Of a stretch of 58,092 bases of DNA, positions 1-58,092 are shown piece after piece. The DNA is taken from positions 1-58,092 of IMG/VR virus record IMGVR_UViG_3300047585_000006. One strand, 5' to 3'. The translations under genes and the position numbers were made by a program. Below the pieces are notes generated by a model. That model saw only the letters and a program-made list of their open reading frames with translations, was not told the DNA's origin and ran no database searches. Within the stretch, counting starts at the first letter, position 1, and the number at the start of each line of letters is the position of its first letter. The DNA is from a virus (taxonomy: Duplodnaviria > Caudoviricetes).

Positions 1-1
1 C

Positions 2-67
2 GATGCTCAGGTGTCTGGCGATGCTTGGGTGTCTGGCAATGCTCGGGTGTCTGGCAATGCTCAGGTG
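2..67 (+). repeat. 18-bp tandem repeat encoding hexapeptides
   Basis: (g/a)atgct(ca/tg/cg)ggtgtctggc, about 3.7 copies. Confidence 0.85.
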
Positions 68-196
68 CGTCCGCTGAAACGTGGCCCGGATGAATGCCAG
101 CATTATGAGCACTACTCGTCAGTTGAGGGACGATATATCCGCCCGGAGAAACGTCCGGCGGATTCTCGCCCCAGCGAAGACGGGCAAGGACTCTAG
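2..196 (+). CDS. 5'-truncated hexapeptide-repeat (left-handed beta-helix-like) protein
   Basis: Frame open from the window edge; DAQVSG/DAWVSG/NARVSG/NAQV repeats. Confidence 0.6.
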   Translation, partial: DAQVSGDAWVSGNARVSGNAQVRPLKRGPDECQHYEHYSSVEGRYIRPEKRPADSRPSEDGQGL

Positions 197-349
197 TGCC
201 AGACAATCGGATTACGCGTGTCAGCATCCGCCGGAGTGCTGAACACGGGGAGACTATCGTCCGGGCAGAGGCGGAGCGCTGACTCGCAAGAGCATTTGCT
301 CACTGAAGTGGGTCTCGAACGACTTTCTCAAAAACGACTAGGAGGGTCC

Positions 350-757
350 ATGACTCTGGAGACTTTCAGCCGGGGCGTTTTCGTCGTCATCGCTGTCATG
401 CTGCTTGCCTGTCTGGTGGGGCAAGGGCACTGCACAACAACAGCGAAGCATCATGACAGCATCGGCGTCGTGATGCAGCAGACGAACCCTAACAGCTATC
501 TCGCGGGCAACGTCACCAACGTCGAGTTCGCGGGGAAGCCTGAGAACTACGGAATGGTCGTCCGCGTTCAACCTCTGAAGACGTATACTTTGTACACGGA
601 GGAGTTGTGCTTCTGCGGTGATCCGAGCGAGTTGTTCGCCGGACACCACAACCCGATGGTGCTTGTCTACGAGACGAAGAGCCATCACATGGTCGAAGGA
701 ATCGGCTGTCATGAACTGCAGGGCGTCCGCGACGTGTTACCGGAGAAATTGAAATGA
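350..757 (+). CDS. hypothetical secreted/membrane-anchored protein
   Basis: AGGAGG before ATG 350; N-terminal hydrophobic stretch; ATGA overlap with the lysozyme gene. Confidence 0.7.
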   Translation: MTLETFSRGVFVVIAVMLLACLVGQGHCTTTAKHHDSIGVVMQQTNPNSYLAGNVTNVEFAGKPENYGMVVRVQPLKTYTLYTEELCFCGDPSELFAGHHNPMVLVYETKSHHMVEGIGCHELQGVRDVLPEKLK

Positions 758-1215
758 ACCCAACGATGACTTATTCAAAAAGCGGGGCCGCACTGACCGA
801 GAGATTCGAGGGGTGTAGGCTCGTAGCCTACCTGGACTCTGTGGGAGTGCTCACCATCGGATACGGGCATACGTTCGGAGTCACTGAGGGAATGGTCTGC
901 ACACAAGAGCAGGCGACTGCTTGGTTGCTGGAAGACACCGAGGTCGCCCAAGCGGACGTGAACAAGTACGTTACTGCCCCAATCACGCAACTTATTTTTG
1001 ATAGTTTAGTGGATTTTGCATTCAACGTTGGGCGGGGCAACCTAAATAATTCTACACTTCTGAAAGACCTCAACGCCAGAAACTATCTCATTGCCGCTGA
1101 CGAATTTGTAAAATGGGATCACGCGGGCGGGGTAGAAGTGGCGGGGTTACTCAGGAGACGACAGGCAGAAGCAGATGAGTTCAGACAAGGAATACCCTGC
1201 TGTCCAACGCTATAA
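754..1215 (+). CDS. endolysin, GH24 phage lysozyme
   Basis: FEGCRLVAYLDSVGVLTIGYGHT (E-x8-D-x5-T), FAFNVG, GLLRRRQAE. Confidence 0.95.
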   Translation: MNPTMTYSKSGAALTERFEGCRLVAYLDSVGVLTIGYGHTFGVTEGMVCTQEQATAWLLEDTEVAQADVNKYVTAPITQLIFDSLVDFAFNVGRGNLNNSTLLKDLNARNYLIAADEFVKWDHAGGVEVAGLLRRRQAEADEFRQGIPCCPTL

Positions 1216-1248
1216 GATATCTCAGTTCTAGAGAAGGGAGTTCACATC

Positions 1249-1629
1249 ATGAGCGAGGCCGATTACAGGACCGAGTTAGAAAAGATGTTTCCGCTCGATG
1301 GGGTAGGAACGAGGTTCGACCACTACAGTGAACTTCGTGAGGTCTTCGCTGATGGAATCGAGATTATGACCAACATGCGGGCCGAGCATCGCTCCGCTGC
1401 TGATGTCATCAAGCTGGCCGAACTCAAGGCTGCGGAAAAGCTCATAGCGAAGCGACTCGAAGTCTTGTCCGGGTATGAACGCAAGATGGTCTACAACGCC
1501 ACGCTGCCATCGACTATCAGACAAGTCGAGATTGAAAGGCTGCGGGCCAAGCTGTTACTGAAGGGGGATGTCGATGCGGACTCAGGAAGCGTTGCGAAAG
1601 ATAAAGACCTATCGTCCGACATCACTTAA
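1249..1629 (+). CDS. hypothetical protein
   Basis: AGGGAG RBS; 126-aa ORF in the plus-strand unit. Confidence 0.65.
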   Translation: MSEADYRTELEKMFPLDGVGTRFDHYSELREVFADGIEIMTNMRAEHRSAADVIKLAELKAAEKLIAKRLEVLSGYERKMVYNATLPSTIRQVEIERLRAKLLLKGDVDADSGSVAKDKDLSSDIT

Positions 1630-2071
1630 AGAGTTCAAGACTCTGGGCCTGCTTGGACGTTACGTCGGCTCTGGAGTATTCCGCGAGAGCTTCCGGATTC
1701 GAGGGACCAACCTCATCGTGAAGTTCCCCCTGAACGAATCGAGACATGGTCGCACCCCGGTCTACAAGTCGGGCATCGCTCACTCACGGGCTGAGATGCG
1801 TCGGGTCCACAAGCTCAAGAAGATCAAAGCTCTGCGTGCCCATCTCCCCAAGGTTTGGTACTACGACAAGACCCACGGCATCGTCGTGATGACGCACTAC
1901 ATCAAGTTCGGTGGATACGGCGGCTGGGATAAGATCGAGATGCTGGGCAAAGTCATCAACAAGCTCATGCAGCAATACGCACACACCGCAATGAACGACA
2001 TCCACAGGGACAACACGAGGACCGCCGGAAAGTACAACAAACGGATCGTCTTCGTGGATTTAGGGTACTGA
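1568..2071 (+). CDS. small protein-kinase-like fold protein
   Basis: VGSGVFR (Gly loop), IVKF, DIHRDN, FVDLGY. Confidence 0.65.
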   Translation: MSMRTQEALRKIKTYRPTSLKEFKTLGLLGRYVGSGVFRESFRIRGTNLIVKFPLNESRHGRTPVYKSGIAHSRAEMRRVHKLKKIKALRAHLPKVWYYDKTHGIVVMTHYIKFGGYGGWDKIEMLGKVINKLMQQYAHTAMNDIHRDNTRTAGKYNKRIVFVDLGY

Positions 2072-2084
2072 CAAAAAAAAAATA

Positions 2085-2135
2085 AGGCCCGCTGTCAGCA
2101 TAGTTCCATCATGGAACTATGCTGACAGCGGGCCT
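2085..2135. terminator. perfect 25-bp inverted repeat, probable bidirectional terminator
   Basis: aggcccgctgtcagcatagttccat-c-atggaactatgctgacagcgggcct between convergent units; A-run on the left, T-rich on the right. Confidence 0.7.
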
Positions 2136-2304
2136 CTGTGTTTTTATGCGTGCTTGAAGACTGCGAGGTTGTTGTACCCTCGGTTGAACTGGTTTCCAGA
2201 TACGAGTCCGGTCCACGCCAGACCGCCGCTCTAAGATTGAAAACTGTTCAGTCTACCTTGACAATTAATCAAAGGGCGGAATCTGATTCCACCCTTTATT
2301 TTGA

Positions 2305-3774
2305 TTAAAAAGTCGCAAGATAATAGTACACCACTATTTTTACGGTTCCGTTACCCGCTGTTGGATTGGCAGTCGCGGCGACATATACCCCCGCATCAAC
2401 AAGGTTAGGGGAATTATTACTGCCTACGAAAGTCGTACCCGCTCCCAACTGCCACGAAGCAAACCCATTTGTCGAGGTATTTCCGAACCCACCACCAGCG
2501 GTAAAAGCGGCTGCATTGGTGGTCGATGTTCCGGCACAAGAACTAAAGGTTGAAGTAATCGAACCGAGATATTCCAACAAAAATGAAGAATTCGTTGCAT
2601 AATTTATCCCCCCGTTCGTATAGTGAAAGTCAACACGAGTGGGCACAATAATTTTACCCGAGACCGGAGAGACACACATAATAGGAGTTGTCGCTAAAGC
2701 AAGAATTTGAGTCGAGGTCAAGGTAATAGTTGATGAAAGAACCGGGAAGGGGACGGCGGCAGTGACAGCAGAATCAACATAAGCATCCGTTGCCACTTTA
2801 GTATCATTACTCAAAGCCGCTTGTGTGGTCGCAGTCGTGCCGTTCGGCAGAGCAGGAGTGCCTGACAAATTGGCGGCAGTTCCGGTCGTGTTATTACTCA
2901 AGGTTGCCGAAGAAGCATCCACTATTTGTGAGGAACCGTTGGTACCGACAATCGTCTTTGACGCAGGAACCGCTGCACCGTTGACCTGAACAACGCTAGC
3001 TGCGTTCGATCCTGAAGTTGTTACATCTCCGCTTAGTTCGGTACACGCTCCAGTGTTTCGGGCAATACCCACTCCCGTCAACGTTGCCTGTTTAGTAGCT
3101 TCCGCTGTTTCGGCTCTTGATGTTTCAACAGCTACAGCAGCATCAACATAAGCATCAGTCGCAACTTTCGTGTCATTACTCAAAGCGGCTTGCGTCGTCG
3201 CTGTCGTGCTATTTGCAATCGCTCCCGCAGAAATCTGGGTCTGAGTATAATCTCCTGTCGTAGCTACCACTGCCCCGGTGCGAGCGAACACTGATGTTAC
3301 CGCTGACCGTAGGGGAATCTCAGATTCAACAAAAGCGGTAGTTGCAAGTTGCGTTGTGTTCGTTGCCGCCGCAGCCGTCGGAGCCGTGGGCACTCCGGTC
3401 AATGCGGGAGACGCCTTCGGAGCCAAAGAGGACAATAAAGTACCCGAATCCTTAACATTGCCAGAGCCGTCAGCCGTGATAACATCCCCCGCCGGAGCAG
3501 AAGCGACATTCGTATCCGCAGTCGCAGCCGTTGTTGTTGAACCCGATCCCGTAACAGTCACCGTTCCCGTTGTCGTGATTGGACCGCCCGTTGCGATTCC
3601 AGCCGTGGCGACACTCGTAACAGTCCCTCCAGTTCCACCAACTTCAATATTACCTAAAGAACTCCCGATCCATAACTCGCCGGTGTCCTCCTGAAGATAC
3701 AACTGTCCGTCGGCCAAGGTCGGCATATCCGCCGCAGTACCCCGAAAATTCTGAAAAGTAAAAAATAGTGCCAT
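2305..3774 (-). CDS. tail fiber-like protein
   Basis: Thr/Ala/Gly-rich; ASPALTGVPTAPT...TQLATTAFV and VTSVFARTGAV fiber motifs; duplicated TTATTQAALSNDTKVATDAYVD. Confidence 0.8.
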   Translation of the reverse strand: MALFFTFQNFRGTAADMPTLADGQLYLQEDTGELWIGSSLGNIEVGGTGGTVTSVATAGIATGGPITTTGTVTVTGSGSTTTAATADTNVASAPAGDVITADGSGNVKDSGTLLSSLAPKASPALTGVPTAPTAAAATNTTQLATTAFVESEIPLRSAVTSVFARTGAVVATTGDYTQTQISAGAIANSTTATTQAALSNDTKVATDAYVDAAVAVETSRAETAEATKQATLTGVGIARNTGACTELSGDVTTSGSNAASVVQVNGAAVPASKTIVGTNGSSQIVDASSATLSNNTTGTAANLSGTPALPNGTTATTQAALSNDTKVATDAYVDSAVTAAVPFPVLSSTITLTSTQILALATTPIMCVSPVSGKIIVPTRVDFHYTNGGINYATNSSFLLEYLGSITSTFSSCAGTSTTNAAAFTAGGGFGNTSTNGFASWQLGAGTTFVGSNNSPNLVDAGVYVAATANPTAGNGTVKIVVYYYLATF

Positions 3775-3777
3775 GAT

Positions 3778-3960
3778 TTATTCCTCCCCACAGTCAAGAC
3801 CGCCTTGCAAACCCGTAGATGAATTACAATCTAGGGAAGTAATCAACCCCACACTAGGCGTGTAGTATGCCGAGATGTTACCCCGACCATCACTCTGGAA
3901 CACAACATTAGTCTTCCCCGCCGGGGCCGCCGGGGTTGTCGCACTGTAATTTATAGACAT
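3778..3960 (-). CDS. small putative virion protein
   Basis: GGAGGAG RBS; N-terminus similar to 17368-17850. Confidence 0.7.
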   Translation of the reverse strand: MSINYSATTPAAPAGKTNVVFQSDGRGNISAYYTPSVGLITSLDCNSSTGLQGGLDCGEE

Positions 3961-3972
3961 GAGTCTCCTCCC

Positions 3973-4455
3973 TTACGTCACGACAAGATGCAACTGGACA
4001 TACTCAAGGTCCGGTGCGGTCGCGGTGCCCACAATGGTGATCGTGTACTTGCCAGCCGGAACGTCGGACGGTACGGTCACCGTGACCGTGCTAGACGTTG
4101 TATCCGGGTTCGGAGAGAACGAAAGCGTCACTCCCGCAGGTTCACCAAAATAAGTCAATTCTGCGGAATTAGTGCCCAAGAGATTTGTCAGATTGATGTC
4201 ACAACTTCCTGACGAACCGGGTTGAACAATGATGACTGGCGGCACCGTCTGCAAGAGGAACGAAACTTGATTGCCGAAATGAGCCGGACTAGGAATCCAG
4301 TCAACGGGGTTACCCGCCATGCGTGGATTCGATTGTGGCTCCGGGTTGCCGAACGGTTCATTGATCGGGCCTGCTACTGGATTGCCAAACACATGCCCCG
4401 CAGTCATCGGGGTTCCGTTTCTAAATCCTCCGCTTCTTACGAGTCCGCAAGGCAT
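3973..4455 (-). CDS. Ig-like domain putative virion protein (start uncertain)
   Basis: GVTLSFSPNP...VTVTVPSDVPAGKYTITIVGT beta-sandwich pattern. Confidence 0.65.
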   Translation of the reverse strand: MPCGLVRSGGFRNGTPMTAGHVFGNPVAGPINEPFGNPEPQSNPRMAGNPVDWIPSPAHFGNQVSFLLQTVPPVIIVQPGSSGSCDINLTNLLGTNSAELTYFGEPAGVTLSFSPNPDTTSSTVTVTVPSDVPAGKYTITIVGTATAPDLEYVQLHLVVT

Positions 4456-5030
4456 CTGGTATCTCTTTCTAAGTAAATAGCCAATCGTCGCAAGACGTAG
4501 CCATCATCCTTCACATTTCCTAGAGCGAGGTTACAATATTGTCCTATAACCCCTCGAAAAGTCAATCGTATGTGGTCGTGGTCAAGGCACCAGTACCCAC
4601 AAGAATCTTTTCTACCACATGCTTGACAGAACCCATTAAAGGTTTCTGCGGCGTGTTTCGCTCTCGCCAACTCAGACTCAGACAATCCGGCTTTCCGCAA
4701 TTCATGAATCTGGCGTTCAAGTAAACACTTCGCACACGCCCGCCTTCCTTTGACGAGCGGACGATGTTCAACACAGCACGGGCACTCCCCGCTATTAAGA
4801 TGACGCCGATATCGTTCCTTAGACGCCGCAACATGGGGGGTGTTACACTGTAGGCATCGTACTTTACCCACAGACGGAGGAACTTTTCCGCAACGGGTAC
4901 AAAGCCCTGCGGCTTTGCGTCGTGCGGTACATCGACGAGTAGCATTATTCGCATTCCATCGAGTTGATCGTGCGATGATTTGTTCTTTATGCCCTTGATA
5001 GTATTGTGCGTCGGATTCTTTCTTTGTCAT
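4437..5030 (-). CDS. endonuclease VII-like HNH endonuclease
   Basis: CQAC...LDHDH...FRG...CNLALG; Zn-finger repeats; GGAG before ATG 5030. Confidence 0.85.
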   Translation of the reverse strand: MTKKESDAQYYQGHKEQIIARSTRWNANNATRRCTARRKAAGLCTRCGKVPPSVGKVRCLQCNTPHVAASKERYRRHLNSGECPCCVEHRPLVKGRRACAKCLLERQIHELRKAGLSESELARAKHAAETFNGFCQACGRKDSCGYWCLDHDHIRLTFRGVIGQYCNLALGNVKDDGYVLRRLAIYLERDTRCLADS

Positions 5031-5050
5031 CGGTATTCTCCCAATCTTGT

Positions 5051-5079
5051 AGAATACCACAGTCAACAAGAATTGTCAA
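5051..5079 (-). promoter_or_regulatory. sigma70-like promoter for the endonuclease gene
   Basis: TTGACA-N17-TATTCT with TG extension. Confidence 0.7.
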
Positions 5080-5088
5080 AAATTAATT

Positions 5089-5164
5089 TGGTGGACCGTG
5101 CTGGCATCGAACCAGCAACCTCTCGCTTGCAAGGCGAGTGCTCTCCCAATTGAGCTAACGGCCC
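5089..5164 (-). tRNA. tRNA-Ala(UGC)
   Basis: 76-nt cloverleaf GGGCCGTTAGCTCAATTGG...CTCGC-CTTGCAA-GCGAG...GTTCGA...ACGGTCCACCA; G3.U70 pair; encoded CCA. Confidence 0.97.
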
Positions 5165-5246
5165 CTTTAAGCCCGCACATGCGGTTTGTTGCACGCCACG
5201 CACGCTGTAGGGCACCCGCAGTCATACCACAACCTCTGCAACAAGG

Positions 5247-5972
5247 TTAGCGTATTGACCGTAGTCCCAACCCGGTTAGCAACCCGGTTAGGAACCAATG
5301 GAATTTTGACTTGCGTGCGTCGGCCTTCAACTGCTTGACCTCCGCAGCGTGTGCAGTGTTGTCCGTCGTAATCTCATCCTGAAGATCAGTTATTGCTTTG
5401 TCCTTCGTCGCCAAGAGTCCGGTGGCCTGTGTGAGTCCAGCGGTCGTTGAGGACAACTGGGTCCGTGTATCTTGTAGATCATCCGTGCAGGTGTCGCCAT
5501 CAATCTTCGTCGCGGTGAACAACTGTAGATCGACGGTTGGAACGTCCGCACCATCGCTCGTCACGGTGATCGGAATCGGAAGAACGTATGCCGACTGGAC
5601 ATCAGTGACGGCTTGCGTCGGCGTCTTTGGAGCTTCGACCGCTTTGACGCGAGTTGCCGAGGCCGCATCTCGGGATGCGATGGCCACGACAAGTGACACC
5701 TCAAACGTTTGCCGAGCTTGTTCAGCTTGGTTAAACGACGCCTGCTGTGCAGCAAGCTGGGCCAACGCGGTGTCGGCTACAGACTTGGACTGTGCAGCGG
5801 CTTGTTCTGCGATATCGGCCTTCGTTGTCGCATCCGTCGCAGACTTGTCGAGCCAATGATTCCAACCATAGATTCCGAAAGACAAGACGAGGAACGTGAT
5901 GACGATTCTCTCATGCTTCTGGAGCCACGTCAACGGCGTGACTGTTGGTGTTACGGGTGCGGGTGTACTCAT
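5247..5972 (-). CDS. membrane-anchored coiled-coil protein, possible spanin-like
   Basis: N-terminal TM segment, Ala/Gln coiled coil, hydrophobic C-terminus. Confidence 0.55.
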   Translation of the reverse strand: MSTPAPVTPTVTPLTWLQKHERIVITFLVLSFGIYGWNHWLDKSATDATTKADIAEQAAAQSKSVADTALAQLAAQQASFNQAEQARQTFEVSLVVAIASRDAASATRVKAVEAPKTPTQAVTDVQSAYVLPIPITVTSDGADVPTVDLQLFTATKIDGDTCTDDLQDTRTQLSSTTAGLTQATGLLATKDKAITDLQDEITTDNTAHAAEVKQLKADARKSKFHWFLTGLLTGLGLRSIR

Positions 5973-5989
5973 GACTCCTCCTACAGAGT

Positions 5990-6346
5990 TTACTTCTTGA
6001 CGCGGGCTGGTAGATGATCGCCCTTAGATGCACTATCCCATTCTTTCAATCCAGATTTGCCCAGAATTTCAGGATGGCTGTGCATATAACCAGCTTGAGC
6101 TAGGCTGGCAAAGGGGTTTGCGGGTACGAGGCCATTTCCGTTGGGGCCGAGACTAATCTCAACGGATCGTCCCGTCGTACGTGACACGATTTTGTCGTGT
6201 TCCTTGATCCCAGCAGCCGGGTGATTTGCCCGCCCCTGAGCTTGTTTCTCGCATGACCGCGATTCCTTGGCCTGCTTCTCGTTAATCTCAGCGGGCGACA
6301 ACTTCTCGCAACACGCTCCAAAACACTTGCCTTCACAATCGCACAT
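5990..6346 (-). CDS. hypothetical phage protein
   Basis: AAGGAG RBS; Cys-rich N-terminus; PFASLAQ...EWD...LPARVKK. Confidence 0.7.
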   Translation of the reverse strand: MCDCEGKCFGACCEKLSPAEINEKQAKESRSCEKQAQGRANHPAAGIKEHDKIVSRTTGRSVEISLGPNGNGLVPANPFASLAQAGYMHSHPEILGKSGLKEWDSASKGDHLPARVKK

Positions 6347-6349
6347 GAT

Positions 6350-6733
6350 CTACTCCTTGTAATAGTAATGCTCTTTCGCATGACAATTCGCACAAAGAAC
6401 ATCACACTTCGCAATCTCTGTGACGAGCTTGGCTATATCGAGTCCCTGTGCCATCTTCCCGGACACCTTAAACTCTTTCTTTGATGGGTCTCGGTGATGG
6501 AAAGATAAACACGCCGGATGATTCTCAGGACACCGACCACACTTCAGCGTTTTCTTGTACTCCTGAAACCAAAGACGATTACGCTTTCGTGACTCGTTTC
6601 GTAAGGTATCTCGACATATCTTACAAGTACGATTCTGCTTTCGTCCTGACGCTGCATACTCTGGAGGAGTGTAAGTCGTTTCCGGCGTCCAAGGATGCCC
6701 ACGTTTGCATGTTTCTGATTGAGTCCAAGGCAT
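6350..6733 (-). CDS. HNH endonuclease
   Basis: CGRC...FHHRDP...CDVLCANCH; N-terminal CKRGH module. Confidence 0.9.
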   Translation of the reverse strand: MPWTQSETCKRGHPWTPETTYTPPEYAASGRKQNRTCKICRDTLRNESRKRNRLWFQEYKKTLKCGRCPENHPACLSFHHRDPSKKEFKVSGKMAQGLDIAKLVTEIAKCDVLCANCHAKEHYYYKE

Positions 6734-6925
6734 CTAATTTTCAATTCCCGGATGCGTAATAACCCTCGGGCCGAACTTCGCGTGACGGCTTAGGATCGGA
6801 GTCAAAGGATTCGCTTGAGACTCCGCTTGCACCTTCTCGCCTTGCTCCGCGTTCACTGTGGGACGCTGGAGGGCTACGTCAATCGGCCCGCTATCGTCAG
6901 GACCGAAAGTTGATTGCTGCTTCAT
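6734..6925 (-). CDS. hypothetical protein
   Basis: ATGA overlap with the upstream gene; abuts the next start. Confidence 0.55.
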   Translation of the reverse strand: MKQQSTFGPDDSGPIDVALQRPTVNAEQGEKVQAESQANPLTPILSRHAKFGPRVITHPGIEN

Positions 6926-7263
6926 TTTGATCCCCTTGCTTGCGGGACGCCTTCGGCTTCGAGTTCCATCTGAAGGATTGCCAACGCCCGCCAAACCATC
7001 TTGGCTGAGTGCCGCTGTCCGTCTACGTCAATCGTGCCACGCTCCAAGAAGTGCCGGATCATGGTGTCCGAGTGATCGGTTGATTTACCCCGCGACCAGT
7101 GTAACGGTTGACCGGGGTTGTGCTGTTGATTCCCTGCGAACGAAATTTTGGCAACCTCTGCGAGTGCCGCTGGGAAGTAATCCAGCACTCCTGTTGCGAT
7201 AGGTACATTCTTGCGTGCCGCTGCGTCCGTAGGAAGGACGGTCTTGCTCTCGGGCTGGGACAC
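6922..7263 (-). CDS. dATP/dGTP diphosphohydrolase-like (DUF5664-like) protein
   Basis: FPAALAEVAKISFAG...HW.RG...MIRH...DGQRHSAKMVWRAL resembles the family. Confidence 0.7.
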   Translation of the reverse strand: MSQPESKTVLPTDAAARKNVPIATGVLDYFPAALAEVAKISFAGNQQHNPGQPLHWSRGKSTDHSDTMIRHFLERGTIDVDGQRHSAKMVWRALAILQMELEAEGVPQARGSK

Positions 7264-7889
7264 TAGACCTCCGACAATACCATTTGTGCAAACTCGTTAA
7301 ACCCGGATACCCGGACGATGCCGTGGGGTTCCGCGTCGAACTTCTGGTTGTGGGTTGCCGCCGCGAGGCATACCTTGCACTCGGGCCTCGCTGCTTTGAC
7401 TTCAAGGCAGTTCTTGTCCCTGTCGTCGATGAAGTAGTCGTATTTCAGTGCCGCCGCTAGAGGCCCCTTTTCATTCGAGACCACAACGGTCGGGAAATTG
7501 ACGCGGAACTTTTCGTTGATCCACGCTGCCGATTGGATGGAGACATCAGCACCAATGCTCTGTGCTCGTGCCGTCGGAAAGTACATCTTCGTCTTCCACG
7601 ACAACAACTGAACCAACTGCGGGCTGACACCCTGCAAGATGTCCAGCGACATCCAAAAGTTCTTGGTGTCGTGGAGTTGCTGCCAAAGAGCCGATTCCTG
7701 TTCCTTCGTCCACCCCATGTTGCTCCACGCCCAATCAATAGGACGCAGAGTCTTATCCGTCGGAATGTCGAAGCGTTCGCTGGCCATGTCGATGAACTTC
7801 GCCACGAAGTCTGCGAGAACATCATCAAGATCGCAGCCTACGATTTTCAACCTCTGTTCGGCGGGGCGTGCAGTGTTGGTCTGGCTCAT
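7263..7889 (-). CDS. HAD-family 5'(3')-deoxyribonucleotidase-like protein
   Basis: CDLDDVLADF, TAR, K, YFIDD motifs. Confidence 0.85.
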   Translation of the reverse strand: MSQTNTARPAEQRLKIVGCDLDDVLADFVAKFIDMASERFDIPTDKTLRPIDWAWSNMGWTKEQESALWQQLHDTKNFWMSLDILQGVSPQLVQLLSWKTKMYFPTARAQSIGADVSIQSAAWINEKFRVNFPTVVVSNEKGPLAAALKYDYFIDDRDKNCLEVKAARPECKVCLAAATHNQKFDAEPHGIVRVSGFNEFAQMVLSEV

Positions 7890-8176
7890 AGGCCAAGCTC
7901 CTTCAGGCCGGGGGGATTCTTCTCACCCTTGACCAGCTTGTAGCCGAGAATCAGATTGGCGTCGTTGAAAAACTGGAGACGCTTGGTGTCGATCATGAAG
8001 TAGGGGACTTGGAACGTTTCTTCCTTTTGTCCCCCGCCTTCGGTTCTTGTGATGATTGTCAACTCCGCGATTGGACCGCCGCCGTAGCTGCCGTCCAACG
8101 GAATCTGAATCACACGTCCTTGCTGTTCGTCTTCGCTCATAGTCTCCTCCGAATTATGAATTTGGTCGGACATCAC
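7886..8176 (-). CDS. hypothetical protein
   Basis: ORF packed between neighbours. Confidence 0.55.
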   Translation of the reverse strand: MMSDQIHNSEETMSEDEQQGRVIQIPLDGSYGGGPIAELTIITRTEGGGQKEETFQVPYFMIDTKRLQFFNDANLILGYKLVKGEKNPPGLKELGL

Positions 8177-8177
8177 T

Positions 8178-9389
8178 CTACACGTAAATAGGCGTCACCA
8201 CGCCCTTGCAGTTAAATTTCTTGTTGACCAGAAAGAATGTCTGGCTAGGCTTCTCGAAATCCGCCTTGATACGCAGGGCGTACGCGTTATAGCCGATGAG
8301 ACTTCCGTTGGCGATGAAATTTCCACCATCGAACTTCGTATGGAAGTGACCGAAGACATCAAGGTCCGCTTTCACTCCCTTATTCCACTGGTTGATGGCT
8401 TTGTTGACAGGGACGCAAATGCCACCGACGCCGCCGCCATAGTTCATGCCATGCCCGTGATGCAGACGAACAGTGTACTTGTCGTCGAACAATCGGACGT
8501 AACTGTGATAGCCCTCAGCAATCTGGAACTTGACACGCGGCTCGTTCGCCAGAATGTCACGCATGTTGTAGTACATGTATTGTTCGAGACTGTTGCCCGT
8601 CTCAGTGGCTATGCGTTGTTCCTTGGTCGTTCTCCCGTGGTTACCACTATGACAGACAACCAAGAGGTCCGCAGTCGTGTTATCCAACAAGAACCGAATG
8701 CCCGAGAGCAGAAGGTTTTGAACACGATAGATTGCGTCACTGGGTGCGAGCAGATTAGATTCCGCACCATCCTCATGAATGCTGTTCGTGATAAAGTCGC
8801 CAAGTAGCCCGAGGACAATCGTACCTATATGAGTGTCCCGCTTGAAGATGTCGTAAAACCGTTGGCATCCACGCCACGCATTCTCCGCACGCCTCGCACC
8901 AATTTCCAGATTGTGGGCGTTCAACCCACCGACTTGACCGGGGAGAACTTCTTCCTCACTATGCCAGTCGCTCATAATCATGAACGCAATGGATTCGCTA
9001 TCGCCACTCGGCTTTTGCGGCTCAATCGTGGTTAGCTGTGGGGTGCGGTCTCGCAAATCGAGAATCGCATCCTTCTCTTTTTCAAGGGCAGTAATCTTCT
9101 TGACCGCTTCGTCCAGCATCTTCTTGCCATCGCTGGTCTTCGCCGCAATCTCAGCCTGCTTGACCGCGAGCCGTTCTTGCGGGGTGGCCTCGACAATAGT
9201 CTGTTTGAGGTTCGCCGCTATGAGTAATTCTTCAAAGGTTGCGAAGTGCCTCGCTCGCTGTTTGTCGCTATACAGAGAATGTTGTCGAAGGAAATCCCGA
9301 GTCAGAGGTCCGTTTGTTTTTAATGCAACTTGCTGGGCGTCCCGAACAACTTGGGGTTTCGAGGTCACTACTTTTTGGGTCTTAGCCAC
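8178..9389 (-). CDS. calcineurin-like metallophosphoesterase
   Basis: SDWH, GD, GNHG, HHGH, GHFH motifs. Confidence 0.9.
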   Translation of the reverse strand: MAKTQKVVTSKPQVVRDAQQVALKTNGPLTRDFLRQHSLYSDKQRARHFATFEELLIAANLKQTIVEATPQERLAVKQAEIAAKTSDGKKMLDEAVKKITALEKEKDAILDLRDRTPQLTTIEPQKPSGDSESIAFMIMSDWHSEEEVLPGQVGGLNAHNLEIGARRAENAWRGCQRFYDIFKRDTHIGTIVLGLLGDFITNSIHEDGAESNLLAPSDAIYRVQNLLLSGIRFLLDNTTADLLVVCHSGNHGRTTKEQRIATETGNSLEQYMYYNMRDILANEPRVKFQIAEGYHSYVRLFDDKYTVRLHHGHGMNYGGGVGGICVPVNKAINQWNKGVKADLDVFGHFHTKFDGGNFIANGSLIGYNAYALRIKADFEKPSQTFFLVNKKFNCKGVVTPIYV

Positions 9390-9399
9390 TGTTCCTCCG

Positions 9400-9726
9400 T
9401 TAAAGTTTACTACGAAGATACCCGAGAACTTCCCGGTTATCGCCCTTGATATCGTTCAAGGCATCTACAGCCTTCTCCAAAAACTCGATCTGTTGGGTGC
9501 CCTGCGATTGGAGAGTCGTCAGGCAATTGCTACGCTGAGTCGTCAGTTCTTTGTGAACGTCGTCCAGCTTCGTTGTCATCGCGTCCCATTTAGCTTTTGC
9601 TTGGCGGAATGGGTACGCGACCGCCGCGAGAAATCCAGTGACCATAAGGGTTACCACAACCTCGTGCTTGAACTCACTGAGGATCGGAAATGCGTAGTTA
9701 CTTGCTAGGGCTATCAGGTGAAGCAT
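9400..9726 (-). CDS. membrane protein with coiled coil (holin-like)
   Basis: One TM segment plus coiled coil, in a lysis-like neighbourhood. Confidence 0.55.
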   Translation of the reverse strand: MLHLIALASNYAFPILSEFKHEVVVTLMVTGFLAAVAYPFRQAKAKWDAMTTKLDDVHKELTTQRSNCLTTLQSQGTQQIEFLEKAVDALNDIKGDNREVLGYLRSKL

Positions 9727-10261
9727 CGGGGGTTGTACCTTTCAAAAATTCCAGAAGAGCCTCCAACTCTTCGATGGTAGCATCTGGCTTCAGCCGATTT
9801 GCTCGATGGCTAATCACCCAGACATTACCCTTTACATAGCCCAAACTATTATCTTTGCGGTCTAACGAAGGAGAACATCCTGTCGTTGTTAGGCTACCGC
9901 GTTCTCTTTGAAGTGCTGTGCCAAGTATCGGACAGACTTCAGGAATTGATATGTCCGACAATTCAATGTCAAATTCCAATCCCTTTTCTTTCGCTCGCTT
10001 CTTGGCTGCATGCCACATCTGATATTCGGCAGTGTTCCGCAGCCCGTGACGATAATTAGGACTTTCGGAGCCTTTACATCTCCGTAGACATCCGCAACTT
10101 TTCGTATGTCCTGTCGATAACCGAGAAGCCACAAAGTCCTTGGTTCTCCCGCATTCGCAAATACATTTCCACAAATGCTGTCCATGCCTATTAAGTCCCG
10201 CCGTCCTGAGGACCTTGAGTTTGCCGAATACTCTACGACTTAGGTTGAGGGTTCTGGGCAT
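9698..10261 (-). CDS. HNH-type endonuclease
   Basis: WKCICECG, SCGC, CPILG, SLDRKDNSLGYVKGNV...ANRLK. Confidence 0.85.
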   Translation of the reverse strand: MPRTLNLSRRVFGKLKVLRTAGLNRHGQHLWKCICECGRTKDFVASRLSTGHTKSCGCLRRCKGSESPNYRHGLRNTAEYQMWHAAKKRAKEKGLEFDIELSDISIPEVCPILGTALQRERGSLTTTGCSPSLDRKDNSLGYVKGNVWVISHRANRLKPDATIEELEALLEFLKGTTPDASPDSPSK

Positions 10262-10457
10262 CGTCCTTGTCTTTCTGGGCAGGACTAAATGCGTGCCCTG
10301 TTATAGCCCCTAGAATCGTCCCCGTGTAGGCAACGAAACTCATATCGAGGTGATGGAACCATTGGAGAACTGAGCCGACAATGAACATCACCACACAAAT
10401 CGGCAGGTGATAGTCCTTCATATTGGTCAGAACTTTATCGACCAACCCCATATTCAT
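10233..10457 (-). CDS. putative holin
   Basis: 74 aa, two TM segments, charged C-terminus. Confidence 0.6.
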   Translation of the reverse strand: MNMGLVDKVLTNMKDYHLPICVVMFIVGSVLQWFHHLDMSFVAYTGTILGAITGHAFSPAQKDKDDAQNPQPKS

Positions 10458-10470
10458 CTCACTTCTCTCC

Positions 10471-10902
10471 TCATTTCAGAAACACCAATCCATTCATATT
10501 CGCAACGATAGGATGGCGTCGAAGTCCGTCAATACCAACAGAGTCTACCACTTTTTCCTTAAACCGAGGTTTTTCAATGCGACTCAACTCGCACCAGTAC
10601 AACGCACCTTTGCTAAGGTCGGGAATTGATCCATCGTAGATTCCATCCACCGCATGAAGCAGCTTGATGAATCCAGCGTCCCACACTGACGGGTGTTCTA
10701 GCTTGGGCAGTTCATTCTCAGCCATGAACAGAGGCACACGATCAACGATCTGCAACCACGATCCCCATCCGCATCTGACCCGATTAGATAAGGTGTGCAT
10801 AATCATTTGTCCCGCAATATGCCCCGCACCAACATAGCTTTGGCTAAAACGCCAACCAAGTTCTACGAGACGCCCTTGTATATAAAAATCCTGTTTAAGC
10901 AA
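10471..10902 (-). CDS. SleB/Hydrolase_2-like cell wall hydrolase homolog
   Basis: TLSNRV, DLSKGALYW and terminal VF resemble the family; catalytic Glu not evident. Confidence 0.5.
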   Translation of the reverse strand: MLKQDFYIQGRLVELGWRFSQSYVGAGHIAGQMIMHTLSNRVRCGWGSWLQIVDRVPLFMAENELPKLEHPSVWDAGFIKLLHAVDGIYDGSIPDLSKGALYWCELSRIEKPRFKEKVVDSVGIDGLRRHPIVANMNGLVFLK

Positions 10903-11422
10903 AGAGTCCTCCTACCGATCTTGTGCGGGTCGCAGCAAAGTCACGCATTCGTTTAAGTTCTAGAGTAGAAACCTTACGTCCTTTCTTTGCTCGACTCATC
11001 GCCGCCCGTGACTCAGGAGTCCACACCCTTTTCTTGTTGCTCTCAGCAACCGAAGACCGAGCATTCGCGGAATGGGTTCGTCCGAAAAAGTGATTCAGCC
11101 TACCCGTCCGCGACTTTGACAACTTCGCTCGAAGTTCGAGAGACGCCACGAACCCGGAAGAACCCTCACCACCATCCGTAAGATTTCTTAAACAGCCCGT
11201 TCCGAGGTCGAGTCGTTCATAAAACGAAATGAAGAATCTTTCTAAGTCAAAGGCTTCTTGTTCGGATTCGCACTCTTGAAGAATAATCCGAGCCGTATCC
11301 GACGGCGGTCGTTGACGGTGTTTGTTTCGTATAAACGCACGAGTGCCATGACCTTTGCCAACATAGTACGGCGTGCCATCTTGCCGGAGCCACATGTACA
11401 CATAGAACCTGTGTTCTCCCAT
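10895..11422 (-). CDS. GIY-YIG endonuclease with NUMOD3 motif
   Basis: YVY...PYYVGKG..R, E, NLTDGGEG, NHFFGRTHS. Confidence 0.9.
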   Translation of the reverse strand: MGEHRFYVYMWLRQDGTPYYVGKGHGTRAFIRNKHRQRPPSDTARIILQECESEQEAFDLERFFISFYERLDLGTGCLRNLTDGGEGSSGFVASLELRAKLSKSRTGRLNHFFGRTHSANARSSVAESNKKRVWTPESRAAMSRAKKGRKVSTLELKRMRDFAATRTRSVGGLFA

Positions 11423-11428
11423 GAACTA

Positions 11429-11458
11429 AGAATAGCACGAAAGTGTGACGGCTGTCAA
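11429..11458 (-). promoter_or_regulatory. sigma70-like promoter, probably leaderless transcript
   Basis: TTGACA-N18-TATTCT, ATG 6 nt downstream, no RBS. Confidence 0.7.
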
Positions 11459-11468
11459 CATCTTCGTG

Positions 11469-11876
11469 CTATAAGATTTTGCGTGCCGCTGGTACAGCAC
11501 CTTTCGCTTTCTTTACGCCTTTTCGGACGCCTTCGTAGACGCTTTCTGTCGTTGCTGCTCCAGTTCCCGCTGGAATTGCTCCGGTAGTTCGGCTTCCTGC
11601 TCCGCGTCCAGTTTGGCCGGAGGGTTGCCCAGATACGCCCAATGCAGGTAATTCTCCAGCGTTAACGGGGCTTTGGCCCGTTTCATTGCCGCCAGCGTTG
11701 CCGTTTCCTGTGCCATTCGATTCTCCTGTCCTCCACGGGGGCCGAGTAAACCCTCCCGCAGCTTGAACAATCTTAGCACGAGCTTGGTCGATTGTCAAGT
11801 CGCCCGCCACATGCTGCTGCCAGATTCCGGTCACCGCTTTACGAAGTGCCGGAGTCTTCTTTTCATCACCTCTCAC
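11469..11876 (-). CDS. hypothetical ORF, possible detached C-terminal fragment of the upstream protein
   Basis: GTG start overlaps the end of 11866-14091; contains a second ORF in another frame. Confidence 0.4.
   Translation of the reverse strand: MRGDEKKTPALRKAVTGIWQQHVAGDLTIDQARAKIVQAAGGFTRPPWRTGESNGTGNGNAGGNETGQSPVNAGELPALGVSGQPSGQTGRGAGSRTTGAIPAGTGAATTESVYEGVRKGVKKAKGAVPAARKIL
11513..11716 (-). CDS. small hypothetical phage protein
   Basis: AGGAG before ATG 11716; PLTLENYLHWAYLGNPP...AELPEQFQ. Confidence 0.65.
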   Translation of the reverse strand: MAQETATLAAMKRAKAPLTLENYLHWAYLGNPPAKLDAEQEAELPEQFQRELEQQRQKASTKASEKA

Positions 11877-14091
11877 GCCACTTATCCATGTCTACGCTGT
11901 ACTGGACTTGACCGCCGGGATATTCTTTCTTGGTGACCGCGTCAGGATTCTCTTTGACGAGTTTCTCCCATGCACCGCGTGCCGCACCCGTTGTCGAGAT
12001 GTCGCTCTTGACGCGGGTTGTGTCATCGCTTACGCTAGACAAGAGATGCCGAAGTTGATCGGGTCCGCGTCCGGCTCCACGCATTGCGGGATCATAGACT
12101 TGGTTAGATCGAACCGTGACTTCTTTCGGGGCAGTGTCTTGTGCCGCGAGTTCACCGATCTTGTTGCCGTTCGCATCAGTCGTGACAACGGAGTGCTGGA
12201 GATTGCTTGCACCGGAGTTGGTGTTGCGATACTCCATGTCCTCGCCGTGTTGATTGGTTCCCTTGACAGGTTCCTCCCAAGGCATCGAGCCGGGAAGACC
12301 CATTTCACCACGTTCGTCTTGCCACAACTGTCGTGCAAATTTCTTAAAACTATCGAGCTTACCGAGAGCGTTAGGATCACCACTCTTGATGGCCTGAGTC
12401 AACTGGCGTGCAGCAGGTTCGGATTGCATCGCTTCACCGAACATCCGAGTCATGATCTTCGAGCCGATCTTCTCAGCCGCAGATTCACCCATCAGCCCCT
12501 CAGCTAGACCGGAGATTCCGTGTCCACCCGAGAGTGCTACAGCAATAGCTTTACCCGCTAGCTTAGTCAATCCACCAAACTTCGGTTCGACTTGTTCTTT
12601 TCGCAGGGTATCCGCGAGTTCCCCGAGTGCGTCGATATGCTCCGGGGTAAGCCCAGCCTTCTCGAAAAGTCCGTCGGGGGTTCGACGGATTCGGTCAATA
12701 GCATTAGCCAACTTCTGGCCATTGACTTCGTATCCGCCGCCCTCTTTAGGCGAGGTTGCGGTGTCGAACTGTTTAGCAATCTTGTTAATCGCTACCTGTT
12801 TGCGGTAATTTCCTTTCATCTCGTCTACATCAAAACCCGCATCCGAAAGTTCATCCCGATGCTGGTCTATGATTTCATCTTGAAGGGCGAGGGCGGTCTT
12901 GTACTTCTCACGCCCCTCTGTCGTGAAATCTTTGGCAGAATTAGATTCTGCCTCTTGAGCATCGCTAAACGCGTTGCCCGACAGACGGTCCAATTCTTGA
13001 AAGGCGGGAACCGACTGACCTTTCAAATCATTTGCGTGTGCCCGAAGTCCGAAACGATCTGTATCACCAACAGCCGTTTCTGCGTTCGATCCAACGGCCT
13101 GTTTGGTAACTTCCCCAACGCCGTGCTGTACCGCCGCTGCTGTTTTGTCCGTAGCTTTGGATAGAGCATCAGGGTCTACCGCTTTAGCAACAGATTCCGC
13201 GAACAGCCCATTCGGACGAACGGGGATTTCTTGTCCCGCGATATTCTTGGTCACTGGACGAACCGCTTCTTGAAGCGAGTTCCCTATATCCGCAGCGGTA
13301 TGTAGAGGAGCCGTAGCTCCTAGAACTGCTTGACCCGCACCGCCAAGAGTTTCTTGCACATTCTCAGGCGTTGCACCTTGCTGTGCCATGTGGTATCCGC
13401 CAATAGCGGCTTGCCCAGCACCTTGCAAACCAAAAGCTGTACCCACGAGAGGGCTAACCGTTCGTGCGATTTTACCAACAGCACCCGGCACCTTACCGAG
13501 TTCACCGAGACTTAGCGTGCCAAGAGCGAGAGGGCTGGTAAAAGATGCCGCCATGTCACTCGTGTCTTTCGCAGCACCTGCGATAAAAGTTTTGATTCCG
13601 TTACGAATAGCGTGCGTTTCAGGCGAAGCGACAAAGGGATGAGAAGTTCCGTTGGATTCTTTCTTTACACCCATCTTGGGTTTCTCGGGCGTGAAGTGCT
13701 CATCGGCTTTCGTGTCAAAATCATTGATGCCCGGAATGTATGCTTGACCGTACATCTTCTCGAACGCGGCTGCTCGAATGATGTCGCTCGTCTTCATTCC
13801 TTCAGGAAGAACATTATCCCCGATGGGGGAATTAACCCAATCCCACGCACGATGCAACAATCCATGCTTCGCATCAGCCGCTTTCTTATCCGCGATTGCT
13901 TGGGCTTTTTGGGCTTGAACATCCACTGGATATGGCGGGGGCGGGGTTGGTTGAGCCTCAGTCGCTACTTGGTCCAACAGCGATGGCCCCTGTGTGACTT
14001 GTGGAGCCGAAGGTTGCGGTGTAGGTTGAGACTCCTGAGTAGGCTGATTGGTTTGCTGTGACTCGTTAGCTACTTCGTCTAGTATTCCCAT
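11866..14091 (-). CDS. putative ejection/internal virion protein with C-terminal GNAT-like domain
   Basis: Ala/Gly-rich helical protein after the tail genes; VYDPAMRGAGRG...SD...AWEKL at the C-terminus. Confidence 0.6.
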   Translation of the reverse strand: MGILDEVANESQQTNQPTQESQPTPQPSAPQVTQGPSLLDQVATEAQPTPPPPYPVDVQAQKAQAIADKKAADAKHGLLHRAWDWVNSPIGDNVLPEGMKTSDIIRAAAFEKMYGQAYIPGINDFDTKADEHFTPEKPKMGVKKESNGTSHPFVASPETHAIRNGIKTFIAGAAKDTSDMAASFTSPLALGTLSLGELGKVPGAVGKIARTVSPLVGTAFGLQGAGQAAIGGYHMAQQGATPENVQETLGGAGQAVLGATAPLHTAADIGNSLQEAVRPVTKNIAGQEIPVRPNGLFAESVAKAVDPDALSKATDKTAAAVQHGVGEVTKQAVGSNAETAVGDTDRFGLRAHANDLKGQSVPAFQELDRLSGNAFSDAQEAESNSAKDFTTEGREKYKTALALQDEIIDQHRDELSDAGFDVDEMKGNYRKQVAINKIAKQFDTATSPKEGGGYEVNGQKLANAIDRIRRTPDGLFEKAGLTPEHIDALGELADTLRKEQVEPKFGGLTKLAGKAIAVALSGGHGISGLAEGLMGESAAEKIGSKIMTRMFGEAMQSEPAARQLTQAIKSGDPNALGKLDSFKKFARQLWQDERGEMGLPGSMPWEEPVKGTNQHGEDMEYRNTNSGASNLQHSVVTTDANGNKIGELAAQDTAPKEVTVRSNQVYDPAMRGAGRGPDQLRHLLSSVSDDTTRVKSDISTTGAARGAWEKLVKENPDAVTKKEYPGGQVQYSVDMDKWRER

Positions 14092-14127
14092 GAATCCCTT
14101 CCTTCGTTCCGACTTCACGCCACTCGC

Positions 14128-16404
14128 CTATTGGAGAATCCAGCCGTTTTTCTTGGCCAGCAAAGTCGCTTGGGCTTTATCTTCCCCTGCGGCTTGGTAA
14201 TACGCCTTTGCGAGATTTTTGTCAACCATCTGTTGTGGTTTGCCCGCTGTCCATCCCTTGGGCAATGGAACCGATACTTTAGCCGATTGGCTGGGGATGC
14301 CGAACTTCTGCATCGTCCCTGCTGCGGCTGGATCGAGCAACCGCTGAGGAGTCGTGCCCACGGTTGAGACGTAGCCCTTGCCAAGTGACGCCAACCGAAA
14401 GTCTGCCGTCTTCGCCAGTTCTTTCAACGCCTCGTTAATTTGAAGGGGAGTTGATTCAGGACTCAAGACCGTTTCCATCTGTTTGATGTCAGCTTCGTGC
14501 TCTGCTCGATTGGCATTCAGGAAGGACATATATTCTTTGGCCGGGGCACCAAGAGCCGCTTGCAGACGAACGAAGTTCGGATCGTCCGCTGCGTTCTTCG
14601 CTATCCACGCCATCGGACGGTTAAGCAGAGGCGAATTCATACGTTGCCATGCGGCATTTGCGTCAGCCGCCTCGGCTTCGTGTCCCATGAAAGTGTTAAA
14701 GGACGAAATCTGTTGACCGACCTTTCCGGCTGCACTGTACGACTTCACAGCGTCAGCTTTCGCCGTCATAGCCGCTGCACTATAATCCGTTGGATCAAGA
14801 CCCCGAGCAGTTGCCATATCTTCAAGGGCGTTCTGGGCGTTCTCACGAGCGTTGCCCCGCATAGAAGCCAGTTTAGTGATGTCGTCCACCGAGCCTTCAA
14901 TAATGTGACTCGCCGTCTTTGCCATCTGGGTTGGATCACCGTCGGCCAAAGCCTTCTTCTCAGCCAAACTCTTGTTACTATTGACGACTGAATCCGTCCG
15001 TGCCGTCAATTTCTCAACTTGGGCCTTGTTCATGTGAACATTGCCATCTTTGTCCGGCGAGGGAACGTCAACTAGCAACGTCTTCTTATCAGATTCCGTC
15101 AAGTCAGGATTGCTCGTAATCGAATCCACCAAGCCTTTGACTTGTGCGGGATCAGCCGGAGACTTCTCACCCTGTCCGCCCTCTTTAGCGAGAGCTTCTG
15201 CACTCGTCTGCTTGAGCGTTTGTTCGGTGACGTAGCGTGCGGCCTTGTCAGGGTTGATACCCATCGCGGTCAGCAGGGTTGCACCGTCAGGAGACCTCTG
15301 GAGACGGTCGAGGACTTGATACATCTCGCCGCCCTGAGCCAGAGCGTTCTCTGCTTCCATCAGGGATTGACGAACCCGAGGATTGCTACGTGACGCCGCT
15401 GCGACATCGACATCCTTGGACTTAATGCCAAGGGCTTCGAGAGCATCGTCGTTACGCTTCATGAAGGCTTCTAGGTTGCCCGCACTGTTTGCGAGGTTGA
15501 GGTCGCTGAGATACTGACCCACGGGGACGCGAATGTTCCCTCCGCTGAGATCGTACGCGTTCTTGTAAGCGGGCTTGAACTTCGCTAGTTCTGCCGCCGA
15601 GCTTTCGCTCATGTTGATCTTGGCATCGGGATTGATGACCGCGTAAGTCGGCTGCACTGAAGTGCGTCCGTCCGCGTCAGTAACATCCTGATAGCCGTCG
15701 ATGACCATGTTCTGCGAAGACATTTTGCCTTTGGTCATCTGCATTGCTTGTTCAAGCGTCAGACCCTTGCCTTTAATCAACTTCTGGGCCGGATCGTCCT
15801 GCTTAGCATCGTAATCGCTGAGGTCTTTCAATATTGTCGCATTATTGCGGTCTGCGATACCCTGAAGTTCCTGATGTTGCTGCTGTGCCAACGCAGCATA
15901 CTGGTGCATCGTGTCAATGTTGTTCTTGACGACCGAGAGCTTCTTAGTCTGCATCTCGTCGCTGGTCGCTTGCAATTTCCCGTTCTGCGCAGTCTGCTGT
16001 TCCTTGCCAGCACCATAAGCCGCCGCTGCCGTCGCGTCACCGGACACAACCGGACCATAAGTTCCTTCACGGTACTTAGTCGGCGTCATCATGCCCGCGA
16101 GGACAGATGCGATGACACTATTACCGAGCGATGCACGGTTACGGACGACTTGCTGCTTACCCGTTGGATCGACGTAAGTCTGACCCGGATTCACCATCCC
16201 TAGTATCTTGGAGAACAGATCAATGTGCTGGGCATGAGGGTCACTCGGCTGGGCTTGAACAGGATTCTGCTGGGTAGGCGTTGGCACGCCGGAAGTAGGC
16301 GGAACAACCGTCTGGGTTATGGGTGGCGTAACCGGAGCGTCGGCCGGAGCCGACGCTCCCGATTGTGTTGAGGGGAGAGCTTGTGGATTATTAGTTTCAG
16401 ACAT
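14128..16404 (-). CDS. putative ejection/internal virion protein
   Basis: 758 aa, Ala/Gln-rich helical, podovirus ejection-gene position. Confidence 0.6.
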   Translation of the reverse strand: MSETNNPQALPSTQSGASAPADAPVTPPITQTVVPPTSGVPTPTQQNPVQAQPSDPHAQHIDLFSKILGMVNPGQTYVDPTGKQQVVRNRASLGNSVIASVLAGMMTPTKYREGTYGPVVSGDATAAAAYGAGKEQQTAQNGKLQATSDEMQTKKLSVVKNNIDTMHQYAALAQQQHQELQGIADRNNATILKDLSDYDAKQDDPAQKLIKGKGLTLEQAMQMTKGKMSSQNMVIDGYQDVTDADGRTSVQPTYAVINPDAKINMSESSAAELAKFKPAYKNAYDLSGGNIRVPVGQYLSDLNLANSAGNLEAFMKRNDDALEALGIKSKDVDVAAASRSNPRVRQSLMEAENALAQGGEMYQVLDRLQRSPDGATLLTAMGINPDKAARYVTEQTLKQTSAEALAKEGGQGEKSPADPAQVKGLVDSITSNPDLTESDKKTLLVDVPSPDKDGNVHMNKAQVEKLTARTDSVVNSNKSLAEKKALADGDPTQMAKTASHIIEGSVDDITKLASMRGNARENAQNALEDMATARGLDPTDYSAAAMTAKADAVKSYSAAGKVGQQISSFNTFMGHEAEAADANAAWQRMNSPLLNRPMAWIAKNAADDPNFVRLQAALGAPAKEYMSFLNANRAEHEADIKQMETVLSPESTPLQINEALKELAKTADFRLASLGKGYVSTVGTTPQRLLDPAAAGTMQKFGIPSQSAKVSVPLPKGWTAGKPQQMVDKNLAKAYYQAAGEDKAQATLLAKKNGWILQ

Positions 16405-16486
16405 CTTGCTCCTGTTCTATAAATTTACTTGGACGAGCACTCGTCAAATTCGGCCAGCCACGGATTTACCCACGGTGCCGAGCCGT

Positions 16487-16531
16487 TCATAATATATGGC
16501 CCCGCTTAAATTGTGTAGCCTTTGAAGACAT
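16487..16531 (-). pseudogene. probable remnant of a homing endonuclease gene
   Basis: MSSKATQFKRGHIL* directly behind a strong promoter; TQFKxGH resembles NUMOD-type N-termini. Confidence 0.4.
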
Positions 16532-16538
16532 GATCTAC

Positions 16539-16567
16539 ACAGTACACGACTATCGGACCCCTGTCAA
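16539..16567 (-). promoter_or_regulatory. sigma70-like promoter
   Basis: TTGACA-N17-TACTGT, ATG 7 nt downstream. Confidence 0.6.
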
Positions 16568-16574
16568 GTTAAAT

Positions 16575-17354
16575 CTATTCTCCCCACTGTGCTCCGCTGC
16601 CGCCCCCGCCGCTGGTTACACCAGATGAACCGGGGAACGTGCCGTTGTCGGGCATCGGCATTGCGAGTTTCTTGACTGCACCCATACCCGGAAGCGATGC
16701 CGCACCACCGACGCTAGACAAAGCCTTTGAAGCGATGCCGAGTGCCGATGAAGATTTTTCCGCAGCATCAAGAGATGCTTGACTCTTCTGTGCCGCCGTG
16801 TTGGACTGGATGCCAACATCGTTCGCTTGGTTAGAAGTCGAGAAGACGCCGGGAAGTTCTTTCTCTTCACCCGCTGCCTTAAAAAAGTTTTGACGACCCG
16901 CTTCATCGCTCTGGATTGTACCAGACGAGATAGCGTTGGACGTATCAGACTCAGCCTTTTGCTGTGCCGCGAGTCGAGCCGAGGCCGCTTGCCCGCCTGC
17001 GGTAGTGTCGGTCGCTGCTCGTGAAGCCGCAGCCGACCCGAGGTCTCGGGCTTCAGCAGCACCACGCTGCATCGCTTGAGTGTTGTACGCATTCGTTTCG
17101 CTCTGACTCCAGCCTGCTTGCTGGGGTCCGCCCTGCACAATTCGTTGCAGAGGCCCCATGAGGTTCTGGAAGACTGACGTTGCGTCAAAGCCTTCAGTCT
17201 TTGCTTCCGCATTGACGTAGTTATTGAAGTCCTGCATCTGGGCGTTCAACGCCTTCTGTGCAGCCGTGGGCTTGTTATTCAAAGCCCCCAGAGCGCCGCC
17301 TAGAATCCCGGCTCCCATGCCGATTGGCGTCAAACTCATTGGTGATATTCCCAT
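16575..17354 (-). CDS. putative ejection/pilot protein
   Basis: Gly/Ala-rich amphipathic N-terminus GMGAGILGGALGAL; Ala/Gln-rich body. Confidence 0.6.
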   Translation of the reverse strand: MGISPMSLTPIGMGAGILGGALGALNNKPTAAQKALNAQMQDFNNYVNAEAKTEGFDATSVFQNLMGPLQRIVQGGPQQAGWSQSETNAYNTQAMQRGAAEARDLGSAAASRAATDTTAGGQAASARLAAQQKAESDTSNAISSGTIQSDEAGRQNFFKAAGEEKELPGVFSTSNQANDVGIQSNTAAQKSQASLDAAEKSSSALGIASKALSSVGGAASLPGMGAVKKLAMPMPDNGTFPGSSGVTSGGGGSGAQWGE

Positions 17355-17367
17355 AATAGGTTATCCT

Positions 17368-17850
17368 TTACAACTCCTCGATGACCACAGCCAAAGCGTA
17401 GGTCATTGTTGCCGGAGTATTCGATGCGTAGCCTGTCGAAGTCACCGTAACGGGGGTACTCCCGTTCGTGTAGATGATCGCGTCCCCATCATACTCGGCG
17501 GTTGTTACGTTCGTCGAATCAGTCGGGACCAAAGTTTTTGTTCGTGCGATGCCGCCGGGATCGCTCCATTCCAGAGTCAAACTTGGCATCGTGCTACTCA
17601 CAGCGTCCACTACTTCGAGGGCCTGCGAGAAGCTGATGCGATAAACCGAAGGTGCCGCCGGAGTGACCAGCGTTTGTGGCGAACCCGCATTGAAGTCCGC
17701 AGTCAGTGTAGGTTCGAGGACGGAGACAGGTAGAACGACTCCGCTCTCAGGAACATAAAATGACATATTGCCCGCACCATCATTTTGCGGAATAACGTTG
17801 ACGCTGCCCGCAGGGGCCGCTGGCGTCGTTGACGAGAAATTTATAGACAC
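17368..17850 (-). CDS. putative virion protein
   Basis: GTG start overlapping the upstream TAG; N-terminus shared with 3778-3960. Confidence 0.65.
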   Translation of the reverse strand: MSINFSSTTPAAPAGSVNVIPQNDGAGNMSFYVPESGVVLPVSVLEPTLTADFNAGSPQTLVTPAAPSVYRISFSQALEVVDAVSSTMPSLTLEWSDPGGIARTKTLVPTDSTNVTTAEYDGDAIIYTNGSTPVTVTSTGYASNTPATMTYALAVVIEEL

Positions 17851-18206
17851 TATGTCTCCGTTCCGGGTACGCCTACTCCGTTTTGAAAAACGAAGAACGC
17901 GAAGCCATAAGTCCAACCTACTAGAGAGGCCAGATCAACTCCGTTGGAAAAGAATGCGTAATCATCGCTCACCGGAACGCCGTCGCACAACACTGTGCAT
18001 TCGAGCGGGACCGGAGTCCAGCCGATTCCGGCGATGAAGACCAGAGCGTAAGGTCCGGTGGGTGTGGTAGGACTGCCCGCACTACCGTTGATGACTACCG
18101 GGTTGCCTTGAATGCCGATAACTTTTACGCTTGTCGCTCCCGCCTCAGCCGAGACATCGCCACGCAATGGGAAGAGTGAGGAAGGGAAAACTTGACGGTT
18201 GGCCAT
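17850..18206 (-). CDS. putative virion protein
   Basis: LRGDVSAEAGATSVKVIGIQG fiber-like motif; RBS present. Confidence 0.65.
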   Translation of the reverse strand: MANRQVFPSSLFPLRGDVSAEAGATSVKVIGIQGNPVVINGSAGSPTTPTGPYALVFIAGIGWTPVPLECTVLCDGVPVSDDYAFFSNGVDLASLVGWTYGFAFFVFQNGVGVPGTET

Positions 18207-18215
18207 ATATCCTTC

Positions 18216-18803
18216 CTATGTTTCAAGGGGCACGTAACTTATCGTCAGCAGAAGCCCGTTGATTGCAGCGGGGCCAGAGTTGATGACCGTGACATAGACG
18301 TTCTTACTTTGAATAGAATCCGAGTTCGATCCCACGATGTTCTGAGGTTGCCAAACAAACGGGGACGTGTCAAGGACTACGTCAATGATGAGGCCCTGAG
18401 TGGTTTCCGCTGGGGCCGGGGCATCCACACCCCGCCCAGAATCAGCCGTTTGGCCCGCAATGGAACCATACAGCCGAACACAGCATCCTTGGTTTGCCGT
18501 GATTGAGAGAATCTGAAAGGATTGGGACAGTACGACCGTTGTTTGTGCCGAACTGTTGCCCGCGATAGAAACGAATGTGGCAGACGCCGTCTTTGCCACG
18601 AGGTTGATAGAAGAACCAGATGATCCACCGCTGGATGACCCGCTGCTTGCACCACCAAATTCCTTTACCGTTGTGGTTCCCCCGGTTTGGGGGGTCAACG
18701 GCAACACGCGAAACTTGGGAGATTCACTCCCTTCAAATTGTCTGAGGCTGTCAACGTCGGCTCCGACCGGCGGCAAAGGACAGCGAATGTTAGGATTGCT
18801 CAT
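18216..18803 (-). CDS. putative virion protein
   Basis: Beta-rich with Ser/Gly linker; ATG 18803 lies in the end of the endonuclease gene. Confidence 0.65.
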   Translation of the reverse strand: MSNPNIRCPLPPVGADVDSLRQFEGSESPKFRVLPLTPQTGGTTTVKEFGGASSGSSSGGSSGSSINLVAKTASATFVSIAGNSSAQTTVVLSQSFQILSITANQGCCVRLYGSIAGQTADSGRGVDAPAPAETTQGLIIDVVLDTSPFVWQPQNIVGSNSDSIQSKNVYVTVINSGPAAINGLLLTISYVPLET

Positions 18804-19203
18804 GAAGAGTTTTCCAGTCTCGAAGATACTTCGCAGCCGCTTCAAGAATGAGAGGATCGTCCATGAAACGACCCAGACCCGTGTTGCAATTCACACACAG
18901 TAAACCTCGGACTTTTTGCGTCTCGTGATTATGGTCAGTATGTGGTGCATCCAGTAAGCGTGAGCAAATCGCACAGCGGTTATTCTGTGCGGCCTTCTTC
19001 GCTTCATGTTCCTCGGGCGTTAACCCGTACGTTTTCTTGATGTAGTTGTCGTGATAAAAAGTCGGATTCAACCTATTGAACTCTTGAGTGCGTATGATGC
19101 AGCACGCCTTACACTCGTTGCGAGAATTCAGGTTATCCGACGTTTGAGCATGACCCCGCTTACAGACCTTTGGGATTTGTAAGCGGGGTTTTCTTTTCGA
19201 CAT
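18790..19203 (-). CDS. endonuclease VII-like HNH endonuclease
   Basis: YGLT, CAIC, DHNH, VRGLLCVNCNTGLG. Confidence 0.92.
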   Translation of the reverse strand: MSKRKPRLQIPKVCKRGHAQTSDNLNSRNECKACCIIRTQEFNRLNPTFYHDNYIKKTYGLTPEEHEAKKAAQNNRCAICSRLLDAPHTDHNHETQKVRGLLCVNCNTGLGRFMDDPLILEAAAKYLRDWKTLHEQS

Positions 19204-19206
19204 GGA

Positions 19207-22200
19207 CTAGTCCTCTGGGGTGAAACTACCGTAGATCGTAAAACTTAACAACTCATTTATGGCACTCTCTGGTGCCCACTGGATCATCACTTGGAGATGA
19301 CGAACGCTTTCGCATTCCTCGTGATCTTCGGATACGTAGAATCGCTGTCCATAGATCGACTTGGACGGCTTCAAGTTCGGAGGATCAGACTCCCATCGCT
19401 TGAGGATTCGCATACTGCCCGTGAAGTAAGGCAGAGCTTCGTCTAGCAGAACCCCGAGGATGAGTGGTGTTCCCGTTGCAACTGAGTCAGTCGTCACGAA
19501 CTGGATGTTCGCAACTTGACCGGGTTGAGCACACACGTAAGACCCGAACACCGCGTAAGCGGGGTAAGTCGTCCCGTTGATGAGTGTCGTTCCACCATCA
19601 GTCGTCGCGTTCAGGTTCCGAGCTAGGATACTTCCAACGCCTGAAGTACCGCCACTTGGAGCCGGACCCGTCAACAGAAGGTGATTACCCGGACTAACTT
19701 CAATTGCCTTAATCGCACCGCAACCTTGACCCGTACCCGGAAGGATAGTAGCGAACGGTGACCACGCCAATCCCTGTTCGGGAGCGGGCGTTGCCACGAG
19801 TCGATACCAACCGTTGAGTCCGTCAGATGCGAACCACCCCATATCCTCGCCGTTGGCGTACCAAGCGACGTAGACGCTAGATGGGTTCCAATCCTGACCG
19901 GGATTTCCGTTGTCCAACCGGAACTGGTCTGCGATTGGATGACCGACATGGTCAGCACCATTCGCGGGATTGAAGATCAAGAACTGATGATCGGTTGTGA
20001 ATAACCCCATCAGAGTTCCGTTGACATCCAGAGCGTTATAGCTCGGCAAGCCCACACCGGGAAGGTATGGACGACCGTCTAATATCGTCCCATTATTATC
20101 TGGGATGATATAGACATCCGACAACGTGAATACGAGCAGACCTTGAGACACAGGCACTAGCCGAGTGACACGCGAAATCATTGTGTCGATGTTACCCGGA
20201 GCCGTCCCATTGATCCCGTTGCCCGAAGGGGCGTTTGGACCGGACGTATAGTAGACCGTGTTCCCAATGCTGTACCAAAGTCGGTTCAAGTGGTACGTCA
20301 GATTGACTGCACCCGGAAGGGGTGGAGTGTTCTCCTGTGCGACTGCACCCTGAAGGAGTTCATCAAGCTGGGTGTCGGGCGTGTCATCGACATACCCGTA
20401 CTGCAAATACTGGACGAGAGGAACAGTCCAGATCGTGTTGCCGTCATTGGGGACCAGCAATTCGATAGAGCCGCCATCCGTCGTACGATAAATCGCCACA
20501 TAGTCAGCTTGTGGGTCAATCGTAGCCGGGTCGAGTCCTTCACCCGGCGGGAAGATAACAACGCCGCCGATAACCTGCACACCAACGCCGTTAATCTCGT
20601 TGGTTGGACCCATGTTCGACACCGTGTTGTCAATTGTGTTGACCAACGCGATGCCGTATACGAATCCCTGAGTGCTGGTCGCCGTAATTTTACCCGGCGT
20701 GTTGCTCTGGGTTGGAGCCGTTCCAGTGTTGATCCACCAGAGTGTTGCTCCATCCTGTGCCAAACTGCCGACGGTCGAAGCCGCCGTAAAGTTGGACGCT
20801 GGAATTGTTGAGCTTGAAACGCCCGTGCCATATGGCAGAAACGTCGCTCCGTTGACAACTACGCCCGTACCGGGAAGAGTGTACGGAGTATTCGGAGCGA
20901 ATGAGGCCACATTGAACGTTGACACTGGACCGAGGTTCATCCAAGTGTAAAGGTTTGAGGCTTCTGCTACCCGAGCACCAAATACAATTTCTCCGGCAAA
21001 CGGAGTTGAAGCTGTCGCTGGACCCGCTGCGTAGGATTGGCCCGTCGTTTGAATCGACGATCCTGTCGGCCACGCTGGAGCCGAAGTCCAAGAGATGTCT
21101 TGTCCCACTGCGAGGTTCTGGCCAAGAGGGACAACAGTCCACGAGCCATTCGCGGTCAAGATCATCGCCGCTTGGTTCTCCCAATTGACGTAATCAATCT
21201 CAATCGTGTAGTTGCCCGCTGAAGGAAACGTGAACGTCCCGTTCTCCGTCAGCACACCGCTCTGGGGTGGATGTCCTTCACCACCACCGTCAACGCTGTG
21301 GTTATTGCCCACAAGGTTAGCCAGAGGGATGTTGAGGACGCAAGATGCACCCGTACCCGCGTTGTTACTTGGGTTGGGTCCGCTTCCCGTTGCGTTAAAG
21401 AATCCGAAAAATGCTCCATCATCATGACTGATTGAAAACGTGTAAGTACCGGGAGCCGGGATGTACACCGACGCCAAAAACACCATGCCGTTGTCGCCCG
21501 CGTAACCCGAGTTACCGGGACTTGGTTGCAGAGTTCCGTTTCCACTTACCGCGTAGAAGAAGATGTCCCCACCAGAACCGTCAAAGCCGCCCGGCAGAAC
21601 TGCCACAGGCTGAGTCATCGTGCTACCCGTCTGCTGCCAAAGTGACTGGGCATTAGGCGAGATAGGATTGCTCGTCGGCGGCGGCGAAGGGAACGAGATA
21701 GGGAAGTACCCTTGGAAAAAGTTAAAACCTTTTCCGGGGATTCCGGTGTTCGCGTTATCGAAGCCATACGCCGTCACGGGTTGGGCCGGAGCCGCAAAGC
21801 CCGAGGGCAGGTTAGGACAAGTCGATCCACCCGGAATTGGGTAGAGACTATGAATGAAAGGTTGCACCCCTTTGTAAAGCTGGAAGATGTTCGCAGACTG
21901 GAGTATGTAATCGTCCTCATAGAAATGCGTGTTCGGTGCCCACGTCGTCGAGGCCGCAGTCTGGACCGCAGTCCAAATCTCCGTACCTGACGAGTAAGTC
22001 GTTGCTGGCGCACCCGCGATTTTGTTCAGCGTGATGTAACCTGCGTCACCTACGACGGACGATGCCGCCACAGTCAACGAAGGGTTAGTCGCCGTGATAG
22101 TCGCCGGAGCACCCGGTACGGGACTCGAACTCACGGAAACAACCGTAAAGATCAAACCATTAAGTACCAAGTCTTGGGCTACACGAAGACGATGAACGAC

Positions 22201-23667
22201 AAACGTGTCGCCCGTCGTCAAACCTGCGGGATACGTTTCCGTTCCAAATACAACTTTACCGAGTCCACCAACTACGCCGTCAAGCGTAACCGTGTACACG
22301 TCAAGCTTCTTCTCGAACGTAGTGATCGAAGGCGGCGTGAATGCCGCACCTGTTCGACCAGCGGTCGTGATCTGCCAAACGTTGCCCGATGCGTCGAGAA
22401 TGATAGACGCCGGGGAGTAGTACGTGTTTGGTGACCAATTCCCGGCGGTTGCACCAAAAGTCGAAACAGCCAGGGCCTCATCCGGGGCTGCGAGGCCCCA
22501 ATTCTGAACAGTCGTACCCCGGTTGGCCCAAAGTGCTTGGCCGTCTACCGTGATGCTGCCTTGAAAATTCGTCGCCGCTGAGGGTGCCGTAGTACCCCAA
22601 GTCGGCACACTACTCCCGAGGAGTATAGTGTTCGCCGGGTTCGGAACTCCGTTGATGAGAGATGGTGCCCCATCAACCTGAATGAACGCCGTGTTATTTC
22701 CGGCAGTGATCGTTTCCGACACGTTGCCATGAACGAACGCAGCCTTGATCGTCGTGCTATCCCAGACTTCGGTCAACGTGATCGTCGCACCCTGCAAGAA
22801 TGCGAGGCTGTGCGTCGGACCAAATTGGCCCGCCGTATCCGTGCTCCAAATGACAAACTGAGCACCAACTTGGGGGTATCCAGTGCTGCCGATGTTCGAG
22901 AACGGAGAACCACTGACCGTCAGAGTCAACGTATCGTTTGCGATGACAACGTTCGTGATGTAAATGTTGTTAACACTCGTAGTCGGGGCCGAACCGCTCT
23001 GTGCGATTGCACCGATCAACTGCTCCATGTTGCTATTCCCGTCGATGAGAAAGGTGCTCATGAATGGATACGAGTTCAACGGAAGAGGTTGACTATTACT
23101 TGCAGCCGTACGTTTGAAGAGGGATTGAGTCCATTTCTTGTTATCAACACCATCACCGAAGTACCACTGATTGGCGACTTGCTTACCGTAGCTCTGGCCT
23201 GCACTCGGGGAATTGCTCTCCCAGACAGCCGGAGTCGAACCGGGATCGCCCGGTTGTTTTTGAAACGCAGCATTGATCGCAGACAAGGACGCGTTAGCAT
23301 CTCCAGCCGGACCTTCGCTCACCATCACGTCGATTTGTTCGGTCACTGTGCCAAAGATGTCGCTGAGGGCCTTGCTGATTCGGAACTCGTCGAAAGACAG
23401 AACATTGTCCCACGTATTCACCGTGTCGTAAACCGGGTTACCGGGACGGCGAGATAGCGTGAGACGGTTGGTAACTTCGACGTTCGATCCTGCAATCATG
23501 GCATCGCCATCAGGACCGTAAAACTTTTCTTGGGTTCGGGTAGTCCGAGCATCCCGCAGCGGAGAACGATTGGTGTACAGGCCGTTGAAGTATCGCCCTG
23601 TATACAAAGGAGCCGACTTAGTGGGCTTGGGGGGTTGTGCTCCAGCAGCCTGCATAGCATTAGGCAT
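19207..23667 (-). CDS. large tail/head-closure protein (P22 gp10-like position) with inserted PA14-like and other modules
   Basis: 1486 aa; propeller-like C-terminal part (YHLNRLWY, GLLVFTLSDVY); GTYTFSISHDDGAFF...YTIEIDYVN. Confidence 0.65.
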   Translation of the reverse strand: MPNAMQAAGAQPPKPTKSAPLYTGRYFNGLYTNRSPLRDARTTRTQEKFYGPDGDAMIAGSNVEVTNRLTLSRRPGNPVYDTVNTWDNVLSFDEFRISKALSDIFGTVTEQIDVMVSEGPAGDANASLSAINAAFQKQPGDPGSTPAVWESNSPSAGQSYGKQVANQWYFGDGVDNKKWTQSLFKRTAASNSQPLPLNSYPFMSTFLIDGNSNMEQLIGAIAQSGSAPTTSVNNIYITNVVIANDTLTLTVSGSPFSNIGSTGYPQVGAQFVIWSTDTAGQFGPTHSLAFLQGATITLTEVWDSTTIKAAFVHGNVSETITAGNNTAFIQVDGAPSLINGVPNPANTILLGSSVPTWGTTAPSAATNFQGSITVDGQALWANRGTTVQNWGLAAPDEALAVSTFGATAGNWSPNTYYSPASIILDASGNVWQITTAGRTGAAFTPPSITTFEKKLDVYTVTLDGVVGGLGKVVFGTETYPAGLTTGDTFVVHRLRVAQDLVLNGLIFTVVSVSSSPVPGAPATITATNPSLTVAASSVVGDAGYITLNKIAGAPATTYSSGTEIWTAVQTAASTTWAPNTHFYEDDYILQSANIFQLYKGVQPFIHSLYPIPGGSTCPNLPSGFAAPAQPVTAYGFDNANTGIPGKGFNFFQGYFPISFPSPPPTSNPISPNAQSLWQQTGSTMTQPVAVLPGGFDGSGGDIFFYAVSGNGTLQPSPGNSGYAGDNGMVFLASVYIPAPGTYTFSISHDDGAFFGFFNATGSGPNPSNNAGTGASCVLNIPLANLVGNNHSVDGGGEGHPPQSGVLTENGTFTFPSAGNYTIEIDYVNWENQAAMILTANGSWTVVPLGQNLAVGQDISWTSAPAWPTGSSIQTTGQSYAAGPATASTPFAGEIVFGARVAEASNLYTWMNLGPVSTFNVASFAPNTPYTLPGTGVVVNGATFLPYGTGVSSSTIPASNFTAASTVGSLAQDGATLWWINTGTAPTQSNTPGKITATSTQGFVYGIALVNTIDNTVSNMGPTNEINGVGVQVIGGVVIFPPGEGLDPATIDPQADYVAIYRTTDGGSIELLVPNDGNTIWTVPLVQYLQYGYVDDTPDTQLDELLQGAVAQENTPPLPGAVNLTYHLNRLWYSIGNTVYYTSGPNAPSGNGINGTAPGNIDTMISRVTRLVPVSQGLLVFTLSDVYIIPDNNGTILDGRPYLPGVGLPSYNALDVNGTLMGLFTTDHQFLIFNPANGADHVGHPIADQFRLDNGNPGQDWNPSSVYVAWYANGEDMGWFASDGLNGWYRLVATPAPEQGLAWSPFATILPGTGQGCGAIKAIEVSPGNHLLLTGPAPSGGTSGVGSILARNLNATTDGGTTLINGTTYPAYAVFGSYVCAQPGQVANIQFVTTDSVATGTPLILGVLLDEALPYFTGSMRILKRWESDPPNLKPSKSIYGQRFYVSEDHEECESVRHLQVMIQWAPESAINELLSFTIYGSFTPED

Positions 23668-23670
23668 AAT

Positions 23671-24174
23671 CTAGCTCCTAGCAATCTTGCGGACGTGGTC
23701 CAAAAAATTCTCAACCGATAGATCGCACTTCATGTGATTACACAAAAAGCAACAAGGTACGCAATTTTCTAAAGCGTAACCGACGGCGTTGTCACGCCTA
23801 TCCACCCCGCCATAGGGCTTTGATAATGATTGGCAGTAATAGCACTGCCGAGTCACCAGACCTAACAAGTCTTCACGGGTCAACGGGAATTTCAACTTCC
23901 GAACACGAGCATTTCGCTTGTAGGTGTAGTAAAGTTCACATAGCCCCTCTGGATACCCTGAAGTGCAACGACGACATCCTCTTGTACGAGTGCCCCGAAC
24001 CAATTCCCATGAACTAATTAATTTTTCGACTCCGCAAGCACAAACACACTCGTAGGAACCTTTCCCCGCATAAGATTGAACGGTCCATTTACCAAAAGTC
24101 GTTCCCACATCAAAAGGATTAAACTTAGTTGGCTTAGGAGGTTGTGCCCCGTTAGCCTGAAGGGTGTTCGGCAT
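23671..24174 (-). CDS. HNH-type endonuclease whose N-terminus copies that of the downstream gene
   Basis: CVCACG, CYYC, GVDRRDN..GY...NCVPCCFLCNHMK. Confidence 0.88.
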   Translation of the reverse strand: MPNTLQANGAQPPKPTKFNPFDVGTTFGKWTVQSYAGKGSYECVCACGVEKLISSWELVRGTRTRGCRRCTSGYPEGLCELYYTYKRNARVRKLKFPLTREDLLGLVTRQCYYCQSLSKPYGGVDRRDNAVGYALENCVPCCFLCNHMKCDLSVENFLDHVRKIARS

Positions 24175-24188
24175 GGATCGGACCTTTC

Positions 24189-25250
24189 TTAGACTTGGAA
24201 CATTACCGCGAGAACGGGGACTTCAGTTCCGTACGAAAAGGGTGTGATAGCCCCAAGCGTAGCGGGAAGAGTCGTGCCCGTCGCTGCGTTAGCTGCGGTT
24301 CCAAATCGAACCGGAGCAACGGGTGAAGAGTTCGGGAAACTCCAGTTATTGAGCAAGTCAGACAATGAGGAGTTCAACTCATGTACTAGCATTCCGCCGC
24401 CTGCTGAAGTGCTCGTCCACGCGAACCAGTAAACTCCCGGCTCAAGCGTGATAGGACTCTCAAAGGTGACTTGAGAAACTGCTTGACTATGCGTTGACAT
24501 ATCAAATGCGGACGCCCCGCAGTCGATAAGTTTAGTGTTTCCATCTGCGGAATAGATACCTGCGGTCGCAAACTCTCCGCTGCCTCCTCCTGTGATGCAG
24601 AACGCGGCTGCGGAAGAAATGACCCACTTAGATTCGAGGATCAACTGGACGCAAGCAACCGCACTGTTCAGATTGATCGCGCCCGCAGCGGAAAGACCAA
24701 TAGGGTTATAATCTTGACCGCCGAAGAACCATCCTTGACCGGGAGTATTAAACTCTGTGCCGCCGCCGGATGCCTGAAGATTTATATTACCGCCACCCTC
24801 GTCCGTGATCGTAATGCTGTCGTCCGTGGATTCGAGATTGAGTGTGTTCTGGCTACTGTTGAGTGTGCCGTTATTCTTGAGTGTGATCGCACTCGTTGAA
24901 GGCGTCCACGAGATGATCTGGTTTGGAATCCAACCACCCAAATTAAACGGAGATGATCCCATGACTTGCTGATTGTTTGGCCCCCACGCAGGTTGGCCTT
25001 CAGCCGTGAACCCGGTGACCTTGTAGAACGAGTTCGGTGGAAGAATAACATCATTTCCCCAGATGAACTGGCCTGCTACTGCGTTGCCGTTGGAATCAAG
25101 CTGGATCACAATCTCGATGCCGGAGCAGATGTTGCCCACGCCGGAGACTGAGCCGTCCACGCTCAACAGAAAATGTAGATAACCGTTGGCAAGTACATTG
25201 CCCTCAGCATCCTGAAACGCTCCCCCGGTGAGTTCAACTTTAGATGGCAT
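24189..25250 (-). CDS. putative tail/fiber-associated virion protein
   Basis: FQDAEGNVLANG...FTAEGQPAW N-terminal module; beta-rich C-terminus. Confidence 0.65.
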   Translation of the reverse strand: MPSKVELTGGAFQDAEGNVLANGYLHFLLSVDGSVSGVGNICSGIEIVIQLDSNGNAVAGQFIWGNDVILPPNSFYKVTGFTAEGQPAWGPNNQQVMGSSPFNLGGWIPNQIISWTPSTSAITLKNNGTLNSSQNTLNLESTDDSITITDEGGGNINLQASGGGTEFNTPGQGWFFGGQDYNPIGLSAAGAINLNSAVACVQLILESKWVISSAAAFCITGGGSGEFATAGIYSADGNTKLIDCGASAFDMSTHSQAVSQVTFESPITLEPGVYWFAWTSTSAGGGMLVHELNSSLSDLLNNWSFPNSSPVAPVRFGTAANAATGTTLPATLGAITPFSYGTEVPVLAVMFQV

Positions 25251-25309
25251 GATGTTCCTTTACTCCCACAATGGCATCGCTACGCCATCTGGGGTCGTGT
25301 GACTTACCA

Positions 25310-25609
25310 CTACCCCCCGCCGACGGTCAACTGGCCATCCCACGCGGGTTGGCCTTCAGCCGTGAATGCTTGTACAAAATACACGGTGCCTGTGGGGCTC
25401 AGCGTGCTATTCGGCCAAAGATTAACGATGACGATGCCGTTGTCGTCGAGAGTCGCTACAACTGTACGTTGTGCCGTGACTTGTGGCCCGCCTGAAGTTG
25501 CCGTCGAGATGTCTGCACTCAGCGTGATGCGTACCGAGCCGCCCGCCAGCGGGTTGCCGGCGGGATCGAAGAATGTTAGAACGACAGGAATCTGGATGGG
25601 AGTAGTCAT
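25310..25609 (-). CDS. small virion protein paralogous to the N-terminus of 24189-25250
   Basis: FFDPAGNPLAGG...FTAEGQPAW. Confidence 0.7.
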   Translation of the reverse strand: MTTPIQIPVVLTFFDPAGNPLAGGSVRITLSADISTATSGGPQVTAQRTVVATLDDNGIVIVNLWPNSTLSPTGTVYFVQAFTAEGQPAWDGQLTVGGG

Positions 25610-26563
25610 TTACGCTCCTCGGGCTTGAACGCCTTGCTGCATCTTGAGCATGTAACCCTCTTGCAGAGCTTCCCAATTGTTCAAGAAAATGTTCTTCTGT
25701 TCCTCAGTCAATCCTTCTGCACGGCCAAGCAACGCAGCTTTGAACTGGCCGTTGGCGTATCCCGCACGCGGATCGTCCGCGAATTGCCACATGAGTGCGA
25801 GGAATCCCCAATCGTAGACATACTGCATGAAGTCAGGCAGCGGTGCCCACGTTTGATTCATACTCGTGATGCCGGGTGCCGCAAGCTGAACATGGACTGA
25901 GACGGGGTAAGGTTTGTCGGGTGCCGCACTCATTCGGAAGGTAACATTTCCGTTACCATCTTCAACGTGCGGTGAGATGAACTCTGGGCGGGCCTTGAAA
26001 GATTCGAGTGCGAGGTTGTTCTTGACCGTCAATTCCCACCACTTCAACGGAGTTCCCGTCGCCGTGAGGTCGAGGACACTTGCGTGTTCGACGTGCGAGA
26101 AAGTCGGTGCTGGGATCGTATAGTCCTGAGTCGTGACGTTCGTGAACGTCCCGGCAGTCGTATCGGGGCCTGCGTCTGCGAACTGGACATTAGCCGTGAA
26201 GCCCGAGCCAGTCGCGGTCTGGATAATCGTGACTTTACCGTTCAACCCGGCGAGTGCTCCGGTGAACCCGCCGATGATGACGATGTTCTGCGAGGCGAAA
26301 GTGTTCGTCGCGGATACGGTCAGTACACCAGATGCGACAGAAGCAGTCGTGCTCGTCGCGGCATTCGGAGTCGGATTACAAGTGAACACCAACTCCAGAT
26401 TGTTCCACCACCATTCAAACGGAGGACTCAAAATTACCTGTTGGACTAAATTCGCCGCAGTTCTCGCGGGTTCGAGGGAATTTCCAATGACGGGATTACG
26501 ATTGAACGATAGTCTCTTCGACCAGTTAATAGTGTCTTGGATCGTCCGTGTTGAGATCGGCAT
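25610..26563 (-). CDS. putative head-tail adaptor protein
   Basis: Position after the capsid genes; paralog of 27679-28767. Confidence 0.6.
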   Translation of the reverse strand: MPISTRTIQDTINWSKRLSFNRNPVIGNSLEPARTAANLVQQVILSPPFEWWWNNLELVFTCNPTPNAATSTTASVASGVLTVSATNTFASQNIVIIGGFTGALAGLNGKVTIIQTATGSGFTANVQFADAGPDTTAGTFTNVTTQDYTIPAPTFSHVEHASVLDLTATGTPLKWWELTVKNNLALESFKARPEFISPHVEDGNGNVTFRMSAAPDKPYPVSVHVQLAAPGITSMNQTWAPLPDFMQYVYDWGFLALMWQFADDPRAGYANGQFKAALLGRAEGLTEEQKNIFLNNWEALQEGYMLKMQQGVQARGA

Positions 26564-26578
26564 AAATTCTTGGTGTCC

Positions 26579-27010
26579 TTAGTCCTGCTTGGCAAGTTTG
26601 CGGGTTACGTCGAAAACGAAAACAAACGGGGCGAACACCCAGAGCCAATCTCCCAAAATCAGTCCGAAATCCCCGATGGAATAGATATTTCCAAGATCGA
26701 ATACATCGGCCATCGCATTTAGATGGGTCTTGTGCGTCATCACACAATGAACATCATCAAGCATTACAGTGCCGTCAACGTCTTCCATTGCGGGCTGGGG
26801 CTTCATGATGGGAGAAGCAACAAACTTTTGTTCCGCCGTCGCCGCTTCAGTTTTCTTTTCATTGAGCATGACAGGAAAAGTGTCGTGATTGGCAATCAAT
26901 ACAATTTGGTTAGAAGCCGCACCCAGTACTGTCAGCAACAGGGGCAGGGCAAGGATGTACAGCGAGGTCTTCTTGAGGAACTTCAACATGGCTTGTGTCC
27001 GACAGGGCAT
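26579..27010 (-). CDS. DUF5317-like membrane protein (start may be 26989)
   Basis: TM...ANHDTFPV...HCVMTHKTHLNAMADVF...YSIGD...TM. Confidence 0.6.
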   Translation of the reverse strand: MPCRTQAMLKFLKKTSLYILALPLLLTVLGAASNQIVLIANHDTFPVMLNEKKTEAATAEQKFVASPIMKPQPAMEDVDGTVMLDDVHCVMTHKTHLNAMADVFDLGNIYSIGDFGLILGDWLWVFAPFVFVFDVTRKLAKQD

Positions 27011-27015
27011 CCGTA

Positions 27016-27618
27016 TTACGTGGTCTCTTTCGAGTCCCCTGTTCCACGAGCGTATTTGGCGAGATAACTGGTGACTTTATCCCAGAGCGGTTCAATCCGT
27101 CCTAATGCCGTGTTACAAGCACCACACAATACGCCTCTGTGCGTGCCCTCTCGACCATGTTCATGATCAGTATGCCAGACCTTCGTGAATCCTTTACCCC
27201 AAGTCAAACTAGTGATGCCGCAAAGAGCACATGCCCCGCCTTGAGACGCGAGTTGTGCGTCCCTGTCATAATCACGGCCATAGCGGATTCCGTTCTGGGA
27301 TTTAATTCGTCCTCGATACATCACATCGGGGTATTTCTTACGGAAACGTTTGTGCTCATCATGGCTACATTGGATGCACTTTCGCCCGTCCTTCTTACCC
27401 TTCCTGAATCTCTGAAAGGTATTCTCCAGCGTGAGTTCGTGTCCGTGAACGCAATGTATTTTCTTAGGCCAGCGAAGTTCCGGAGGAAGCGAATGCAAGT
27501 TAGCCTTTTGCCATTTAGTACTATTAGTACGACGGCATTCTTTACAATGAATATACTTCCGAAACATGTAACTATTTTCGGGGGTCATCAAATGCCCATT
27601 TTTACAGTGTTCTCTCAT
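27016..27618 (-). CDS. endonuclease VII-like HNH endonuclease
   Basis: Two CxxGH-x-LT-x-EN modules; CALC, DHEH, RGVLCGACNTALG. Confidence 0.9.
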   Translation of the reverse strand: MREHCKNGHLMTPENSYMFRKYIHCKECRRTNSTKWQKANLHSLPPELRWPKKIHCVHGHELTLENTFQRFRKGKKDGRKCIQCSHDEHKRFRKKYPDVMYRGRIKSQNGIRYGRDYDRDAQLASQGGACALCGITSLTWGKGFTKVWHTDHEHGREGTHRGVLCGACNTALGRIEPLWDKVTSYLAKYARGTGDSKETT

Positions 27619-27624
27619 CCTTCA

Positions 27625-27653
27625 AGTTTAGCACGAATAAAAGGCAAAGTCAA
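27625..27653 (-). promoter_or_regulatory. sigma70-like promoter, probably leaderless transcript
   Basis: TTGACT-N17-TAAACT with TG extension, ATG 6 nt downstream. Confidence 0.7.
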
Positions 27654-27678
27654 TAGGCGGTAAGTTGTTGATTATAAA

Positions 27679-28767
27679 TCAGTACGCCCAAGGGCCATAC
27701 GGTTGACTTGGCGTACATACGTTGAACCCCCACCCGGTATCCATGACCCCCGGACTCGATGGGACGAAGCCCCAGTCATCTTCCTCCCGCGAGCCTTGAC
27801 GAACGGCATTGTCGAGAGCCATCATCCAGAGCTTCATCTCCGTTTCAAATTTCATTCGGAGTTTTGGATCAGGATGGAATCGGTAGCACTGGGCGAAGAA
27901 CCCCGTCTTGAGATACGTGAAGTAGTCGTCGGGGATTGGTTCAAGGTACTGGCCGAGTGATGTAAATTGGGGTACGCGTGCTTGTGCGACAGGCTGGAGT
28001 TCCCACACGGGACCAGTCTGCGTTGGCATCGGGTTGATGCGGAAGCCTTGACCTTTGGGGTTGATGGCCGTCCACACAACGGAGCCGTCATCAACCGTCG
28101 GTGGAACTGCGGTCGGGTTAAGCAATGTCGGATAGAGATTGTTGGGATTCTGATTGGTGATGAAAGGATTCACGTCACCGCACGTCCCATAAGTCGTCAA
28201 CGCCCACAGATTGCCGAAGGAGTCCTCAACTTGAGTAGTCGGATTCGCTGGGCAGGACATCAGGCCGAGAGGATTCGTGTACACGACGCCGGGACCGGGA
28301 TTGGACAATCCGGTCAACGAATCGTTGACACTCTGTCCCCACTGTCCGTACTGCATCGAGTCGTTCTGAATCCACTGAATCTTGGCGAGGTTGCCCGTCT
28401 GGGCATTGGTCAGGAGTACGTCTCGCTTGACCTCGACAACGCGAAACGGCTTGGGTTGCTGCGTCGAGCTAGTGTTGTAGGCCCCGCAGCTTTCGAGCCA
28501 GCCGATGTAGATGTTGTTTTGTGCGTAGTCTTGCTGGTAACTGTTCACAAAGAACGGCGTGATGTAAACCCGGTTGAACTTGAAGTTGAACGGAGAACCT
28601 TTGGAGCTTCCGGCCAACATCGCAGTCATCGCATCATTGATAGCAGACAGGGCTACGAGTTCGTAACTGCCGCCAGTAGGAAGAGTCGGGGCTAGGTCGC
28701 CCATCGCTCGTGCGATGTCCACGAGGGCCTGCACAGTATATGAACTATTATATGAACTATTTCCCAT
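27679..28767 (-). CDS. putative head-tail adaptor protein
   Basis: GGAG before ATG 28767; paralog of 25610-26563. Confidence 0.6.
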   Translation of the reverse strand: MGNSSYNSSYTVQALVDIARAMGDLAPTLPTGGSYELVALSAINDAMTAMLAGSSKGSPFNFKFNRVYITPFFVNSYQQDYAQNNIYIGWLESCGAYNTSSTQQPKPFRVVEVKRDVLLTNAQTGNLAKIQWIQNDSMQYGQWGQSVNDSLTGLSNPGPGVVYTNPLGLMSCPANPTTQVEDSFGNLWALTTYGTCGDVNPFITNQNPNNLYPTLLNPTAVPPTVDDGSVVWTAINPKGQGFRINPMPTQTGPVWELQPVAQARVPQFTSLGQYLEPIPDDYFTYLKTGFFAQCYRFHPDPKLRMKFETEMKLWMMALDNAVRQGSREEDDWGFVPSSPGVMDTGWGFNVCTPSQPYGPWAY

Positions 28768-29218
28768 AGAAGTTCTCCAGATAATCAGCGGCTTCACGAA
28801 GTAAGTTCGGGTTATCCGAAAAGAAGCCAAGACCCCTATTATGAGTATCACACATGAGTCCACGAACTTTCTGGGTAGTGTGACAGTGGTCTATAACTTC
28901 AATTGAACGTCCGCACGACGGAAGAATACACACGCCATTTTGCTTCTTATACATCTCATCATACCGCTCTTGAGTGATACGATATTTGCATTTCAGCCGA
29001 TGACGATGCCCGCTTTCACGATTTCTCTTCCGATACTCTATGAGATTCTTTTCTCGGTATCCTTTTTGTTGTATAGCCACGTGATGCCTATTAACCGAGT
29101 ACCGAAGTCTGTCACAAGCCTTACAACAAATTTGACCCGTCGCCTTCATATAGACGTTTTCTGAAGTTAACTCATGCCCCTTACGACAATGCGTAGGAAC
29201 TCCACGTTTGTGATACAT
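28757..29218 (-). CDS. endonuclease VII-like HNH endonuclease
   Basis: CRKGHELTSEN, DHCH, VRGLMCDTHNRGLG; AGGAG before ATG 29218. Confidence 0.9.
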   Translation of the reverse strand: MYHKRGVPTHCRKGHELTSENVYMKATGQICCKACDRLRYSVNRHHVAIQQKGYREKNLIEYRKRNRESGHRHRLKCKYRITQERYDEMYKKQNGVCILPSCGRSIEVIDHCHTTQKVRGLMCDTHNRGLGFFSDNPNLLREAADYLENFYGK

Positions 29219-29225
29219 ATTTCTC

Positions 29226-29265
29226 CTATGAAAAGAAAATGGGGTGGTGTTCATAGCACCACCCC
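29226..29265 (-). promoter_or_regulatory. hairpin with loop complementary to the RBS region (putative pseudoknot)
   Basis: GGGGTGGTG-CTATGAA-CACCACCCC...TTCATAG-GAG. Confidence 0.75.
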
Positions 29266-29299
29266 GACTTGTGGGTAATTAATCCACAAGCTATGATGG

Positions 29300-29965
29300 T
29301 CATCTTAGGGTCGTCGATGCGATATTCTCACGGTAGATTCCAGCGGCGTCATACTCACGCCCGTCTTCATCTGCCTTGAAGAATCGGCACTGCACTGACG
29401 TAGACATCGAGTTGTTGGTCTCGAACATCGTCGCCCGCTTGTAGTCCTCAATGGCCGCTTGGAAGCGAACCTTATCGAACTGGCCATCCACGGGAGCAAC
29501 TGCACGGCCCCTCGCGTCGAAGAAGTAATTCTTCTCGACCGGGGGTGCCCATGTGCGACCGCAACGGAGACAGCGGACCCAGATGTCGCCGTTAATCATC
29601 TGGTGTTTAATCACGGCGTACTGGTTAGAATTTCCACCAGTGGACAGTACACGCACGTCGCGTGCTGAAGCCATTCCGCCCTTGCGGTGCGAGCAACGAT
29701 TGAACCGATAGTTATCGGTCGCTTCCTGCTGTCGGATCGAGAGACCTTGCTGTTCCCGATCTTCCTGAATCTGTTTGTCGCGGATTTCGCGGTCGGCAAG
29801 TTTCGCCTTCAGGTCTTTAATGTGATACTTACGCTCCTCAATTTCGAGCGTCTTGGCTTCGAGTTCCTGCTTCTTCAACCGAAGCTCCATCAGTTTCGCT
29901 TCGAGTTCCGCCTGTTTGATCTGCTCCTCGACAGACTGAACCACTTCCTTGGTTTCTTCTTTCAC
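29300..29965 (-). CDS. hypothetical coiled-coil/Zn-binding protein
   Basis: AGGAGGAG RBS, GTG start; CSH...H...CLRC. Confidence 0.75.
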   Translation of the reverse strand: MKEETKEVVQSVEEQIKQAELEAKLMELRLKKQELEAKTLEIEERKYHIKDLKAKLADREIRDKQIQEDREQQGLSIRQQEATDNYRFNRCSHRKGGMASARDVRVLSTGGNSNQYAVIKHQMINGDIWVRCLRCGRTWAPPVEKNYFFDARGRAVAPVDGQFDKVRFQAAIEDYKRATMFETNNSMSTSVQCRFFKADEDGREYDAAGIYRENIASTTLR

Positions 29966-29973
29966 AACTCCTC

Positions 29974-30408
29974 CTATAGGATTTCGATCACGTCTGAAGG
30001 CTGTAAATATTCCACAGCTTTCATCAGCACCGCAATGTTGTCCTTACAACATCCCAACATGCGATTGCATGGTTTACACAAAACTCCGCGAAACTTCTCC
30101 GTTACGTGGTCGTGATCAGTATCCCACATAACGCCGTCGCCCGAACCCCCACAGATCGCACATTGCTTTCCTTGGGCTTCAAATAAAACACGACGTTGTT
30201 CAAGAGTAATTCCACACAGCCTCATCAATGCTTGAGACTGTTGTACTTCTTTCGTCTTGTCATAGTTCGCCCTCGTAACTTCACGATGACAAATTTTGCA
30301 ATAACTCGACATCTTTTTCGGAGTAAAGTGATACTTCGCAACGGGCTTGTTTTCTCCGCATTTCGGACAGATTTTACAACCATCGACTACAAAATTCTTA
30401 GTCTTCAA
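29974..30408 (-). CDS. endonuclease VII-like HNH endonuclease
   Basis: CPKC, CAIC, DHDH, FRGVLCKPCNRMLG; likely TTG start at 30408. Confidence 0.88.
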   Translation of the reverse strand: MKTKNFVVDGCKICPKCGENKPVAKYHFTPKKMSSYCKICHREVTRANYDKTKEVQQSQALMRLCGITLEQRRVLFEAQGKQCAICGGSGDGVMWDTDHDHVTEKFRGVLCKPCNRMLGCCKDNIAVLMKAVEYLQPSDVIEIL

Positions 30409-31072
30409 GACGTCCACCTTGATTTCTAAACGCTTGAAGAGTTCGATTGTACCTATCGAATGCTGGAGTCGTACTAGGTTTTCCAAACACTTCAATAGCT
30501 TTTTTCTCAGATATGATTCCGTGAAGAATAATCTGGAGAAGAGGCGTTCGCCAACCCCTGAATTTTTCGTCGAGGGGAACCCCGTGTTCATCAAACCGAA
30601 GAGTGGAAAGTTCCGGCATGAAGCCTGCTTGGACCCAACAAGCAACTCTTGGTTCTTGATTAAGGTGCTGAACTACCAACGTCAGTTTTCCAGCTTGAGG
30701 ATGTCTGCGATACCAACAGTTCACTCCGGCTTGTTTCAGCTTATGAAGAAACACGATAGAGTGCATGATATGACCAATGCGGTCAGGTTCATTGGCATAT
30801 TCTTTCGGGTGTGCCCATTGATATTCCTTGGCCTGTTCGGCGGCCCCTTCTTTAAGGCGGGCCAATTCTTCCTTCGTCTGGTTGCTGGCCTCGGCGTCAC
30901 TTCGGCGGCTGGCGTATTCCGCCATCGCCTCGATCATTGCTGGATCAGTTTCGACAGGCGTCAACTCTTCGTCATAACTCTTAGTTGAGCGTCGAGCAAC
31001 TGCGGGTTCACCCTGAATTGCTTCGGGGGCCGCGTCTTCCCATCGTTGCATGTACTCTTCGTTTGTCGGCAA
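30398..31072 (-). CDS. hypothetical phage protein
   Basis: AGGAGG before TTG 31072. Confidence 0.7.
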   Translation of the reverse strand: MPTNEEYMQRWEDAAPEAIQGEPAVARRSTKSYDEELTPVETDPAMIEAMAEYASRRSDAEASNQTKEELARLKEGAAEQAKEYQWAHPKEYANEPDRIGHIMHSIVFLHKLKQAGVNCWYRRHPQAGKLTLVVQHLNQEPRVACWVQAGFMPELSTLRFDEHGVPLDEKFRGWRTPLLQIILHGIISEKKAIEVFGKPSTTPAFDRYNRTLQAFRNQGGRLED

Positions 31073-31080
31073 ATCTCCTC

Positions 31081-31221
31081 CTAGAATGTGAGACACTTCG
31101 TCCAGAACCCGAACGTGATTGTTATAATCCAACGATACAATCCAGCAGGGTCTTGAACACTAGGGCTTTTACTAAAGTAAATGCCAAACCCAAAACAACT
31201 TCTTGATTTCGTAAAACTCAT
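31081..31221 (-). CDS. 46-aa hypothetical protein (absent from the ORF track)
   Basis: GGAGGAG RBS; MSFTKSRSCFGFGIYF...FWTKCLTF*; stop abuts the next RBS. Confidence 0.5.
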   Translation of the reverse strand: MSFTKSRSCFGFGIYFSKSPSVQDPAGLYRWIITITFGFWTKCLTF

Positions 31222-31370
31222 TTCTCCTCCAAGATGTAAAATTGACGGACGCCTCGGTAGGCGTCATTCACAAGGCGTCCGACCTTTGATGTTGTAGACC
31301 AACCTGTGGTGAAGGGATCAGCCCCACTCGGTATTGGCGTTTCACCCGCGTGTTAACCCGCTGGTTCCAC

Positions 31371-31628
31371 CTATGTCCCCGGTTCGAGCAATCCGCTCTC
31401 GCTCGGGTCCGTGCCCTTGACATCAAACTCGCCGTTACAGAACGCTTTGAATACGTCGTCGTTCTCCTTCGCAAGTTCAACTTGCGTACGTAGCGTCGTG
31501 GCCGTGGCACGAAGTACCCGAACCACCTGACGCAAAACTCGGTTGCTGTTTCGTAGCCGATCATTCTCTTCCCGCAGAATCTCATTCGATTCCACGACGG
31601 CTTCCAGCGTGAATGTCTCCTCCGACAT
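31371..31628 (-). CDS. small coiled-coil protein
   Basis: AGGAGG before ATG 31628; heptad pattern. Confidence 0.6.
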   Translation of the reverse strand: MSEETFTLEAVVESNEILREENDRLRNSNRVLRQVVRVLRATATTLRTQVELAKENDDVFKAFCNGEFDVKGTDPSESGLLEPGT

Positions 31629-31747
31629 AACCCCTCCTATGAACAGAAAGCGGCCAACTCGATGCACCTTTGGAGTGAATTGAGTTGGCCTGCCTCCTAG
31701 ATATTATCCATGCCTCTCAAGATAAGCCACGGATTTTTGCGTACCGA

Positions 31748-32359
31748 CTAAGGCACGACGGTGACAACAACCTGCACGTAAATTTTCATCACGGGCTGGT
31801 CTGCTGGTGGCTGTGCCGTGTTACCCAGCGTGTTATCGAAAGTAGCGAACGCCACTTCGATGATAGCTTGACCGGGGTTCAACGCGGTAATGGTGATACC
31901 TGCCGTGCTGCCGCTGATTCCCGCTGCCGCGACAGAAGCAACGTCGGCGGAATAACCCGCAAAATTGCTGGGTCGATACCACGACGGGCTGCCTGCCGAG
32001 GGGTTGTTGTACGAGACTGCCGTAAACTGGTCGAGATCGCTAGGATCGTACGGGTTGTTCTGTACGTCAACTAGCCCTGCGGTCAGAGCCGCTGAGGTCT
32101 CGTAAGTGCCCGCACCGCTCACAGACAGCGTGATCGCGTACTGAGCATTCGGGTAACCGGGAGCCGTTGCGACGGAACTAGACCCGCCCTCAGTTGCACC
32201 GATACCTTGACCGTTGCCGCCGTTGGAGCCGGGGTGACCCAGACTCCCGCCTGAATGATTCGACAGAGCCGAGGCCCCGGTTCCACCAGACAGTACGACG
32301 TATGCTGCTACACCCAAGCCGTCCGTGGGGACATGCTGGGGGTTTGGATTTCCACTCAT
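31748..32359 (-). CDS. putative capsid decoration/Ig-like virion protein
   Basis: First non-endonuclease gene after the MCP; beta-rich, ITALNPGQAIIEV. Confidence 0.6.
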   Translation of the reverse strand: MSGNPNPQHVPTDGLGVAAYVVLSGGTGASALSNHSGGSLGHPGSNGGNGQGIGATEGGSSSVATAPGYPNAQYAITLSVSGAGTYETSAALTAGLVDVQNNPYDPSDLDQFTAVSYNNPSAGSPSWYRPSNFAGYSADVASVAAAGISGSTAGITITALNPGQAIIEVAFATFDNTLGNTAQPPADQPVMKIYVQVVVTVVP

Positions 32360-32360
32360 T

Positions 32361-32984
32361 TTAATTTCTCTTTTCTGCGAGAGCCTTAGCCCTCGTCAAG
32401 ATTTCTGTAATTCTCATGTCCACAATCAGAGATGGAATCTGGTGCCCATAAGCCCTAGTCAATGCCATTTCTAACCAAGCCCTTAACGAAAACTTTGACT
32501 TGCTAGCTTGACATGACAACTGCGAACTTTCAGGATGTGAACCGCAGCACGGGACTAGGTTTCCGGGTTGATGACCGAGCGATGAATCGATTCGGTCTAG
32601 CCCCCAGACTTTACCTTCTTCGGGAACTCTCCCACAATAAGTACATGGTCGAGCATTTCCATTCTCGTCGAGGTAGTAATGAATCGCCTCAGTCGGGTTT
32701 GAAAATCCAAAATTTCGTCCTGCTACTTTGTCTGTCCACCGCATTCCAAGATATCGTTTCCGAATAATCTTGTAATAACCGTTAGACATACTTTTGGCAC
32801 GGTTTGTAAACTCTTGCCCTGCTCTCGTGTAACTCTTGAGCGTTCCATCTTTTCTCCACTCAGCAGCCCAGTCATCTACCGCTCCGATTGAGAGATTCAA
32901 TCGTTGAGAGATTTCTTGGGGTCCTCGCTGTTGGAGCAATAATTCAAGCGTCTTTCGACGCACGTCTTCAGAATGTGCTTTCAT
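32361..32984 (-). CDS. HTH-fused HNH-type endonuclease
   Basis: N-terminal HTH-like (QEISQRLNLSIGAVDDW); CTYC, GLDRIDS..GH..GNLVPCC. Confidence 0.85.
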   Translation of the reverse strand: MKAHSEDVRRKTLELLLQQRGPQEISQRLNLSIGAVDDWAAEWRKDGTLKSYTRAGQEFTNRAKSMSNGYYKIIRKRYLGMRWTDKVAGRNFGFSNPTEAIHYYLDENGNARPCTYCGRVPEEGKVWGLDRIDSSLGHQPGNLVPCCGSHPESSQLSCQASKSKFSLRAWLEMALTRAYGHQIPSLIVDMRITEILTRAKALAEKRN

Positions 32985-32991
32985 CTTCTCT

Positions 32992-33044
32992 CCTTAATAG
33001 AGAATATGAAAACGGAGGGTGATTAAGGCACCCTCCATCTTCAT
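32992..33044 (-). promoter_or_regulatory. hairpin with loop complementary to the RBS region (putative pseudoknot)
   Basis: ATGAAGATGGAGGGTG-CCTTAAT-CACCCTCCGTTTTCAT...ATTAAGG-AG. Confidence 0.75.
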
Positions 33045-33052
33045 GACACAAC

Positions 33053-35912
33053 CTAGCTAATAGCTGCAATTTGTTACTCGCCTTGCGGCGGGATAAGACA
33101 TTTCTGCTTACCTCTCATAGTTTATCATTTCCTATGAGATCAGACTATCGCATCACACTTTCGTGTGTTCTCTCGCTTAGTCGTTCAGGCTGCCTTGCGG
33201 CTTGCCCCTTGTTGGCATTTCAGCGTCCAAGTCAATCAGAGAGAATTTATACCGCCCCATTGTATTAAGGCGGCGTCAATCTGTCGCATACGGATGGTGG
33301 TATCAGGACCAAGAGAGGTCGTGAAATGCACCCGATACGATGTCCCACAAATTCAGATCAACAACCCGGACAGACGATTATCCGGGGATCAGCCCTTCAG
33401 GATCAGCAACAGTCGGTTCAGCATTCTGCGGGTGTTACCTAGACTGTTAGTAAGGGTTAGTCATTTCTGCTAACCTCTCATACTTACTTTTCGTATGAGA
33501 TCGGACTATTGCATCGCCTTACGGCGTCTTCTCGCTTAGTCTCTCAGCGTACCTTTCGGCTTCGCCCTCGTTGGCATTTCAGCGTTCGAGTCAATCAGAG
33601 AAGATTTTACATCGTCCAGTTTGTTAAACGATGTTGCACTTGATGTTTCGCCAATCGCCGTCACCGTAGGTGGTGTCGTTCTGGGCACCCAGATTGATTG
33701 AGAAGATTCCGTCCTTACCGAAAATGTAAGTGCGGAGTGCCGTCAGACCAGTGACGCCCTTGTAGTTCGAGGTCTTCGTTACAAGGTTCGTCTGGAAGAA
33801 ATGAACTCCGGTTGAAGGCAGTTCAATCACTTCCTCAAGGTCAACGCTGACCAGTTCGTCCATCTTGGCTTGGCCCACCGGAGTGTGCTTCAAGATGTCG
33901 ATTGGAGAGTCGTTGCTGTTATCAGCAAGCACGTCACCCAGAGCGAACGGGTGTATGTAATTGTGTTTGGGTTAAATCGGAAGATTTCCGAACCCTACAT
34001 CACTGTAGGTACGCTCTCATTGTCACCAATGAGTTCAGACTCTATCTTGACTTCTTGCGAAGTCTCTTGCGTATTAGTCGTTAGAGATGACCCACGTTTG
34101 TTCAGTGTTTGCATTTTCCCCAGCAATTCTTTTCGTTTCGCTGCGAGAGTTTCGTCAAAACCGTTGTTGTGCGGAAGCCTGATATACTGAAGGGCTATAT
34201 TCGCCTGCTCTTGTTTGATTACCAGATACGGTAGAATCCCCAAGAGCAACTGCTCACTGTTGGTTCGTCCTTTTGGACGCCAGCCATAAGCAATCTTGTG
34301 TTTCAGATTTGCACGACGGTGATGATAGTATTGTCCACCAAAGTGCTGTACGAGCCACTCCATCAAATCGAGATTCGTATTTGTGACTTCGATACGAATC
34401 GCAGTTGAATCATAAGGACTGCCGTTACTCGACAACCCCTTATGGTGGTAGATACTGAAAGTGCCTTCACCATCAAACATTCCGGCCAGATACGACCAAT
34501 ACACCTTGTCAGGTGTTTTCATAGGTTCTTTCCTCGGTATTTTCTGCTTCGATTCTAATCTAACAGATGTTCACCGATATAGCAAGATTTTTTAACGTTG
34601 GAGCCATACTCTACGCATGTGCTGCGTAGGCTTTGGTGTTAACCCCAACGAATGCTTTGGATGCTTCGTCAAACGGACGGATCGAGCGACCTGCCATCGA
34701 CTGGACAGAGTTACGAATCTGGCTCAGAGACAGTGCAGTGAAGCTGGCCGTGGTCGAAGCAGCAAGCTGCACGAGCACGGAAGCGTCAATGCTGGACGCA
34801 CCGTCGGCGGTTGCACGCACAAGTGCGGACAGGGACTCGCCCAGACGGTAAGACATTTCCTTCGCAACGTTCTCGACGGTGTTGTCAATCGTGGTAGCGA
34901 GAGACAGAGACGAGAAGTTCGCGTAATCTGCGTACTCACCAATGGTCGCGGTGGTAGTCAGAACGCTGATGGACAGAGACGATCCCACAGTCCCTTCCGT
35001 AGTCGGGTTCGTGTTCTGGGCCAGAGGGACGTACATAAACCAATTGTGTTTTGGGTTTAAGGCAGAAAGCCCCCTAGTTCACACTAGGGTCGCTCTACAT
35101 ATCACTATGCAGTTCAGACTCTATCTTTACGACACTGGCGTGTCGATGTTTGACGTATTAGTCGTTGGGGATTCCACATCTTCATCGTACTGGTGGAGAC
35201 TTTTCATTTTCTCCCACAGTTGATAACGTCGTTCAGGATTTTCAACACCTGTCATACGAACGTATTCAAGAGCCGTCACTGCCTGCTCTTGTTTAATTAA
35301 CAGGTATGGTAGGATTCCAAGAAGAAAGGCTTCTACCTTCTTGTGACCCCCTAGGCAAGACCATTTGAAGCATTGTCTTTTCCCTAGTTTTCCGAGAGAG
35401 ACTTCATAGAAATCTCCACCGAAATACCGAACCATCCATCGCATCAACCGCTGAGACGTATTGATTACTGAAATCTTAAGATTGTAATTGTAGTAAGGCG
35501 TGCCTATTTTAGTTTCAGCACAAACCCTACTGATACAAATACATCCTTCGCAATCAACCGCCATCGCTGCCATAGCGAGTTTGGTTTTATCCTGTGTCAT
35601 TATCATGATGTGGTCTTTCCTCCGTCTTGTCTACATTATAGATATTAACGGATATAGTCAAATTTATTTTTAAGTACGGGACTATCATGTAATCTCGTAC
35701 TGGTTACCAGACTTCATGGGGAGGTCGAGGCGTTCCGAACAACGTACGAACGGAGTGTTAGCCTTCAAATTCTCCCTGAATCGCTTATCGTAGTACTTCC
35801 ACCACGATGATTCTTCTGCGGAAATCGAACTTCTCCCAACGTCTGTTTACGGCAAAGTAACCGTGGATTGGGGGAGGTTGGACAACTGATTGCCCGCAGG
35901 CGAAAATGACAT
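33053..35912 (-). CDS. major capsid protein (N4-gp56-like), 7 exons: 35912-35860, 35799-35692, 35040-34642, 33957-33627, 33428-33380, 33345-33268, 33066-33053; 343 aa
   Basis: Follows the scaffold gene; exons total 1032 nt and join in frame: MSFSPAGNQLSNLPQSTV/KYYDKRFRENLK...QYEM/FMYVPL...FVGV/IHPF...CNIV/QNAEP...IPGW/TSYRVHF...DAAS/AIS*. Confidence 0.9.
33067..33267 (-). mobile_element. group I intron 6, no ORF, 201 nt
   Basis: P1 GCCGCCU/GGGCGGU; P3 UUCUCUC/GAGAGAA; P7 GACUA/UAGUC; ends AAUUG. Confidence 0.92.
33346..33379 (-). other. 34-nt core-less mini-intron (intron 5)
   Basis: P1 CCCGGAU/GUCCGGG; P10 GUCU/GGAC; terminal G; removal restores T|GG Trp and the frame. Confidence 0.8.
33429..33626 (-). 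mobile_element. group I intron 4, no ORF, 198 nt
   Basis: P1 ACAUCGUU/GACGAUGU; P10 CUG/CAG; P3 UCUUCUC/GAGAAGA; P7 GACUA/UAGUC; terminal G. Confidence 0.92.
33958..34641 (-). mobile_element. group I intron 3 with LAGLIDADG ORF, 684 nt, ends in A
   Basis: P1 CGUUGGGGU/GCUCCAACG; P10 GUAUG/CAUAC; P3 UCUUGC/GCAAGA; P7 GACU/AGUC. Confidence 0.9.
33995..34522 (-). CDS. intron-encoded LAGLIDADG endonuclease
   Basis: YLAGMFDGEGTF; ILPYLVIKQEQA. Confidence 0.95.
   Translation of the reverse strand: MKTPDKVYWSYLAGMFDGEGTFSIYHHKGLSSNGSPYDSTAIRIEVTNTNLDLMEWLVQHFGGQYYHHRRANLKHKIAYGWRPKGRTNSEQLLLGILPYLVIKQEQANIALQYIRLPHNNGFDETLAAKRKELLGKMQTLNKRGSSLTTNTQETSQEVKIESELIGDNESVPTVM
35041..35691 (-). mobile_element. 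group I intron 2 with LAGLIDADG ORF, 651 nt
   Basis: P1 GUACGAGAU/GUCCCGUAC (one mismatch); P10 UACAUGA/UUAUGUA; P3 UUUGAC/GUCAAA; P7 GACU/AGUC; ends ACAAUUG. Confidence 0.9.
35127..35606 (-). CDS. intron-encoded LAGLIDADG endonuclease
   Basis: MAAMAVDCEGCI (divergent motif); ILPYLLIKQEQA shared with the intron 3 ORF. Confidence 0.88.
   Translation of the reverse strand: MIMTQDKTKLAMAAMAVDCEGCICISRVCAETKIGTPYYNYNLKISVINTSQRLMRWMVRYFGGDFYEVSLGKLGKRQCFKWSCLGGHKKVEAFLLGILPYLLIKQEQAVTALEYVRMTGVENPERRYQLWEKMKSLHQYDEDVESPTTNTSNIDTPVS
35800..35859 (-). other. 60-nt core-less mini-intron (intron 1)
   Basis: P1 ACGGU/GCCGU; P10 UACUUU/GAAGUA; terminal G; contains an in-frame TAA. Confidence 0.75.
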
Positions 35913-35935
35913 TGTATTAACCTTTCAAATCATGA

Positions 35936-37096
35936 CTATCGACGGATGCCCATCTCCGCACGTTTGTGTGCGGCCTCAGACTCTAGTCGGTTGACGAGAG
36001 CAACGAATTTCGGGTCTTTCAATTTGGCCCGATAAACGTCAGAGGGGAGCTTGTCGATGTCAGCAAGAGTCACAGAATGGCCATCGACCGGAACGTTAGG
36101 TCCGGCGGCTGATGCGACTGAGGCATTCAGACCAGATGGTACGTGACTATGTCGCTTTACTTGCGGCGGCTCTACCGTGCCCAATCCGGGGGCGGCGGCT
36201 GCTGGAGTCTGCGATTTCGACTCCGGTTCCACGGTAACGACTGGCAGTTCCACTACAGGAACTTTAGGCGTTACAGATGCCTGTTGCACTACAGGGATGA
36301 CCTCAAGCAATCCAGCTTGGGCCAACGTGTCAAACGCGGTCTTGAAATTTGCAATGGTGGGAGCGTAATTACGCTTCGCCATCCACCGAGTTACTGCATC
36401 TCGGTTCGCCGGAGAGTCGTAGTACCCATCGGCTAGATTTACAAACTCAACATAATTCTCAACGGCACGTTGCTGGGCGATGAACTTACTCGTATCGTTC
36501 AGCGTACGGGCCAGAACTTCTGGCTTCACTCCGAAGGCCGACTCAACAATCAAGTCGCGGGCTTCAGCAGCAGTCTCGGGATTAGTCAACTTCTGAGACA
36601 GTGCGAAGCGTTCTTCGGATGTTAGATCGCGGGATTTGAACTCCGCGATGTTCTGGAACTTCTCGGCATCGTCCTTCGGTTCGTCGGAACCAAACGCCTT
36701 CTCGCGGGACATCTTCCGCATCTGGCGAACGGCCTGTTCCTGATTCTTAATCAGCTTTTCGAGCTTCTCAGCTTCCGTGCGATAGACAATGACTTGCTTG
36801 CCGCCCATAGGACGACCGTCTTCATCGCAAAGCTGGTACTCGTAACGCTGCTCCGGCAATTCTGCGGGAGCCGCTGGGGGTGTCGGCGGAACGACTGCGG
36901 CCACTGGAGCATTCTTGGCAACGAGTCCTGTGGGATCGTTCTCAAGTGCGGGTGCGTCGGGATCGGTCCCGGCGAGAACTGCGGCAATCTTGTCTTCGAC
37001 CAACTTCAATTCTGCGGCGATGCGGGCCTTCTCTGCGGCCACGGCTTCGTCATTCAGACCTTTGGCAGTCTGTGGTACTGCGGTAGTGGTGCTCAT
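35936..37096 (-). CDS. putative capsid scaffolding protein
   Basis: Between portal and MCP; helical, Pro/Ala linker, charged C-terminal helix. Confidence 0.7.
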   Translation of the reverse strand: MSTTTAVPQTAKGLNDEAVAAEKARIAAELKLVEDKIAAVLAGTDPDAPALENDPTGLVAKNAPVAAVVPPTPPAAPAELPEQRYEYQLCDEDGRPMGGKQVIVYRTEAEKLEKLIKNQEQAVRQMRKMSREKAFGSDEPKDDAEKFQNIAEFKSRDLTSEERFALSQKLTNPETAAEARDLIVESAFGVKPEVLARTLNDTSKFIAQQRAVENYVEFVNLADGYYDSPANRDAVTRWMAKRNYAPTIANFKTAFDTLAQAGLLEVIPVVQQASVTPKVPVVELPVVTVEPESKSQTPAAAAPGLGTVEPPQVKRHSHVPSGLNASVASAAGPNVPVDGHSVTLADIDKLPSDVYRAKLKDPKFVALVNRLESEAAHKRAEMGIRR

Positions 37097-37114
37097 AATC
37101 TATCCTCCTAGATT

Positions 37115-37462
37115 TTATGATACTTCGTCCATGTACATCGGGACTTCCGGGTTCGCCGGAGTACCAACATTCGAGCCAAACGTGGACTCGATTTGCAGAA
37201 TCTCTTGAAGACGCTGCATCAACCCTGCGTAAAACATCCCGGCACCCTTCGCTAACGCGTGGTTCGCCAGAATCTCTTGCGGGCTTGCTGAATCTGAATT
37301 GAGCAGTTTGATGTTCATTAACCGAACTTCTTGCTCCATCAAATCCTGAAGGATATGAAACGCTTCAGTCTTGACATACGAACACAGCAACGCTTGCTGC
37401 GTCTGCGTCAACTTGAAGGACATCTCCAAACCCTTGATATTGTCCTCGGTAATCTTCAGCAT
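37115..37462 (-). CDS. hypothetical head-module protein
   Basis: GGAGG RBS; between portal and scaffold. Confidence 0.7.
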   Translation of the reverse strand: MLKITEDNIKGLEMSFKLTQTQQALLCSYVKTEAFHILQDLMEQEVRLMNIKLLNSDSASPQEILANHALAKGAGMFYAGLMQRLQEILQIESTFGSNVGTPANPEVPMYMDEVS

Positions 37463-37535
37463 TTCCCCTCCGAAATGTTTGCCCTGCCCGTCCAGTTTCC
37501 CAGACGGGCTTGCTTGTGCGGGACCACACCATGAA

Positions 37536-39671
37536 CTAAACTACACTCGGCAATTGGCCCTGAAGCCCTTGCTGTGACGGCTCACCGTTGACGGCTTCAC
37601 TCAGCCCGCTGGCTTTTGCAGCTTCACGCGTGATGTCACGCTTGATGCGATTGTCAGACGCCTGATCTTCCAACTGTTGCTTCTGTTGGAATTTCTGTTG
37701 GTCGCCTTGCTGCTTGGCCTGCATTGCTTGAGCTTGCAGGGCGGCTTTTGAGTTCGCCTGCTTCTTAGCAATCATGTCCGGCGTCATCTTCTTGATGATG
37801 TCGTTCTTGTTCTTCCATTCCGATGCTTCGAGCCACATGCTGATGATCGGCTTGAAGTCGATGTACTCCTCATTGATTTCGGCAAGTGACTGCTGAATCT
37901 GAGGATTGTCGAGAATCTGCGTCAGCATTACCATGCTTTGTGCCATCGTACGTTTCGCGGCCAGTGAAGACCCAGCGAGAACTTCGTACTCGATTTGAGC
38001 GTCGTGATATTCCTGAATGTTGAACTTGTTCAGGAAGTCTTCGCCCATCTCGCGTCCGAGAATGTGAACGATTGCGGCATCGCTCATGACGTTGAATACT
38101 AGCTCGTCGATGATGCCGAGGAACGGTTTGAATACCTGTTCGATGAAGTTGTCGAGCGGACCATCCAGCCGGGTCGCACTTGCACCCGCCATGATGTTCG
38201 CACCCGCTGCTGACCGCCCCATACCGGAACGCGGACCAGCGGACGATCCCTGCACGAGCGTTTGGTCTGCACCAGAAGAGGACTCAGTCGCCTGTTCACT
38301 CTCCTTCAATGCCGCCCAGATGTCGCCGGGTACTTTCGGTGTCTCCATCAGCTTGTACGACTTCTCCGTGTCAGTGACGCTCAGGATTTTGCCTAGACCC
38401 GTACGAATGACTTGGGTCGGTGCATTGTCCTCGCGGTTGCGGAGATAAATCGGGTTGACGCCGTAGCTCAAAATCTTGAGGATGGCGTTGATCGTTCCTT
38501 GATCGACTCGTTGGTTCTGGCCGACAATGAGGCCGAGACCCATGCCATAGAATGCCCGTGGGCGGTTCCACCAGTTCGAGGATAGGAACGGAATCTGTTT
38601 GAACTCGTTGTCGCTTTTGCAGATGACGTGTTCTTGGTTGAGCACGAGAATCTTTCGATCCTTGTCCCAATACTCCAAGATTTCGATCTTCGTGCGAAGC
38701 GGGTCCGGCGAGGACGACTCGTTCATCTTCTGGGCGTGGGCTACAACGCCTTCGATGTAAGTCGCTTGCTCAGTCTCCAGAGTTTGTGCCTTGATGTTAC
38801 CCGGCGTGCTCCACAACGCTTTCAATTCTGCTTCAGATGGAATCATCCAGCCCTTGATGGCTTCACCCGACTCGCCGTCTGCGATGGCATTTTCAATCGC
38901 CTTACGCAGATCGTTAAGCTGGTAGAAGTCCATGTATTGGACATCGACAACCCATGCTGCTTGACGAATGTCGCTGACCCACAACTGCGGATCGACGAGC
39001 ACTTTGTCAATCGGACGCCATTGGAAGAACGGCATCGGAACGGTCTTGGTTGACCGTGTAATGTTTGGTGGTTCATCCGTCGGCAACGAAACCGTTGCAG
39101 CGGAGTTATTCGGATCATCGGCTGGAATATCCAGCTTGGTTGCCTTGCGGCGAACGCTGATGATGTCTTTCCACTCGTATCCCCACTTGAAAATTCCCGT
39201 TCCGAGAAACGCCATCTGCTCAAGCCCCCACTTCGTCTGGGTCTTAAACTGGCACTCGTCGAGAATGAAGGAGAACAATGCAGTCTTCGCATCGACCACG
39301 CTCTGTGGTGTGCCGGGGCGAGGACGCATTAGCATCGGAGGATCGTCGTAGAACAATCCTTTATAAAGCTGAGGGACTACCGCGTTGCAGACCTTCGCAA
39401 CGGTGAAACGAACTACGTTCGGTTCTAGGACGTACGTGTTCTCGTACACCGTCATTGGGCGAGGCGATTGGAACAGAAGGTCCGCATCCCGCCATAAAAG
39501 CGTCCACTGGCGATTCGCAATATAAGCCTTGGCCATCGCAGCGGACTGGACAACTAACGTAAGGTCAACGCTTTTCGATTTTGTTTCTCCGCTCTGGGTA
39601 AAATCCGCACCTGTTAAAGTTGCGTTTGCATTTCCGTCCGATTGGGGAGGAGCAACTTGTGTTTCAGCCAT
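37536..39671 (-). CDS. portal protein (P22-like)
   Basis: 711 aa after TerL; LGTGIFKWG, VLVDP, FYGMG, Gln-rich C-terminal helix. Confidence 0.85.
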   Translation of the reverse strand: MAETQVAPPQSDGNANATLTGADFTQSGETKSKSVDLTLVVQSAAMAKAYIANRQWTLLWRDADLLFQSPRPMTVYENTYVLEPNVVRFTVAKVCNAVVPQLYKGLFYDDPPMLMRPRPGTPQSVVDAKTALFSFILDECQFKTQTKWGLEQMAFLGTGIFKWGYEWKDIISVRRKATKLDIPADDPNNSAATVSLPTDEPPNITRSTKTVPMPFFQWRPIDKVLVDPQLWVSDIRQAAWVVDVQYMDFYQLNDLRKAIENAIADGESGEAIKGWMIPSEAELKALWSTPGNIKAQTLETEQATYIEGVVAHAQKMNESSSPDPLRTKIEILEYWDKDRKILVLNQEHVICKSDNEFKQIPFLSSNWWNRPRAFYGMGLGLIVGQNQRVDQGTINAILKILSYGVNPIYLRNREDNAPTQVIRTGLGKILSVTDTEKSYKLMETPKVPGDIWAALKESEQATESSSGADQTLVQGSSAGPRSGMGRSAAGANIMAGASATRLDGPLDNFIEQVFKPFLGIIDELVFNVMSDAAIVHILGREMGEDFLNKFNIQEYHDAQIEYEVLAGSSLAAKRTMAQSMVMLTQILDNPQIQQSLAEINEEYIDFKPIISMWLEASEWKNKNDIIKKMTPDMIAKKQANSKAALQAQAMQAKQQGDQQKFQQKQQLEDQASDNRIKRDITREAAKASGLSEAVNGEPSQQGLQGQLPSVV

Positions 39672-39683
39672 TACTCATCCTTT

Positions 39684-41684
39684 CTAGCCGAACAAATCCT
39701 GCAAGGGGTCGTTCGCCGCGTACGCCGCGTCTTGAGCAGCTTGTTTTACTATAGTGCTTGGGTCCATCTCAGGAAACTCAAGGGCAACATTTTTGATGTT
39801 GAACTTTGAATATTGTCCCAACCCATAGACTTGGTCGTAGAACGACGTGCCCTTCGGGTCCGGCTGGTAGTCGGTACTCGCCGCTGTCATCTTCGCTTCG
39901 ATGTCTGCGTAACTTCCAAACTCTTGAACGAGAATCGCCAGCGAATCGACAATGTCGTCGTGCGTGGCAGAGGCCGTTCCGAACTTCGACAACTCATCAT
40001 AGAGTTCATCGAGGCCGGGGCAGGAGTTCACAAACTTGAGACGATCATCTCCGAGGAACCGTAGAACGGGGCCAGCCTTGGTGATCTTCGACTTGGTCTT
40101 GTTTCCTTGACCGAGTCCAACCAACCGTACAGGAACTCGCACCTTGAGCTTATCCATCTCGCGGTACGTCTCACGCTGAACATACTTCTCAGCCTTGCCC
40201 GTGTCCTCAATGCAAATCGTCTTCGGCTTCCATTGGAGAGCCGTCGCCGCAATCATCGCCGGGAGCGTGTATTCGTCGTAACGACCACGCTTCATGTCGA
40301 TGATGTAAAATCGTCCGCCGTAGATCAATGCCGTAAGGATGACTGTGTAGTCGGCCCACGACTTAGTCGAATACGCGGTGTCGATTACTGTGACGATCAT
40401 CCCGGTGCCGGGAACGTCAACGGCGTTCACAGTCTTGCGAATCAGAAGCTCCCGAGGGAACTTGATGACGTGCATCTGTGTCGGATCGTTGAGGTACTTG
40501 ATCGCAAAGTAAGGATCAGTTTTTCGCTTGGTGTTTAAGAATTTGAAAGTGAGGGCGTGCGGGTTATCGGGATCGTTGAACCAGTATCCATAATCCTGTT
40601 CCAACATCTCCTCAGTAATCTTACCCGCTTGACGGGCAGCCTCCGTCATCCACCAAGCTGCACGGATATAAATCTTTGTCGGAAAGTCTTCCCCATCTTC
40701 CGCGAACTTTTTCTGGTTCTTTATAATCTGGCCGTAAACATCTTCTTGGTCGTACCAAGTACCGATCAGATCGTAGAATCCGTAGGGGTGAAGCATAGCT
40801 TGGTTGATACTAACCTGCTTGTTAATGTTCTTCATGCGGTCAGTTGTTTGAGAATTTTCGTTGGTTACCACGTCGTCGAGTTTCAGAACCCCTACGTGCC
40901 ATCCAGTAAGGTTTTGTTCAATAGACGCAGCGAATACTGTCGGTTCTTTTTCTTTAACCGAAACGGCAGGAGTCTGGTATTCAGAACTCTTACCATCGTC
41001 GGGAGCGATACAGTGCTCAGGAAATAAAACTTGAAACATACTCACAGAGCCGTCAGCCATCGTGCGGGGGCGTAGCGGCTTCTTACCAAATAGGGTAGAG
41101 TCTCCACCTTCTTCGAGAGTAAAATGTCCTTTGATTTCTCCGACGAAGTCATTCGCCAGAGCAAGAACGCCAGTCAACACGAGGATGGTAACTTCGGGCC
41201 AGCACGCAATGTACTGTACGCAGTCAGCCATATCCATAGAACTCTTAAACCCGCCGCGAGGGACGAGCAGAAGTCGTTCTTTTTTGTCGATATATTGAGT
41301 CGCAAATTCTTTGAAGGATTTTCGGGTAGGGTCTTTTCTTACGAAAAATTCGTTGCAGATGCTCTCGTGAACCGTGTGCGTCGTGCCATCTGTCCAGACA
41401 TACTCACGGTCGGACATATCTTTATAAGTCTCAAGCAATTTGCATAGAGCGAAAAGGTTTGTCTGGGCTAAGAAGCGATATTGAAGAACTAAGTCTAGCT
41501 CCTCTACCTTAAATCCCCCAAACTTAACCGCTGTAAGGCCAATTTTCTCAGTGTGTCCGTGTAGTACTCGATCCCAACTTTTTTCAGCAGCATCTTTGAA
41601 GGCTGTATCCGTCAGGTTGCGGTACTGATAATTCTTGTCCGTCCGATGTTTCGTAAACCAAATCGCCAGTTGTTCCTTCGTCAT
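39684..41684 (-). CDS. terL: terminase large subunit
   Basis: PRGGFKSS Walker A, LKLDD Walker B, IGTWY; nuclease IDTA...DYT...HDDIVD. Confidence 0.93.
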   Translation of the reverse strand: MTKEQLAIWFTKHRTDKNYQYRNLTDTAFKDAAEKSWDRVLHGHTEKIGLTAVKFGGFKVEELDLVLQYRFLAQTNLFALCKLLETYKDMSDREYVWTDGTTHTVHESICNEFFVRKDPTRKSFKEFATQYIDKKERLLLVPRGGFKSSMDMADCVQYIACWPEVTILVLTGVLALANDFVGEIKGHFTLEEGGDSTLFGKKPLRPRTMADGSVSMFQVLFPEHCIAPDDGKSSEYQTPAVSVKEKEPTVFAASIEQNLTGWHVGVLKLDDVVTNENSQTTDRMKNINKQVSINQAMLHPYGFYDLIGTWYDQEDVYGQIIKNQKKFAEDGEDFPTKIYIRAAWWMTEAARQAGKITEEMLEQDYGYWFNDPDNPHALTFKFLNTKRKTDPYFAIKYLNDPTQMHVIKFPRELLIRKTVNAVDVPGTGMIVTVIDTAYSTKSWADYTVILTALIYGGRFYIIDMKRGRYDEYTLPAMIAATALQWKPKTICIEDTGKAEKYVQRETYREMDKLKVRVPVRLVGLGQGNKTKSKITKAGPVLRFLGDDRLKFVNSCPGLDELYDELSKFGTASATHDDIVDSLAILVQEFGSYADIEAKMTAASTDYQPDPKGTSFYDQVYGLGQYSKFNIKNVALEFPEMDPSTIVKQAAQDAAYAANDPLQDLFG

Positions 41685-41910
41685 GCAGCCTCTTCCACGC
41701 TTCCACGTAGGCGGCTGCTTTGCGAAGCAGTTCAGGAGAATCTTTCAAGCATCCAACGCCCGCATTACACAAAGGACAAAGAATGCTACGAGTTCGATTC
41801 GTCTCGTGGTCATGATCCGTAGACCATCCACGACCTCCGGGTTCAGTTACGCCGCATAGACCACAACAGCGACCTTGGGCTTCAAACTTCAACTCCCATT
41901 CCGTTTTCAT
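41584..41910 (-). CDS. endonuclease VII-like HNH endonuclease
   Basis: CGLC, DHDH, RSILCPLCNAGVG; overlaps terL by 101 nt. Confidence 0.88.
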   Translation of the reverse strand: MKTEWELKFEAQGRCCGLCGVTEPGGRGWSTDHDHETNRTRSILCPLCNAGVGCLKDSPELLRKAAAYVEAWKRLHDEGTTGDLVYETSDGQELSVPQPDGYSLQRCC

Positions 41911-41927
41911 ATTATTCTCCTAAGTTT

Positions 41928-41956
41928 ATAATACTACAAAGGCGAACAAAATGCAA
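41928..41956 (-). promoter_or_regulatory. sigma70-like promoter
   Basis: TTGCAT-N17-TATTAT upstream of AGGAG and ATG 41910. Confidence 0.6.
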
Positions 41957-41959
41957 ACC

Positions 41960-42577
41960 TTATTTTTTAACGTGTTTATGCGACCAGTGGGCCATGCTCA
42001 AAGCAAGGTGCCCCATTGCACTAGTATGTGGGTTGTCCGAATTTGCCGCTTCCTGTTTCTTTTCCATCGGAATTGGCTGGTCTTCGGGGATACCGAAATG
42101 TCTATGAAGTGCTCCACCATGTAGCTTCGCCATCGAGCGGTGGAAGTGCTGCTTCTCTGAGTCTGAATGGTTCATGTCATCTCCGTCCACGGCCTGCTCA
42201 ACCGCGTTCTTGTTATCTGGATTGTCCGGGTTGTCCTCAGCCTTGATGATCTTCTCGCCCTTCTTGACAACGGCGAGTCCTGTTTTAGGGACGCTGGCGG
42301 TTCCAGTGTGGTACTTCGGAATTTCGTTACCCTCGGAGTCGAGACGTTTCTCATCAGGTCTGTCGCCATAGCGTTTACCCGAATCACCCTTGGGTGCAGC
42401 CGCCGCCGGAGCCTTCTCATCAGTCGAGTTGCCCTTGAGTGCTGCTTCACCTTGGCGGTTCATCTGTGAACGTGCCGCGAGTTCCGCACCAAGCCCAGAC
42501 GTTTCCGACTGGCCTGCGTTGTACTTGTCCTGAAGGCTCTTAGTAACTGCCTTGATCTTGTTATAAGTCGATTCCAT
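41960..42577 (-). CDS. hypothetical phage protein
   Basis: YHTGTASVPKTGLAVVKKGEKII and GALHRHFGIP motifs. Confidence 0.7.
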   Translation of the reverse strand: MESTYNKIKAVTKSLQDKYNAGQSETSGLGAELAARSQMNRQGEAALKGNSTDEKAPAAAAPKGDSGKRYGDRPDEKRLDSEGNEIPKYHTGTASVPKTGLAVVKKGEKIIKAEDNPDNPDNKNAVEQAVDGDDMNHSDSEKQHFHRSMAKLHGGALHRHFGIPEDQPIPMEKKQEAANSDNPHTSAMGHLALSMAHWSHKHVKK

Positions 42578-42876
42578 TACGCCCCCGGCATCGGTGAAGG
42601 AGCCGCAGTCATCTGTGCGGGCCCGCCCGCATCAGGAGCCGCTGGAGCCGCTTCGCCCTCATTCGGCGTGCCCGCGTGCATCTCGTTGTGGGCAGAGACA
42701 TCCGCGAGATTGTCCATGACATGCGTCTCATCCGGGTGTTCTTCAGGATGGTGGTGCTTGTGGGTCATGATGTGCTTACCATTATGACTTTTTGTGTGGC
42801 TTATCTCCTTGATTTCTTTTTTATGTTTCGGTCGTGGGGATATTTTCGCCATTGCTTCAGCTGGAGAAAACGACAT
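42577..42876 (-). CDS. His-rich hypothetical protein
   Basis: AAGGA before ATG 42876; TAATG overlap with the next gene. Confidence 0.65.
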   Translation of the reverse strand: MSFSPAEAMAKISPRPKHKKEIKEISHTKSHNGKHIMTHKHHHPEEHPDETHVMDNLADVSAHNEMHAGTPNEGEAAPAAPDAGGPAQMTAAPSPMPGA

Positions 42877-43282
42877 TGGATTCCTTTCTTTTCCGCTCAA
42901 CATATTCGGCGGCTTTACGAAGAAGCTCCGGGGAATCCCTGAAACTTCCGAGGGCCGTGTTACACCGATGACACAGAAGTCCTCGGATACACTTGCCACA
43001 ACTCTTCGTTCCTGAACAGCAAGAGTGGTCGTGGTCAATAGCGGGCGTTACGTCAAACACGTCTTCGCATAGAGCACATGAATTATTTTGAGTTACGGAC
43101 ATCTCCACAAATCTCTGAAACGTAATGTTAAAGTTCTGTTGAAGATGATACGTACGACGATACGCGTCTTTTTCCGTGCGGTGCGTACTCCGATAGTTCT
43201 TGTCGTACTCAGACTTTTCGTCCCGCTTTTGTTCCACACGGGCGTGATCGTACGCAGCCTTCTTTTCTTTCGACATCGGCAT
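42857..43282 (-). CDS. endonuclease VII-like HNH endonuclease
   Basis: CALC, IDHDHSCC...SCGKCIRGLLCHRCNTALG. Confidence 0.92.
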   Translation of the reverse strand: MPMSKEKKAAYDHARVEQKRDEKSEYDKNYRSTHRTEKDAYRRTYHLQQNFNITFQRFVEMSVTQNNSCALCEDVFDVTPAIDHDHSCCSGTKSCGKCIRGLLCHRCNTALGSFRDSPELLRKAAEYVERKRKESNVVFSS

Positions 43283-43292
43283 AGCGGTTCTC

Positions 43293-43329
43293 CTTAGCAT
43301 AGAATTGGGCGGTGTGCTAAGCACCGCCC
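43293..43329 (-). promoter_or_regulatory. hairpin with loop complementary to the RBS region (putative pseudoknot)
   Basis: GGGCGGTG-CTTAGCA-CACCGCCC...TGCTAAG-GAG. Confidence 0.75.
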
Positions 43330-43349
43330 TAGATGGGTAATTAAGCCAT

Positions 43350-43871
43350 CTATTTATCGAAAAATCGGGGTAGTTCTCTCCACCGAGTCCTTGCATGAGC
43401 ACGCATACCGACACCGGGATCATAAGGCGGATACAGAGTACGAAATTTCTTTTCAGCGGCAATGAAGCCTTCTGGCATTTCCCCAATAGTTCGGAGAAAC
43501 ATCAGCATCATAGTCGGGCCGCGAGTGTGGCCTGCGACACAGTGCGAGAGAACCGTCTTGCCCGCGTCATATCTGTCTTTCAAAAATCTCAATCCAGCGT
43601 CTACCACTTTGGCCGGAATCATCTCGGGATCATCCACGTCGATGAGGTTCAACGCCATGTGATCTTTATCACTCTGGACGAAATAGTAGTCATCACCGTC
43701 TTTTGGTGCCCCGAGAGTCGTATAACCGAGAACTGTTCTATGGCAATCCGATGTGCCGTCCTTACAAGCAGCGAGTACCGAGTAACCGCGTCTGTTAGCT
43801 TCTGGAACGCCTTCCTTGTCGCCCACCCACAATCGGTCGATGATCTCGTGGAGAATTTTCTTGTATAACAT
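43350..43871 (-). CDS. dual-specificity/tyrosine phosphatase-like protein
   Basis: RLWVG; VLSHCVAGHTRG (HCx5R). Confidence 0.88.
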   Translation of the reverse strand: MLYKKILHEIIDRLWVGDKEGVPEANRRGYSVLAACKDGTSDCHRTVLGYTTLGAPKDGDDYYFVQSDKDHMALNLIDVDDPEMIPAKVVDAGLRFLKDRYDAGKTVLSHCVAGHTRGPTMMLMFLRTIGEMPEGFIAAEKKFRTLYPPYDPGVGMRAHARTRWRELPRFFDK

Positions 43872-44205
43872 TCACTCCTCCGACTTGTAAACCCAAGGAC
43901 TCGAACGCCGCTGCGACATGCTCCCGAAAATGATTAAAGTCTTGTTTTCCTTCAAACATCTTTTGCCGACGCCCTGCCAGTTCGGGAGTGTCGTTGCGTG
44001 CGAAAATACTTCGTTCGAGACAGGGTTGCTTGGGAAAAGCCGCAGACCGAATCAACACTGTCGTCGCGTTCTTGATTTTTCGATCTCTAGAATCTGGGCC
44101 GCGAAGTGCGACAAGTACATCCCAGAGGTCCGCACTATACGCCGTCCCGTCAAGCATGTCCTGAATCTGGTCAAGTGCTTGGCGAAGAGTTTTAGGTTTC
44201 GCCAT
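43795..44205 (-). CDS. hypothetical protein
   Basis: GGAGG RBS; 136 aa. Confidence 0.6.
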   Translation of the reverse strand: MAKPKTLRQALDQIQDMLDGTAYSADLWDVLVALRGPDSRDRKIKNATTVLIRSAAFPKQPCLERSIFARNDTPELAGRRQKMFEGKQDFNHFREHVAAAFESLGLQVGGVNVIQENSPRDHRPIVGGRQGRRSRS

Positions 44206-44308
44206 GCACCCTCCAGTTATTTCGATTTTGCTTGCTTACGTCGTAACAGTGTGAACGCCCGACGAGGTTGAAGATTCTCAGATTTCCCGTTCTTGAGTGT
44301 GATTTTCA

Positions 44309-44989
44309 TTAGTCATGTACCGCCATTACATTCAAGATAAACGGAGTCGAATCTAGGTTATTCGCGTCGTACGCACCGCATTCCGCAATGAACCCCGCCG
44401 CCGTCTTTGACTTCGCCCCGTTATAAAAGAAGAAATCTCCGATGGTGTAGACCGTCCATGTCACCGTGCCATCAGTCGTCGCACCGCTGTAAGCTGGACC
44501 CGTCGTCCACGTTGGTTGAGTCGCTCCGGTAGTTCCCGCAGTCGTAACCTGCTGGATCATACCATTAGAATCAACTATCGTGTATCCGAGAGCGAAAGCG
44601 GTGTTCGCCGACCACGCAGGGTATTGACTCGCTTCTAGCTCAACGGAAACACTGATGCTGTAATTTGTGTCCGCAAACGCCGTCGAAAAAGTAATCGGAA
44701 CGTTTGCGTAATAGTTATTCTGGTCGGCTGTCGATGACGTGTAAGGGACACGGAGCGTTTGAATCGCCCGCGTAATTCCCGACGGACCCTGCGGACCTTG
44801 AGGCCCTGCTGGGCCGACCGGACCGGGAGAACCGCCCCCGCCGAGAGAATTGAGTTGAACACCCGAACCCGCAACATTGCCGAAACCATCAGCCACTAAA
44901 ACAACTCCCGCAGGCTGAATTTTTAAGTTCCAGTCTGCGGTTGCTGCTAATGGATTATCGCCAGAACCTTGTCCATTAAGGGTAGACAT
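44309..44989 (-). CDS. putative virion protein with short collagen-like segment
   Basis: GPVGPAGPQGPQGPSG; ITFSTAFADTNYSI; W-x2-NT...TTDGTVTW module. Confidence 0.7.
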   Translation of the reverse strand: MSTLNGQGSGDNPLAATADWNLKIQPAGVVLVADGFGNVAGSGVQLNSLGGGGSPGPVGPAGPQGPQGPSGITRAIQTLRVPYTSSTADQNNYYANVPITFSTAFADTNYSISVSVELEASQYPAWSANTAFALGYTIVDSNGMIQQVTTAGTTGATQPTWTTGPAYSGATTDGTVTWTVYTIGDFFFYNGAKSKTAAGFIAECGAYDANNLDSTPFILNVMAVHD

Positions 44990-44998
44990 AGTCCGTCC

Positions 44999-46399
44999 TT
45001 AACTTTCAAGCACTATCGCCAAACCCGTCGGGGCGGTCGGCGGTGCCGGAGGAACATTAGGCGGCGATGGCGGAAGTGCAAGACAAATCAATGCACTCGC
45101 CGGAGAAACGTTGAGCCATGTAACCGAACCATCGGTCGTAGTCCCATTAACAGTGCCGTTGAAAGTCGGTCGCGTTGCACCTGAGGTACCCGCAATCACG
45201 ACTTCTTGGAAACTATTTGTGGCGTCGTCAAAAGTAACTTCACCCGCAGAATACTCAGTATTCGCTTGCCAGTTTCCCGCGAAGGGGAGCATGTTGAACA
45301 ACACGACGTTATTGCCCGCGAGGGTAATCGCCCCCGTCAGTGCAAGCAGCCGTCCGTTCACCGTAGCACTCGTATTGACCGTGATGCTGGCTTGGGCTAC
45401 GATAGTCCCGACAAAAGTCGTATCGGTTCCGATTGTGGCGGAACTGCCCACCTGCCAGAACACATTAGCCGCTTGAGCACCGTTGACGAGCAGAATAGCA
45501 CTATCCGATGCCGCAGTTGTCAAGGCACTTCCAATTTGGAATACCCAGACTGCGTTTGGATCGCCTTGAGCGTCCAGAGTCAGAATTCCAGTCACGCCGA
45601 TGGTTGAAGACGAAGTGTAAACACCCGGAGTCAGAGTTTGACCCCCGAGGTCACCCGATATAGTCTGTGTGCTTGTCATCAACATCAGAGCGTTATAGAG
45701 TTGCTGTGCCGCCGCTTCACCATTAGCCGCAACGTAGTCGGCTGCGTGGAACACACCGCTGATAACGCCCGGAGGGAATCCCGTAATAGAAGTACCCGGA
45801 TACGTCCCCACATCGCCTGAGAGATTAGTTGCTCCCGTGCTAGTGACCGTAGTCGCCGCAAGAACGATAAAACTGTCAAGTCCAACAGCGATAGCAGGAG
45901 AGTCTGGAGTTGGTCCGTAAGGGACTGGTGTGGACTCGATGCCGAGGGAATCAGCACTCTCAACGCCACCACTCACTGCCGTGATTTCGTAACTGTACGA
46001 AACGCCGGGATAGACGTTTGAGTCGGTGTATTGAGGAATCTGGTTAGCGAGAGCAACATGAGTTTCTGCAACACCACTAGTATTATCCAGAGTCAAACTC
46101 GTCGCGGTCGAAGCCGTGCAAGCGAAAGTTCCGTTGTTAGAAGCATTACCGAAACCCGCAATCTTGAAAGAAAATCCCGCCCAAGCGTTTCCTGCACCAC
46201 CCGAGAAACTTCCGGCATACGTAGTAGACCCGGATACCGCAGCCGCAACCGAAGAGATACTCCCCGGCGAAAACACTGTCACCAAAGTGGCGTTGATAGG
46301 TGCCACACCTTCGTTACCGGGCAGGGTTCCTCGGTAAACATTGTAACCCGAAACCGGAGTTGCACTCGGGTTCCACTGTAAAACAATTTCATTAGTCAT
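44999..46399 (-). CDS. DUF3494 ice-binding-like domain protein with FN3-like elements
   Basis: DLGGQTLTPGVY, LTLDAQGDPNAVWVFQIGSALTT, NGAQAANVFWQVGSSATIG, GRLLA. Confidence 0.92.
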   Translation of the reverse strand: MTNEIVLQWNPSATPVSGYNVYRGTLPGNEGVAPINATLVTVFSPGSISSVAAAVSGSTTYAGSFSGGAGNAWAGFSFKIAGFGNASNNGTFACTASTATSLTLDNTSGVAETHVALANQIPQYTDSNVYPGVSYSYEITAVSGGVESADSLGIESTPVPYGPTPDSPAIAVGLDSFIVLAATTVTSTGATNLSGDVGTYPGTSITGFPPGVISGVFHAADYVAANGEAAAQQLYNALMLMTSTQTISGDLGGQTLTPGVYTSSSTIGVTGILTLDAQGDPNAVWVFQIGSALTTAASDSAILLVNGAQAANVFWQVGSSATIGTDTTFVGTIVAQASITVNTSATVNGRLLALTGAITLAGNNVVLFNMLPFAGNWQANTEYSAGEVTFDDATNSFQEVVIAGTSGATRPTFNGTVNGTTTDGSVTWLNVSPASALICLALPPSPPNVPPAPPTAPTGLAIVLES

Positions 46400-46596
46400 G
46401 AAAGGCTCCTTTGTTTTTTTTTTTTTATGTCCCCGGACCTAAAATATCCTCAACTAACCAACAACGGGAACAACAAAGGGCAATATGTCACCATACTACG
46501 ATTTGTGGTTTGTGTCCTCCACCACGCTTACATTCTGTGAACGATCAAGTCGTCACCCGCCCACTCCGGGGCTGCTTACCCAAATTAAAAAAAAAA

Positions 46597-46815
46597 TTAA
46601 CGTGGACGCCAGTCCAACGTCAAACCATCTTCGGCGTACTTCTGTCCATATACGGCCAGCCCTGTTTTTCTCACGGGAGCCGCGACTGTCGCAACTTTAG
46701 AAACTTCAAACTCTACATGTGTTACTTTCACAACGGGTTCCTCAGTAATTTCAACTTGTCGAGGTTCGTGTCGCACTGAGGGGGTCTTTACACTGACAAC
46801 ACCGGGGATGTTCAT
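46597..46815 (-). CDS. small protein with C-terminal KYAEDGLTLDW motif
   Basis: AAGGA RBS; motif shared with neighbours. Confidence 0.7.
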   Translation of the reverse strand: MNIPGVVSVKTPSVRHEPRQVEITEEPVVKVTHVEFEVSKVATVAAPVRKTGLAVYGQKYAEDGLTLDWRPR

Positions 46816-46825
46816 AGTTTTTCCT

Positions 46826-47149
46826 TTACATATCTGTCAGAGTGATAAGACTCTTCTGCGGAGCCGCCGGGGGTACTGGAATCGCCGCGACCGCGTCGGT
46901 CGGGGCCGCTTGTCCTTGTCCGGCTTGTGCTTGCTTCTCGATCATGGCTTTCTTAGCCGCCATCAGCTTCATCGCCTGCTCTTGCAGATCGGTGACGTAG
47001 GAGCGAAGCACCACATTGGCAAAATTCATCATTGCATCTTTTGATTTTTCATCAAACAGCAACCAGAGTCCGCCTTGATTGTACACTTTCAGAAACCCGT
47101 CAACTGCTTGACGATTAACTGTCGGGTGATTGGGCATCGTATCCCCCAT
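46826..47149 (-). CDS. hypothetical protein
   Basis: ORF within the operon. Confidence 0.65.
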   Translation of the reverse strand: MGDTMPNHPTVNRQAVDGFLKVYNQGGLWLLFDEKSKDAMMNFANVVLRSYVTDLQEQAMKLMAAKKAMIEKQAQAGQGQAAPTDAVAAIPVPPAAPQKSLITLTDM

Positions 47150-47381
47150 TTTTTATTCGCTTCAACTTTGCTGCGACTTCGTCGTCGATGTTTGGCATCG
47201 GCACTTCGTTGGCCAACGCGGGCTTTGCCGACGTGTCGTCCATGATCTCGACATCGATGAGTCCGGTCAAAACGAGAAAGATATTCATCCAACGTCGTTT
47301 TTCAGTGTCGGTTTTCGCCTTCTTGACCATGAACTTTGCGACGTTTGTCGCCCACACTTTGTGCTCTGAATGTCTTGGCAC
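47115..47381 (-). CDS. hypothetical protein
   Basis: GGAGGAG RBS, GTG start. Confidence 0.65.
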   Translation of the reverse strand: MPRHSEHKVWATNVAKFMVKKAKTDTEKRRWMNIFLVLTGLIDVEIMDDTSAKPALANEVPMPNIDDEVAAKLKRIKNGGYDAQSPDS

Positions 47382-47595
47382 GGCTCCTCCGAAATGTCAT
47401 TAGCTCTTGTGGGGTTAACGCGGACTCGCAGTAATCCGCAAAATGATAAGGGTCCGTAAGCACATCATAAATCCGATGCACAGCGACACGCTTTCTGTCG
47501 TAACGCGTTGGACGCTTCTGGATATTTCTACACAGAAGCGTCCCTCAAGCAGCCCGTCGGCTGCACGACTTCGCGGTTTGCGAATTCGATAGAGA

Positions 47596-47736
47596 TTACA
47601 ACTTCTTAACGTCCGCTTTGGCGTCCGCTTCAACCTTGGCCCCTTCTTTCGAGAACCAAGACTTGACTTCACGCGAAACCGAAGGAGTAAAAACTCCTAC
47701 AAGATACGCGGCGGCTGCAAATAGAATTGTGTGCAT
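47596..47736 (-). CDS. small membrane protein
   Basis: AAGGAG before ATG 47736; N-terminal TM segment. Confidence 0.6.
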   Translation of the reverse strand: MHTILFAAAAYLVGVFTPSVSREVKSWFSKEGAKVEADAKADVKKL

Positions 47737-47746
47737 GTTTTTCTCC

Positions 47747-48091
47747 TTATTCGTGTTCTGGTGCTTGCGACAGACCATCGCTTGCATGACTTCCCGCCGG
47801 AGGAACCGGATCGGTGTTTAGAGTCGAATAGGTGGAGACCAGTGCGTTGCCTACTGCACCGGGAGTTCCGTCCGCGACAATCTGGGCCGCACGTTGAACC
47901 GTCCCGTTGACCAGCTTCAAGCCAGCCTTGCCGGGAGGAACAGTGCCTAGAATTGTACCGCTGTCGTACGGCGTGATGCCCGTCGAAGTATCGACGTTGC
48001 TATTAGTCGCCGCCAATTGATATTGCTGTACGATGCCTGCGGGTTGCTGACCGGATGCCGCCGCACCATTGGGTTCTAAAATTGCCGCCAT
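47747..48091 (-). CDS. hypothetical protein
   Basis: ORF within the operon; ends HASDGLSQAPEHE. Confidence 0.65.
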   Translation of the reverse strand: MAAILEPNGAAASGQQPAGIVQQYQLAATNSNVDTSTGITPYDSGTILGTVPPGKAGLKLVNGTVQRAAQIVADGTPGAVGNALVSTYSTLNTDPVPPAGSHASDGLSQAPEHE

Positions 48092-48095
48092 GAGA

Positions 48096-48413
48096 TTAAC
48101 CTTTCCATTCCTGCGTTAGCCCATCGGCCTGATATAACTGGCCTGCGATACGCAAACTTCCACCGCGTGCAGCAGGCTTAAAAGCTACCTTCGCGGGAAC
48201 CGCTGCCGGAGCCGGAGTCACTGCGGGTGCAGGTGCGACTGGTGCGACTGGTGCGGGTACTTCCTCGGCCTTGACTTCGGCCTCAACCTTTTCTGCTTCT
48301 TTTTCGGTGGACGTAAAAGCATCGACTACGGCCTGTTTAACGCCAGCTTCAACTTTTTCTGCCTCAGCCAGCAACTTTGCGGCTTCGGCTTTCAAATCAT
48401 CAACGATGCTCAT
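48096..48413 (-). CDS. Ala/Glu/Pro-rich protein with C-terminal YQADGLTQEW motif
   Basis: Coiled coil, AP linker, shared motif. Confidence 0.7.
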   Translation of the reverse strand: MSIVDDLKAEAAKLLAEAEKVEAGVKQAVVDAFTSTEKEAEKVEAEVKAEEVPAPVAPVAPAPAVTPAPAAVPAKVAFKPAARGGSLRIAGQLYQADGLTQEWKG

Positions 48414-48415
48414 GA

Positions 48416-49087
48416 TTATCCCCTGTTGTTCCAGTCTATAGTTAATCCGTCCTTCGCATACTTTATGCGTTGTGGTTGGTTCGCTATACGCTGGTTAATT
48501 TCATCTTGCGTCATGCCGTGATTCGCCATCGGGTAAATCACGAGTGGCCGAACTTTCGGCAGAGCTTGGTACGGATACAACTTCTTCAGAGCTTCGACAA
48601 CTTGACCGTCTGCTGAATAGTCACAATTGTCAGGGAACTTGATGCCCGTGTCCCGGCGATAGATGAACATTGCAGACCCGGTCAAACCAATGCCGGGAGG
48701 ATCACGATGTTCCCTCTTGCCCCGAGCGAGTACCGGATAAATTGCCCATACCCAGGTAACACACTCCAGCGTTCTGAGAACATCTGCGTCTGCATAGTAA
48801 TCGTCGTCATCAATCTGGCAGATGAACTCGCCGGATGTCAGATCGAACGCTTCGCGTCTTGCGAAGTTACCAAAATCTTTTGGGTGTTTCGTGCGTGAGC
48901 AAGCAACGATCTTACGTCGCGGGTCTTTCTTAATCGAATCGAGAACGGCCTGCTCTTTGCGGGTGATGACACAGTCGGTGACGATTATGTGCTCCCACGA
49001 GTCGGAACTCTGACTGTCGATAGAGTCGCACAAACGTTTGAGTGTCGGTCGGCAGAGTGTAGGAGTGATAATCGAATATCTAGGCAT
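48416..49087 (-). CDS. glycosyltransferase family 2
   Basis: YSIITPT, IIVTD, GNFARREA...GEFICQIDDDDYY. Confidence 0.9.
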   Translation of the reverse strand: MPRYSIITPTLCRPTLKRLCDSIDSQSSDSWEHIIVTDCVITRKEQAVLDSIKKDPRRKIVACSRTKHPKDFGNFARREAFDLTSGEFICQIDDDDYYADADVLRTLECVTWVWAIYPVLARGKREHRDPPGIGLTGSAMFIYRRDTGIKFPDNCDYSADGQVVEALKKLYPYQALPKVRPLVIYPMANHGMTQDEINQRIANQPQRIKYAKDGLTIDWNNRG

Positions 49088-49487
49088 TGGAATGCCTCTT
49101 AACGTATTCGATTGCACGCTGCATCAACTCGATATCATCACCAAACATGCCCAGCCCACTGTTGCACGCACGACACAACATTTCACGAACTTTCTTAGTC
49201 GTATGATCGTGGTCAACAAACAACTTTTCGCACGGGCGTTTACAGAGGCTACAACGACCATCTGCGTCCTTCAACATTTTCTCATATTGTTGAGGGGTTA
49301 ATCCGTAACGGATGCGAAGGTGCCAATTCTTGATCCCCTCCGCAATTTTGATTTTCGCAACCGTCGTATTTTGAGTTGCCTTCTTACAAGTCTTACAATA
49401 CCTTTGTCCCGTTGCGGGACGTTGATAAGTGTTCTCGGGCGTAAGTTCGTGTCCCTTGAAACAGTGGGTACGTCGTTTTCCTGCCAT
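49080..49487 (-). CDS. endonuclease VII-like HNH endonuclease
   Basis: CFKGHELTPEN, YGLT, VDHDH, LCRACNSGLG. Confidence 0.92.
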   Translation of the reverse strand: MAGKRRTHCFKGHELTPENTYQRPATGQRYCKTCKKATQNTTVAKIKIAEGIKNWHLRIRYGLTPQQYEKMLKDADGRCSLCKRPCEKLFVDHDHTTKKVREMLCRACNSGLGMFGDDIELMQRAIEYVKRHSNA

Positions 49488-49498
49488 ATAGGTTTCTC

Positions 49499-50452
49499 CT
49501 AACCTACATTATGCATTTCAAACCAATCTAAAGTCAACCCATCAGCAGCATACTTTGTAAGGTTTCCCCTCTTAGATTTTCTTGAGGGCTTGACTTCAGC
49601 CGCGTCGTTCTCGACAGGCCACGGTAGCGTCCAGCGGTCGCTAATCTTGGATCGCCACGCGTTGCCGCGTTCATACTGATGGACGACGCAATAAGGCGTG
49701 TCGCTTCCGAACGGGTACGCGATACCGTCGCGTAGTTCCGGCGGCGTAGGAACGAGGTTGGAATTTCTTCCGATGGGTTGGTCCGGGTTGCCGTTGCAAT
49801 TCCCGATCAACCACCAACCGGAGGTCATGATGAACCCTTCGTCTGCACGAGGGATTCTCATTTCGTCCTTGAACTCCGTTCGCAAGAGAACGTTGAGTGC
49901 TGCTTGGTCGTCACCGAATCGGTCGGTCGATGATTCGTAGATGCGGGAGACGATGCGGTGTACCGCGTCGGCCTCTCCCGCGATAGTGCCAGCACAAACG
50001 ACTTCTTCGTTCTGAAGCGTGTCGAGAGTCTGCTGGCCGTAGAGTTTGACGATCCACGCGGGGTTACAGAACTCGTTGCGGTAAAGAATGAACTCGCTGG
50101 CACCGAAGAGTTTCGCGGTCTGCTGTTCCATCCACGGAGACGGATCACGTTGGAACACGACATCGCGTACATCACAGTGTATAATGTACCGAATGTCTTT
50201 CTTGTTCACCGCTAGCCAGTCACGGAAGATTCTGAATCGCTCGATGACGGTGTTGTTTCCGGTGCTGACGTAATCGACAAGTTCAAATCCGAGGCGGGTG
50301 AGGGTTTCTCGGGCTGTTCGGGTGATGTCACAGACAAAGAGGATTTTTCGTCCACGGAAGCCGGACTCGCTGAGGGAGACGGCGTAGTTTTTGAAACTGG
50401 CCCATCCGTATCCTTTGGCTGTTCCAATGACGACATCGTTCGTAGCGTCCAT
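49499..50452 (-). CDS. GT-A fold glycosyltransferase-like protein
   Basis: ERF, HCDVRDVVFQRDP, CAGTIAG, DDQAALN, VVHQYER. Confidence 0.8.
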   Translation of the reverse strand: MDATNDVVIGTAKGYGWASFKNYAVSLSESGFRGRKILFVCDITRTARETLTRLGFELVDYVSTGNNTVIERFRIFRDWLAVNKKDIRYIIHCDVRDVVFQRDPSPWMEQQTAKLFGASEFILYRNEFCNPAWIVKLYGQQTLDTLQNEEVVCAGTIAGEADAVHRIVSRIYESSTDRFGDDQAALNVLLRTEFKDEMRIPRADEGFIMTSGWWLIGNCNGNPDQPIGRNSNLVPTPPELRDGIAYPFGSDTPYCVVHQYERGNAWRSKISDRWTLPWPVENDAAEVKPSRKSKRGNLTKYAADGLTLDWFEMHNVG

Positions 50453-51129
50453 AGGCTCCTCATAATGCTGGGCGTACAAGAGTGAATCGAAGCGTATTTC
50501 GCATCAGCAAGAGTCGCACGATATTCATCATTAAAGCCATGCCGAATGCTGTCGATGCAGTGACGAGAAATACCGTTCGTCTTCATCGCATCGCCGATCC
50601 ACAAGTCGTCAGCGACAGAGGTAATCTGGGCCGACACGAGAATTCCCATTGCTCTGCTGCTCAGAAAGACACATGAGCCCGGTGCGAATGATCCCTGTAG
50701 TCCGCCAGAATAATCATGGCCTGTGAAGTCAGTCGCAAATAGTCGGTCGGGATATATGAAGGTGTCGTCATCCACGAGGCAGACGTAATCGTACTCGTGT
50801 GCGAGTGCGTACTTGCAAATCGCTTTGACCTTCTGCGAGTTCGCAGTGTACTGGTCGCTGCACGGCAAGAACACTTCGTCTGCGGAGGGTTCACGCATGA
50901 CGTTGAGGTTCGGGTTGACTCGACGCTCAGGATTCGAGCGGAGCCGGGAGCCGTAGAAGAACTTGTAGTCGATGTCGCCAAGGCCGCTGATGAACGTCTC
51001 ACGCTGGGCTGCGACACGCTCAGGCTGGTTTGTGTGGCGAAGGCCACGCTGATTCAACCAGTCGATTGTTTGATCGTCGAAAAAATAATCCAGACGATGA
51101 CACGTCTTCACTGCGACAAGAATCTTCAT
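50212..51129 (-). CDS. GT31/Fringe-like glycosyltransferase
   Basis: ILVAVKT, DQY...KV, YDYVCLVDDDTFI, FLSSRAM, ADDLWIG. Confidence 0.8.
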   Translation of the reverse strand: MKILVAVKTCHRLDYFFDDQTIDWLNQRGLRHTNQPERVAAQRETFISGLGDIDYKFFYGSRLRSNPERRVNPNLNVMREPSADEVFLPCSDQYTANSQKVKAICKYALAHEYDYVCLVDDDTFIYPDRLFATDFTGHDYSGGLQGSFAPGSCVFLSSRAMGILVSAQITSVADDLWIGDAMKTNGISRHCIDSIRHGFNDEYRATLADAKYASIHSCTPSIMRSLWTLRTMSSLEQPKDTDGPVSKTTPSPSASPASVDEKSSLSVTSPEQPEKPSPASDLNLSITSAPETTPSSSDSESSVTG

Positions 51130-51168
51130 TGCTCCTCCAGAAAAGTCAAAGGGCTTGCTCAACACTTA

Positions 51169-51582
51169 TTATACCCGTCCCTCTGCTTTTCGTCGTGCCA
51201 TCAACCACACCATTTCATCGAACGTAAGCGTATCCCGTTTGATATCATTGCATTCTGCACAACAGGGAGCGGAGTTTTCAAGGGTATATCCGAGAGTGTT
51301 ATCTTTGCGGTCAACGCCATGTCCAAAATCGGGTAGTATCCGGGAACAGTAACTGCAGATACCTGTCGATATGATGGCTGAATATTCATCAAGAGTTATG
51401 GAAACCTCAAGACTTCGTCGCAACGCTCCTTGAATTAGAATTTTGAATCGGGTTTTGAGTGAGGGTTTGTAACCTGATTTGCGACAGTTACTCGGCCACG
51501 AAGCCCGGAGGACCTTGTATCGCTCTGTTTGACGATATTTTCTACCGTGTTGTATCGCATCATCATGGTTTTTATAGGCCAT
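51169..51582 (-). CDS. HNH-type endonuclease
   Basis: CSYC, GVDRKDNTLGYTLENSAPCCAECNDIK. Confidence 0.88.
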   Translation of the reverse strand: MAYKNHDDAIQHGRKYRQTERYKVLRASWPSNCRKSGYKPSLKTRFKILIQGALRRSLEVSITLDEYSAIISTGICSYCSRILPDFGHGVDRKDNTLGYTLENSAPCCAECNDIKRDTLTFDEMVWLMARRKAEGRV

Positions 51583-51590
51583 AGGACTCT

Positions 51591-51636
51591 CCCTAAAGAG
51601 TCAGAGCGGCAGCATATTAGGGTATGCTGCCGCTCT
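51591..51636 (-). promoter_or_regulatory. hairpin with loop complementary to the RBS region (putative pseudoknot)
   Basis: AGAGCGGCAGCATA-CCCTAA-TATGCTGCCGCTCT...TTAGGG-AG. Confidence 0.75.
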
Positions 51637-51939
51637 TGGGTGGGCTAGAAGCCCAATCTCGGTGGTGTGCCGACCGTGAGGCCGACAGGAGGAGTTCACC
51701 ACCGTTTCGCGTTAGAATTTTGACCGTTTTACTGTGTTTGACCCAACTTCCGTTATCGTCAATCCGAGGGCACGGCCAGCCAAAAATAAATATCGTGATT
51801 TTCACAGAGTTTCAGCCACAAGGTCGTAATTCTCAAACTGAGACACTTCGCCTATGACTGCTAACCTGTTGAAAGGAAAGATAGTTGACTCTTATTCGGA
51901 GCACTCCTCTTTTTCTTCCCTCTCTCTCCTTCTTTACGC

Positions 51940-52152
51940 TCAGTCGCATTGATCCTTGGGTTCCGTCCGCCCTGTCTCATTTTGAGAACGGGCTTCCTGA
52001 ATCTTGTCAAGTTGTTGAGAATCACCAACATAGACCACCTTGTCGGCGTTCAATCCTCGACTCATTGATAGCCCTTCCTCGACCAACAGCCTGTTCCAGT
52101 ATTCTGTTGATCCGTAGTCTAATTCCTTTAGAGCCTTACGTTTACGAGCCAC
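51940..52152 (-). CDS. hypothetical protein
   Basis: GAGG RBS, GTG start, 70 aa. Confidence 0.55.
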   Translation of the reverse strand: MARKRKALKELDYGSTEYWNRLLVEEGLSMSRGLNADKVVYVGDSQQLDKIQEARSQNETGRTEPKDQCD

Positions 52153-52171
52153 TTCGCCTCATCTCTGCCGA

Positions 52172-52369
52172 CTATTCGTCGAGCGGATTCAACTTTCTGA
52201 CTTCCCACACCTTCTCGCCCAGTGTTGGGTTGTCGAAGATCACCGCCTGATATCCCGTGATCGAGACTTTGCCCGATTCATCCTTGTCTTCGGTTTTGGT
52301 CAATTCACCAGTGATGGTGCCCGCCCCAGTGAAACTAGATGTCACACGCTGCCCTATGTCAAATGCCAT
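52172..52369 (-). CDS. small beta-rich hypothetical protein
   Basis: GGAGG before ATG 52369; first gene behind the leftward promoter. Confidence 0.65.
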   Translation of the reverse strand: MAFDIGQRVTSSFTGAGTITGELTKTEDKDESGKVSITGYQAVIFDNPTLGEKVWEVRKLNPLDE

Positions 52370-52388
52370 GTGTCCCTCCACTGAAACC

Positions 52389-52417
52389 AGAGTAACACGT
52401 CCACTACTGGATTGCAA
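52389..52417 (-). promoter_or_regulatory. leftward sigma70-like promoter
   Basis: TTGCAA-N17-TACTCT with TG extension. Confidence 0.6.
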
Positions 52418-52441
52418 GCAAAAGTTTTTCTGAGAAAAAAC

Positions 52442-52470
52442 TTGACAAGCGTGCGGCACTAGGGTAATCT
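52442..52470 (+). promoter_or_regulatory. rightward sigma70-like promoter for the replication module
   Basis: TTGACA-N17-TAATCT at the strand switch. Confidence 0.75.
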
Positions 52471-52541
52471 GGTTATGTGGACGAGCAGTAGTGTGTCCGC
52501 TGTAGTACCCATTCGCCTATTGAGGCAGAAAAGAGAATCAG

Positions 52542-52952
52542 ATGAGCAAAGTTGTAATCAAGGATAAGATTTATGAACAAATGTCCGAAGGTCTGCACAA
52601 CGTGATTATCACGAAGTACGATGACCTCGGCCTGCAAGACACGCAGTTTGGCACCAAGGACCGCGTCCGCATCGTGTTCCAAGCTCAGGATCAAAAGGAC
52701 AGCAAGACCGGAGAGCCGATCAACGTCTTCATGACCGCGACCAAGTCCCTCCATTCCAAATCCCAGCTTGGCAAGTTGCTGGCGACCCTGAAGATTCCCG
52801 CCGGGGCCGAGTTCGACATGGATGACCTCGTTGGCGTCAAGTGCCAAGTCGTGATCCAGCATAAGGAGAGCGAGGGCAAGACGTACGCCAACATCGCTAC
52901 CGTGCTGCCCCGCACTGCTGCGGCTCCCGCCAAGGTTGCAGAGAACTTCTAA
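52542..52952 (+). CDS. putative ssDNA-binding (OB-fold-like) protein
   Basis: EGLHNVII...DMDDLVGVKCQVVI...KTYANI; upstream of the primase. Confidence 0.6.
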   Translation: MSKVVIKDKIYEQMSEGLHNVIITKYDDLGLQDTQFGTKDRVRIVFQAQDQKDSKTGEPINVFMTATKSLHSKSQLGKLLATLKIPAGAEFDMDDLVGVKCQVVIQHKESEGKTYANIATVLPRTAAAPAKVAENF

Positions 52953-53028
52953 CCGTCAAGCCCACCGTGTACTAAATAGACGCCTTCGGTGCCAATCGAG
53001 GCGTCTATGTTTATTGTTCGGAGGTTGG

Positions 53029-53517
53029 ATGACGGCGAAAGAACGAACCCGCTTATGGAGATTAGCCAACCCTAAGCGTGCGAGGGAATCGTGCAAAAAC
53101 TGGCAAAAGAAAAATCGGGAACGAGTTGCTGCGGCGAATAAAATTTGGCGTACCCGAAACGCTGCAAAAATTAAACGACGCCGCCAATTAGATGCTCCTC
53201 GACAAAGACAAAACAAAAAGATGTGGGCACTCAATAATCCTTTCAAATTGAAGATGGGCTACGTTCGTCGAATGTTACGACGTGCAGGATGTCCCGAGAT
53301 TGAGATCACAAAGGCGATGCTTGCATGGGCGGCATTCGCAGGAATATGTCACGCATGTAACACCGCGTGTTCCCGAGTTTGGGTAACCGATCACGATCAC
53401 ACAAAATTAACCTTTCGGGGAATAGTCGGAAATGGTTGTAATCATGCCTTGGGTAAAGTGCAATACGATCCCAATAGGCTTCGTGCGTTAGCATCGTATC
53501 TAGAAAGCCACTCATGA
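53029..53517 (+). CDS. endonuclease VII-like HNH endonuclease
   Basis: CHAC, DHDH, FRGIVGNGCNHALG; GGAGG before ATG 53029. Confidence 0.85.
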   Translation: MTAKERTRLWRLANPKRARESCKNWQKKNRERVAAANKIWRTRNAAKIKRRRQLDAPRQRQNKKMWALNNPFKLKMGYVRRMLRRAGCPEIEITKAMLAWAAFAGICHACNTACSRVWVTDHDHTKLTFRGIVGNGCNHALGKVQYDPNRLRALASYLESHS

Positions 53518-55607
53518 GCGATCCTCTTCTGATTTCTAAACTAAAAGCGAGTGCCGAAGACGCCTTGGCCCGAGGATTCAGTATTCTCGCATGTGAACCA
53601 CACGAGAAAAATCCTTTCGTAAAATATAGTCCACATGCTGTCAATTCCGCGACCAACGATCCATCCATCGCCCTCCGTCCGTGGTTAGACGGTTTTGAGT
53701 CGAATTATGGGGTGGCCTGTGGAAAGAGTAATCTAACCGTCATTGACTGCGATAGTGGATTAGCTGATGAACAGGCTCTATTCGCATGGATGCAAAAACT
53801 GGGGTTGCCCGAAACCTTTATCGTCCGTTCTGGGCGAAAAACTGCGGCGGGGTTCCACCTTTATTATTCGGGAGCCGTAGCCACAACTGGCTATCAAATT
53901 GATGGCGTCGTGGGAGAACTGCGTGGGCACGGGGCTTACGTTGTAGGTCCGGGTTCCCTCCATCCGTCAGATGATTTCTACACGATCATCAAAAACATTC
54001 CGTGTGCATCGCTCCCCGAGAACATGGTTCAACTCGCGGCGATGAAGCACAAGACGATGGCTGACTTTAAGCCGGGTGACGGCAATCTCATTCCCGAAGG
54101 CAATCGGTGGAATCACCTTCAATCGAAAGCTGGCAAGCTCAAAAACCTCGGCCTCGGTGAAGAAGCGATCTACGTTGCACTGAAAGATTTTTGTTCCAAC
54201 CATTGCGAGAATGGCGACAGTTATCCCGAAGAGAAGATTCGCAACCTCGCAGAGTGGGCCGCGAGTGACGAGTGCGAAGCCTCGCCAACAGTGGGGATTA
54301 TCACTTGCGGTTCGCCTGATCCTGAAGCGTCATCGGGTATTCCTGACATCCCGCTCGAAACTATCGACGGGGATTATGTCGGAGATTTATCCACCGCGAT
54401 CACTGAAGGGACGTTCGTTCCCGTTTCGTTTGCTCGTGCCGATCTGAAGACCATCATGGGAGCGATGCTCGATGGCAACATTGTATTCCCCGGCGAAGAA
54501 ACGCTTCACATGCGACACTGGACAGGCATCATCTCGACTCGACCCGAATCAGGTAAGAGCGTCTGCTGGAATCGTTGCGTGATCTTACTTGCCGACTTGA
54601 TGGCCAAGCACGATGTCAAGTTTCCTCCGGCGGGATTCTTTTCATCCGGCGAACATGCAATCAAAGTTTTGTCGGAGAATGACAACAAGAGTCACGTTCT
54701 CTACTTCGACGAGATGAAAACGCTCTTTGAAAAGGGCAACGGTGCAGGCTCGACTCTGTTTCCGAAATTGCTTGAGCTATATGAGCAAAAGGCGTCAGCC
54801 GTTGGCAGTTTGACACACAATTCGTCGTCATTTTCCAACGTATCGCTCTCGATGGCCGGGAACTTTACGCGTGCAGGATACGACCGTGCTGTCGCAGGCA
54901 AAGGTGCTGGCGGTGACGGGTTCTTGTCACGCATGGTGCTCGACTTTAGTGAAGGTGTGAACTACCAAGGCGATTGGGCCGTGATGGACACGCACAAAGT
55001 AAATGCTGCGGTGAACAACATCGCGGAAGCCTTGAAGTGGCTCTTGCAATTCAAGGGCGATCACAATGGTCTGCCTTACGTCGCTCCCGAGGATGACGAC
55101 GCGAAAGACGCACGCATGTCTTTCCAAAAGTGGCTCGTCGCGGAGAAGTCACGCATTCAGCAAGACTCTCCCGATGCGAGTTACGCGTCACGTCTCGAAG
55201 CTCACTTCAAACGTGACTTGCTCATCCGTGTTGCATTCACGCCAGAGCGAAGAATCACCAAAGCTCTTGTCGAGAAGTCGTGGGCGTGGGCGAAACATCA
55301 ACTCATGTTGCGTGAGGAGCTATGGCCTGTGGATCAAGGCGGGGCAATCGAGAAATGCGAACAGAGAATCATCAAAGCGATCACCAAACAGGGTCCGCTC
55401 ACCAAGGCGGGCGTCCAAGCATTCAGCAATGCCGCGAAGTGCGACGGCGGGTTCATGGCGTGGAATCAGGCGTGGCGGAACCTCCTCCAAGCCGACAAAC
55501 TCACCGTCCTCAACCTCAAGAGCAACAGGGGCAAAGAGAAGTTCGGTTTCGACGATGCCATCTGGTCAAAGGACAAGAAAAAATGGCTTTTCGGGAGTGC
55601 GAATTGA
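53514..55607 (+). CDS. bifunctional primase-polymerase fused to a P-loop helicase-like domain
   Basis: NYGVACG...VIDCD, GFHLYY, YVVGPGSLHP; EGNRWN (PriCT-like); PESGKS, LYFDE. Confidence 0.88.
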   Translation: MSDPLLISKLKASAEDALARGFSILACEPHEKNPFVKYSPHAVNSATNDPSIALRPWLDGFESNYGVACGKSNLTVIDCDSGLADEQALFAWMQKLGLPETFIVRSGRKTAAGFHLYYSGAVATTGYQIDGVVGELRGHGAYVVGPGSLHPSDDFYTIIKNIPCASLPENMVQLAAMKHKTMADFKPGDGNLIPEGNRWNHLQSKAGKLKNLGLGEEAIYVALKDFCSNHCENGDSYPEEKIRNLAEWAASDECEASPTVGIITCGSPDPEASSGIPDIPLETIDGDYVGDLSTAITEGTFVPVSFARADLKTIMGAMLDGNIVFPGEETLHMRHWTGIISTRPESGKSVCWNRCVILLADLMAKHDVKFPPAGFFSSGEHAIKVLSENDNKSHVLYFDEMKTLFEKGNGAGSTLFPKLLELYEQKASAVGSLTHNSSSFSNVSLSMAGNFTRAGYDRAVAGKGAGGDGFLSRMVLDFSEGVNYQGDWAVMDTHKVNAAVNNIAEALKWLLQFKGDHNGLPYVAPEDDDAKDARMSFQKWLVAEKSRIQQDSPDASYASRLEAHFKRDLLIRVAFTPERRITKALVEKSWAWAKHQLMLREELWPVDQGGAIEKCEQRIIKAITKQGPLTKAGVQAFSNAAKCDGGFMAWNQAWRNLLQADKLTVLNLKSNRGKEKFGFDDAIWSKDKKKWLFGSAN

Positions 55608-55766
55608 ACGTAGTAGTTTAATAGCCCTTAGCCCCCTATACGCGAAAGAACTTTTTTTCAACAGGTTACAGACGGGGTGGTGGGCATACTACTTACTAGA
55701 TTCGTTTTTCGGGGCCTAAGTTGTTGATTCTAAAGGGCAACGAACGTAGTAAACTGATTCTAAAGG
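55606..55766. repeat. AT-rich intergenic region with short direct repeats, possible origin
   Basis: gaacgtagta at 55606 and 55742; tgattctaaagg at 55725 and 55755. Confidence 0.45.
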
Positions 55767-55770
55767 ACTT

Positions 55771-57855
55771 ATGAGAAAACTCTGGCTTGATTTTGAAACA
55801 CGGAGCTACGTCAATCTGAAGGACTGCGGACTTGACAGGTACGCCAAGGACGAAACTACGGAAGTCCTCATGCTGGCGTGGGCGTTCGATGAAGACGAGG
55901 TCAAGCTGTGGCTTCCCATCCTAGGCGAACCCATGCCGGAAGAACTCCAGGCCGGACTCGCGGACGAAGATGTCATGTTGATGGCGTGGAACTACAACTT
56001 CGAGAAAGCGATCTTCGCCTACAAGCTCAAAATGGCATTGGCCCAGAAGCGTTGGTTCGATCCGAGTGTCCTCTGTGCGTACATGGCGTTGCCAATCGGT
56101 TTGGATCGTGCCGCGGACGCGTGCAACATCGACATCGAGATGAAGAAGACGGTCATCACGGGCAAGAACAAGCCTGTGAAACTTTTCTCCGAGCCGTCGA
56201 AGAGAAAGAAAAATGAACTCAAGAAAAACCCGGACCTCACTCCGACGTTTTTCATAGATTGGAACACGGACCCGGAGAAGTGGGCCGAGTTTTGCGAGTA
56301 TTGTAAGCAGGACGTTCGTGCGGAGCGTGCTGTCTGGTATGCGGCTGTTGATTTTAACTGCCCGATGCCACAGAGTGAGATTCAGGCTTGGTTGCTCGAC
56401 CAGCGAATGAATGACGCGGGCGTTTGGATTGATCGTCCGTTCGTCGAGAACGCGAAGCACTACGCTGAAGTCGAAGCAGCAGGCATCATTGAAGAAATGA
56501 AGTCGGTCACTGGCTGCGAAAATCCGAACTCGCCCAAACAGTTGAAAGACTGGATGGCATCGCAGGGTGCGTCTATGCCTTCGATGGACAAAGCTCATGT
56601 CGCGGAGTGGCTGAAGGAACAGAAACGGTTCAACCTCAGTCCGGCGGTCGTGAAGCTCCTCGAATTGAAACAGAAACTCGGCGGCTCCGCGTATAAGAAA
56701 CTCGAATCCATTTTGTTGCGTGTTGGCCCCGACGGTCGGCTTAGAAACCAGTTCATGTATCACGGTGCTCACACCGGACGATGGAGCGGACGTGGTGTGC
56801 AGTTGCAGAACTTGTTCAAAGCGATCAAGACCGTCTCGACAGTTCTCGACCCGGTCACAGTGTCGATTCGCAACGGCAATCTGGACATCCACAAGATCGT
56901 CACGGAGTTCAACGTCAAGATTGATGAATGGAACTTCCTTAACCCGGACAAGGAGCCGAAGAAACATCTCAAGCTGTTCACGATGATGGAAGCTGTCGCG
57001 GGAACGATCAGAAGTTCCTTCGCAGCGACACCGGGAAACAAACTTTCCGTCGGTGACTTGGCACAGATCGAGTCTCGCGTACTCGCGGGACTCGCTGGTT
57101 GCCGGACGATGATTGATGCGTACGCCTCTGGGCTGGACTTGTACAAGGACATCATGTCCTTCCTGCTTGAGAAACCGTACGATCAAATCACGAGTGCGGA
57201 ACGTGCGAACGGCAAGGTCATCATCCTCGGCTGCGGCTTTTCAATGGGCTGGGAAAAGTTCATCGAGTACGCAGCGACGTTTGGCGTCACGCTGGACGAA
57301 GCGACTGCGAAAAGATACGTCAACGCATTCCGAGATAAGTACACTGAGATACCTTCGTTCTGGAAAGAATTGAACGCGGCCTGTGTCAAGGCAGTCAAAC
57401 TCAACATCTGCGTCTACGTTCGCGGCCTTGTGGTCGATGGACGCAATCCACAGATGCTCAAGATCAAGTTGCCCAGCGGTCGGTACTTGCACTATCTCCG
57501 TCCGGTTGCGACTGAGGAAGTCACGGATTGGGGAGCGACACGCGAGGGCGTGAGCTACGAAAGCTGGGATGAGATGGGCCTCAACATGAAGAGGCTCTAC
57601 GGCGGGTTGCTCTGTGAGAACGTCGTACAGGCCGTTGCGAGAGACATTCTGCTGAACGGGATGATGGAAGCTGAGAAGATGGGCTTCCTTATCATCATGA
57701 CGATCCACGATGAAGTTGTCGGTGAATCTCCACTTGACAGCAAGCTGGATCATAAGGCATTATTGAAGGCGTTGACCATGACGCCCGAGTGGGCCGAAGG
57801 CTTAGGCTTCGTCCTCGCGGCAGAAGGGTACGATTGCCCATACTACAAGAAGTAG
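55771..57855 (+). CDS. polA: family A DNA polymerase with 3'-5' exonuclease
   Basis: LDFET, TGRWSG, DLAQIESR (A), RANGKVIILGCGF (B), IHDE (C). Confidence 0.96.
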   Translation: MRKLWLDFETRSYVNLKDCGLDRYAKDETTEVLMLAWAFDEDEVKLWLPILGEPMPEELQAGLADEDVMLMAWNYNFEKAIFAYKLKMALAQKRWFDPSVLCAYMALPIGLDRAADACNIDIEMKKTVITGKNKPVKLFSEPSKRKKNELKKNPDLTPTFFIDWNTDPEKWAEFCEYCKQDVRAERAVWYAAVDFNCPMPQSEIQAWLLDQRMNDAGVWIDRPFVENAKHYAEVEAAGIIEEMKSVTGCENPNSPKQLKDWMASQGASMPSMDKAHVAEWLKEQKRFNLSPAVVKLLELKQKLGGSAYKKLESILLRVGPDGRLRNQFMYHGAHTGRWSGRGVQLQNLFKAIKTVSTVLDPVTVSIRNGNLDIHKIVTEFNVKIDEWNFLNPDKEPKKHLKLFTMMEAVAGTIRSSFAATPGNKLSVGDLAQIESRVLAGLAGCRTMIDAYASGLDLYKDIMSFLLEKPYDQITSAERANGKVIILGCGFSMGWEKFIEYAATFGVTLDEATAKRYVNAFRDKYTEIPSFWKELNAACVKAVKLNICVYVRGLVVDGRNPQMLKIKLPSGRYLHYLRPVATEEVTDWGATREGVSYESWDEMGLNMKRLYGGLLCENVVQAVARDILLNGMMEAEKMGFLIIMTIHDEVVGESPLDSKLDHKALLKALTMTPEWAEGLGFVLAAEGYDCPYYKK

Positions 57856-57863
57856 GAGGACAC

Positions 57864-58092
57864 ATGAAACAAGAAAATGGAGTTGGACCGAATTACGATT
57901 GGGCTGGCATCGTCGCACCTGAGCCGAAGCCCGAGGGTTTGAATCCCTCAATCCATTGCAGCTTGTATGACGACCAAGCTGTCTATTGGGTGCCTGATGC
58001 ATCGAAAGGGTTGTTGACCCGAGAAGTGTTCACTGACATCGACGCGGTGACGAGCACTGTGCGAGTGGATGCAGATTGTCACGAAGGCGAGA
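57864..58092 (+). CDS. 3'-truncated hypothetical protein
   Basis: AGGAGG RBS; frame open to the window end. Confidence 0.6.
   Translation, partial: MKQENGVGPNYDWAGIVAPEPKPEGLNPSIHCSLYDDQAVYWVPDASKGLLTREVFTDIDAVTSTVRVDADCHEGE

Follow-up and report, generated by a model that had tools for sequence, protein, structure and literature searches.

Core-less mini-introns beside complete group I introns in a phage capsid gene: candidates for splicing by a borrowed catalytic core

The window, i.e. the whole stretch of 58,092 nt analyzed here, is a metagenome-derived incomplete viral contig of a soil phage and covers about 60% of the genome. Its major capsid protein (MCP) gene is located on the minus strand from 35912 to 33053 and is interrupted by six inserts (Table 1). 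They were searched with a protein-to-DNA dynamic programme that uses the intron-less capsid protein of Tunturi_3 as guide and gives no bonus to splice sites. Exactly six inserts of 60, 651, 684, 198, 34 and 201 nt were obtained. The seven exons join to 1032 nt, encoding 343 amino acids plus stop with 0 internal stops, and the joined protein shares 278 of 343 residues with the Tunturi_3 protein in an ungapped alignment (tblastn was also run). A first-pass annotation of this DNA had proposed a continuous 343-residue frame after removal of six inserts, and the unbiased alignment returned the same six lengths. Its expectation that an intron-less homolog fits without gaps at both small inserts proved correct for Tunturi_3, the junctions reading STV|KYYD and IPG|WTSY after joining.

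Table 1. Exons, inserts and intron-encoded reading frames of the interrupted capsid gene (positions in the window)
Feature	Positions	Strand	Remarks
MCP exon 1	35860..35912	-	ATG to codon 18, phase 2
Mini-intron 1, 60 nt, core-less	35800..35859	-	
MCP exon 2	35692..35799	-	
Group I intron 2, 651 nt; U(-1), terminal G	35041..35691	-	Rfam 26.6 bits
159-aa ORF within intron 2	35127..35606	-	paralogue of intron 3 LAGLIDADG ORF
MCP exon 3	34642..35040	-	
Group I intron 3, 684 nt; last base A	33958..34641	-	Rfam 28.9 bits
175-aa LAGLIDADG homing-endonuclease-like ORF within intron 3	33995..34522	-	PF00961
MCP exon 4	33627..33957	-	
Group I intron 4, 198 nt, no ORF; ~200-nt family	33429..33626 (U..G register)	-	Rfam 14.5 bits
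MCP exon 5, 49 nt	33380..33428	-	
Mini-intron 2, 34 nt, core-less	33346..33379	-	
MCP exon 6, 78 nt	33268..33345	-	
Group I intron 6, 201 nt, no ORF; ~200-nt family	33067..33267	-	Rfam 15.9 bits
MCP exon 7, last 4 codons + TAG	33053..33066	-	

Translation of the inserts was rejected on account of in-frame stops: the 60-nt insert keeps the frame yet contains TAA. Stop-codon recoding was discarded as well, since the 34-nt insert shifts the frame and reading through stops would be of no help. No second intact copy of the capsid gene was seen in the window, where the Tunturi capsid ORF matched this locus alone.

All six inserts show a P1 helix closed by an exon U in a U.G pair, as had been suggested from the letters of the sequence. 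P1 comprises 5, 9, 8, 7 and 7 contiguous base pairs at five of them; in the remaining one, the 651-nt intron, it extends over 9 positions, one of which is an A.C mismatch as judged by eye. The four large inserts match the Rfam family Intron_gpI (RF00028) with 28.9, 26.6, 15.9 and 14.5 bits, none of which attains the gathering score of 50, so that a scan of the window at gathering score reports tRNA only and no intron. A scan of the whole window by E-value revealed no further intron outside the capsid gene. Introns 4 and 6 belong to a family of 13 sequences of about 200 nt, in which 24 of 42 predicted pairs show a compensatory change, and the core of intron 3 matches a profile of small introns (E 0.0017). 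P7 was recognized by eye as GACUA/UAGUC (alignment A1). Rfam, the profile and the covariation in the ~200-nt family thus agree with the earlier assignment of group I cores to these four inserts and of none to the 60- and 34-nt ones. Intron 3 has a P1 of 9 bp and a P10 formed by GUAUG/CAUAC. A terminal G is found at five of the six inserts including both minis; the exception is intron 3, which ends in A whichever protein-equivalent register is chosen, a site that its P10 supports. The ORF of intron 3 (175 aa) matches PF00961 with an E-value of 1.3e-5 (26.5 bits against a cut-off of 23.1). The ORF of intron 2 (159 aa) has no Pfam match of its own and is 35% identical to that of intron 3 (E 5e-28).

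Transcript data touch the locus in two ways. A metatranscriptome contig of run X22, 100% identical to the window, contains the full-length circle junction of intron 2, in which 35041 is joined to 35691; it covers intron 2 with little flanking sequence only. The RNA of intron 2 occurs as a circle with precise boundaries. Neither mini and none of the other introns are reached by reads or contigs of high identity from the RNA runs. Considering this junction together with the covariation of the cores, the full introns neighbouring the minis look active. Contigs from the RNA runs X19, X20 and X21, on the other hand, are 90-95% like the window, are devoid of all six inserts and continue into the neighbouring genes. 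As intron-less relatives are common, we rejected them as proof of splicing and regard them most simply as transcripts or DNA of such a relative.

The two small inserts retain the pairings around the splice sites. In mini-intron 1 P1 is formed by ACGGU/GCCGU and P10 by UACUUU/GAAGUA (6 bp); in mini-intron 2 P1 is CCCGGAU/GUCCGGG and P10 is GUCU/GGAC (4 bp). Both P1 helices are closed by U.G, both P10 helices lie adjacent to P1 and both inserts end in G. A catalytic core, i.e. P3-P9 with the guanosine-binding site in P7, is lacking in the 34- and 60-nt inserts, and neither Rfam nor the profile gives a match to them. With only the splice-site pairings left, they probably need a neighbouring intron for their excision. 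Mini-intron 2 interrupts the codon of Trp314 as T|GG. This residue and Val18 are invariant, each being present in 56 of 56 distinct intron-less proteins. Excision exactly at the U and behind the terminal G (U|...G|) yields the ungapped 343-residue protein including these invariant residues, which we count in favour of splicing. The likeness of the minis to the (archaeal-type) bulge-helix-bulge motif seems poor, their 5' site being located at the end of a helix beside a loop.

Similar inserts of 33-98 nt occur in related phages. All 22 distinct minis that were checked, distributed over 8 sites, share U(-1) and G as the last base; their P1 comprises 5-10 bp and the P10 next to it 4-8 bp. The description of the small inserts as suppliers of P1, P10 and terminal G without a core holds for this gene, and the signature is a recurrent one. 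In shuffled introns a P1 of the observed length appeared in 0.2-10.6% of trials, and with random 3' exons a P10 of the observed length in 0.01-7%. Compensatory changes in P1 are seen in the mini lineage at site 20 (CAAGUAU/GUACUUG vs GAAGUAU/GUACUUC) and among the minis at site 313 (CCC../..GGG vs CCU../..AGG). The interiors contain no element conserved across relatives, and the shortest minis consist of little more than P1, P10 and a tail. Mini-intron 2 is the shortest of a series from 34 to 98 nt at site 313. At this very site a relative (L246) possesses a full intron of 756 nt, besides one of 204 nt at site 306, with the same loop and guide sequence as the minis, and full introns with the same loop and guide are found at sites 20, 22, 52 and 53 in other phages. 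Full introns that share sites and guide sequences with minis thus range from 204 to 756 nt and more. Judged from these common sites and guides, the minis are descendants of full group I introns; they combine this apparent ancestry with loss of the catalytic sequences, as do degenerate group I introns.

Whether the inserts are removed at all can be questioned. They could represent broken alleles of defective phages that are complemented by co-infecting relatives, or simply artefacts of assembly, and the metagenomic, incomplete nature of the window, the restriction of the 60-nt mini-intron 1 to this contig and the abundance of intron-less relatives (68 of 95 distinct gene versions) would fit such a view. 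For mini-intron 1 an exact 16-mer matched 56 loci, 0 of them with capsid homology. We nevertheless consider permanent retention in broken or misassembled genes highly improbable. Like minis are present in many independent contigs from many samples: those at site 313 occur in 15 metagenome contigs, and a 73-nt mini was met in 8 loci of one search and again in another. The mini-bearing genes have dN/dS ratios of 0.04-0.09, as low as those of intron-less pairs, and are under purifying selection; P1 changes are compensatory and 22 of 22 minis retain the terminal G. Moreover, the separate Logan assembly of DNA run X1, which may be the source sample, contains 100% of the sampled words of the window. 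A search of genome_contigs for the site-313 pattern returned 0 matches and hence no isolate genome or prophage with such a mini, and the phage collection includes one cultured relative only, which is intron-less.

A second possibility is that the minis stay in the mRNA and that ribosomes hop across them, as they do across the 50-nt gap of T4 gene 60. Mini-intron 2 begins with GGA followed by TAA, its hairpin includes GGA, GGG follows 34 nt downstream and the tail is rich in A/U, features that recall the gene 60 signals as outlined in the available parts of the sources (PMC5009743; 10.1101/2022.08.31.505936). A matched pair of take-off and landing codons, however, restores the protein in 0 of 39 minis. 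A hop at site 313 would delete the invariant Trp314, mini-intron 1 offers no usable pair (the best option is 6 residues off), and other minis at site 313 have TAT after GGA and hence no stop. P10 and the terminal G would also be needless for a hop. Bypassing is therefore very unlikely in our opinion.

The distribution of the minis gives a hint at what may remove them. A full intron is present in 22 of 22 mini-bearing gene architectures and is always found downstream of each mini. The 95 distinct gene versions (raw counts include some contigs fetched twice) are divided into 68 without insert, 10 with full introns only, 17 with both kinds and 0 with minis only. The first-pass annotation had raised the question whether minis always accompany full introns in related phages, and among these architectures they do. 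For 34 of 34 minis a full intron follows 8-70 codons downstream; that the nearest helper can be as far as 69-70 codons away (L271, L336) speaks against a borrowed core. In 13 of 13 architectures with C-terminal minis a full intron follows 12-26 codons downstream, and the partners occupy four different sites, a pattern that fits the earlier suggestion that the minis make full introns hard to lose. A full intron at codon 314 or beyond (>=314) occurs in these 13 of 13 vs 1 of 18 other architectures (Fisher 6.8e-8, uncorrected for phylogeny). In the window intron 6 is located 26 codons downstream of mini-intron 2 and is its candidate helper. Shared ancestry and the origin of minis from full introns confound this co-occurrence, which could arise simply because minis form only in intron-rich lineages. 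The tallies of architectures exclude L103, L275, L235 and L238, which are fragments or doubtful alignments. The last of these has a 45-nt mini at site 313 on a contig that ends at codon 318.

Splicing of the minis, its group I type of chemistry and the borrowing of a core are inferences. Group I introns may have lost the core by deletion, and the 60- and 34-nt inserts would then represent solely the substrate side of the ribozyme. The internal guide would pair with the last 5-7 bases of the exon, forming P1 with the reactive U.G, and with the 4-6 bases at the start of the next exon, forming P10. The resulting hairpin would align both splice sites yet be unable to catalyse, and is proposed to dock into the catalytic core of a complete group I intron of the same pre-mRNA. 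This helper core would contribute the G-binding P7 and the metal sites and would perform the usual two transesterifications, by which the capsid frame would be restored exactly. The role of helper most likely falls to the first full intron downstream of each mini, i.e. the 651-nt intron for mini-intron 1 and the 201-nt intron for mini-intron 2. In the longer minis a remnant strand of P7 might conceivably invade the P7 of the helper. A likely side benefit is that a mini occupying the homing site, as any insert there would, protects the allele against the endonuclease of the full intron. Core-less derivatives of group I introns that are spliced with the core of a full intron represent the best-supported explanation of the data, and it has an even chance of being right. 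Slightly more tentative is the wider proposal that non-autonomous minis of 33-98 nt, composed of a P1 and P10 hairpin and a terminal G, are widespread in soil phages of Acidobacteriota and are spliced via the core of a downstream complete intron in the same capsid pre-mRNA.

Group I cores recognize a U.G-containing helix that is supplied in trans. Known ribozymes bind a free P1 helix only weakly in their group I core, which counts against a borrowed core, and we know of no natural case of such docking, nor was any found in the literature searched. A specific pairing of the minis with a helper did not come to light either. Core-less group I mini-introns in phage mRNA were likewise not found described in that literature, which leaves out most subscription journals; the word 'intron' does not occur in the main text of the Tunturi paper.

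Two other modes of exact removal from the RNA must be weighed against the borrowed core. The minis could splice themselves by a minimal new catalysis, for example by free guanosine attacking the exposed U.G site with the aid of P10, as P1, P10 and the terminal G already bring the splice sites together. However, 33-36 nt are too small for a G-binding site or a metal core, the strict co-occurrence with full introns would be left unexplained and no precedent was found in the literature; we regard self-splicing as scarcely credible. Alternatively, excision could be due to a factor other than the sibling introns, either a ribozyme or a protein, encoded elsewhere in the phage or in the host, such as an endonuclease with an RNA ligase and a 2'-phosphotransferase as in the enzymatic splicing of tRNA or HAC1. 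As the window covers only the mentioned part of the genome, other factors may be encoded outside of it. The annotation of Tunturi_3 includes two RNA ligases, an RNA 2'-phosphotransferase and a kinase, and according to the accessible part of a report on lichen rDNA, degenerate group I introns are removed in vivo by machinery that is described there as unidentified (10.1101/2021.05.01.442275). But Tunturi_3 owns these enzymes and its capsid gene is intron-less, the conserved U.G, P10 and terminal G are elements of recognition by group I ribozymes with no known role for protein splicing enzymes, and this explanation does not predict that a full intron invariably lies nearby on the downstream side. 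Removal by such a foreign factor consequently appears unlikely, albeit worth serious consideration.

Group I introns are textbook autonomous ribozymes. If the borrowed core is confirmed, the capsid gene would harbour a natural relationship of ribozyme and satellite, an RNA counterpart of miniature transposons that rely on a full-size relative. One ribozyme core could serve several introns, helper introns would be locked in place, the allele would be immune to homing endonucleases and the decay of introns without killing the host gene would be explained. Such capsid genes will be mistaken by gene callers for fragments or pseudogenes, and the puzzling gene fragmentation reported in other intron-rich phages could, as far as the available excerpts go, have a similar explanation. 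The bacterial virus would also provide a simple model for the removal of degenerate group I introns in lichen rDNA, and a self-guided excision cassette of 34 nt could serve RNA engineering.

Among known systems, phage group I introns (RF00028) resemble the four large inserts in the U.G-closed P1, P10, the P3-P9 core, the sites in conserved codons and the LAGLIDADG ORFs; the A at the end of intron 3 is a deviation. With the minis they share the P1/P10 guide, U(-1), the terminal G and, in other phages, the same sites, but the minis have no P3-P9 and cannot be autonomous ribozymes. Among descendants of self-splicing introns, the group III introns of Euglena chloroplasts are streamlined to about 100 nt, exist among full-size relatives and are thought to depend on factors supplied in trans, as the minis would. 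In contrast with the minis they stem from the group II lineage, reside in an organelle and follow a different chemistry.

Introns in the nuclear rDNA of lichen fungi, as far as the accessible text of the source tells (10.1101/2021.05.01.442275), are similar to the minis in their group I origin, in the lack of catalytic sequences and in having to be excised from an RNA that is essential. They differ in being eukaryotic and located in rRNA, and the one studied has about 300 nt, phage minis being 10-fold smaller; the latter, in addition, interrupt a protein frame and always precede a complete intron within one transcript. Engineered group I ribozymes for trans-excision splicing are closer to the proposed mechanism, since their core cuts an internal segment out of another RNA and ligates the flanks; according to the portion of the paper at hand the ribozyme brings the guide (PMC2532722), whereas the minis carry their own and the system would be natural. 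The cassette of T4 gene 60, finally, resembles mini-intron 2: a short stretch of non-coding sequence interrupts an essential phage gene at an invariant codon, and the last codon decoded is part of a hairpin. In mini-intron 2 a stop follows GGA directly. The T4 cassette is unlike the minis, which have a conserved P10 and terminal G and occur at many sites and in many lengths instead of forming one cassette. In the available sections of the gene 60 literature (PMC5009743; 10.1101/2022.08.31.505936) a degenerate intron is suggested as origin of the gap, which protects from a homing endonuclease, and in this respect the minis of the capsid gene offer a link to the origin of the bypass gap.

The window is a linear and incomplete (about 60%) IMG/VR viral contig that shows synteny with the structural gene module of the Tunturiibacter phage Tunturi_3 (PP885686.1), an isolate whose host belongs to the phylum Acidobacteriota. 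In the window the major capsid protein is encoded on the minus strand. The capsid protein of Tunturi_3 comprises 343 amino acids with an uninterrupted coding sequence, and its tblastn alignment with the window falls into pieces, with a 20-codon gap between STV and K and a frame change between IPG and W. A purpose-written protein-to-DNA dynamic programme, with zero bonus for any splice-site base, found six inserts of (5' to 3') 60, 651, 684, 198, 34 and 201 nt; the core-less small ones are called minis 1 and 2 here. The seven exons joined by coordinates yield 1032 nt, i.e. 343 codons plus stop with no internal stops, and the joined protein aligns gap-free with that of Tunturi_3 (278/343 identical). 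Both the six insertions in a 343-residue frame and the gap-free alignment to an intron-less homologue, as put forward in the first-pass annotation, are thus confirmed.

Coordinates of the capsid-gene inserts and of other features in the window
Feature	Position	Strand	Remark
Mini 1	35800-35859	-	
Intron 2	35041-35691	-	
Intron 3	33958-34641	-	
Intron 4	33429-33626	-	
Mini 2	33346-33379	-	
Intron 6	33067-33267	-	
207-aa ORF	32361-32984	-	directly downstream of capsid gene; weak helix-turn-helix match HTH_23, E 3.4e-4, below cut-off
tRNA gene	5092-5164	-	Rfam 66.8 bits; sole RNA family at gathering score in window
Tunturi_3 head decoration protein homologue	22351-23667	-	alignment in three pieces with gaps
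Tunturi_3 "endonuclease VII" paralogue	4467-4613	-	ORF match
Tunturi_3 "endonuclease VII" paralogue	18805-19050	-	ORF match
Tunturi_3 "endonuclease VII" paralogue	28775-29020	-	ORF match
Tunturi_3 "endonuclease VII" paralogue	30001-30255	-	ORF match
Tunturi_3 "endonuclease VII" paralogue	41701-41904	-	ORF match
Tunturi_3 "endonuclease VII" paralogue	42896-43195	-	ORF match
Tunturi_3 "endonuclease VII" paralogue	49098-49340	-	ORF match

Each of the four large inserts is an ordinary group I intron. At gathering score Rfam gave no intron match in the window; a permissive scan of the capsid region returned four Intron_gpI matches on the correct strand with 28.9, 26.6, 15.9 and 14.5 bits (gathering score 50). 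The ORFs within introns 2 and 3 are paralogous (35% identity, E 5e-28); for one, Pfam gives a LAGLIDADG_1 match (E 1.3e-5). Introns 4 and 6 fall in a ~200-nt intron family of related phages, represented here by 13 collected copies that occupy six codon positions. For this family RNAalifold predicts P3, P4-P6, P8 and P9 with compensatory changes in 24 of 42 pairs. Judged by eye, two invariant blocks, GACUA and UAGUC, are able to pair as P7 pseudoknot. Within the 58-kb window the profile of the family additionally picks up the 684-nt intron's core (E 0.0017) and no other sequence. The group I cores claimed earlier for these inserts are upheld by the sub-gathering matches, this covariation and the profile match.

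An adapter-flanked peat metatranscriptome contig, 100% identical to the window, joins base 35041 straight to 35691 on the sense strand, exactly 651 nt back. A full-length circle of intron 2 should give just this junction, which defines both ends of the intron at single-base precision. The depth of the contig is 43.8, and in the same run the capsid exons seem to be much rarer than intron 2 RNA. A terminal G is near-universal in group I introns. The last base of the 684-nt intron is A, not G, in every protein-preserving register, and a 5-bp P10 (GUAUG/CAUAC) supports this 3' site. Introns of relatives also end in A (loci L108, L109, L110 and L237 at site 186, i.e. after capsid codon 186; L138 at site 52; L100 at site 189; L091 and L095 at site 211), and the P7 strand of A-ending introns looks the same as in G-ending relatives.

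Minis 1 and 2 have no space for a catalytic core and matched neither Rfam in the permissive scan nor the profile of the ~200-nt family. Mini 1 keeps the frame but contains a TAA; mini 2 splits the Trp314 codon after its T and shifts the frame. Both are laid out like a group I internal guide sequence, with P1, P10 and a terminal G, as the first-pass annotation had read them. The exon U is paired with a G at the hairpin end of P1 (ACGGU/GCCGU in mini 1, CCCGGAU/GUCCGGG in mini 2), the stretch just 5' of this G base-pairs with the start of the following exon (UACUUU/GAAGUA and GUCU/GGAC, respectively), and the last base is G. Lacking the group I core, they are not self-splicing introns.

Relatives were taken from two protein-based IMG/VR scans (best 80 of about 255 in each), and pattern scans brought in more loci, 15 metagenome contigs among them. 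The relatives are mostly intron-less. Counting each pairing of coding sequence and architecture once, and complete genes only, there are 95 versions, of which 68 are insert-free, 10 have full introns only, 17 have both and none has minis alone. The locus with the exon 3 closest to that of the window (L083, 98% identity) is intron-less and shows a 2-nt frame break near capsid codon ~235, probably a sequencing error. Minis measure 33-98 nt and follow codons 17, 20, 22, 30, 52, 53, 306 and 313. All 22 distinct minis tested share U(-1) and the terminal G, their P1 spans 5-10 bp and the adjacent P10 4-8 bp; the observed P1 length was matched by shuffled introns in 0.2-10.6% of trials and that of P10 at random positions (fake 3' exons) in 0.01-7%. 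Such a signature shared over eight independent sites cannot be chance. Minis that are almost identical elsewhere differ by compensatory changes in P1 (at site 20 from C-G to G-C; at site 313 from C-G to U-A), which argues for ongoing selection on the RNA helix.

Stops and frame shifts rule out translation straight through the inserts, and exact excision between the exon U and the terminal G restores the protein at every site. Residues at the insertion sites are invariant among distinct intron-less proteins (Trp314, Val18 and Asp22 each in 56/56, Ala31 in 55/56), dN/dS of mini-bearing genes is 0.04-0.09 (dS saturating) and not above that of intron-less pairs, and identical minis recur in contigs of many samples. 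This makes dead alleles or assembly artefacts unlikely, and that the minis simply mark defective capsid genes is hardly credible. Judged from these sequence comparisons, the minis must be handled during gene expression. Ribosomal bypass in the manner of T4 gene 60 is a very unlikely way: mini 2 has GGA and then TAA within a hairpin, like gene 60 (PMC5009743, 10.1101/2022.08.31.505936), but the sole candidate at site 313, GGA to GGG, would drop the invariant Trp314, and in mini 1 the best take-off/landing pair is six residues off.

The minis may instead be excised by a core borrowed from a full group I intron, a mechanism to which we give about an even chance; the comparative pattern fits, and the chemistry we infer. 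A 34-nt RNA cannot supply the guanosine site and metal core that this chemistry requires, and autonomous minimal splicing by the minis themselves is extremely improbable. The features kept in the minis are precisely those recognised by a group I core. A full intron accompanies the minis in 22 of 22 distinct architectures, which bears out the expected co-occurrence in related phages, and each of 34 minis has one downstream, 8-70 codons off. Wherever a mini lies at codons 300-313 (13/13 architectures), a full-size intron (site 318, 326, 330 or 339) is found among the final 30 codons, versus 1/18 of the other intron-bearing architectures (Fisher 6.8e-8, ignoring shared ancestry). In the capsid tree mini-bearing genes are scattered among intron-less ones, and different lineages have the partner intron at different sites. 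In the window, the 651-nt intron follows mini 1 at a distance of 36 codons; mini 2 sits between the 198-nt intron, 17 codons upstream of it, and the 201-nt intron, 26 codons downstream. Co-occurrence has an obvious confound, as minis can arise only where introns are plentiful, and trans docking of P1 is weak in known ribozymes, which counts against a borrowed core. Removal by an unlinked factor is less probable, though favoured by the RNA ligases and RNA 2'-phosphotransferase annotated in Tunturi_3. The two ligases, the phosphotransferase and an annotated kinase form an RNA repair set, located in a genome region outside the window. The observation of the first-pass annotation stands and extends to many relatives; its reading of the minis as satellites of a neighbouring core is partly supported.

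Concerning their origin, other phages have full introns of 200-893 nt at sites 20, 22, 52 and 53. The metagenome contig L246 carries a 204-nt intron at site 306 and at site 313 a 756-nt intron with an endonuclease-like ORF and a ~200-nt family core; loop and guide sequence of both are those of the minis at the same sites. Site-313 minis measure 34, 36, 45, 62, 65, 71, 83, 94, 97 and 98 nt, the short forms being long forms less one internal hairpin, and one 56-nt mini still has a P3-P4-like fragment (by eye). By their shared sites and guides, size series and remnant, the minis are descendants of group I introns stripped of their core in situ. The two complete introns of L246 are just 7 codons apart, and from redundancy of this kind a mini could arise.

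The minis are best classed with degenerate group I introns such as those in lichen rDNA; the lichen introns likewise are without catalytic sequences and are removed by unidentified machinery (10.1101/2021.05.01.442275). Compared with these introns the minis are about ten times smaller, reside in phage mRNA and always have a complete intron downstream of them. The feasibility of the proposed chemistry is shown by trans-excision-splicing ribozymes, an engineered system (PMC2532722). No description of core-less group I minis in phages was found in the literature covered, mostly main texts of non-subscription articles, intron-rich phage papers included.

The seven paralogous matches to the ORF annotated as endonuclease VII in Tunturi_3 are dispersed between structural genes of the window and look like free-standing homing-type endonuclease genes. 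The 207-aa ORF could be another mobile endonuclease-like gene, and the broken alignment of the head decoration homologue may be domain variation.

Follow-up and report, generated by a model that had tools for sequence, protein, structure and literature searches.

The capsid gene and its introns

The window, by which we mean the whole 58,092-nt stretch of DNA that was analysed, is a partial contig of a soil/peat phage and covers about 60% of its genome. The major capsid gene runs on the minus strand from 35912 to 33053 and, like all features below, is described in that orientation. Introns 2 (35041..35691, minus strand; 651 nt) and 3 (33958..34641, minus strand; 684 nt, with boundaries ambiguous by up to 2 nt) are class B group I introns with Rfam E-values of 1.1e-3 and 2.1e-4, respectively. 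Intron 3 carries a LAGLIDADG ORF (PF00961, E=1.3e-5) and intron 2 a LAGLIDADG-like ORF for which a Pfam search returned no match. Introns 4 (33429..33626, minus strand; 198 nt) and 6 (33067..33267, minus strand; 201 nt) belong to class A, are 80% identical to each other over about 160 nt and reach E=4.5 (intron 4) and only E=1.7 with the Intron_gpI model (intron 6). At the Rfam gathering threshold a tRNA is the sole match in the window, and at E up to 10 Intron_gpI gives weak matches for the four large introns. Comparison of 16 class A introns showed an architecture of P3 to P9.2 with compensatory changes in 27 of 42 predicted pairs, the P7 strands of intron 6 being assigned by motif. Judged by their sequences, the introns considered below as possible helpers are complete group I introns.

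The first-pass annotation had proposed a 34-nt mini-intron lying between two complete introns of about 200 nt, 49 and 78 nt away, and this arrangement is what we find. The insert (33346..33379, minus strand) is separated from intron 4 by exon 5 (33380..33428, minus strand; 49 nt), which encodes QNAEPTVADPEGLIPG and the first base of Trp314, and from intron 6 by exon 6 (33268..33345, minus strand; 78 nt), which holds the GG of Trp314, TSYRVHFTTSLGPDTTIRMRQIDAA and the first base of Ser. Exon 7 (33053..33066, minus strand; 14 nt) finishes the protein with ..SAIS and a TAG stop, an assignment based on homology to the ...IDAASAIS* end of the capsid protein of the Tunturiibacter phage Tunturi_3. 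A second mini-insert of the same gene (35800..35859, minus strand; 60 nt) lies between Val18 and Lys19. It has a 5-bp P1, a 6-bp P10, a terminal G and an in-frame TAA, and intron 2 starts 108 nt downstream of it. The remaining exons of the gene are all intact. Outside the gene, the ORF at 32364-32987 shows a weak HTH only, under the Pfam curated cut-offs (HTH_23, 20.8 bits vs 24.6).

A tblastn search with exon 4 matched Tunturi_3 only, and a blastn search of cultured and deposited phages with intron 6 found a single match, a metagenomic record, so that no cultured phage with a mini-insert is to hand. The word “intron” occurs 0 times in the main text of the Tunturi paper (PMC11924767). Contigs of sequencing run X1 contain 1.00 of 304 sampled words from 33050-35950, and X1 may be the source sample.

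The 34-nt insert and its homologues in the Trp314 codon

In mRNA sense the insert reads AAUCGUCUGUCCGGGUUGUUGAUCUGAAUUUGUG (33379-33346); exon 5 ends in ...CCCGGAU at 33380 and exon 6 starts with GGACA at 33345. With the insert retained the frame reads GGA UAA, the immediate stop that had been predicted for the unprocessed message. Removal of exactly 34 nt joins U|GG into Trp followed by 25 sense codons and gives GLIPGWTSYRVHF, the sequence of the Tunturi_3 capsid protein, whose gene has no introns. The major head protein of that phage reads ...PEGLIPGWTSYRVHFTTSLGPDTTIR..IDAASAIS, in agreement with the insert-free frame of the window. Only one placement of the 34-nt gap gives this best protein match and restores GLIPGWTSY. 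Comparison with homologous capsid proteins had been suggested as a check on the insert, and they run through GLIPGWTSY instead of ending at IPG.

The last 7 nt of exon 5, CCCGGAU (33380..33386, minus strand), are complementary to an internal guide sequence, GUCCGGG (33365..33371, minus strand), whose first G faces the U at the splice site, giving a 7-bp P1 that ends in a U.G pair. Directly 5' of the guide lies the intron strand of P10, GUCU (33372..33375, minus strand), which pairs with the first 4 nt of exon 6, GGAC (33342..33345, minus strand). P10 in the window is only 4 bp long, the fifth pair being a C.A mismatch. The last base of the insert is a G (33346, minus strand), as had been claimed, and occupies the omega-G position. 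A P1 of at least 7 bp with U.G together with an adjoining P10 of at least 4 bp was obtained in 2 of 2000 mononucleotide shuffles of the insert with its final G fixed. The minimum-energy fold includes the P1 hairpin; its energy is unremarkable when compared with shuffled sequences (z-scores of -0.7, -1.0 and 0.0), and the 34 nt folded alone give -3.3 kcal/mol with z = 0.0. Support for the structure of the insert is comparative, not thermodynamic.

After P1 only 19 nt of the insert remain. Across 33346-33379 the Rfam model Intron_gpI gave no match with the E-value limit raised to 10, and a motif search and folds of the 34 nt found no P7 motif, G-binding site or P7-like helix, in line with the earlier statement that the insert is too short for a ribozyme core. 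By the usual description of a group I intron, P1, P10 and the terminal G are present and the catalytic core P3-P9 with its G-binding site is absent.

Fifteen distinct inserts occupy the same T|GG in related contigs. They measure 34, 34, 36, 39, 45, 51, 62, 65, 71, 83, 94 (three variants), 97 and 98 nt and thus grade in size from 98 down to 34 nt. A full-length intron at the same capsid site in relatives had been named as something to look for, and one contig (L222) has it: there the T|GG is occupied by a full-size class A intron that carries a 214-aa ORF and has the same P1 and P10 bases. A Pfam search with this ORF returned no match. Of the 65 related loci that lack the insert and match the search pattern, 62 have an uninterrupted PGW-T, and one of the three exceptions, L005, carries a 39-nt insert there. 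On the evidence of these sequences the 34-nt insert is not a private error.

We aligned 14 of the inserts, and all 14 have a P1 of 7 bp with U.G at its end, a P10 directly beside it and G as the last base. Across this alignment 99% of the cells in P1 and 94% of those in P10 are paired, figures to be read with the fact that 11 of the 14 sequences were retrieved by a pattern fixing most P1/P10 bases and leaving free a Y/R pair and the flanks. Four pairs vary on both sides, two in P1 and two in P10. In P1 the exon and guide triplets occur as CCC with GGG in 6 sequences and as CCU with AGG in 8, with 0 mismatched; in L005 an A-U pair is turned to U-A. The fifth P10 pair is A-U in 8 sequences, C-G in 1, G-C in 1 and unpaired in 4, and P10 is 6 bp long in 9 of 13 insert types. 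The observed covariation score was attained in 0 of 500 shuffles, and when the partner strand was slid by one column pairing fell to 43-55%. The middle portions of the inserts are not conserved. The first-pass annotation had held that the 7-bp P1 with its U.G and the P10 fix the register of the insert and had asked for covariation of both helices in homologous inserts; the compensatory changes bear it out.

Over codons 323-327, which follow the insert, we measured pS of 0.58 and pN of 0.018 (13 types, 78 pairs), a pN/pS of about 0.03, and a direct comparison of one relative (L218) with the window showed changes at 13 of 14 synonymous and 2 of 37 non-synonymous sites. Exon 6 is under strong purifying selection, and we infer from its codons that the 34 nt are removed from the message.

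Mini-inserts, downstream introns and RNA

Similar inserts are found along the capsid gene. We catalogued 27 distinct mini-inserts of 32-98 nt at eight sites, and three more were found later. In all 27, P1 spans 5-9 bp and includes the U.G pair, P10 adjoins it with 4-8 bp and the last base is G, the U/G-compatible placement having been kept where boundaries were ambiguous; shuffled versions had both helices in at most 0.1% of trials. A catalytic core was found in none of the catalogued mini-inserts, and because their retained middle parts differ entirely, there is no common catalytic element among them.

Each mini-insert with enough downstream DNA is followed by a full-size group I intron 41-215 nt downstream. 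At the Trp314 site a class A core motif lies 133-170 nt downstream in 13 of 13 insert types, and it is present in 31 of 33 loci, the other two being cut 77 nt after the insert. L005 has the motif as well. The downstream intron starts 41, 53 or 78 nt from the insert, at three different capsid sites. For mini-inserts elsewhere in the gene a full-size intron follows at 45-215 nt in 21 of 21 loci and precedes in only 4, and four further loci agree with the downstream rule. Among 62 insert-free loci such a motif occurs within 170 nt in 5 and within 425 nt in 15. Many of the loci counted are copies of the same contig in two collections, and the association could stem partly from shared descent within an intron-rich clade. 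We found no specific pairing between a mini-insert and its putative helper. A 7-bp match between the tail of the window's insert and the 3' end of intron 6 was rejected, as it is absent (by eye) in L046, L076 and L218.

RNA data speak to the activity of the phage. In one RNA contig 35041 is linked directly to 35691 (0 mismatches); this is the junction of a circle comprising all of intron 2. The presence of this excised circle in an RNA library implies that the phage is transcribed and that its ribozymes work in nature. At 33346-33379 there was no cover by RNA reads or contigs, and 33341-33437 is uncovered in four RNA runs. Contigs from runs X19-X21 represent a relative about 95% alike that is without all inserts, and may be spliced RNA or an intron-free phage; at 26 listed differences compared with 104 loci, their best agreement was 19 of 26, with an intron-free locus (L004), so that none of these loci is their source DNA.

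Proposed excision of a core-less insert

A group I intron is by definition one that catalyses its own removal. We favour, at a probability of roughly 55%, the reading that the 34-nt insert is a group I intron without a core, for whose splicing a neighbour supplies the ribozyme core. It would be the remnant of a group I intron that formerly occupied the Trp314 codon and from which internal deletions took out the entire catalytic core (P3-P9), leaving the substrate features: the P1 hairpin with its U.G 5' splice site, the P10 guide bases and the terminal G. Excision from the pre-mRNA would follow the usual two transesterifications, with the active site lent by a complete group I intron, most likely intron 6 on the same transcript or, alternatively, by intron RNA already excised and pooled in the infected cell. 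On this view the mini-intron would be a non-autonomous passenger of autonomous introns, and one may speculate that it persists by breaking the target site of the homing endonuclease of a full-size intron. This reading builds on features with direct support, namely the anatomy of the insert, the covariation of its helices, the existence of a full-size homologue at this position and the selection acting on codons downstream. We regard it as an even proposition that the mini-inserts form a class of non-autonomous group I introns (P1, P10 and terminal G within 32-98 nt), each spliced by a complete intron 41-215 nt downstream on the same pre-mRNA, at eight or more sites in one phage capsid gene family. 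We know of no natural example in which one group I intron splices another that has no core, and a literature search returned no description of core-less phage group I introns or of natural helper-dependent group I splicing.

For the window's copy the main rival is ribosome hopping as in T4 gene 60, which we hold to be improbable. The ribosome would leave the message at GGA (Gly313), with UAA occupying the A site and the P1 hairpin as the take-off stem-loop; its peptidyl-tRNA-Gly would land on GGG (33346-33344), and decoding would resume at ACA (Thr315). Several details fit: UAA directly follows GGA, the take-off codon is part of a hairpin's 5' arm, the gap is otherwise A/U-rich and a Gly triplet matched by wobble lies immediately before an in-frame codon. 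Gene-60 homologues are described as having GGG/GGA wobble pairs of take-off and landing codons (bioRxiv 10.1101/2022.08.31.505936). The product of such a hop would however be without Trp314, which the uninterrupted PGW-T of 62 of 65 related loci preserves, and neither a GAG/GGA-type mini-SD 5-7 nt before the landing triplet nor a nascent-peptide signal was evident by eye. A matched landing triplet of any kind occurs in only 5 of the 27 mini-inserts and a stop directly after the Gly codon in only 2 of the 14 Trp314 types (the window and L005); the other 12 have a sense codon there, and 17-62 nt of insert would be translated first in these types. Hopping has no need of the U.G pair and P10, yet both are kept by compensatory changes. 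The same signature bears on excision by proteins or by another RNA, in which the P1/P10 junction would be recognised by an endonuclease and a ligase from host or phage, or else by some other, unknown ribozyme. U.G, terminal G and P10 together mark specific group I chemistry, and RtcB (PF01139), RNA ligase (PF09414) and splicing endonuclease (PF01974) were not found in the window, which holds about 60% of the genome. Nothing speaks for this possibility directly, though its factors could lie in the rest of the genome; we judge it unlikely, on a par with hopping.

A 34-nt intron might also splice by itself with the help of folded flanking exons, like the fungal intron PaSSU. Degenerate group I introns of 56-81 nt with P1, P7 and P10 have been reported, with splicing in vitro that needed about 300 nt of exon (PMC3160393). 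Against an autonomous ribozyme stand the 19 nt left after P1, with neither a P7-like helix nor a G-binding site, and the lack of any catalytic element common to the mini-inserts; the constant presence of a complete intron downstream would also be left unexplained. We consider self-splicing of the insert quite unlikely, more so than either hopping or excision by other factors. At the far end is the reading, already disfavoured and in our estimate very unlikely, that the capsid gene was broken by a decayed intron or an assembly error and gives no full protein. The contig does come from a single sample, only X1 having more than 0.29 of the sampled words, and with the insert site devoid of RNA cover excision was not observed. 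An error or relic is however difficult to reconcile with two independent 34-nt inserts, 13 inserts of other lengths in the Trp314 codon and mini-inserts at six or more further positions, in many samples, with helices kept by compensatory change and downstream codons under strong purifying selection, or with intact other exons and one intron of the gene seen as processed RNA.

Self-splicing group I introns are well known from phage genes, with several in one structural gene in Staphylococcus phage Twort. The insert resembles them in the U.G 5' splice site within P1, in P10 and the terminal G, in the early in-frame stop after the 5' splice site, and in the homing-endonuclease ORFs of sister introns and the full-size homologue at the same site. 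It differs in having no P3-P9 core and no G-binding site and is about one sixth as long as the adjacent complete introns (195-230 nt). Reduction of another ribozyme class is known from Euglena plastids, where group III and mini group II introns are cut down to splice-site elements and are thought to depend on trans factors; they offer a conceptual analogue, with group II/spliceosome-type chemistry and in organelles.

A group I precedent is provided by the degenerate fungal SSU rDNA introns of 56-81 nt, among them the 67-nt PaSSU of Phialophora, in which P1, P7 and P10 are reported and the middle of the intron pairs with the 3' exon (Harris and Rogers 2011, PMC3160393). These too appear as group I deletion derivatives with P1 and P10 that have to be removed from an essential RNA. 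As far as described there, however, they have P7 and the 3'-exon pairing, are reported to self-splice, reside in eukaryotic rRNA and form one monophyletic group mostly at a single rDNA site with one member elsewhere, and PaSSU ends in U. The capsid mini-inserts are unlike them in going down to 32-34 nt without P7, in occupying eight sites of a phage protein gene and in always having a complete intron downstream; the 34-nt insert shares P1 and P10 with the PaSSU type, with P7 absent and the middles unconserved. The T4 gene 60 coding gap of 50 nt (PMC5009743) is similar as a short untranslatable insert in an essential phage gene with homing-endonuclease traffic nearby, and the window copy has, like it, a Gly codon followed by a stop within a hairpin. 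Landing in gene 60 restores the protein exactly, whereas hopping in the capsid gene would delete an invariant Trp, and the mini-insert family mostly lacks matched codons (5/27) and keeps splice-site helices.

Split and trans-acting ribozymes, such as the Azoarcus and Candida systems (PMC3895272, PMC2588497) and a trans-spliced intron of Isoetes (PMC2731911), indicate that the P1 substrate and terminal G on which a group I core acts may belong to another chain. Such systems are engineered or consist of two halves of one intron rejoined by pairing; in the capsid gene, a second intron lacking a core would be served by one that is complete and self-sufficient. Tandem group I introns with exon skipping suggest that neighbours on one transcript can use each other's splice sites, although both partners have a full core, unlike the 34-nt insert (PMC10136302). 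If our reading is correct, a widespread family under selection that has lost its catalyst and retains its substrate helices would show that group I ribozymes act on their neighbours in nature. It would be a natural multiple-substrate or trans reaction, of a kind so far known mainly from engineered systems; the split intron of T4 td is a further split group I case. The mini-inserts would then be parasites of a selfish element, an RNA-splicing counterpart of MITEs and SINEs, and may persist by destroying homing-endonuclease target sites at minimal cost. For group I introns they would offer a counterpart to the view, proposed for the origin of spliceosomal and group III introns, that self-splicing introns passed catalysis on to shared machinery, and they would connect with the T4 gene 60 gap, whose origin is unexplained. 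They would also account for the frameshifted capsid genes that annotation pipelines label as broken in phage metagenomes. With substrate and proposed helper on one transcript of about 600 nt, the system is compact and easily tested.

The 34-nt insert of the capsid gene

The window, a linear IMG/VR record of 58,092 bases with an estimated completeness of about 60%, was mapped by aligning onto it the head protein of Tunturiibacter phage Tunturi_3, a podovirus infecting an Arctic soil acidobacterium. This is the sole deposited phage with a related protein (79% identity across the 110 residues of exon 4), and its 343 residues are encoded without interruption. The capsid gene of the window lies on the minus strand, starts with an ATG at 35912 and comprises exon 1 (35912-35860), a 60-nt insert (35859-35800), exon 2 (35799-35692), intron 2 (651 nt, 35691-35041), exon 3, intron 3 (684 nt, about 34641-33958), exon 4, intron 4 (198 nt, 33626-33429), exon 5 (49 nt, 33428-33380), the 34-nt insert (33379-33346), exon 6 (78 nt, 33345-33268), intron 6 (201 nt, 33267-33067) and exon 7 (33066-33053), which encodes ..SAIS and a TAG codon. 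Contigs of the sequencing run X1, which may be the source sample, contain 304 of 304 sampled words of the gene.

The first-pass annotation had read the insert as a mini-intron with P1 and P10 helices, and every one of its sequence statements on 33346-33379 proved correct. The insert is preceded by ...CCC GGA U and begins with AA, so that left in place it creates a stop codon at once (GGA UAA). Its exact removal joins U to GG ACA UCG and restores the Trp of GLIPG-W-TSYRVHF..., the Tunturi_3 sequence, which only one placement of the 34-nt gap yields. The end of exon 5 and a guide within the insert form a 7-bp P1 (CCCGGAU/GUCCGGG) with U.G as the junction pair, GUCU immediately 5' of the guide pairs with GGAC of exon 6 as P10, and the final base is G. 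Both helices were reached by 2 of 2000 shuffles of the insert; its folding energy by itself is unremarkable.

Related inserts at Trp314 and at other capsid sites

A scan of IMG/VR with exon 4 gave 106 related stretches, of which 80 were retained; about half of their capsid genes are uninterrupted, and in the others there are inserts, some about 200 nt long, some of 570-840 nt and some short. Further loci came from a pattern scan of JGI metagenome contigs and IMG/VR. Fifteen different inserts from these collections split the Trp314 codon at the same point, between T and GG, with lengths of 34 (twice), 36 (L046), 39 (L005), 45 (L207), 51 (L221), 62, 65, 71, 83, 94 (three variants), 97 and 98 nt. 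The two of 34 nt, in the window and in L218, differ in sequence. A full-length intron at the same site, which the first-pass annotation had suggested seeking, is present in L222; it is a full-size intron of class A, the type of the neighbouring complete group I introns 4 and 6, has a 214-aa ORF with no match in Pfam, and its P1 and P10 bases are the same as in the short inserts. The set of short inserts resembles a deletion series. The 3' tail of the window insert (..AUCUGAAUUUGUG) is similar to those of the 36-nt and 83-nt inserts, and these lineages are also its closest exon 6 relatives (2 and 5 synonymous differences in 17 codons), which suggests that an internal hairpin was recently lost in the window. 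Inserts of 62-98 nt have in common an internal hairpin (alignment columns about 48-75) whose stem sequence varies while pairing, judged by eye, is apparently kept; it seems dispensable, as the 34-51-nt inserts are without it. Within L222:1-1450 two full-size class A introns flank an exon of a mere 19 nt (GAAGGTTTGATCCCTGGAT), the second being the Trp314-site intron.

Covariation of the two helices had also been proposed as a check, and an alignment of 14 Trp314 inserts revealed compensatory changes in both. Over the named pairs 99% of P1 cells and 94% of P10 cells are paired; 11 of the 14 inserts were retrieved by a pattern fixing most P1/P10 bases, so that the informative positions are the Y/R positions in P1 and the P10 flanks, which it left free, while the window, L005 and L046 are independent of the pattern, the latter two having been found through protein alignment. 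P1 pair 3 is C-G in 6 inserts and U-A in 8 with no mismatch, and P1 pair 6 reads A-U in 13; the exception, L005, has U-A and a GGU Gly codon. P10 pair 5 is A-U in 8, C-G in L218, G-C in L005 and unpaired in 4 including the window. None of 500 shuffles matched the covariation score, and sliding the partner by one column lowered pairing to 43-55%. By this comparative measure both helices are under selection.

Codons 323-327, which lie outside the search pattern, gave a pS of 0.58 against a pN of 0.018 over 13 Trp314 insert types. Between L218 and the window, differences over codons 323-339 affect 13 of the 14 synonymous sites and 2 of the 37 non-synonymous ones; a wider downstream stretch was also compared, part of it constrained by the pattern. 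The selected frame is the one given by exact removal. Judged from this codon conservation, the insert must leave the message, since if it were retained the codons past Gly313 would be untranslated and free to drift.

In all, 27 distinct mini-inserts (32-98 nt) were catalogued, at eight sites in the capsid gene: after residues 18 (54 and 60 nt, the latter at 35859-35800 on the minus strand of the window), 20 (56 nt), 22 (73 nt), 31 (33 nt) and 54 (45-47 nt), near residue 301 (32 nt), after residue 307 (46 nt) and in codon 314 (34-98 nt). Three additional variants of 47-48 nt occur at residue 54. Every one of the 27 ends in G and forms a P1 (5-9 bp) whose last pair is U.G together with a directly adjacent P10 (4-8 bp); where boundaries were ambiguous the U/G-compatible placement was retained, and placement is unique for the sites at residues 22, 54 and 314. 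Both helices arose in at most 0.1% of shuffle trials. The stretch from P1 to the final G is wholly different among the inserts, a P3-P9 core was found in none of the 27, and what they have in common is the group I substrate-recognition elements only. The 60-nt insert of the window separates Val18 from Lys19 and is in frame yet contains TAA; its P1 has 5 bp, its P10 has 6 bp using the entire P1 loop, and it ends in G. Intron 2 begins 108 nt downstream, and the L005 homologue measures 54 nt. Members of 33 nt (residue 31/32; L046, L075, L076) and 32 nt (L017), each with a 7-bp P1, a P10 of 4-5 bp and a terminal G, show that 34 nt is not the lower size limit.

Complete introns downstream and RNA from intron 2

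Class A P7 motifs lie 133-170 nt downstream of the Trp314 insert in 13 of 13 types, and downstream in 31 of 33 loci, the other two contigs stopping 77 nt past the insert; these loci, like those counted below, are non-independent trials, as many are the same contig in two collections and lineages are related. L005 has such motifs as well. Among 62 loci with an uninterrupted Trp314, by comparison, a class A motif occurs within 170 nt in 5 and within 425 nt in 15. The putative helper is a complete intron that could lend its core. Its start lies 41, 53 or 78 nt past the insert, at capsid residue 327, at residue 331 (directly behind each) or within codon 340, and these three distinct positions argue against simple co-inheritance. 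Short inserts elsewhere have a full-size intron 45-215 nt downstream in 21 of 21 loci and upstream in only 4, and in four more loci with a 47-48-nt insert an intron of about 620-640 nt follows the next exon. By our own count of 11 insert-site/helper-site combinations, the helper is downstream in all and upstream only in none. An alignment of 16 helpers showed P3, P4, P5, P6, P8, P9, P9.1 and P9.2, and 27 of the 42 pairs carry compensatory changes. Two invariant strands found by motif search, GACUA and UAGUC, are placed by us as the P7 pseudoknot. On this structural evidence the helpers are genuine, complete group I introns; the general Rfam group I model scores them poorly (E 1.7 for intron 6 and 4.5 for intron 4).

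In the peat metatranscriptome X22 a 317-nt contig (depth 44, no mismatches to the window) connects position 35041 straight to 35691; protein alignment defines these as the two ends of intron 2, its last and its first base respectively. Full-length circles are a known by-product of group I introns, and the junction is that of an intron 2 circle; the loose ends of the contig look like sequencing adapters. The circle shows transcription, correct intron 2 ends and accumulation of excised intron RNA, and thus the phage's ribozymes work in nature. No cover of the capsid exons or the 34-nt insert was found in X22.

Probable removal of the insert and its alternatives

Our results establish an element of group I origin that retains only P1, P10 and a terminal G, is kept by selection and has to be removed; the finding is real and reproducible across many samples. 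It is very probable that the insert is an intron derived from group I and that it is excised exactly, at the RNA level. That removal proceeds by group I chemistry with a borrowed active site is inferred, and we set the probability of the whole statement at roughly 55%. In this scheme the core of a complete intron would receive the P1 hairpin. The simplest candidate is the intron 78 nt downstream, to whose core the hairpin would be tethered from the 5' side like a native P1. GTP would attack after the splice-site U; the G that ends the insert would then occupy the G-site, exon 6 being held by P10, and the exons would be joined. Alternatively, the excised intron RNA that accumulates could act on the insert in trans. 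Group I ribozymes that are engineered or split are described as acting in trans, and tandem group I introns as able to use each other's splice sites (PMC10136302).

For the window copy, ribosome hopping of the T4 gene 60 kind merits consideration: here GGA is followed by UAA, the take-off codon lies within a hairpin, the remainder is A/U-rich and a wobble-matched GGG ends in frame. For the gene 60 gap itself, an origin as a decayed group I intron has been proposed (PMC5009743). Hopping, however, would delete the invariant Trp and leaves the U.G pair and P10 unexplained; a matched landing triplet of any kind is found in only 5 of the 27 mini-inserts, and a sense codon follows the Gly codon in 12 of the 14 Trp314 types counted. 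Degenerate group I introns measuring only 56-81 nt have been described from fungal rDNA, and self-splicing is claimed for one of them, the 67-nt PaSSU intron (PMC3160393), whereas the phage insert has 34 nt and lacks a P7. Protein-based splicing finds no support in the window, and a dead gene or an artefact is at odds with the comparative data. In the literature covered, main texts with few subscription journals among them, no description turned up of phage genes with core-less group I introns, nor of a group I intron that depends in nature on another one. The 32-98-nt group I-type mini-introns would form a previously undescribed population, and there is a considerable probability that they are spliced in a new way.

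Some further features of these loci were observed. Intron 3 (about 33958-34641), a large intron of class B, lies between residues 187 and 188 and has three equivalent protein-based placements, none ending in G (..TTA, ..TAC, ..ACA). The same intron in L031, L046, the L051 family, L077 and others also has non-G ends, and A is likewise the last base of the 650-nt L035-family intron and of the introns that L078 and L081 carry near residue 189; in these introns the base at the 3' end would be unusual, or the splice site displaced. Just past the capsid stop codon and outside intron 6, an ORF of about 208 aa (32361-32993, minus strand) gave weak helix-turn-helix matches in Pfam, both under the curated cut-offs (HTH_23, 20.8 against 24.6 bits); by eye it has a Cys/His-rich motif resembling free-standing HNH homing endonucleases. 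In L051-L056 and L058-L061 class A core motifs lie about 235-267 nt past the Trp314 codon, beyond the end of the capsid gene, and perhaps mark either a ribozyme-like element standing on its own or an intron of the next gene. In L036, L038, L041-L043, L045, L065 and L068 capsid residues of about 290-335 find a weak second match about 2.2-2.6 kb downstream of the capsid gene, being either a partial duplicate or a related domain within another gene.

Follow-up and report, generated by a model that had tools for sequence, protein, structure and literature searches.

How does a soil phage obtain its major capsid protein from a gene whose reading frame meets a stop codon shortly after its start? This question is raised by the window analysed here, the complete stretch of 58,092 nucleotides of the IMG/VR record IMGVR_UViG_3300047585_000006, which carries a Tunturi_3-like major capsid gene interrupted by an insert of 60 nt. 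We see an even chance that this insert is a degenerate mini-intron of the group I type, devoid of a core and removed at the RNA level, probably by means of a borrowed core.

The interrupted capsid gene

The capsid reading frame, located like all features described below on the minus strand, opens with an ATG at 35912-35910, reads MSFSPAGNQLSNLPQSTV and then runs into a TAA at 35849-35847. When the major head protein of Tunturi_3 (P0001) served as tblastn query, V18 and K19 were separated by an interruption of exactly 20 codons, and spliced alignment placed the insert at 35859-35800, in phase 2 inside codon 18 and with a length of 60 nt. An earlier note on this DNA had given the same coordinates and sequence and had described the insert as being in frame with an in-frame stop, all of which holds. 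Upon its removal the protein reads ...LPQSTV|KYYDK..., matching intronless homologues, and the junction in the homologue alignment, ACGGT|GAAGTAC (STVKYYDK), is the predicted one. A GAAAGG sequence (35926-35921) is found 8 nt upstream of the ATG.

Tblastn and spliced alignment resolved the gene into exon 1a (35860..35912; 17 codons plus the GT of codon 18), exon 1b (35692..35799; 108 nt, KYYDKRFRENL...GNQYE), exon 2 (34642..35040), exon 3 (33627..33957), exon 4a (33380..33428) and exon 4b (33268..33345), followed by a last exon of 14 nt (33053..33066; ..CA GCT ATT AGC TAG), which yields the same ...DAASAIS* end as in Tunturi_3. Exons 4a and 4b are separated by a second mini-intron of 34 nt in phase 1 (33346..33379), with the arrangement CCGGAU in the exon, GUCCGG as internal guide sequence and GUG before GGAC; its excision restores a Trp codon split U|GG, and its P1 shows covariation across seven homologues. 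This insert, named in the earlier note as ending in GUG, is thus real.

The other interruptions are group I introns. Intron 1 (35041..35691; 651 nt), complete but scoring 26.6 bits with Rfam RF00028, below the gathering score of 50, contains an ORF (35606-35127) without a Pfam match that resembles the LAGLIDADG ORF (34522-33995; Pfam LAGLIDADG_1) of intron 2 (33958..34641; 684 nt, 28.9 bits). Introns 3 (33429..33626; 198 nt) and 4 (33067..33267; 201 nt, 15.9 bits) are ORF-less. Intron 3, for which the Rfam scan gave no RF00028 match, is assigned to group I on the sequence grounds of its P1/U.G/terminal-G geometry (P1 of 8 bp, U|..G|) and of a repeat-like resemblance to intron 4. One capsid CDS of 1032 nt can hold up to two mini-introns and four full introns, and gene callers split or truncate such genes, so that annotations of soil phages will miss them.

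Might the 60-nt insert simply stay in the message? The gene would then be defective, be translated from a downstream start, or be read through at the UAA with an addition of 20 residues. The insert being in frame would suit such a scenario, as would the fact that the exact element is known from one assembly and a likely same-sample run (X1). However, there is no in-frame ATG, GTG or TTG between the TAA and K19 from which the downstream start, named in the earlier note as fatal to its own reading, could proceed. Furthermore, the protein is identical to that of the intronless L004 over its first 52 residues, exon 1a being so despite about nine synonymous differences, the sister insert of 34 nt shifts the frame of the same gene, and related insert-bearing genes are strongly purified by selection and recur across samples. 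Retention is therefore hardly credible, and of all explanations weighed here the least probable. An intein is at odds with the in-frame TAA, the ORF across the insert being broken, and a promoter scan of 35600-36000 gave no match within the insert.

Pairings at the two junctions

The end of exon 1a, ACGGU (35860..35864), pairs with the internal guide sequence GCCGU (35849..35853) of the insert to form a P1 of 5 bp, with U 35860 and G 35853 forming a U.G at the junction; this hairpin is also present in the minimum free energy fold. The loop of P1, UACUUU (35854..35859), is the putative P10 guide, being complementary over 6 bp to GAAGUA (35799-35794) of the 3' exon; the last nucleotide of the insert is a G. 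Both pairings and the terminal G had been proposed before and are indeed there. A P1 of at least 5 bp jointly with a P10 of at least 6 bp occurred with a frequency of 0.004 in 2000 shuffles of the insert (P1 alone, p ~0.10; P10 alone, p 0.036), and the shortness of the 5-bp P1 counts against the mini-intron reading. If the boundary is shifted by +1 (ACGGUU|...GGUGG|), which is equivalent at the protein level, U...G is kept but the U.G at the cleavage site is lost.

A third helix had been overlooked by the earlier note. Nine nucleotides at the end of the insert, AUCGUGGUG (35808-35800), its terminal G included, pair across the loop GAAG (35799-35796) with positions +5 to +13 of the 3' exon, UACUACGAU (35795-35787), and this 3' hairpin (35787..35808) of 9 bp was rarely matched by shuffles (p=0.003). 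Its top two pairs are shared with the P10 of 6 bp, so that both cannot form fully together. As for the small internal hairpin GGAGA (35836-35832)/UUUCC (35824-35820) at 35820..35836, it exists as had been described, but is thermodynamically unremarkable: the interior of the insert folds worse than its shuffles (z +1.3 to +1.9). By eye, this hairpin, the only candidate for a P7-like helix, does not show the motif of a bulged nucleotide beside a G-C pair.

The insert thus displays three features of group I introns, namely a P1 with U.G at the cleavage site, a terminal G and a P10, and lacks the core with P3-P8 and the P7 guanosine site, J4/5 and J8/7; cmscan at E<=1 gave no match to an RF00028 core in 35800-35859. 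A length of 60 nt, or of 33-36 nt in relatives, is too short for a group I core. The earlier note's mini-intron reading is partly supported, by the junction, the P1/P10/terminal-G geometry and the weakness of the rival explanations, and is limited by the missing room for a core and by the RNA runs, which gave no read across the junction.

The catalyst could also be protein, with a nuclease cutting at two hairpins and an RNA ligase joining the exons in an unconventional splicing reaction. In the 60-nt insert, each of the two junctions marks the 3' terminus of a hairpin's 5' strand, the hairpin being closed by a wobble pair, which speaks for such a reaction. This symmetry is, however, lost in the insert families at sites aa23 and aa54 of related capsid genes, where the 3' junction falls inside the loop, and the universal exon U.G and terminal G are group I hallmarks. 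Among 20 ORFs of the window, most of which matched nothing, no match to an RNA ligase or nuclease family was found. Splicing by proteins seems very unlikely to us.

Short inserts in related capsid genes

Capsid genes of relatives (80 of 254 and 80 of 267 surveyed) revealed, among the matches listed, at least 26 different inserts, which measure 33-94 nt and occupy eight sites. Each of the 26 listed has exon-U|...G| boundaries with a terminal G, and the group I-style P1/P10/terminal-G geometry recurs in every one of them, with compensatory changes. For the first 16, in which U|...G| held at a mean of 1.5 protein-equivalent boundaries each, contiguous P1 helices of 5-10 bp and P10 helices of 4-6 bp were found, at a joint shuffle frequency of 0-0.0105 each. 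Pairs changed on both sides were seen in P1 at aa21 (GC:3/CG:1 and AU:4/UG:1) and aa314 (CG:4/UA:2 and AU:5/UA:1) and in the 3' hairpin at aa18 and aa54, the latter showing such changes in two of five pairs, where the exon sites are synonymous, and pairing in 100% of cells.

The family of the 60-nt element itself has two members, the window and the relative L197, which carries a 54-nt insert at the same capsid site. The P1 guide sequence of L197 is identical, and its P10 pairing is CUUU/GAAG. In the 3' helix the two differ in two columns per strand, and these change together (A-U/G-C, G-C/A-U), so that two of nine pairs are compensatory and no difference is uncompensated. The internal hairpin, AGGAG/UUUCU in L197, shows one double change and three wobble-compatible single changes in a hand alignment, none of them disruptive. 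With two members, shuffle controls for this family are without power (130/500). A two-anchor pattern search matched the L197 contig alone, and exact-pattern scans of viral and metagenome contigs for other copies gave chance matches only.

The genes carrying such inserts appear to be functional. Once inserts and introns are removed, the CDS is stop-free in all 33 intron-bearing loci checked, and insert-bearing lineages display a dN/dS of 0.03-0.14. Pairs with the same insert have diverged to a dS of 0.19 (L052/L059) and 0.72 (L039/L052), a 73-nt form is identical in eight contigs, and insert-bearing genes recur in many samples.

Translational bypassing, in which ribosomes would hop over the insert, has a known model in the 50-nt coding gap of T4 gene 60, likewise a non-coding interruption of a phage gene that is short, bears a 5' hairpin and has a stop close by. 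In its favour count the suggested origin, as stated in PMC5009743, the stop soon past the junction and the P1 hairpin, which could be a take-off stem-loop. In gene 60, the codons for take-off and landing have to match, the take-off codon being GGA according to 10.1101/2024.12.09.627546, whereas none are present at the phage mini-inserts: a homologous protein would require the last exon codon to be repeated just before the 3' exon, which holds for 0 of the 26 listed junctions, and the 60-nt insert has GUU against UGG. The Trp codon at aa314, split U|GG, could not arise by hopping at all, the covariation extends to pairings on the P10 side and with the 3' exon that bypass does not need, and some genes would need two hops in the most abundant structural protein. 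Moreover, the TAA is placed three codons past codon 18 and not immediately after the take-off codon. The earlier note had dismissed bypassing together with stop readthrough, and both do fit poorly: besides the unmatched codons, 15 of the 26 listed lengths are not multiples of 3, and each of the 11 in-frame listed inserts has an in-frame stop. A 3' ATG for re-initiation is present in the 40-nt inserts at aa21 and the aa23 family only. We consider bypassing highly improbable.

Group I-type remnants remain the preferred reading, and some mini-inserts share their insertion sites with full introns (aa21, aa23, aa53, aa54). In local alignments, mini-introns and full introns of the same site have only the exon-constrained guide region in common, with the exception of a 41-nt insert in L209, whose first ~27 nt are, by eye, nearly identical to the start of the full intron of L075. 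Descent of the 60-nt element from a full intron by deletion is likely, though not proven.

Candidate sources of catalysis and related systems

All 38 listed insert-bearing capsid genes possess at least one complete group I intron, none being insert-only. We judge it possible, at somewhat below even chances, that these inserts as a class are non-autonomous group I introns, stripped down to a terminal G and two hairpins, that of the guide and that at the 3' end, and spliced by the core of a complete intron in the same transcript or cell. For the 60-nt insert, we infer that removal takes place in the RNA and follows group I chemistry and, from the absence of P3-P9, that the core is borrowed. The end of exon 1a would pair with the insert's own guide sequence in P1, with the U.G positioned where cleavage occurs; the terminal G, which would close the second hairpin with positions +5 to +13 of the 3' exon, would directly precede the 3' splice site; and the P1 loop would pair with the first 3' exon bases in P10. 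P1, 3' hairpin and P10 could jointly set both junctions side by side, and two transesterifications of the group I type would join ACGGU to GAAGUAC, giving a capsid N-terminus ...LPQSTVKYYDK.... One of the transcript's four complete group I introns might supply the catalysis.

Intron 1, 108 nt downstream of the insert, is the closest candidate donor. In RNA run X23, a contig of 100% identity joins 35041 to 35691, corresponding to a full-length circle of intron 1 with a junction depth of 43.8, which means that intron 1 is excised in vivo and that a neighbouring core is made, active and abundant. X23, the only run with sequence of 100% identity, extends over intron 1 and a small part of the scaffold gene, not over exon 1, and the RNA runs examined gave no read of this phage across 35860|35799. 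Contigs without the insert in X10 and X20 are under 90-95% identical and may stem from intronless relatives; these and X21 were rejected as splicing evidence, spliced RNA and an intronless relative being indistinguishable. A duplex search for a base-pairing tether between mini-introns and co-resident full introns gave no signal (z -2.3 to +1.5). Also rejected was a window-wide scan for P1/P10 with restoration of an ORF, which is blind to short exons and proved unspecific, with 96 matches on the plus strand and many on the minus strand, against 52 and 26 in reversed-sequence controls.

In L197 the closest full intron is about 215 nt off, which counts against a borrowed core, and the co-occurrence of mini-introns and full introns could simply reflect intron-rich lineages. 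L052 holds ORF-less full introns only, so that a protein encoded within an intron is not needed in every case. No group I core is known to us to act naturally on the P1 of another intron. Engineered group I cores can reportedly excise internal segments in trans (PMC2532722, PMC4094466); like these trans-excision-splicing ribozymes or 'spliceozymes', the inferred core would remove an RNA segment outside itself, but in the artificial systems the ribozyme supplies the guide, whereas in the phage inserts the guide is part of the excised segment.

The closest known elements occur in fungal nuclear rDNA, whose small degenerate group I introns (Phialophora PaSSU, Arthonia, Porpidia; 56-81 nt) are thought to be deletion derivatives of full introns (PMC3160393). 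They raise the possibility that the phage mini-introns are likewise autonomous, splicing unaided or with the help of flanking exon sequence or of a protein from host or phage: the 67-nt PaSSU reportedly splices in vitro given a long exon context, and the fungal elements, described with P1, P7, P10 and a pairing between mid-intron and 3' exon (PMC3160393), resemble the phage inserts in P1, P10 and the intron-3' exon helix. At 60 nt, our insert falls within the fungal size range with the same pairings and likewise has no P3-P9 core, and the 62-94-nt forms at aa314 retain, by eye, an extra stem enclosing a hairpin. Yet the members of 33-36 nt leave about 17 nt past the guide sequence, too little for a guanosine-binding helix, shuffled sequences show more structure than the interior of the 60-nt insert does, and insert-only capsid genes are missing from the 38 listed. 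Autonomous splicing thus appears unlikely. The fungal introns differ further in being confined to rRNA genes, to one or two sites and a single clade, in ending in U and in being drawn with P7, while the phage inserts, set apart by description, reside at eight sites of one protein-coding gene, a phage capsid gene, have a G as their last nucleotide, can be as short as 33 nt and, in the genes listed, always accompany complete introns.

With the canonical phage group I introns (RF00028), among them introns 1-4, the mini-inserts share the exon U.G, the guide sequence, P10, the terminal G and an in-frame stop soon past the 5' junction, but they lack a core and an ORF and measure 33-94 nt instead of 198-915 nt. 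The group III and mini group II introns of Euglena plastids, streamlined ~100-nt descendants of self-splicing introns beside full-size relatives, are suspected of using trans-acting parts; belonging to a different class with different chemistry, they provide an analogy only. Searches of the open-access literature turned up no core-less short introns of the group I type in phage genes, and the word 'intron' is absent from the text of the Tunturi virus paper.

If spliced, the inserts of 33-36 nt would be the smallest group I-type introns known and the first such mini-introns in phage protein-coding genes. A scar that still blocks the site of the cognate homing endonuclease may be the reason for their persistence. 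Whether foreign P1/P10 substrates can be served by a group I core is a question for which these inserts provide a natural test, and they bear on a possible common origin of gene 60-type coding gaps and such remnants as well as on how introns come to depend on shared machinery. If true, borrowing would constitute a natural parasite-and-helper system among ribozymes, and would parallel, for group I, the step that led from self-splicing introns to introns served by a shared trans-acting machinery.

Interrupted capsid gene of the phage

The window of 58,092 bases is the whole IMG/VR virus record, with an estimated completeness of about 60%, and encodes a terminase large subunit, an SU10-type portal, a scaffold-like protein, a Prim-Pol and a family A polymerase. 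Among named phages, Tunturiibacter phage Tunturi_3 (PP885686) is nearest to it in the capsid region, with 72.7% nucleotide identity across the exons; its published description presents it as a podovirus infecting an acidobacterium (PMC11924767). The phage comes from peat, and a 466-residue protein (44999-46399, minus strand) displays a strong Ice_binding domain (PF11999, E 8e-60). Two long ORFs (49499-50479 and 50212-51165, both minus strand) share 268 nt in different reading frames, and neither matched Pfam; possible explanations are a frameshift and a further interrupted gene.

With GAAAGG ahead of it, ATG 35912-35910 (minus strand) opens the capsid ORF, which reads MSFSPAGNQLSNLPQSTVTLP up to the stop TAA at 35849-35847. 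The head protein of Tunturi_3, encoded without introns, has 343 residues and the N-terminus MGYTPAGNLQGNLPQSTVKFYDKKFRENL; its tblastn alignment with the window was interrupted, between V18 and K19, by exactly 20 codons, and protein-to-DNA spliced alignment placed an insert of 60 nt at 35859-35800 in phase 2. An earlier note had read this element as a mini-intron and proposed alignment with homologues; with the 60 nt left out, the first 52 residues encoded by the window equal those of the intronless related contig L004. The pairings it described are also present, namely P1 ACGGU/GCCGU with a U.G pair between exon end and insert, and P10, the complementarity of loop UACUUU with GAAGUA in the 3' exon, as are the terminal G and the small internal hairpin. 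P1 and P10 of equal quality occurred together in 0.4% of shuffled 60-nt inserts.

Altogether, the 1032-nt capsid coding sequence consists of seven exons and six intervening sequences, all read on the minus strand. The 60-nt insert is followed by intron 1 (35691-35041, 651 nt), intron 2 with a LAGLIDADG ORF (34641-33958, 684 nt), intron 3 (33626-33429, 198 nt), a second mini-intron of 34 nt (33379-33346, phase 1), which splits a Trp codon between U and GG, and intron 4 (33267-33067, 201 nt). The last exon (33053-33066), with only 14 nt comprising four codons, the first of them split, and TAG, restores the protein end ...DAASAIS and would be missed by gene callers. Rfam scores of introns 1, 2 and 4 were 26.6, 28.9 and 15.9 bits, all below the gathering score of 50. 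In the peat RNA run X23, a 100%-identical contig passes from 35041 to 35691, the full-length circle junction of intron 1, with a depth of 43.8 versus 2.3 for the neighbouring scaffold-gene contig. This fixes the ends of intron 1 and shows that introns of this phage are processed in nature.

In intron 4, exon and P1 partner strand change together, the pairing being GCC GCC U/GGGGCGG in the window and L061 and GCU GCU U/GGAGCAG in L039. The homology-defined end of intron 2 is ...CACAAUUA before CAUACAC, its terminal base not being G. By homology boundaries, full introns of L039, L040 and L041 (aa187, Tunturi_3 residue numbering), L075 (aa53), L027 (aa190), and L016 and L019 (aa212) likewise end in A or C; in these introns the terminal nucleotide may not be G, or the splice product may differ slightly. 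Spliced alignment fell apart into several short pseudo-introns at L187:2705-3035, a region with text resembling a group I core (GAGAGACTAAGCGA..., GCAATAGTCCGATCT); probably this is a mis-modelled full intron at residues ~181-230. Immediately downstream of the capsid gene lies a free-standing ORF (32361-32984, minus strand) with an HTH_23 match below the curated cutoff and a C-terminal part that by eye is HNH-like and Cys/His-rich; it may be a homing endonuclease.

Short inserts and covarying pairings in related capsid genes

Relatives from metagenomic assemblies were examined, 80 of 254 from a first search and 80 of 267 from a second, with partly overlapping contigs. Among these listed relatives, capsid inserts of 33-94 nt were found at no fewer than 37 loci apart from the window, with at least 26 distinct sequences at eight sites (residues 18, 21, 23, 31, 53, 54, 307 and 314); L003, L032, part of L061, L158, L199 and L205, whose alignments resembled frameshifts or lost homology, were omitted. 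All 26 distinct inserts end in G after a 5' exon ending in U, a rule that held in the first 16 despite a mean of 1.5 protein-equivalent boundaries. These 16 carry, 3-16 nt inside the insert, a guide forming a contiguous P1 of 5-10 bp with the exon end, with U.G at the junction, and a P10 of 4-6 bp between the bases before the guide and the 3' exon start, the joint shuffle frequency being 0-0.0105. Eleven of the 26 have lengths divisible by three, and each of these, on reading the sequences, contains an in-frame stop.

At residue 314, homologues of the window's 34-nt insert measure 36, 39, 62, 71, 83 and 94 nt, the longer ones retaining an extra stem and hairpin. In P1 of this site, an exon change of C to U in a synonymous proline codon is accompanied by G to A in the guide, and A-U becomes U-A in L197; two pairs are altered on both sides and 97.6% of cells are paired. 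P1 at residue 21 exchanges G-C/C-G and A-U/U.G, and short inserts there align with full introns of 643-687 nt of the same site. Residue 54, the site of intron 1 in the window, holds six inserts of 45-48 nt with an invariant P1 and P10 of 8 bp each. A third helix joins them to 3' exon positions +9 to +15 and follows synonymous changes in Tyr-Val codons; of five counted pairs, two have changed in both strands, every cell is paired, and the observed score was never reached by a shuffle.

The residue-18 family has two known members, since one homologue of the 60-nt element was found among the listed relatives, a 54-nt insert at the identical phase-2 position (L197:1554-1607). Its P1 is identical, a 4-nt loop CUUU faces GAAG, and the internal hairpin is equivalent. 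In both, the last nine bases of the insert form a 9-bp helix with 3' exon positions +5 to +13. The two helices differ at two mutually paired columns per strand, A-U being replaced by G-C and G-C by A-U, and neither exon change alters the encoded residue. A shuffle control on a pair of sequences is powerless (130/500); by a rough reasoned estimate, such a paired coincidence would arise by chance a few times per thousand. L197 additionally has a 39-nt counterpart of the window's second mini-intron, as well as a full intron of 630 nt at residue 90. Taken as comparative evidence, these changes suggest that the pairings of the short inserts are under selection.

Near-consensus sigma-70-like boxes aimed into the 3' exon (TTGACA, 17 nt, then TATACT, TAAACT or TAATAT) were observed in 70-73-nt inserts at aa21/aa23 (L041:4224-4296, L059:172-242, L025:4175-4244), and the aa23 and 40-nt aa21 inserts carry a terminal ATG in frame with the exon.

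Proposed removal of the short inserts

As judged from sequence, the geometry of the short inserts is that of group I splicing with the catalytic core missing. An Rfam scan of the 60-nt insert gave no match, its interior is less structured than shuffles, and inserts of 33-36 nt leave about 17 nt beyond the guide. All 38 insert-bearing genes (38/38) contain at least one complete group I intron, located 26-108 nt downstream of the insert in the first set, about 100-120 nt in the aa53/54 families and about 215 nt for the residue-18 insert of L197. The missing core and the ever-present complete intron favour excision of the short insert by a core borrowed from a complete group I intron, which might act in cis or in trans. 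Trans-acting excision of internal segments is reported for engineered group I ribozymes (PMC2532722, PMC4094466). Since the full introns of L052 all lack ORFs, a maturase encoded in an intron is not a general requirement. No base-pairing tether was found between short inserts and co-resident full introns, and their co-occurrence may merely reflect intron-rich lineages.

The main rival to a borrowed core is that the short inserts splice autonomously, as reported for degenerate fungal group I introns of 56-81 nt (PMC3160393), the closest known kind. A protein-based cut-and-join is a less likely possibility. Translational bypassing fits poorly: it requires matched take-off and landing codons, which none of 26 junctions has, and at residue 314 the junction splits a Trp codon. 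Readthrough, a start beyond the insert or a defunct gene would conflict with the missing start codon, the frame shift caused by the sister 34-nt insert and purifying selection.

Once inserts and introns are taken out, all 33 intron-bearing loci (33/33) yield a stop-free coding sequence; lineages with inserts, compared in pairs, have dN/dS values of 0.03-0.14. A 94-nt insert is common to L052 and L059 at dS 0.19 and dN/dS 0.03, a 33-nt insert to L039 and L052 at dS 0.72 and dN/dS 0.05, and a 73-nt insert recurs in eight identical copies on eight contigs with eight metagenome ids. The stop-free coding sequences, the low dN/dS and the sharing and recurrence of inserts indicate that these elements are efficiently neutralised and persist in the capsid genes of these phages.

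Follow-up and report, generated by a model that had tools for sequence, protein, structure and literature searches.

A terminal adenosine in group I introns of a phage major capsid gene

The interrupted capsid gene and the architecture of its third intron

The window analysed here is a 58-kb viral contig (58,092 nt in full) from kin of Tunturi_3, a phage of Tunturiibacter (Acidobacteriota). Its major capsid gene runs on the minus strand from 35912 to 33053 and contains six inserts, namely four group I introns and two mini-introns that have no core. Once all six are excised, the encoded protein has 343 aa and can be aligned gap-free with its uninterrupted Tunturi_3 counterpart. Exon boundaries were taken from a tblastn comparison of that uninterrupted major head protein (P0001) with the window, and the resulting seven-exon model of 1032 nt encodes the 343 aa and a stop, with no inner stops and 278/343 identities to the Tunturi_3 MCP. 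At intron 3, the alignment breaks off with KAFVGV at 34641 and resumes with IHPFALGD at 33956; the corresponding G-V^I-H-P-F junction (^ marks the insertion or splice site throughout) is uninterrupted in 78 of 80 related capsid loci. The mini-introns of these genes measure 33-98 nt and retain only P1, P10 and a terminal G. The two short inserts of the window, in exons 1 and 5, were also considered as translational bypass sites, a reading that was dropped given this P1/P10/terminal-G design and the homologues found.

Intron 3 (33958-34641, minus strand) is 684 nt long, starts with UAACACC and ends with CAAUUA, and is delimited by exon alignment to the Tunturi_3 MCP, by its core helices and by a sub-threshold Rfam match. 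Intron 2 (35041-35691, minus strand, 651 nt) belongs to the same family, ends in G (...AACCCAAAACACAAUUG at 35041) and serves as an internal comparator. Rfam model RF00028 at its gathering threshold leaves intron 3 unmatched, the window giving only a tRNA, and in a permissive search Intron_gpI reaches 28.9 bits on intron 3 (gathering threshold 50; E 1.6e-4), a low score that we attribute to the long ORF insertion and the divergent 5' half. The first-pass annotation of this DNA had called it a group I intron, and P1, the core helices and their covariation bear this out. All of the following elements lie on the minus strand. P1 pairs CGUUGGGGU at the end of exon 3 (34642-34650) with GCUCCAACG of the internal guide (34596-34604) over 9 bp, with the 5' splice site after U34642 in a U.G wobble, a design shared by every homologue described below, whether at the same or at the neighbouring site. 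Immediately 5' of this stretch lies the P10 part of the guide, GUAUG (34605-34609), whose partner CAUAC (33953-33957) forms nucleotides 1-5 of exon 4; the P10 proposed earlier, GUAUG/CAUAC, was thus correctly drawn and directly adjoins P1. P3 joins UCUUGC (34582-34587) to GCAAGA (34065-34070) and P4 joins UCGGUG (34572-34577) to UACCGA (34534-34539). P7 consists of A(C)GACU (34076-34081) and AGUCU (34037-34041), G34079 pairing with C34038 in the guanosine-binding G-C pair just after the bulged C, and J8/7 (AAGAUAG, 34042-34048) precedes its 3' strand. Between P3 and J8/7, a P8 hairpin GACUUC-GCAA-GAAGUC (34049-34064) was read from the sequence, and relatives carry a different self-complementary sequence at this place. 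Downstream of P7 follow J7/9 (GAAC, 34033-34036), the hairpins P9 (UCAUUG-GUGA-CAAUGA, 34017-34032) and P9.1 (CCUACA-GUGA-UGUAGG, 33994-34009) and an optional P9.2 (UCGGAA-AUC-UUCCGA, 33977-33991), also read from the sequence and present only in some relatives. A LAGLIDADG homing-endonuclease ORF (33995-34522, 175 aa and a stop) occupies much of the intron, its last ~90 nt overlapping P7, the 3' strand of P3, P8, P9 and P9.1, and matches Pfam LAGLIDADG_1 over residues 12-72 with 26.5 bits (cut-off 23.1). The ORF of intron 2 has no Pfam match at E 0.01 and nevertheless aligns with the ORFs of the family.

Comparison across the family supports these helices. In a core alignment of 28 of the 34 family introns (L012, L031, L040, L067_q189, L008_q44 and L141_q31 were omitted), compensatory changes occur at all 12 pairs of P9 and P9.1, six in each, with 100% and 98.8% of cells paired, respectively, while across 32 family introns 191/192 cells of P3 and 188/192 of P4 are paired, with compensatory pair types in both. 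For the structure overall 99.6% of cells are paired, a value matched by none of 500 shuffles and falling to 28-42% when partners are slid by 1-3 columns. The P7 strands are identical in introns 2 and 3, as had been claimed for the guanosine-binding pair, and invariant in 28/28 aligned family introns; in L410 and L439, which keep this guanosine-binding pair, the outer P7 pair is G-C in place of A-U and the bulged base is A in place of C. When 10 introns ending in A and 24 ending in G were compared, no core column divided the two groups, and the P4 type UCGGUG/UACCGA is common to 10/10 A-enders but also to 9/24 G-enders.

The last nucleotide of intron 3

Few nucleotides of group I introns are close to universal. 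The terminal guanosine, omega-G, is one of them, and textbooks regard it as indispensable for exon ligation; in the Tetrahymena intron, its change to A blocks exon ligation. Intron 3 departs from this rule and ends in A (...AACCCAAACACAAUUA at 33958, where the plus strand has T), just as the first-pass annotation had read it. The A is a single nucleotide separating P9.0 from P10 and goes with an otherwise canonical G-binding site, as in natural omega-A introns.

The annotation had held that the reading frame fixes the 3' splice site independently. All splits of the junction that keep the frame were scored, and none that leaves the protein intact puts a G at the intron end: use of the nearest upstream G would add 20 nt and shift the frame, and use of the nearest downstream G would lose the invariant I-H-P. 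To this extent the argument stands, but the frame alone leaves a 1-nt ambiguity between A and C, with three registers tied (GT^C, GTT^A and GTTA^T, with A, C and A as last intron bases). A terminal C would result if both splice sites lay 1 nt further 3', exon 3 then ending in GGGGUU and exon 4 starting with AUACAC with the protein unchanged. For the three same-site introns first known, the registers GTT^ATA and GT^C ATA score equally, and the continuous guide helix GUAUGGCUCC is able to pair with either ligated product. The tie is broken by P9.0, in which A34035 and A34034 of J7/9 pair with U33959 and U33960: in the C register the bases before omega are U-A and P9.0 is impossible, whereas in the A register it always forms, in three covarying states. 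In the homologous tail of intron 2 the terminal G is aligned with the A of intron 3, and GUC, the codon that the A register yields, is the Val codon found here in most uninterrupted relatives. Moreover, introns at the IH^P site, 7 nt downstream, share the UA^C ending, and since their Pro codon must come entirely from the 3' exon the register there is unique and ends in A. We consider the C register improbable, and even if true it would leave intron 3 without a terminal G. P9.0 covariation and the neighbouring-site introns decide for A, and together with the exon alignment they uphold the 3' site first assigned.

Homologous introns carry the same base. With a search pattern that allowed both A and G at omega, all six homologous introns found at the intron 3 site end in A, those of L114/L054, L151/L154, L397, L406 and L407 all with UA^CAU, and 9/9 introns at the IH^P site do likewise (L010, L018, L021, L067, L410, L420, L421, L439 and the L016 group). 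These counts, along with two further lineages, weigh against a single-base error, an option that the annotation had kept; in its wider form this would trace the A to faulty sequencing or assembly, or to a rare variant of the sample, the real phage having G. The read-level check used contigs of the probable source run, X1, which are not independent of the assembly; the Logan contig of that run has 0 differences across 33000-36000, with the same base at omega and no alternative letter at 33958 at a 10% threshold. The independent check comes from the divergent homologues of other metagenomes, five at the same site and nine at the neighbouring one, in which the A is kept, and we regard an error as a most unlikely source of it. 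The observation is confirmed and the terminal A of intron 3 is real.

Recurrence of the terminal A and the P9.0-P10 clamp

In total 19 distinct omega-A introns were collected from four capsid-gene sites, namely the six and nine mentioned above and four at two further sites. A census of 58 introns, reduced to 55 by excluding three with unreliable junctions, gave 45 ending in G and 10 in A. Both states can occupy one site, as at Y^E, where L012 and L103 end in A and their same-site relatives L024, L005, L100 and L008 in G. A tree inferred for 33 family introns, with the last 3 nt stripped, requires four changes at omega, and branches with an SH-aLRT of 95 or more force at least three. The terminal A is a trait of a whole intron family, a new and recurrent example from phage. 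Searches beyond the collected loci returned nothing further: megablast and blastn of GenBank phages with the region or intron 3 gave no match, none of the at least 118 matches listed in a metagenome scan with the A-or-G omega pattern encodes the capsid junction (chance matches), and among at least 120 matches listed for a 16-nt core in genome contigs there was no family member and hence no host link. An A-only junction pattern, tried on viral contigs and set aside, gave seven loci, of which five were chance matches and two already known. In a limited literature search we found no omega-A phage intron reported; the Tunturi virus paper mentions the word 'intron' 0 times, and PMC2532722 added nothing on omega.

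The two helices that flank the A are conserved along with it. P9.0, of 2 bp, is retained in 19/19 omega-A introns across its three states, which in the ten of the census are UU/AA (6), GU/AC (2) and AU/AU (2); it also pairs in seven added omega-A introns and in the remaining two, L021 and the L016 group, as read from the sequence. It pairs in 22/24 omega-G introns as well, and in 22/22 of those as UU/AA. P10 of intron 3 is contiguous with P1, and its pairing is preserved by a compensatory change in L114, where the guide has GAAUG and the exon CAUUC. The contiguous P10 of 18 omega-A introns measures 8, 8, 5, 3, 5, 8, 4, 1, 5 and 2, and 5, 5, 5, 4, 3, 5, 7 and 3 bp, against a median of 0 in 24 omega-G family members, a contrast that stems from four insertion sites only and is confounded with shared descent. 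Among introns of the Y^E site, the P10 measures 8-9 bp whether they end in A or in G.

One might ask whether A-to-I deamination turns the terminal A into a G-like base that fits the G pocket in RNA; inosine can replace guanosine in group I reactions, and a few bacterial mRNAs are substrates of the tRNA adenosine deaminase. The surroundings of the A differ by site (UUA^CAU, UUA^CCU, AUA^CAA and UUA^GAA) and offer no common editing motif, and we give this idea very little credit. It is less far-fetched, though still rather unlikely in our estimate, that the omega-A introns need a helper for splicing, be it the LAGLIDADG protein as maturase or a host factor, or, in the extreme, that they mark defective genomes. 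Omega-G is generally required for the second splicing step, according to passages of PMC6545197 and PMC8146996, and intact LAGLIDADG-type ORFs are found in all omega-A introns examined; the G-ending relatives, however, carry the same kind of ORF, which is thus not specific to A-enders. Furthermore, more than a dozen metagenomes have yielded A-enders in which compensatory changes preserve exons, P1, P10, P9.0 and core helices, which would be unexpected for dead genes. Helper dependence is as such compatible with the main explanation given below.

A proposed second step and known systems

RNA libraries touch on these introns at a few points. One RNA-library contig from peat (run X22) holds a full-length circle junction of the omega-G intron 2, from 35041 to 35691, in a library that may also contain DNA, and the intron 3 region lies outside its cover. 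In RNA-library contigs X19 and X20 the exons are joined as GGC GUC AUA, and these come from a relative of ~95% identity that is possibly intron-free. Splicing of intron 3, its rate and any benefit are what we infer from sequence comparison. The first-pass annotation had supposed that exon joining might be slow or assisted and could thereby hold back production of the capsid protein.

The explanation that we favour, and hold to be probably correct, is that the capsid gene of this Tunturi_3-like phage has in intron 3 a working group I intron with a homing endonuclease, one whose last nucleotide is heritably A and whose 3' splice site is set mainly by a clamp. The first step would be ordinary, exogenous guanosine bound in the unchanged P7 pocket attacking after U34642. 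In the second step, a two-sided clamp, more than the docking of omega-G, would set the 3' splice site: on one side P9.0, with the two bases preceding omega paired to J7/9, and on the other P10, with the first exon-4 bases paired to the guide directly beside P1, the lone A between them being offered to the active site. Exon ligation would still proceed, probably at lower speed, and reactions that depend on a terminal G, namely 3' splice-site hydrolysis and full-length circle formation, would be suppressed, favouring ligated capsid mRNA. More speculatively, and with clearly less confidence, one may propose that the second step of this family needs no terminal guanosine and that the P9.0-P10 clamp alone fixes the 3' site; G would then have given way to A at least three times, and A would have reached fixation at two capsid-gene sites through its suppression of G-dependent side reactions that waste capsid pre-mRNA. 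Under this proposal the pared-down design of the mini-introns would mean that the ribozyme cores of the family can act in trans on separate P1-P10 substrates. The loss of exon ligation in a Tetrahymena intron with terminal A speaks against the favoured explanation. In an IStron screen, every alternative 3' site used ended in G (passages of PMC13521648), a result that counts against an A-ending splice site.

In this family, close relatives, some of them sharing a site, form natural pairs with A versus G at omega and an identical guanosine pocket, and P9.0 and P10 are compensatorily kept. The shares of omega-G and of P9.0/P10 in 3' site choice and in second-step chemistry thereby become testable with short transcripts. 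Capsid genes in up to seven pieces also imply that intron finders which require a terminal G or the Rfam threshold would miss or misplace such junctions.

Introns in phage structural genes are known, with three in orf142 of Twort (passages of PMC10136302) and others in the capsid and tail genes of Cluster J mycobacteriophages (PMC3706429). The introns described here resemble such canonical cases as putatively self-splicing elements with homing endonucleases, residing in essential genes and sometimes several per gene. They differ in that one capsid gene holds four full introns and two mini-introns, and in that their family, among the members found, comprises 19 A-enders beside 24 G-enders; to our knowledge the canonical phage introns (Twort, Cluster J) end in G. 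Omega-A is already known from hexacoral and Coxiella precedents, and it is the recurrent phage example that is new. Among bacteria, the 23S rRNA group I introns of Coxiella burnetii, the subject of work by Raghavan et al. (2007, J Bacteriol 189:6572), are reportedly self-splicing, one of them without the canonical omega-G. By the paper's title this is likewise a group I intron of the bacterial world that lacks a terminal G, but it is a single case in an rRNA gene, whereas the phage introns form a family with repeated G/A changes in a protein-coding gene. This bacterial precedent, the family-wide trait and the 1-nt register ambiguity are absent from the first-pass annotation, whose remark on the rarity of omega-A and its occurrence in hexacoral introns holds for ND5-717 as covered in passages of PMC6545197 and PMC8146996. 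The ND5-717 intron of sea anemones and mushroom corals has, like intron 3, A and not G as its last nucleotide, and its exons are reported to be perfectly ligated in vivo though omega-G is missing (passages of PMC6545197). However, it is mitochondrial, obligatory, vertically inherited and very large, with genes in P8, no homing endonuclease and partial back-splicing, whereas the phage omega-A introns are about 620-770 nt long, optional, phage-borne and endonuclease-bearing, and occur in A and G versions among close relatives, some of which share an insertion site.

Organization of the capsid gene

The window spans an entire IMG/VR virus record (58,092 bases; completeness estimate 60%), and its nearest named relative is the Tunturiibacter phage Tunturi_3, a podovirus whose Acidobacteriota host is from tundra soil (PMC11924767). 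The major head protein gene of Tunturi_3 is 1032 nt long and uninterrupted, and the word "intron" is absent from that paper. A tblastn search of the protein against the window recovered the whole head protein piecewise on the minus strand, and each junction was refined afterwards. In the refined model, exon 1 (35912-35860) is followed on the minus strand by mini-intron A (60 nt, 35859-35800), exon 2 (35799-35692), intron 2 (651 nt, 35691-35041), exon 3 (35040-34642), intron 3 (684 nt, 34641-33958), exon 4 (33957-33627), intron 4 (198 nt, 33626-33429), exon 5 (33428-33380), mini-intron B (34 nt, 33379-33346), exon 6 (33345-33268), intron 5 (201 nt, 33267-33067, placed from the window sequence) and exon 7 (33066-33053). 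Joined in silico, the seven exons give 1032 nt, that is 343 codons and a stop without inner stops, and the product aligns gap-free to the Tunturi_3 protein with 278 of 343 residues identical. Six interruptions split the gene (33053-35912): two mini-introns and four group I introns, the latter from two families. More than 15 distinct intron sites are found in this single gene among relatives; its intron load is unusually high for a phage gene. The ORF-less introns 4 and 5, each about 200 nt, belong to the second family, with tails of the form GUAACA...G; their scores against the Rfam group I model are only 14.5 and 15.9 bits. Intron 5 lies 14 nt before the stop, and once it is removed the C-terminus reads A-A-S-A-I-S, the same as that of Tunturi_3. 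Elsewhere the window holds one tRNA gene (5092-5164, minus strand; Rfam 66.8 bits).

Core-less mini-introns of 33-98 nt occur at about nine sites in these capsid genes. Each consists of a P1 hairpin of 6-12 bp with U at -1, a contiguous P10 (4-9 bp) and a tail whose last base is G, and lacks the P3-P9 core; U at -1 and the terminal G were seen in all 20 that were measured from 17 loci. Those of the window (35800-35859 and 33346-33379, minus strand) follow this P1/P10/terminal-G design, and the reading frame is exactly restored once both are removed. Others lie in the homologous loci L008, L019, L022, L033, L034, L043, L048, L063, L071, L088, L093, L103, L140, L143, L149, L151 and elsewhere. 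Their removal would depend on a ribozyme core in trans or on another route, and we know of no described equivalent.

Assembled contigs from RNA libraries were compared with this model. Two soil contigs with about 95% identity to the window have all exons joined and read GUC AUA at the intron 3 junction; since they have GGC in place of the GGG of intron-bearing alleles, they may derive from a relative free of introns. In a peat library (run X22), a 317-nt contig with 100% identity, a depth of 43.8 and adapter sequence on either flank runs from 35041, where intron 2 ends, straight into 35691, where it begins, as in a full-length intron circle. This junction fixes the ends of intron 2 and suggests that this intron, which ends in G, is catalytically active in nature; the library may contain DNA. 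Intron 3 is represented in none of the RNA-library contigs compared.

A group I intron family with a recurrent terminal A

Introns 2 and 3 score below threshold on the Rfam group I model (26.5 and 28.9 bits, threshold 50). A 16-nt core word common to both retrieved 67 viral loci which, together with the capsid loci, gave a census of 58 distinct introns aligned to the exons on either side; 34 of them form a single family with LAGLIDADG-type ORFs. In this family 191 of 192 cells are paired in P3 and 188 of 192 in P4, and compensatory pairs of several types occur. Among 28 of the 34 that were aligned, all 12 pairs of P9 and P9.1 have changed in a compensatory way and 99.6% of cells are paired overall, a value matched by none of 500 shuffles and falling to 28-42% when partners were slid by 1-3 columns. 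All 28 have the P7 strands A(C)GACU and AGUCU, in which the guanosine-binding G-C pair comes after the canonical bulge; this pair is as in intron 2, in line with the first-pass annotation. Two further members keep it and change the outer A-U pair of P7 to G-C. The intron 3 ORF exceeds the Pfam LAGLIDADG_1 cut-off and overlaps the catalytic core at its 3' end. Judged from these sequence features, intron 3 is a group I intron.

Among the matches listed, the contigs L298 (4418-4466), L303 and L339 (Acidobacteriaceae/Terracidiphilus MAGs) have in common about 33 conserved nt, ...CCACAACTTTCGGCGC, ahead of the 16-nt word; this stretch does not belong to an intron of the LAGLIDADG family. L151 has a small-core-type intron (2406-3025) at the D-Y/A-N site (a slash marks the insertion point), whose ORF, by eye, looks HNH-type rather than LAGLIDADG from its C-x-x-C motifs.

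The first-pass annotation had placed intron 3 exactly at 33958-34641 and quoted an end in A for it and in G for intron 2, both of which are present in the window. The V/I junction at intron 3 (G-V/I-H-P-F) is uninterrupted in 78 of 80 related capsid loci from viral contigs and holds an intron in the other two. When all frame-keeping splits were scored against the reference protein, three registers tied, with A, C and A as last intron bases and none with G; moving the boundary to the closest G in either direction would cost the frame or the invariant I-H-P. A Logan contig from the run that is probably the source is identical to the window at every base of 33000-36000, though it is not independent of the assembly. 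Related variants occur in the same run as contigs of low depth (2-8), matching 33937-33982 and 34864-34940, that differ by about 10% over short parts of the gene and then diverge into other sequence; several intron arrangements of this gene therefore seem to coexist in one sample.

A single-base error had been offered as an alternative explanation of the A. At the V/I site, the introns of L114 and L151 differ clearly from intron 3 and have the tails AAUUA/CAUUC and AAGUA/CAUAC, and a later search pattern permitting A or G added three more (L397, L406, L407), so that all six V/I introns end in A. At the I-H/P site, 7 nt downstream, family introns end UA/CCU in a unique register, because the Pro codon must come whole from the 3' exon; all nine end in A (L010, L018, L067, L021, L410, L420, L421, L439 and the L016 group, whose four contigs have the same sequence and count once), and the single G-ender there, L431, belongs to the other, small ORF-less family. 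L008 and L141 end in A at the K-A/Q site, where a second register is possible in which -1 is C and the last base (omega) is U. At the Y/E site, L012 and L103 end in A in a unique register and L024, L005, L100, L008_q58 and L143 end in G. With three unreliable junctions set aside (L021_q26, L010_q29, L069_q176), omega is A in 10 and G in 45 of 55 census introns; later finds bring the A-enders to 19 distinct introns from more than a dozen metagenomes. In a maximum-likelihood tree for 33 introns of the family, computed without their last three bases, V/I and I-H/P introns cluster together (SH-aLRT 89), and four terminal-base changes are needed, at least three being forced by branches with support of at least 95. 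The error explanation fails against the six V/I and nine I-H/P introns, and on this comparative evidence the A of intron 3 is inherited.

P9.0 and P10 bracket the terminal A

P9.0 forms in all A-enders between the two nucleotides preceding the A and positions 2 and 3 of J7/9, the segment after P7, in three covarying states: UU with GAAC, GU with GACC and AU with GAUC. The pairing is present in 10 of 10 and 7 of 7 A-enders, and in L021 and the L016 group as read from sequence; 22 of 24 G-enders have UU with GAAC and two lack P9.0. On the other side, the first 3'-exon bases pair with the guide (the internal strand of P1 and P10) directly beside its P1 part. The P10 proposed earlier for the window, GUAUG with CAUAC, is seen there contiguous with P1, and L114 has the compensatory GAAUG with CAUUC. 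As the A is the sole nucleotide between P9.0 and P10, it occupies the omega position; a register ending in C was ruled out, since P9.0 could not form. Contiguous P10 spans 1 to 8 bp in 18 measured A-enders (median 5) and has a median of 0 in 24 family G-enders, a trend only, given that the A-enders represent four sites and that the long P10 at Y/E is common to A- and G-enders.

The earlier remark that no compensating change is visible was upheld: column by column (3' domain, 6 A-enders against 22 G-enders; 5' core, 10 against 24), the two classes are separated only by the terminal base, the following exon bases and an optional hairpin, and by no core column.

Proposed splicing with omega-A, and precedents

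Step 1 of intron 3 splicing would be ordinary, and in step 2 a P9.0-P10 clamp would present the A; ligation would presumably be slower, and reactions needing a terminal G would be lost. Against ligation with omega-A, a terminal G-to-A change reportedly blocks this step in the Tetrahymena intron. Alternative 3' sites in an IStron screen likewise all ended in G (PMC13521648). Besides the clamp, omega-A introns may rely on a helper, either a maturase or a host factor; ORFs are intact among A-enders and G-enders alike.

A natural intron without omega-G is said to exist in the Coxiella burnetii gene for 23S rRNA. As the first-pass annotation stated, omega-A is known from hexacoral mitochondria, where the ND5 exons are reported to be perfectly ligated although omega-G is missing (PMC6545197) and the suggestion made for ND5-717 is the same as that proposed here (PMC8146996). 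In the literature on phage capsid-gene introns and on omega-G in group I introns we found no omega-A phage intron, in a search that may miss cases because the Greek letter is unsearchable. The omega-A phage introns belong to a known rare kind, and what is new is their phage setting, the repeated changes between G and A among close relatives, and the comparative evidence for P9.0 and P10 bracketing the A.
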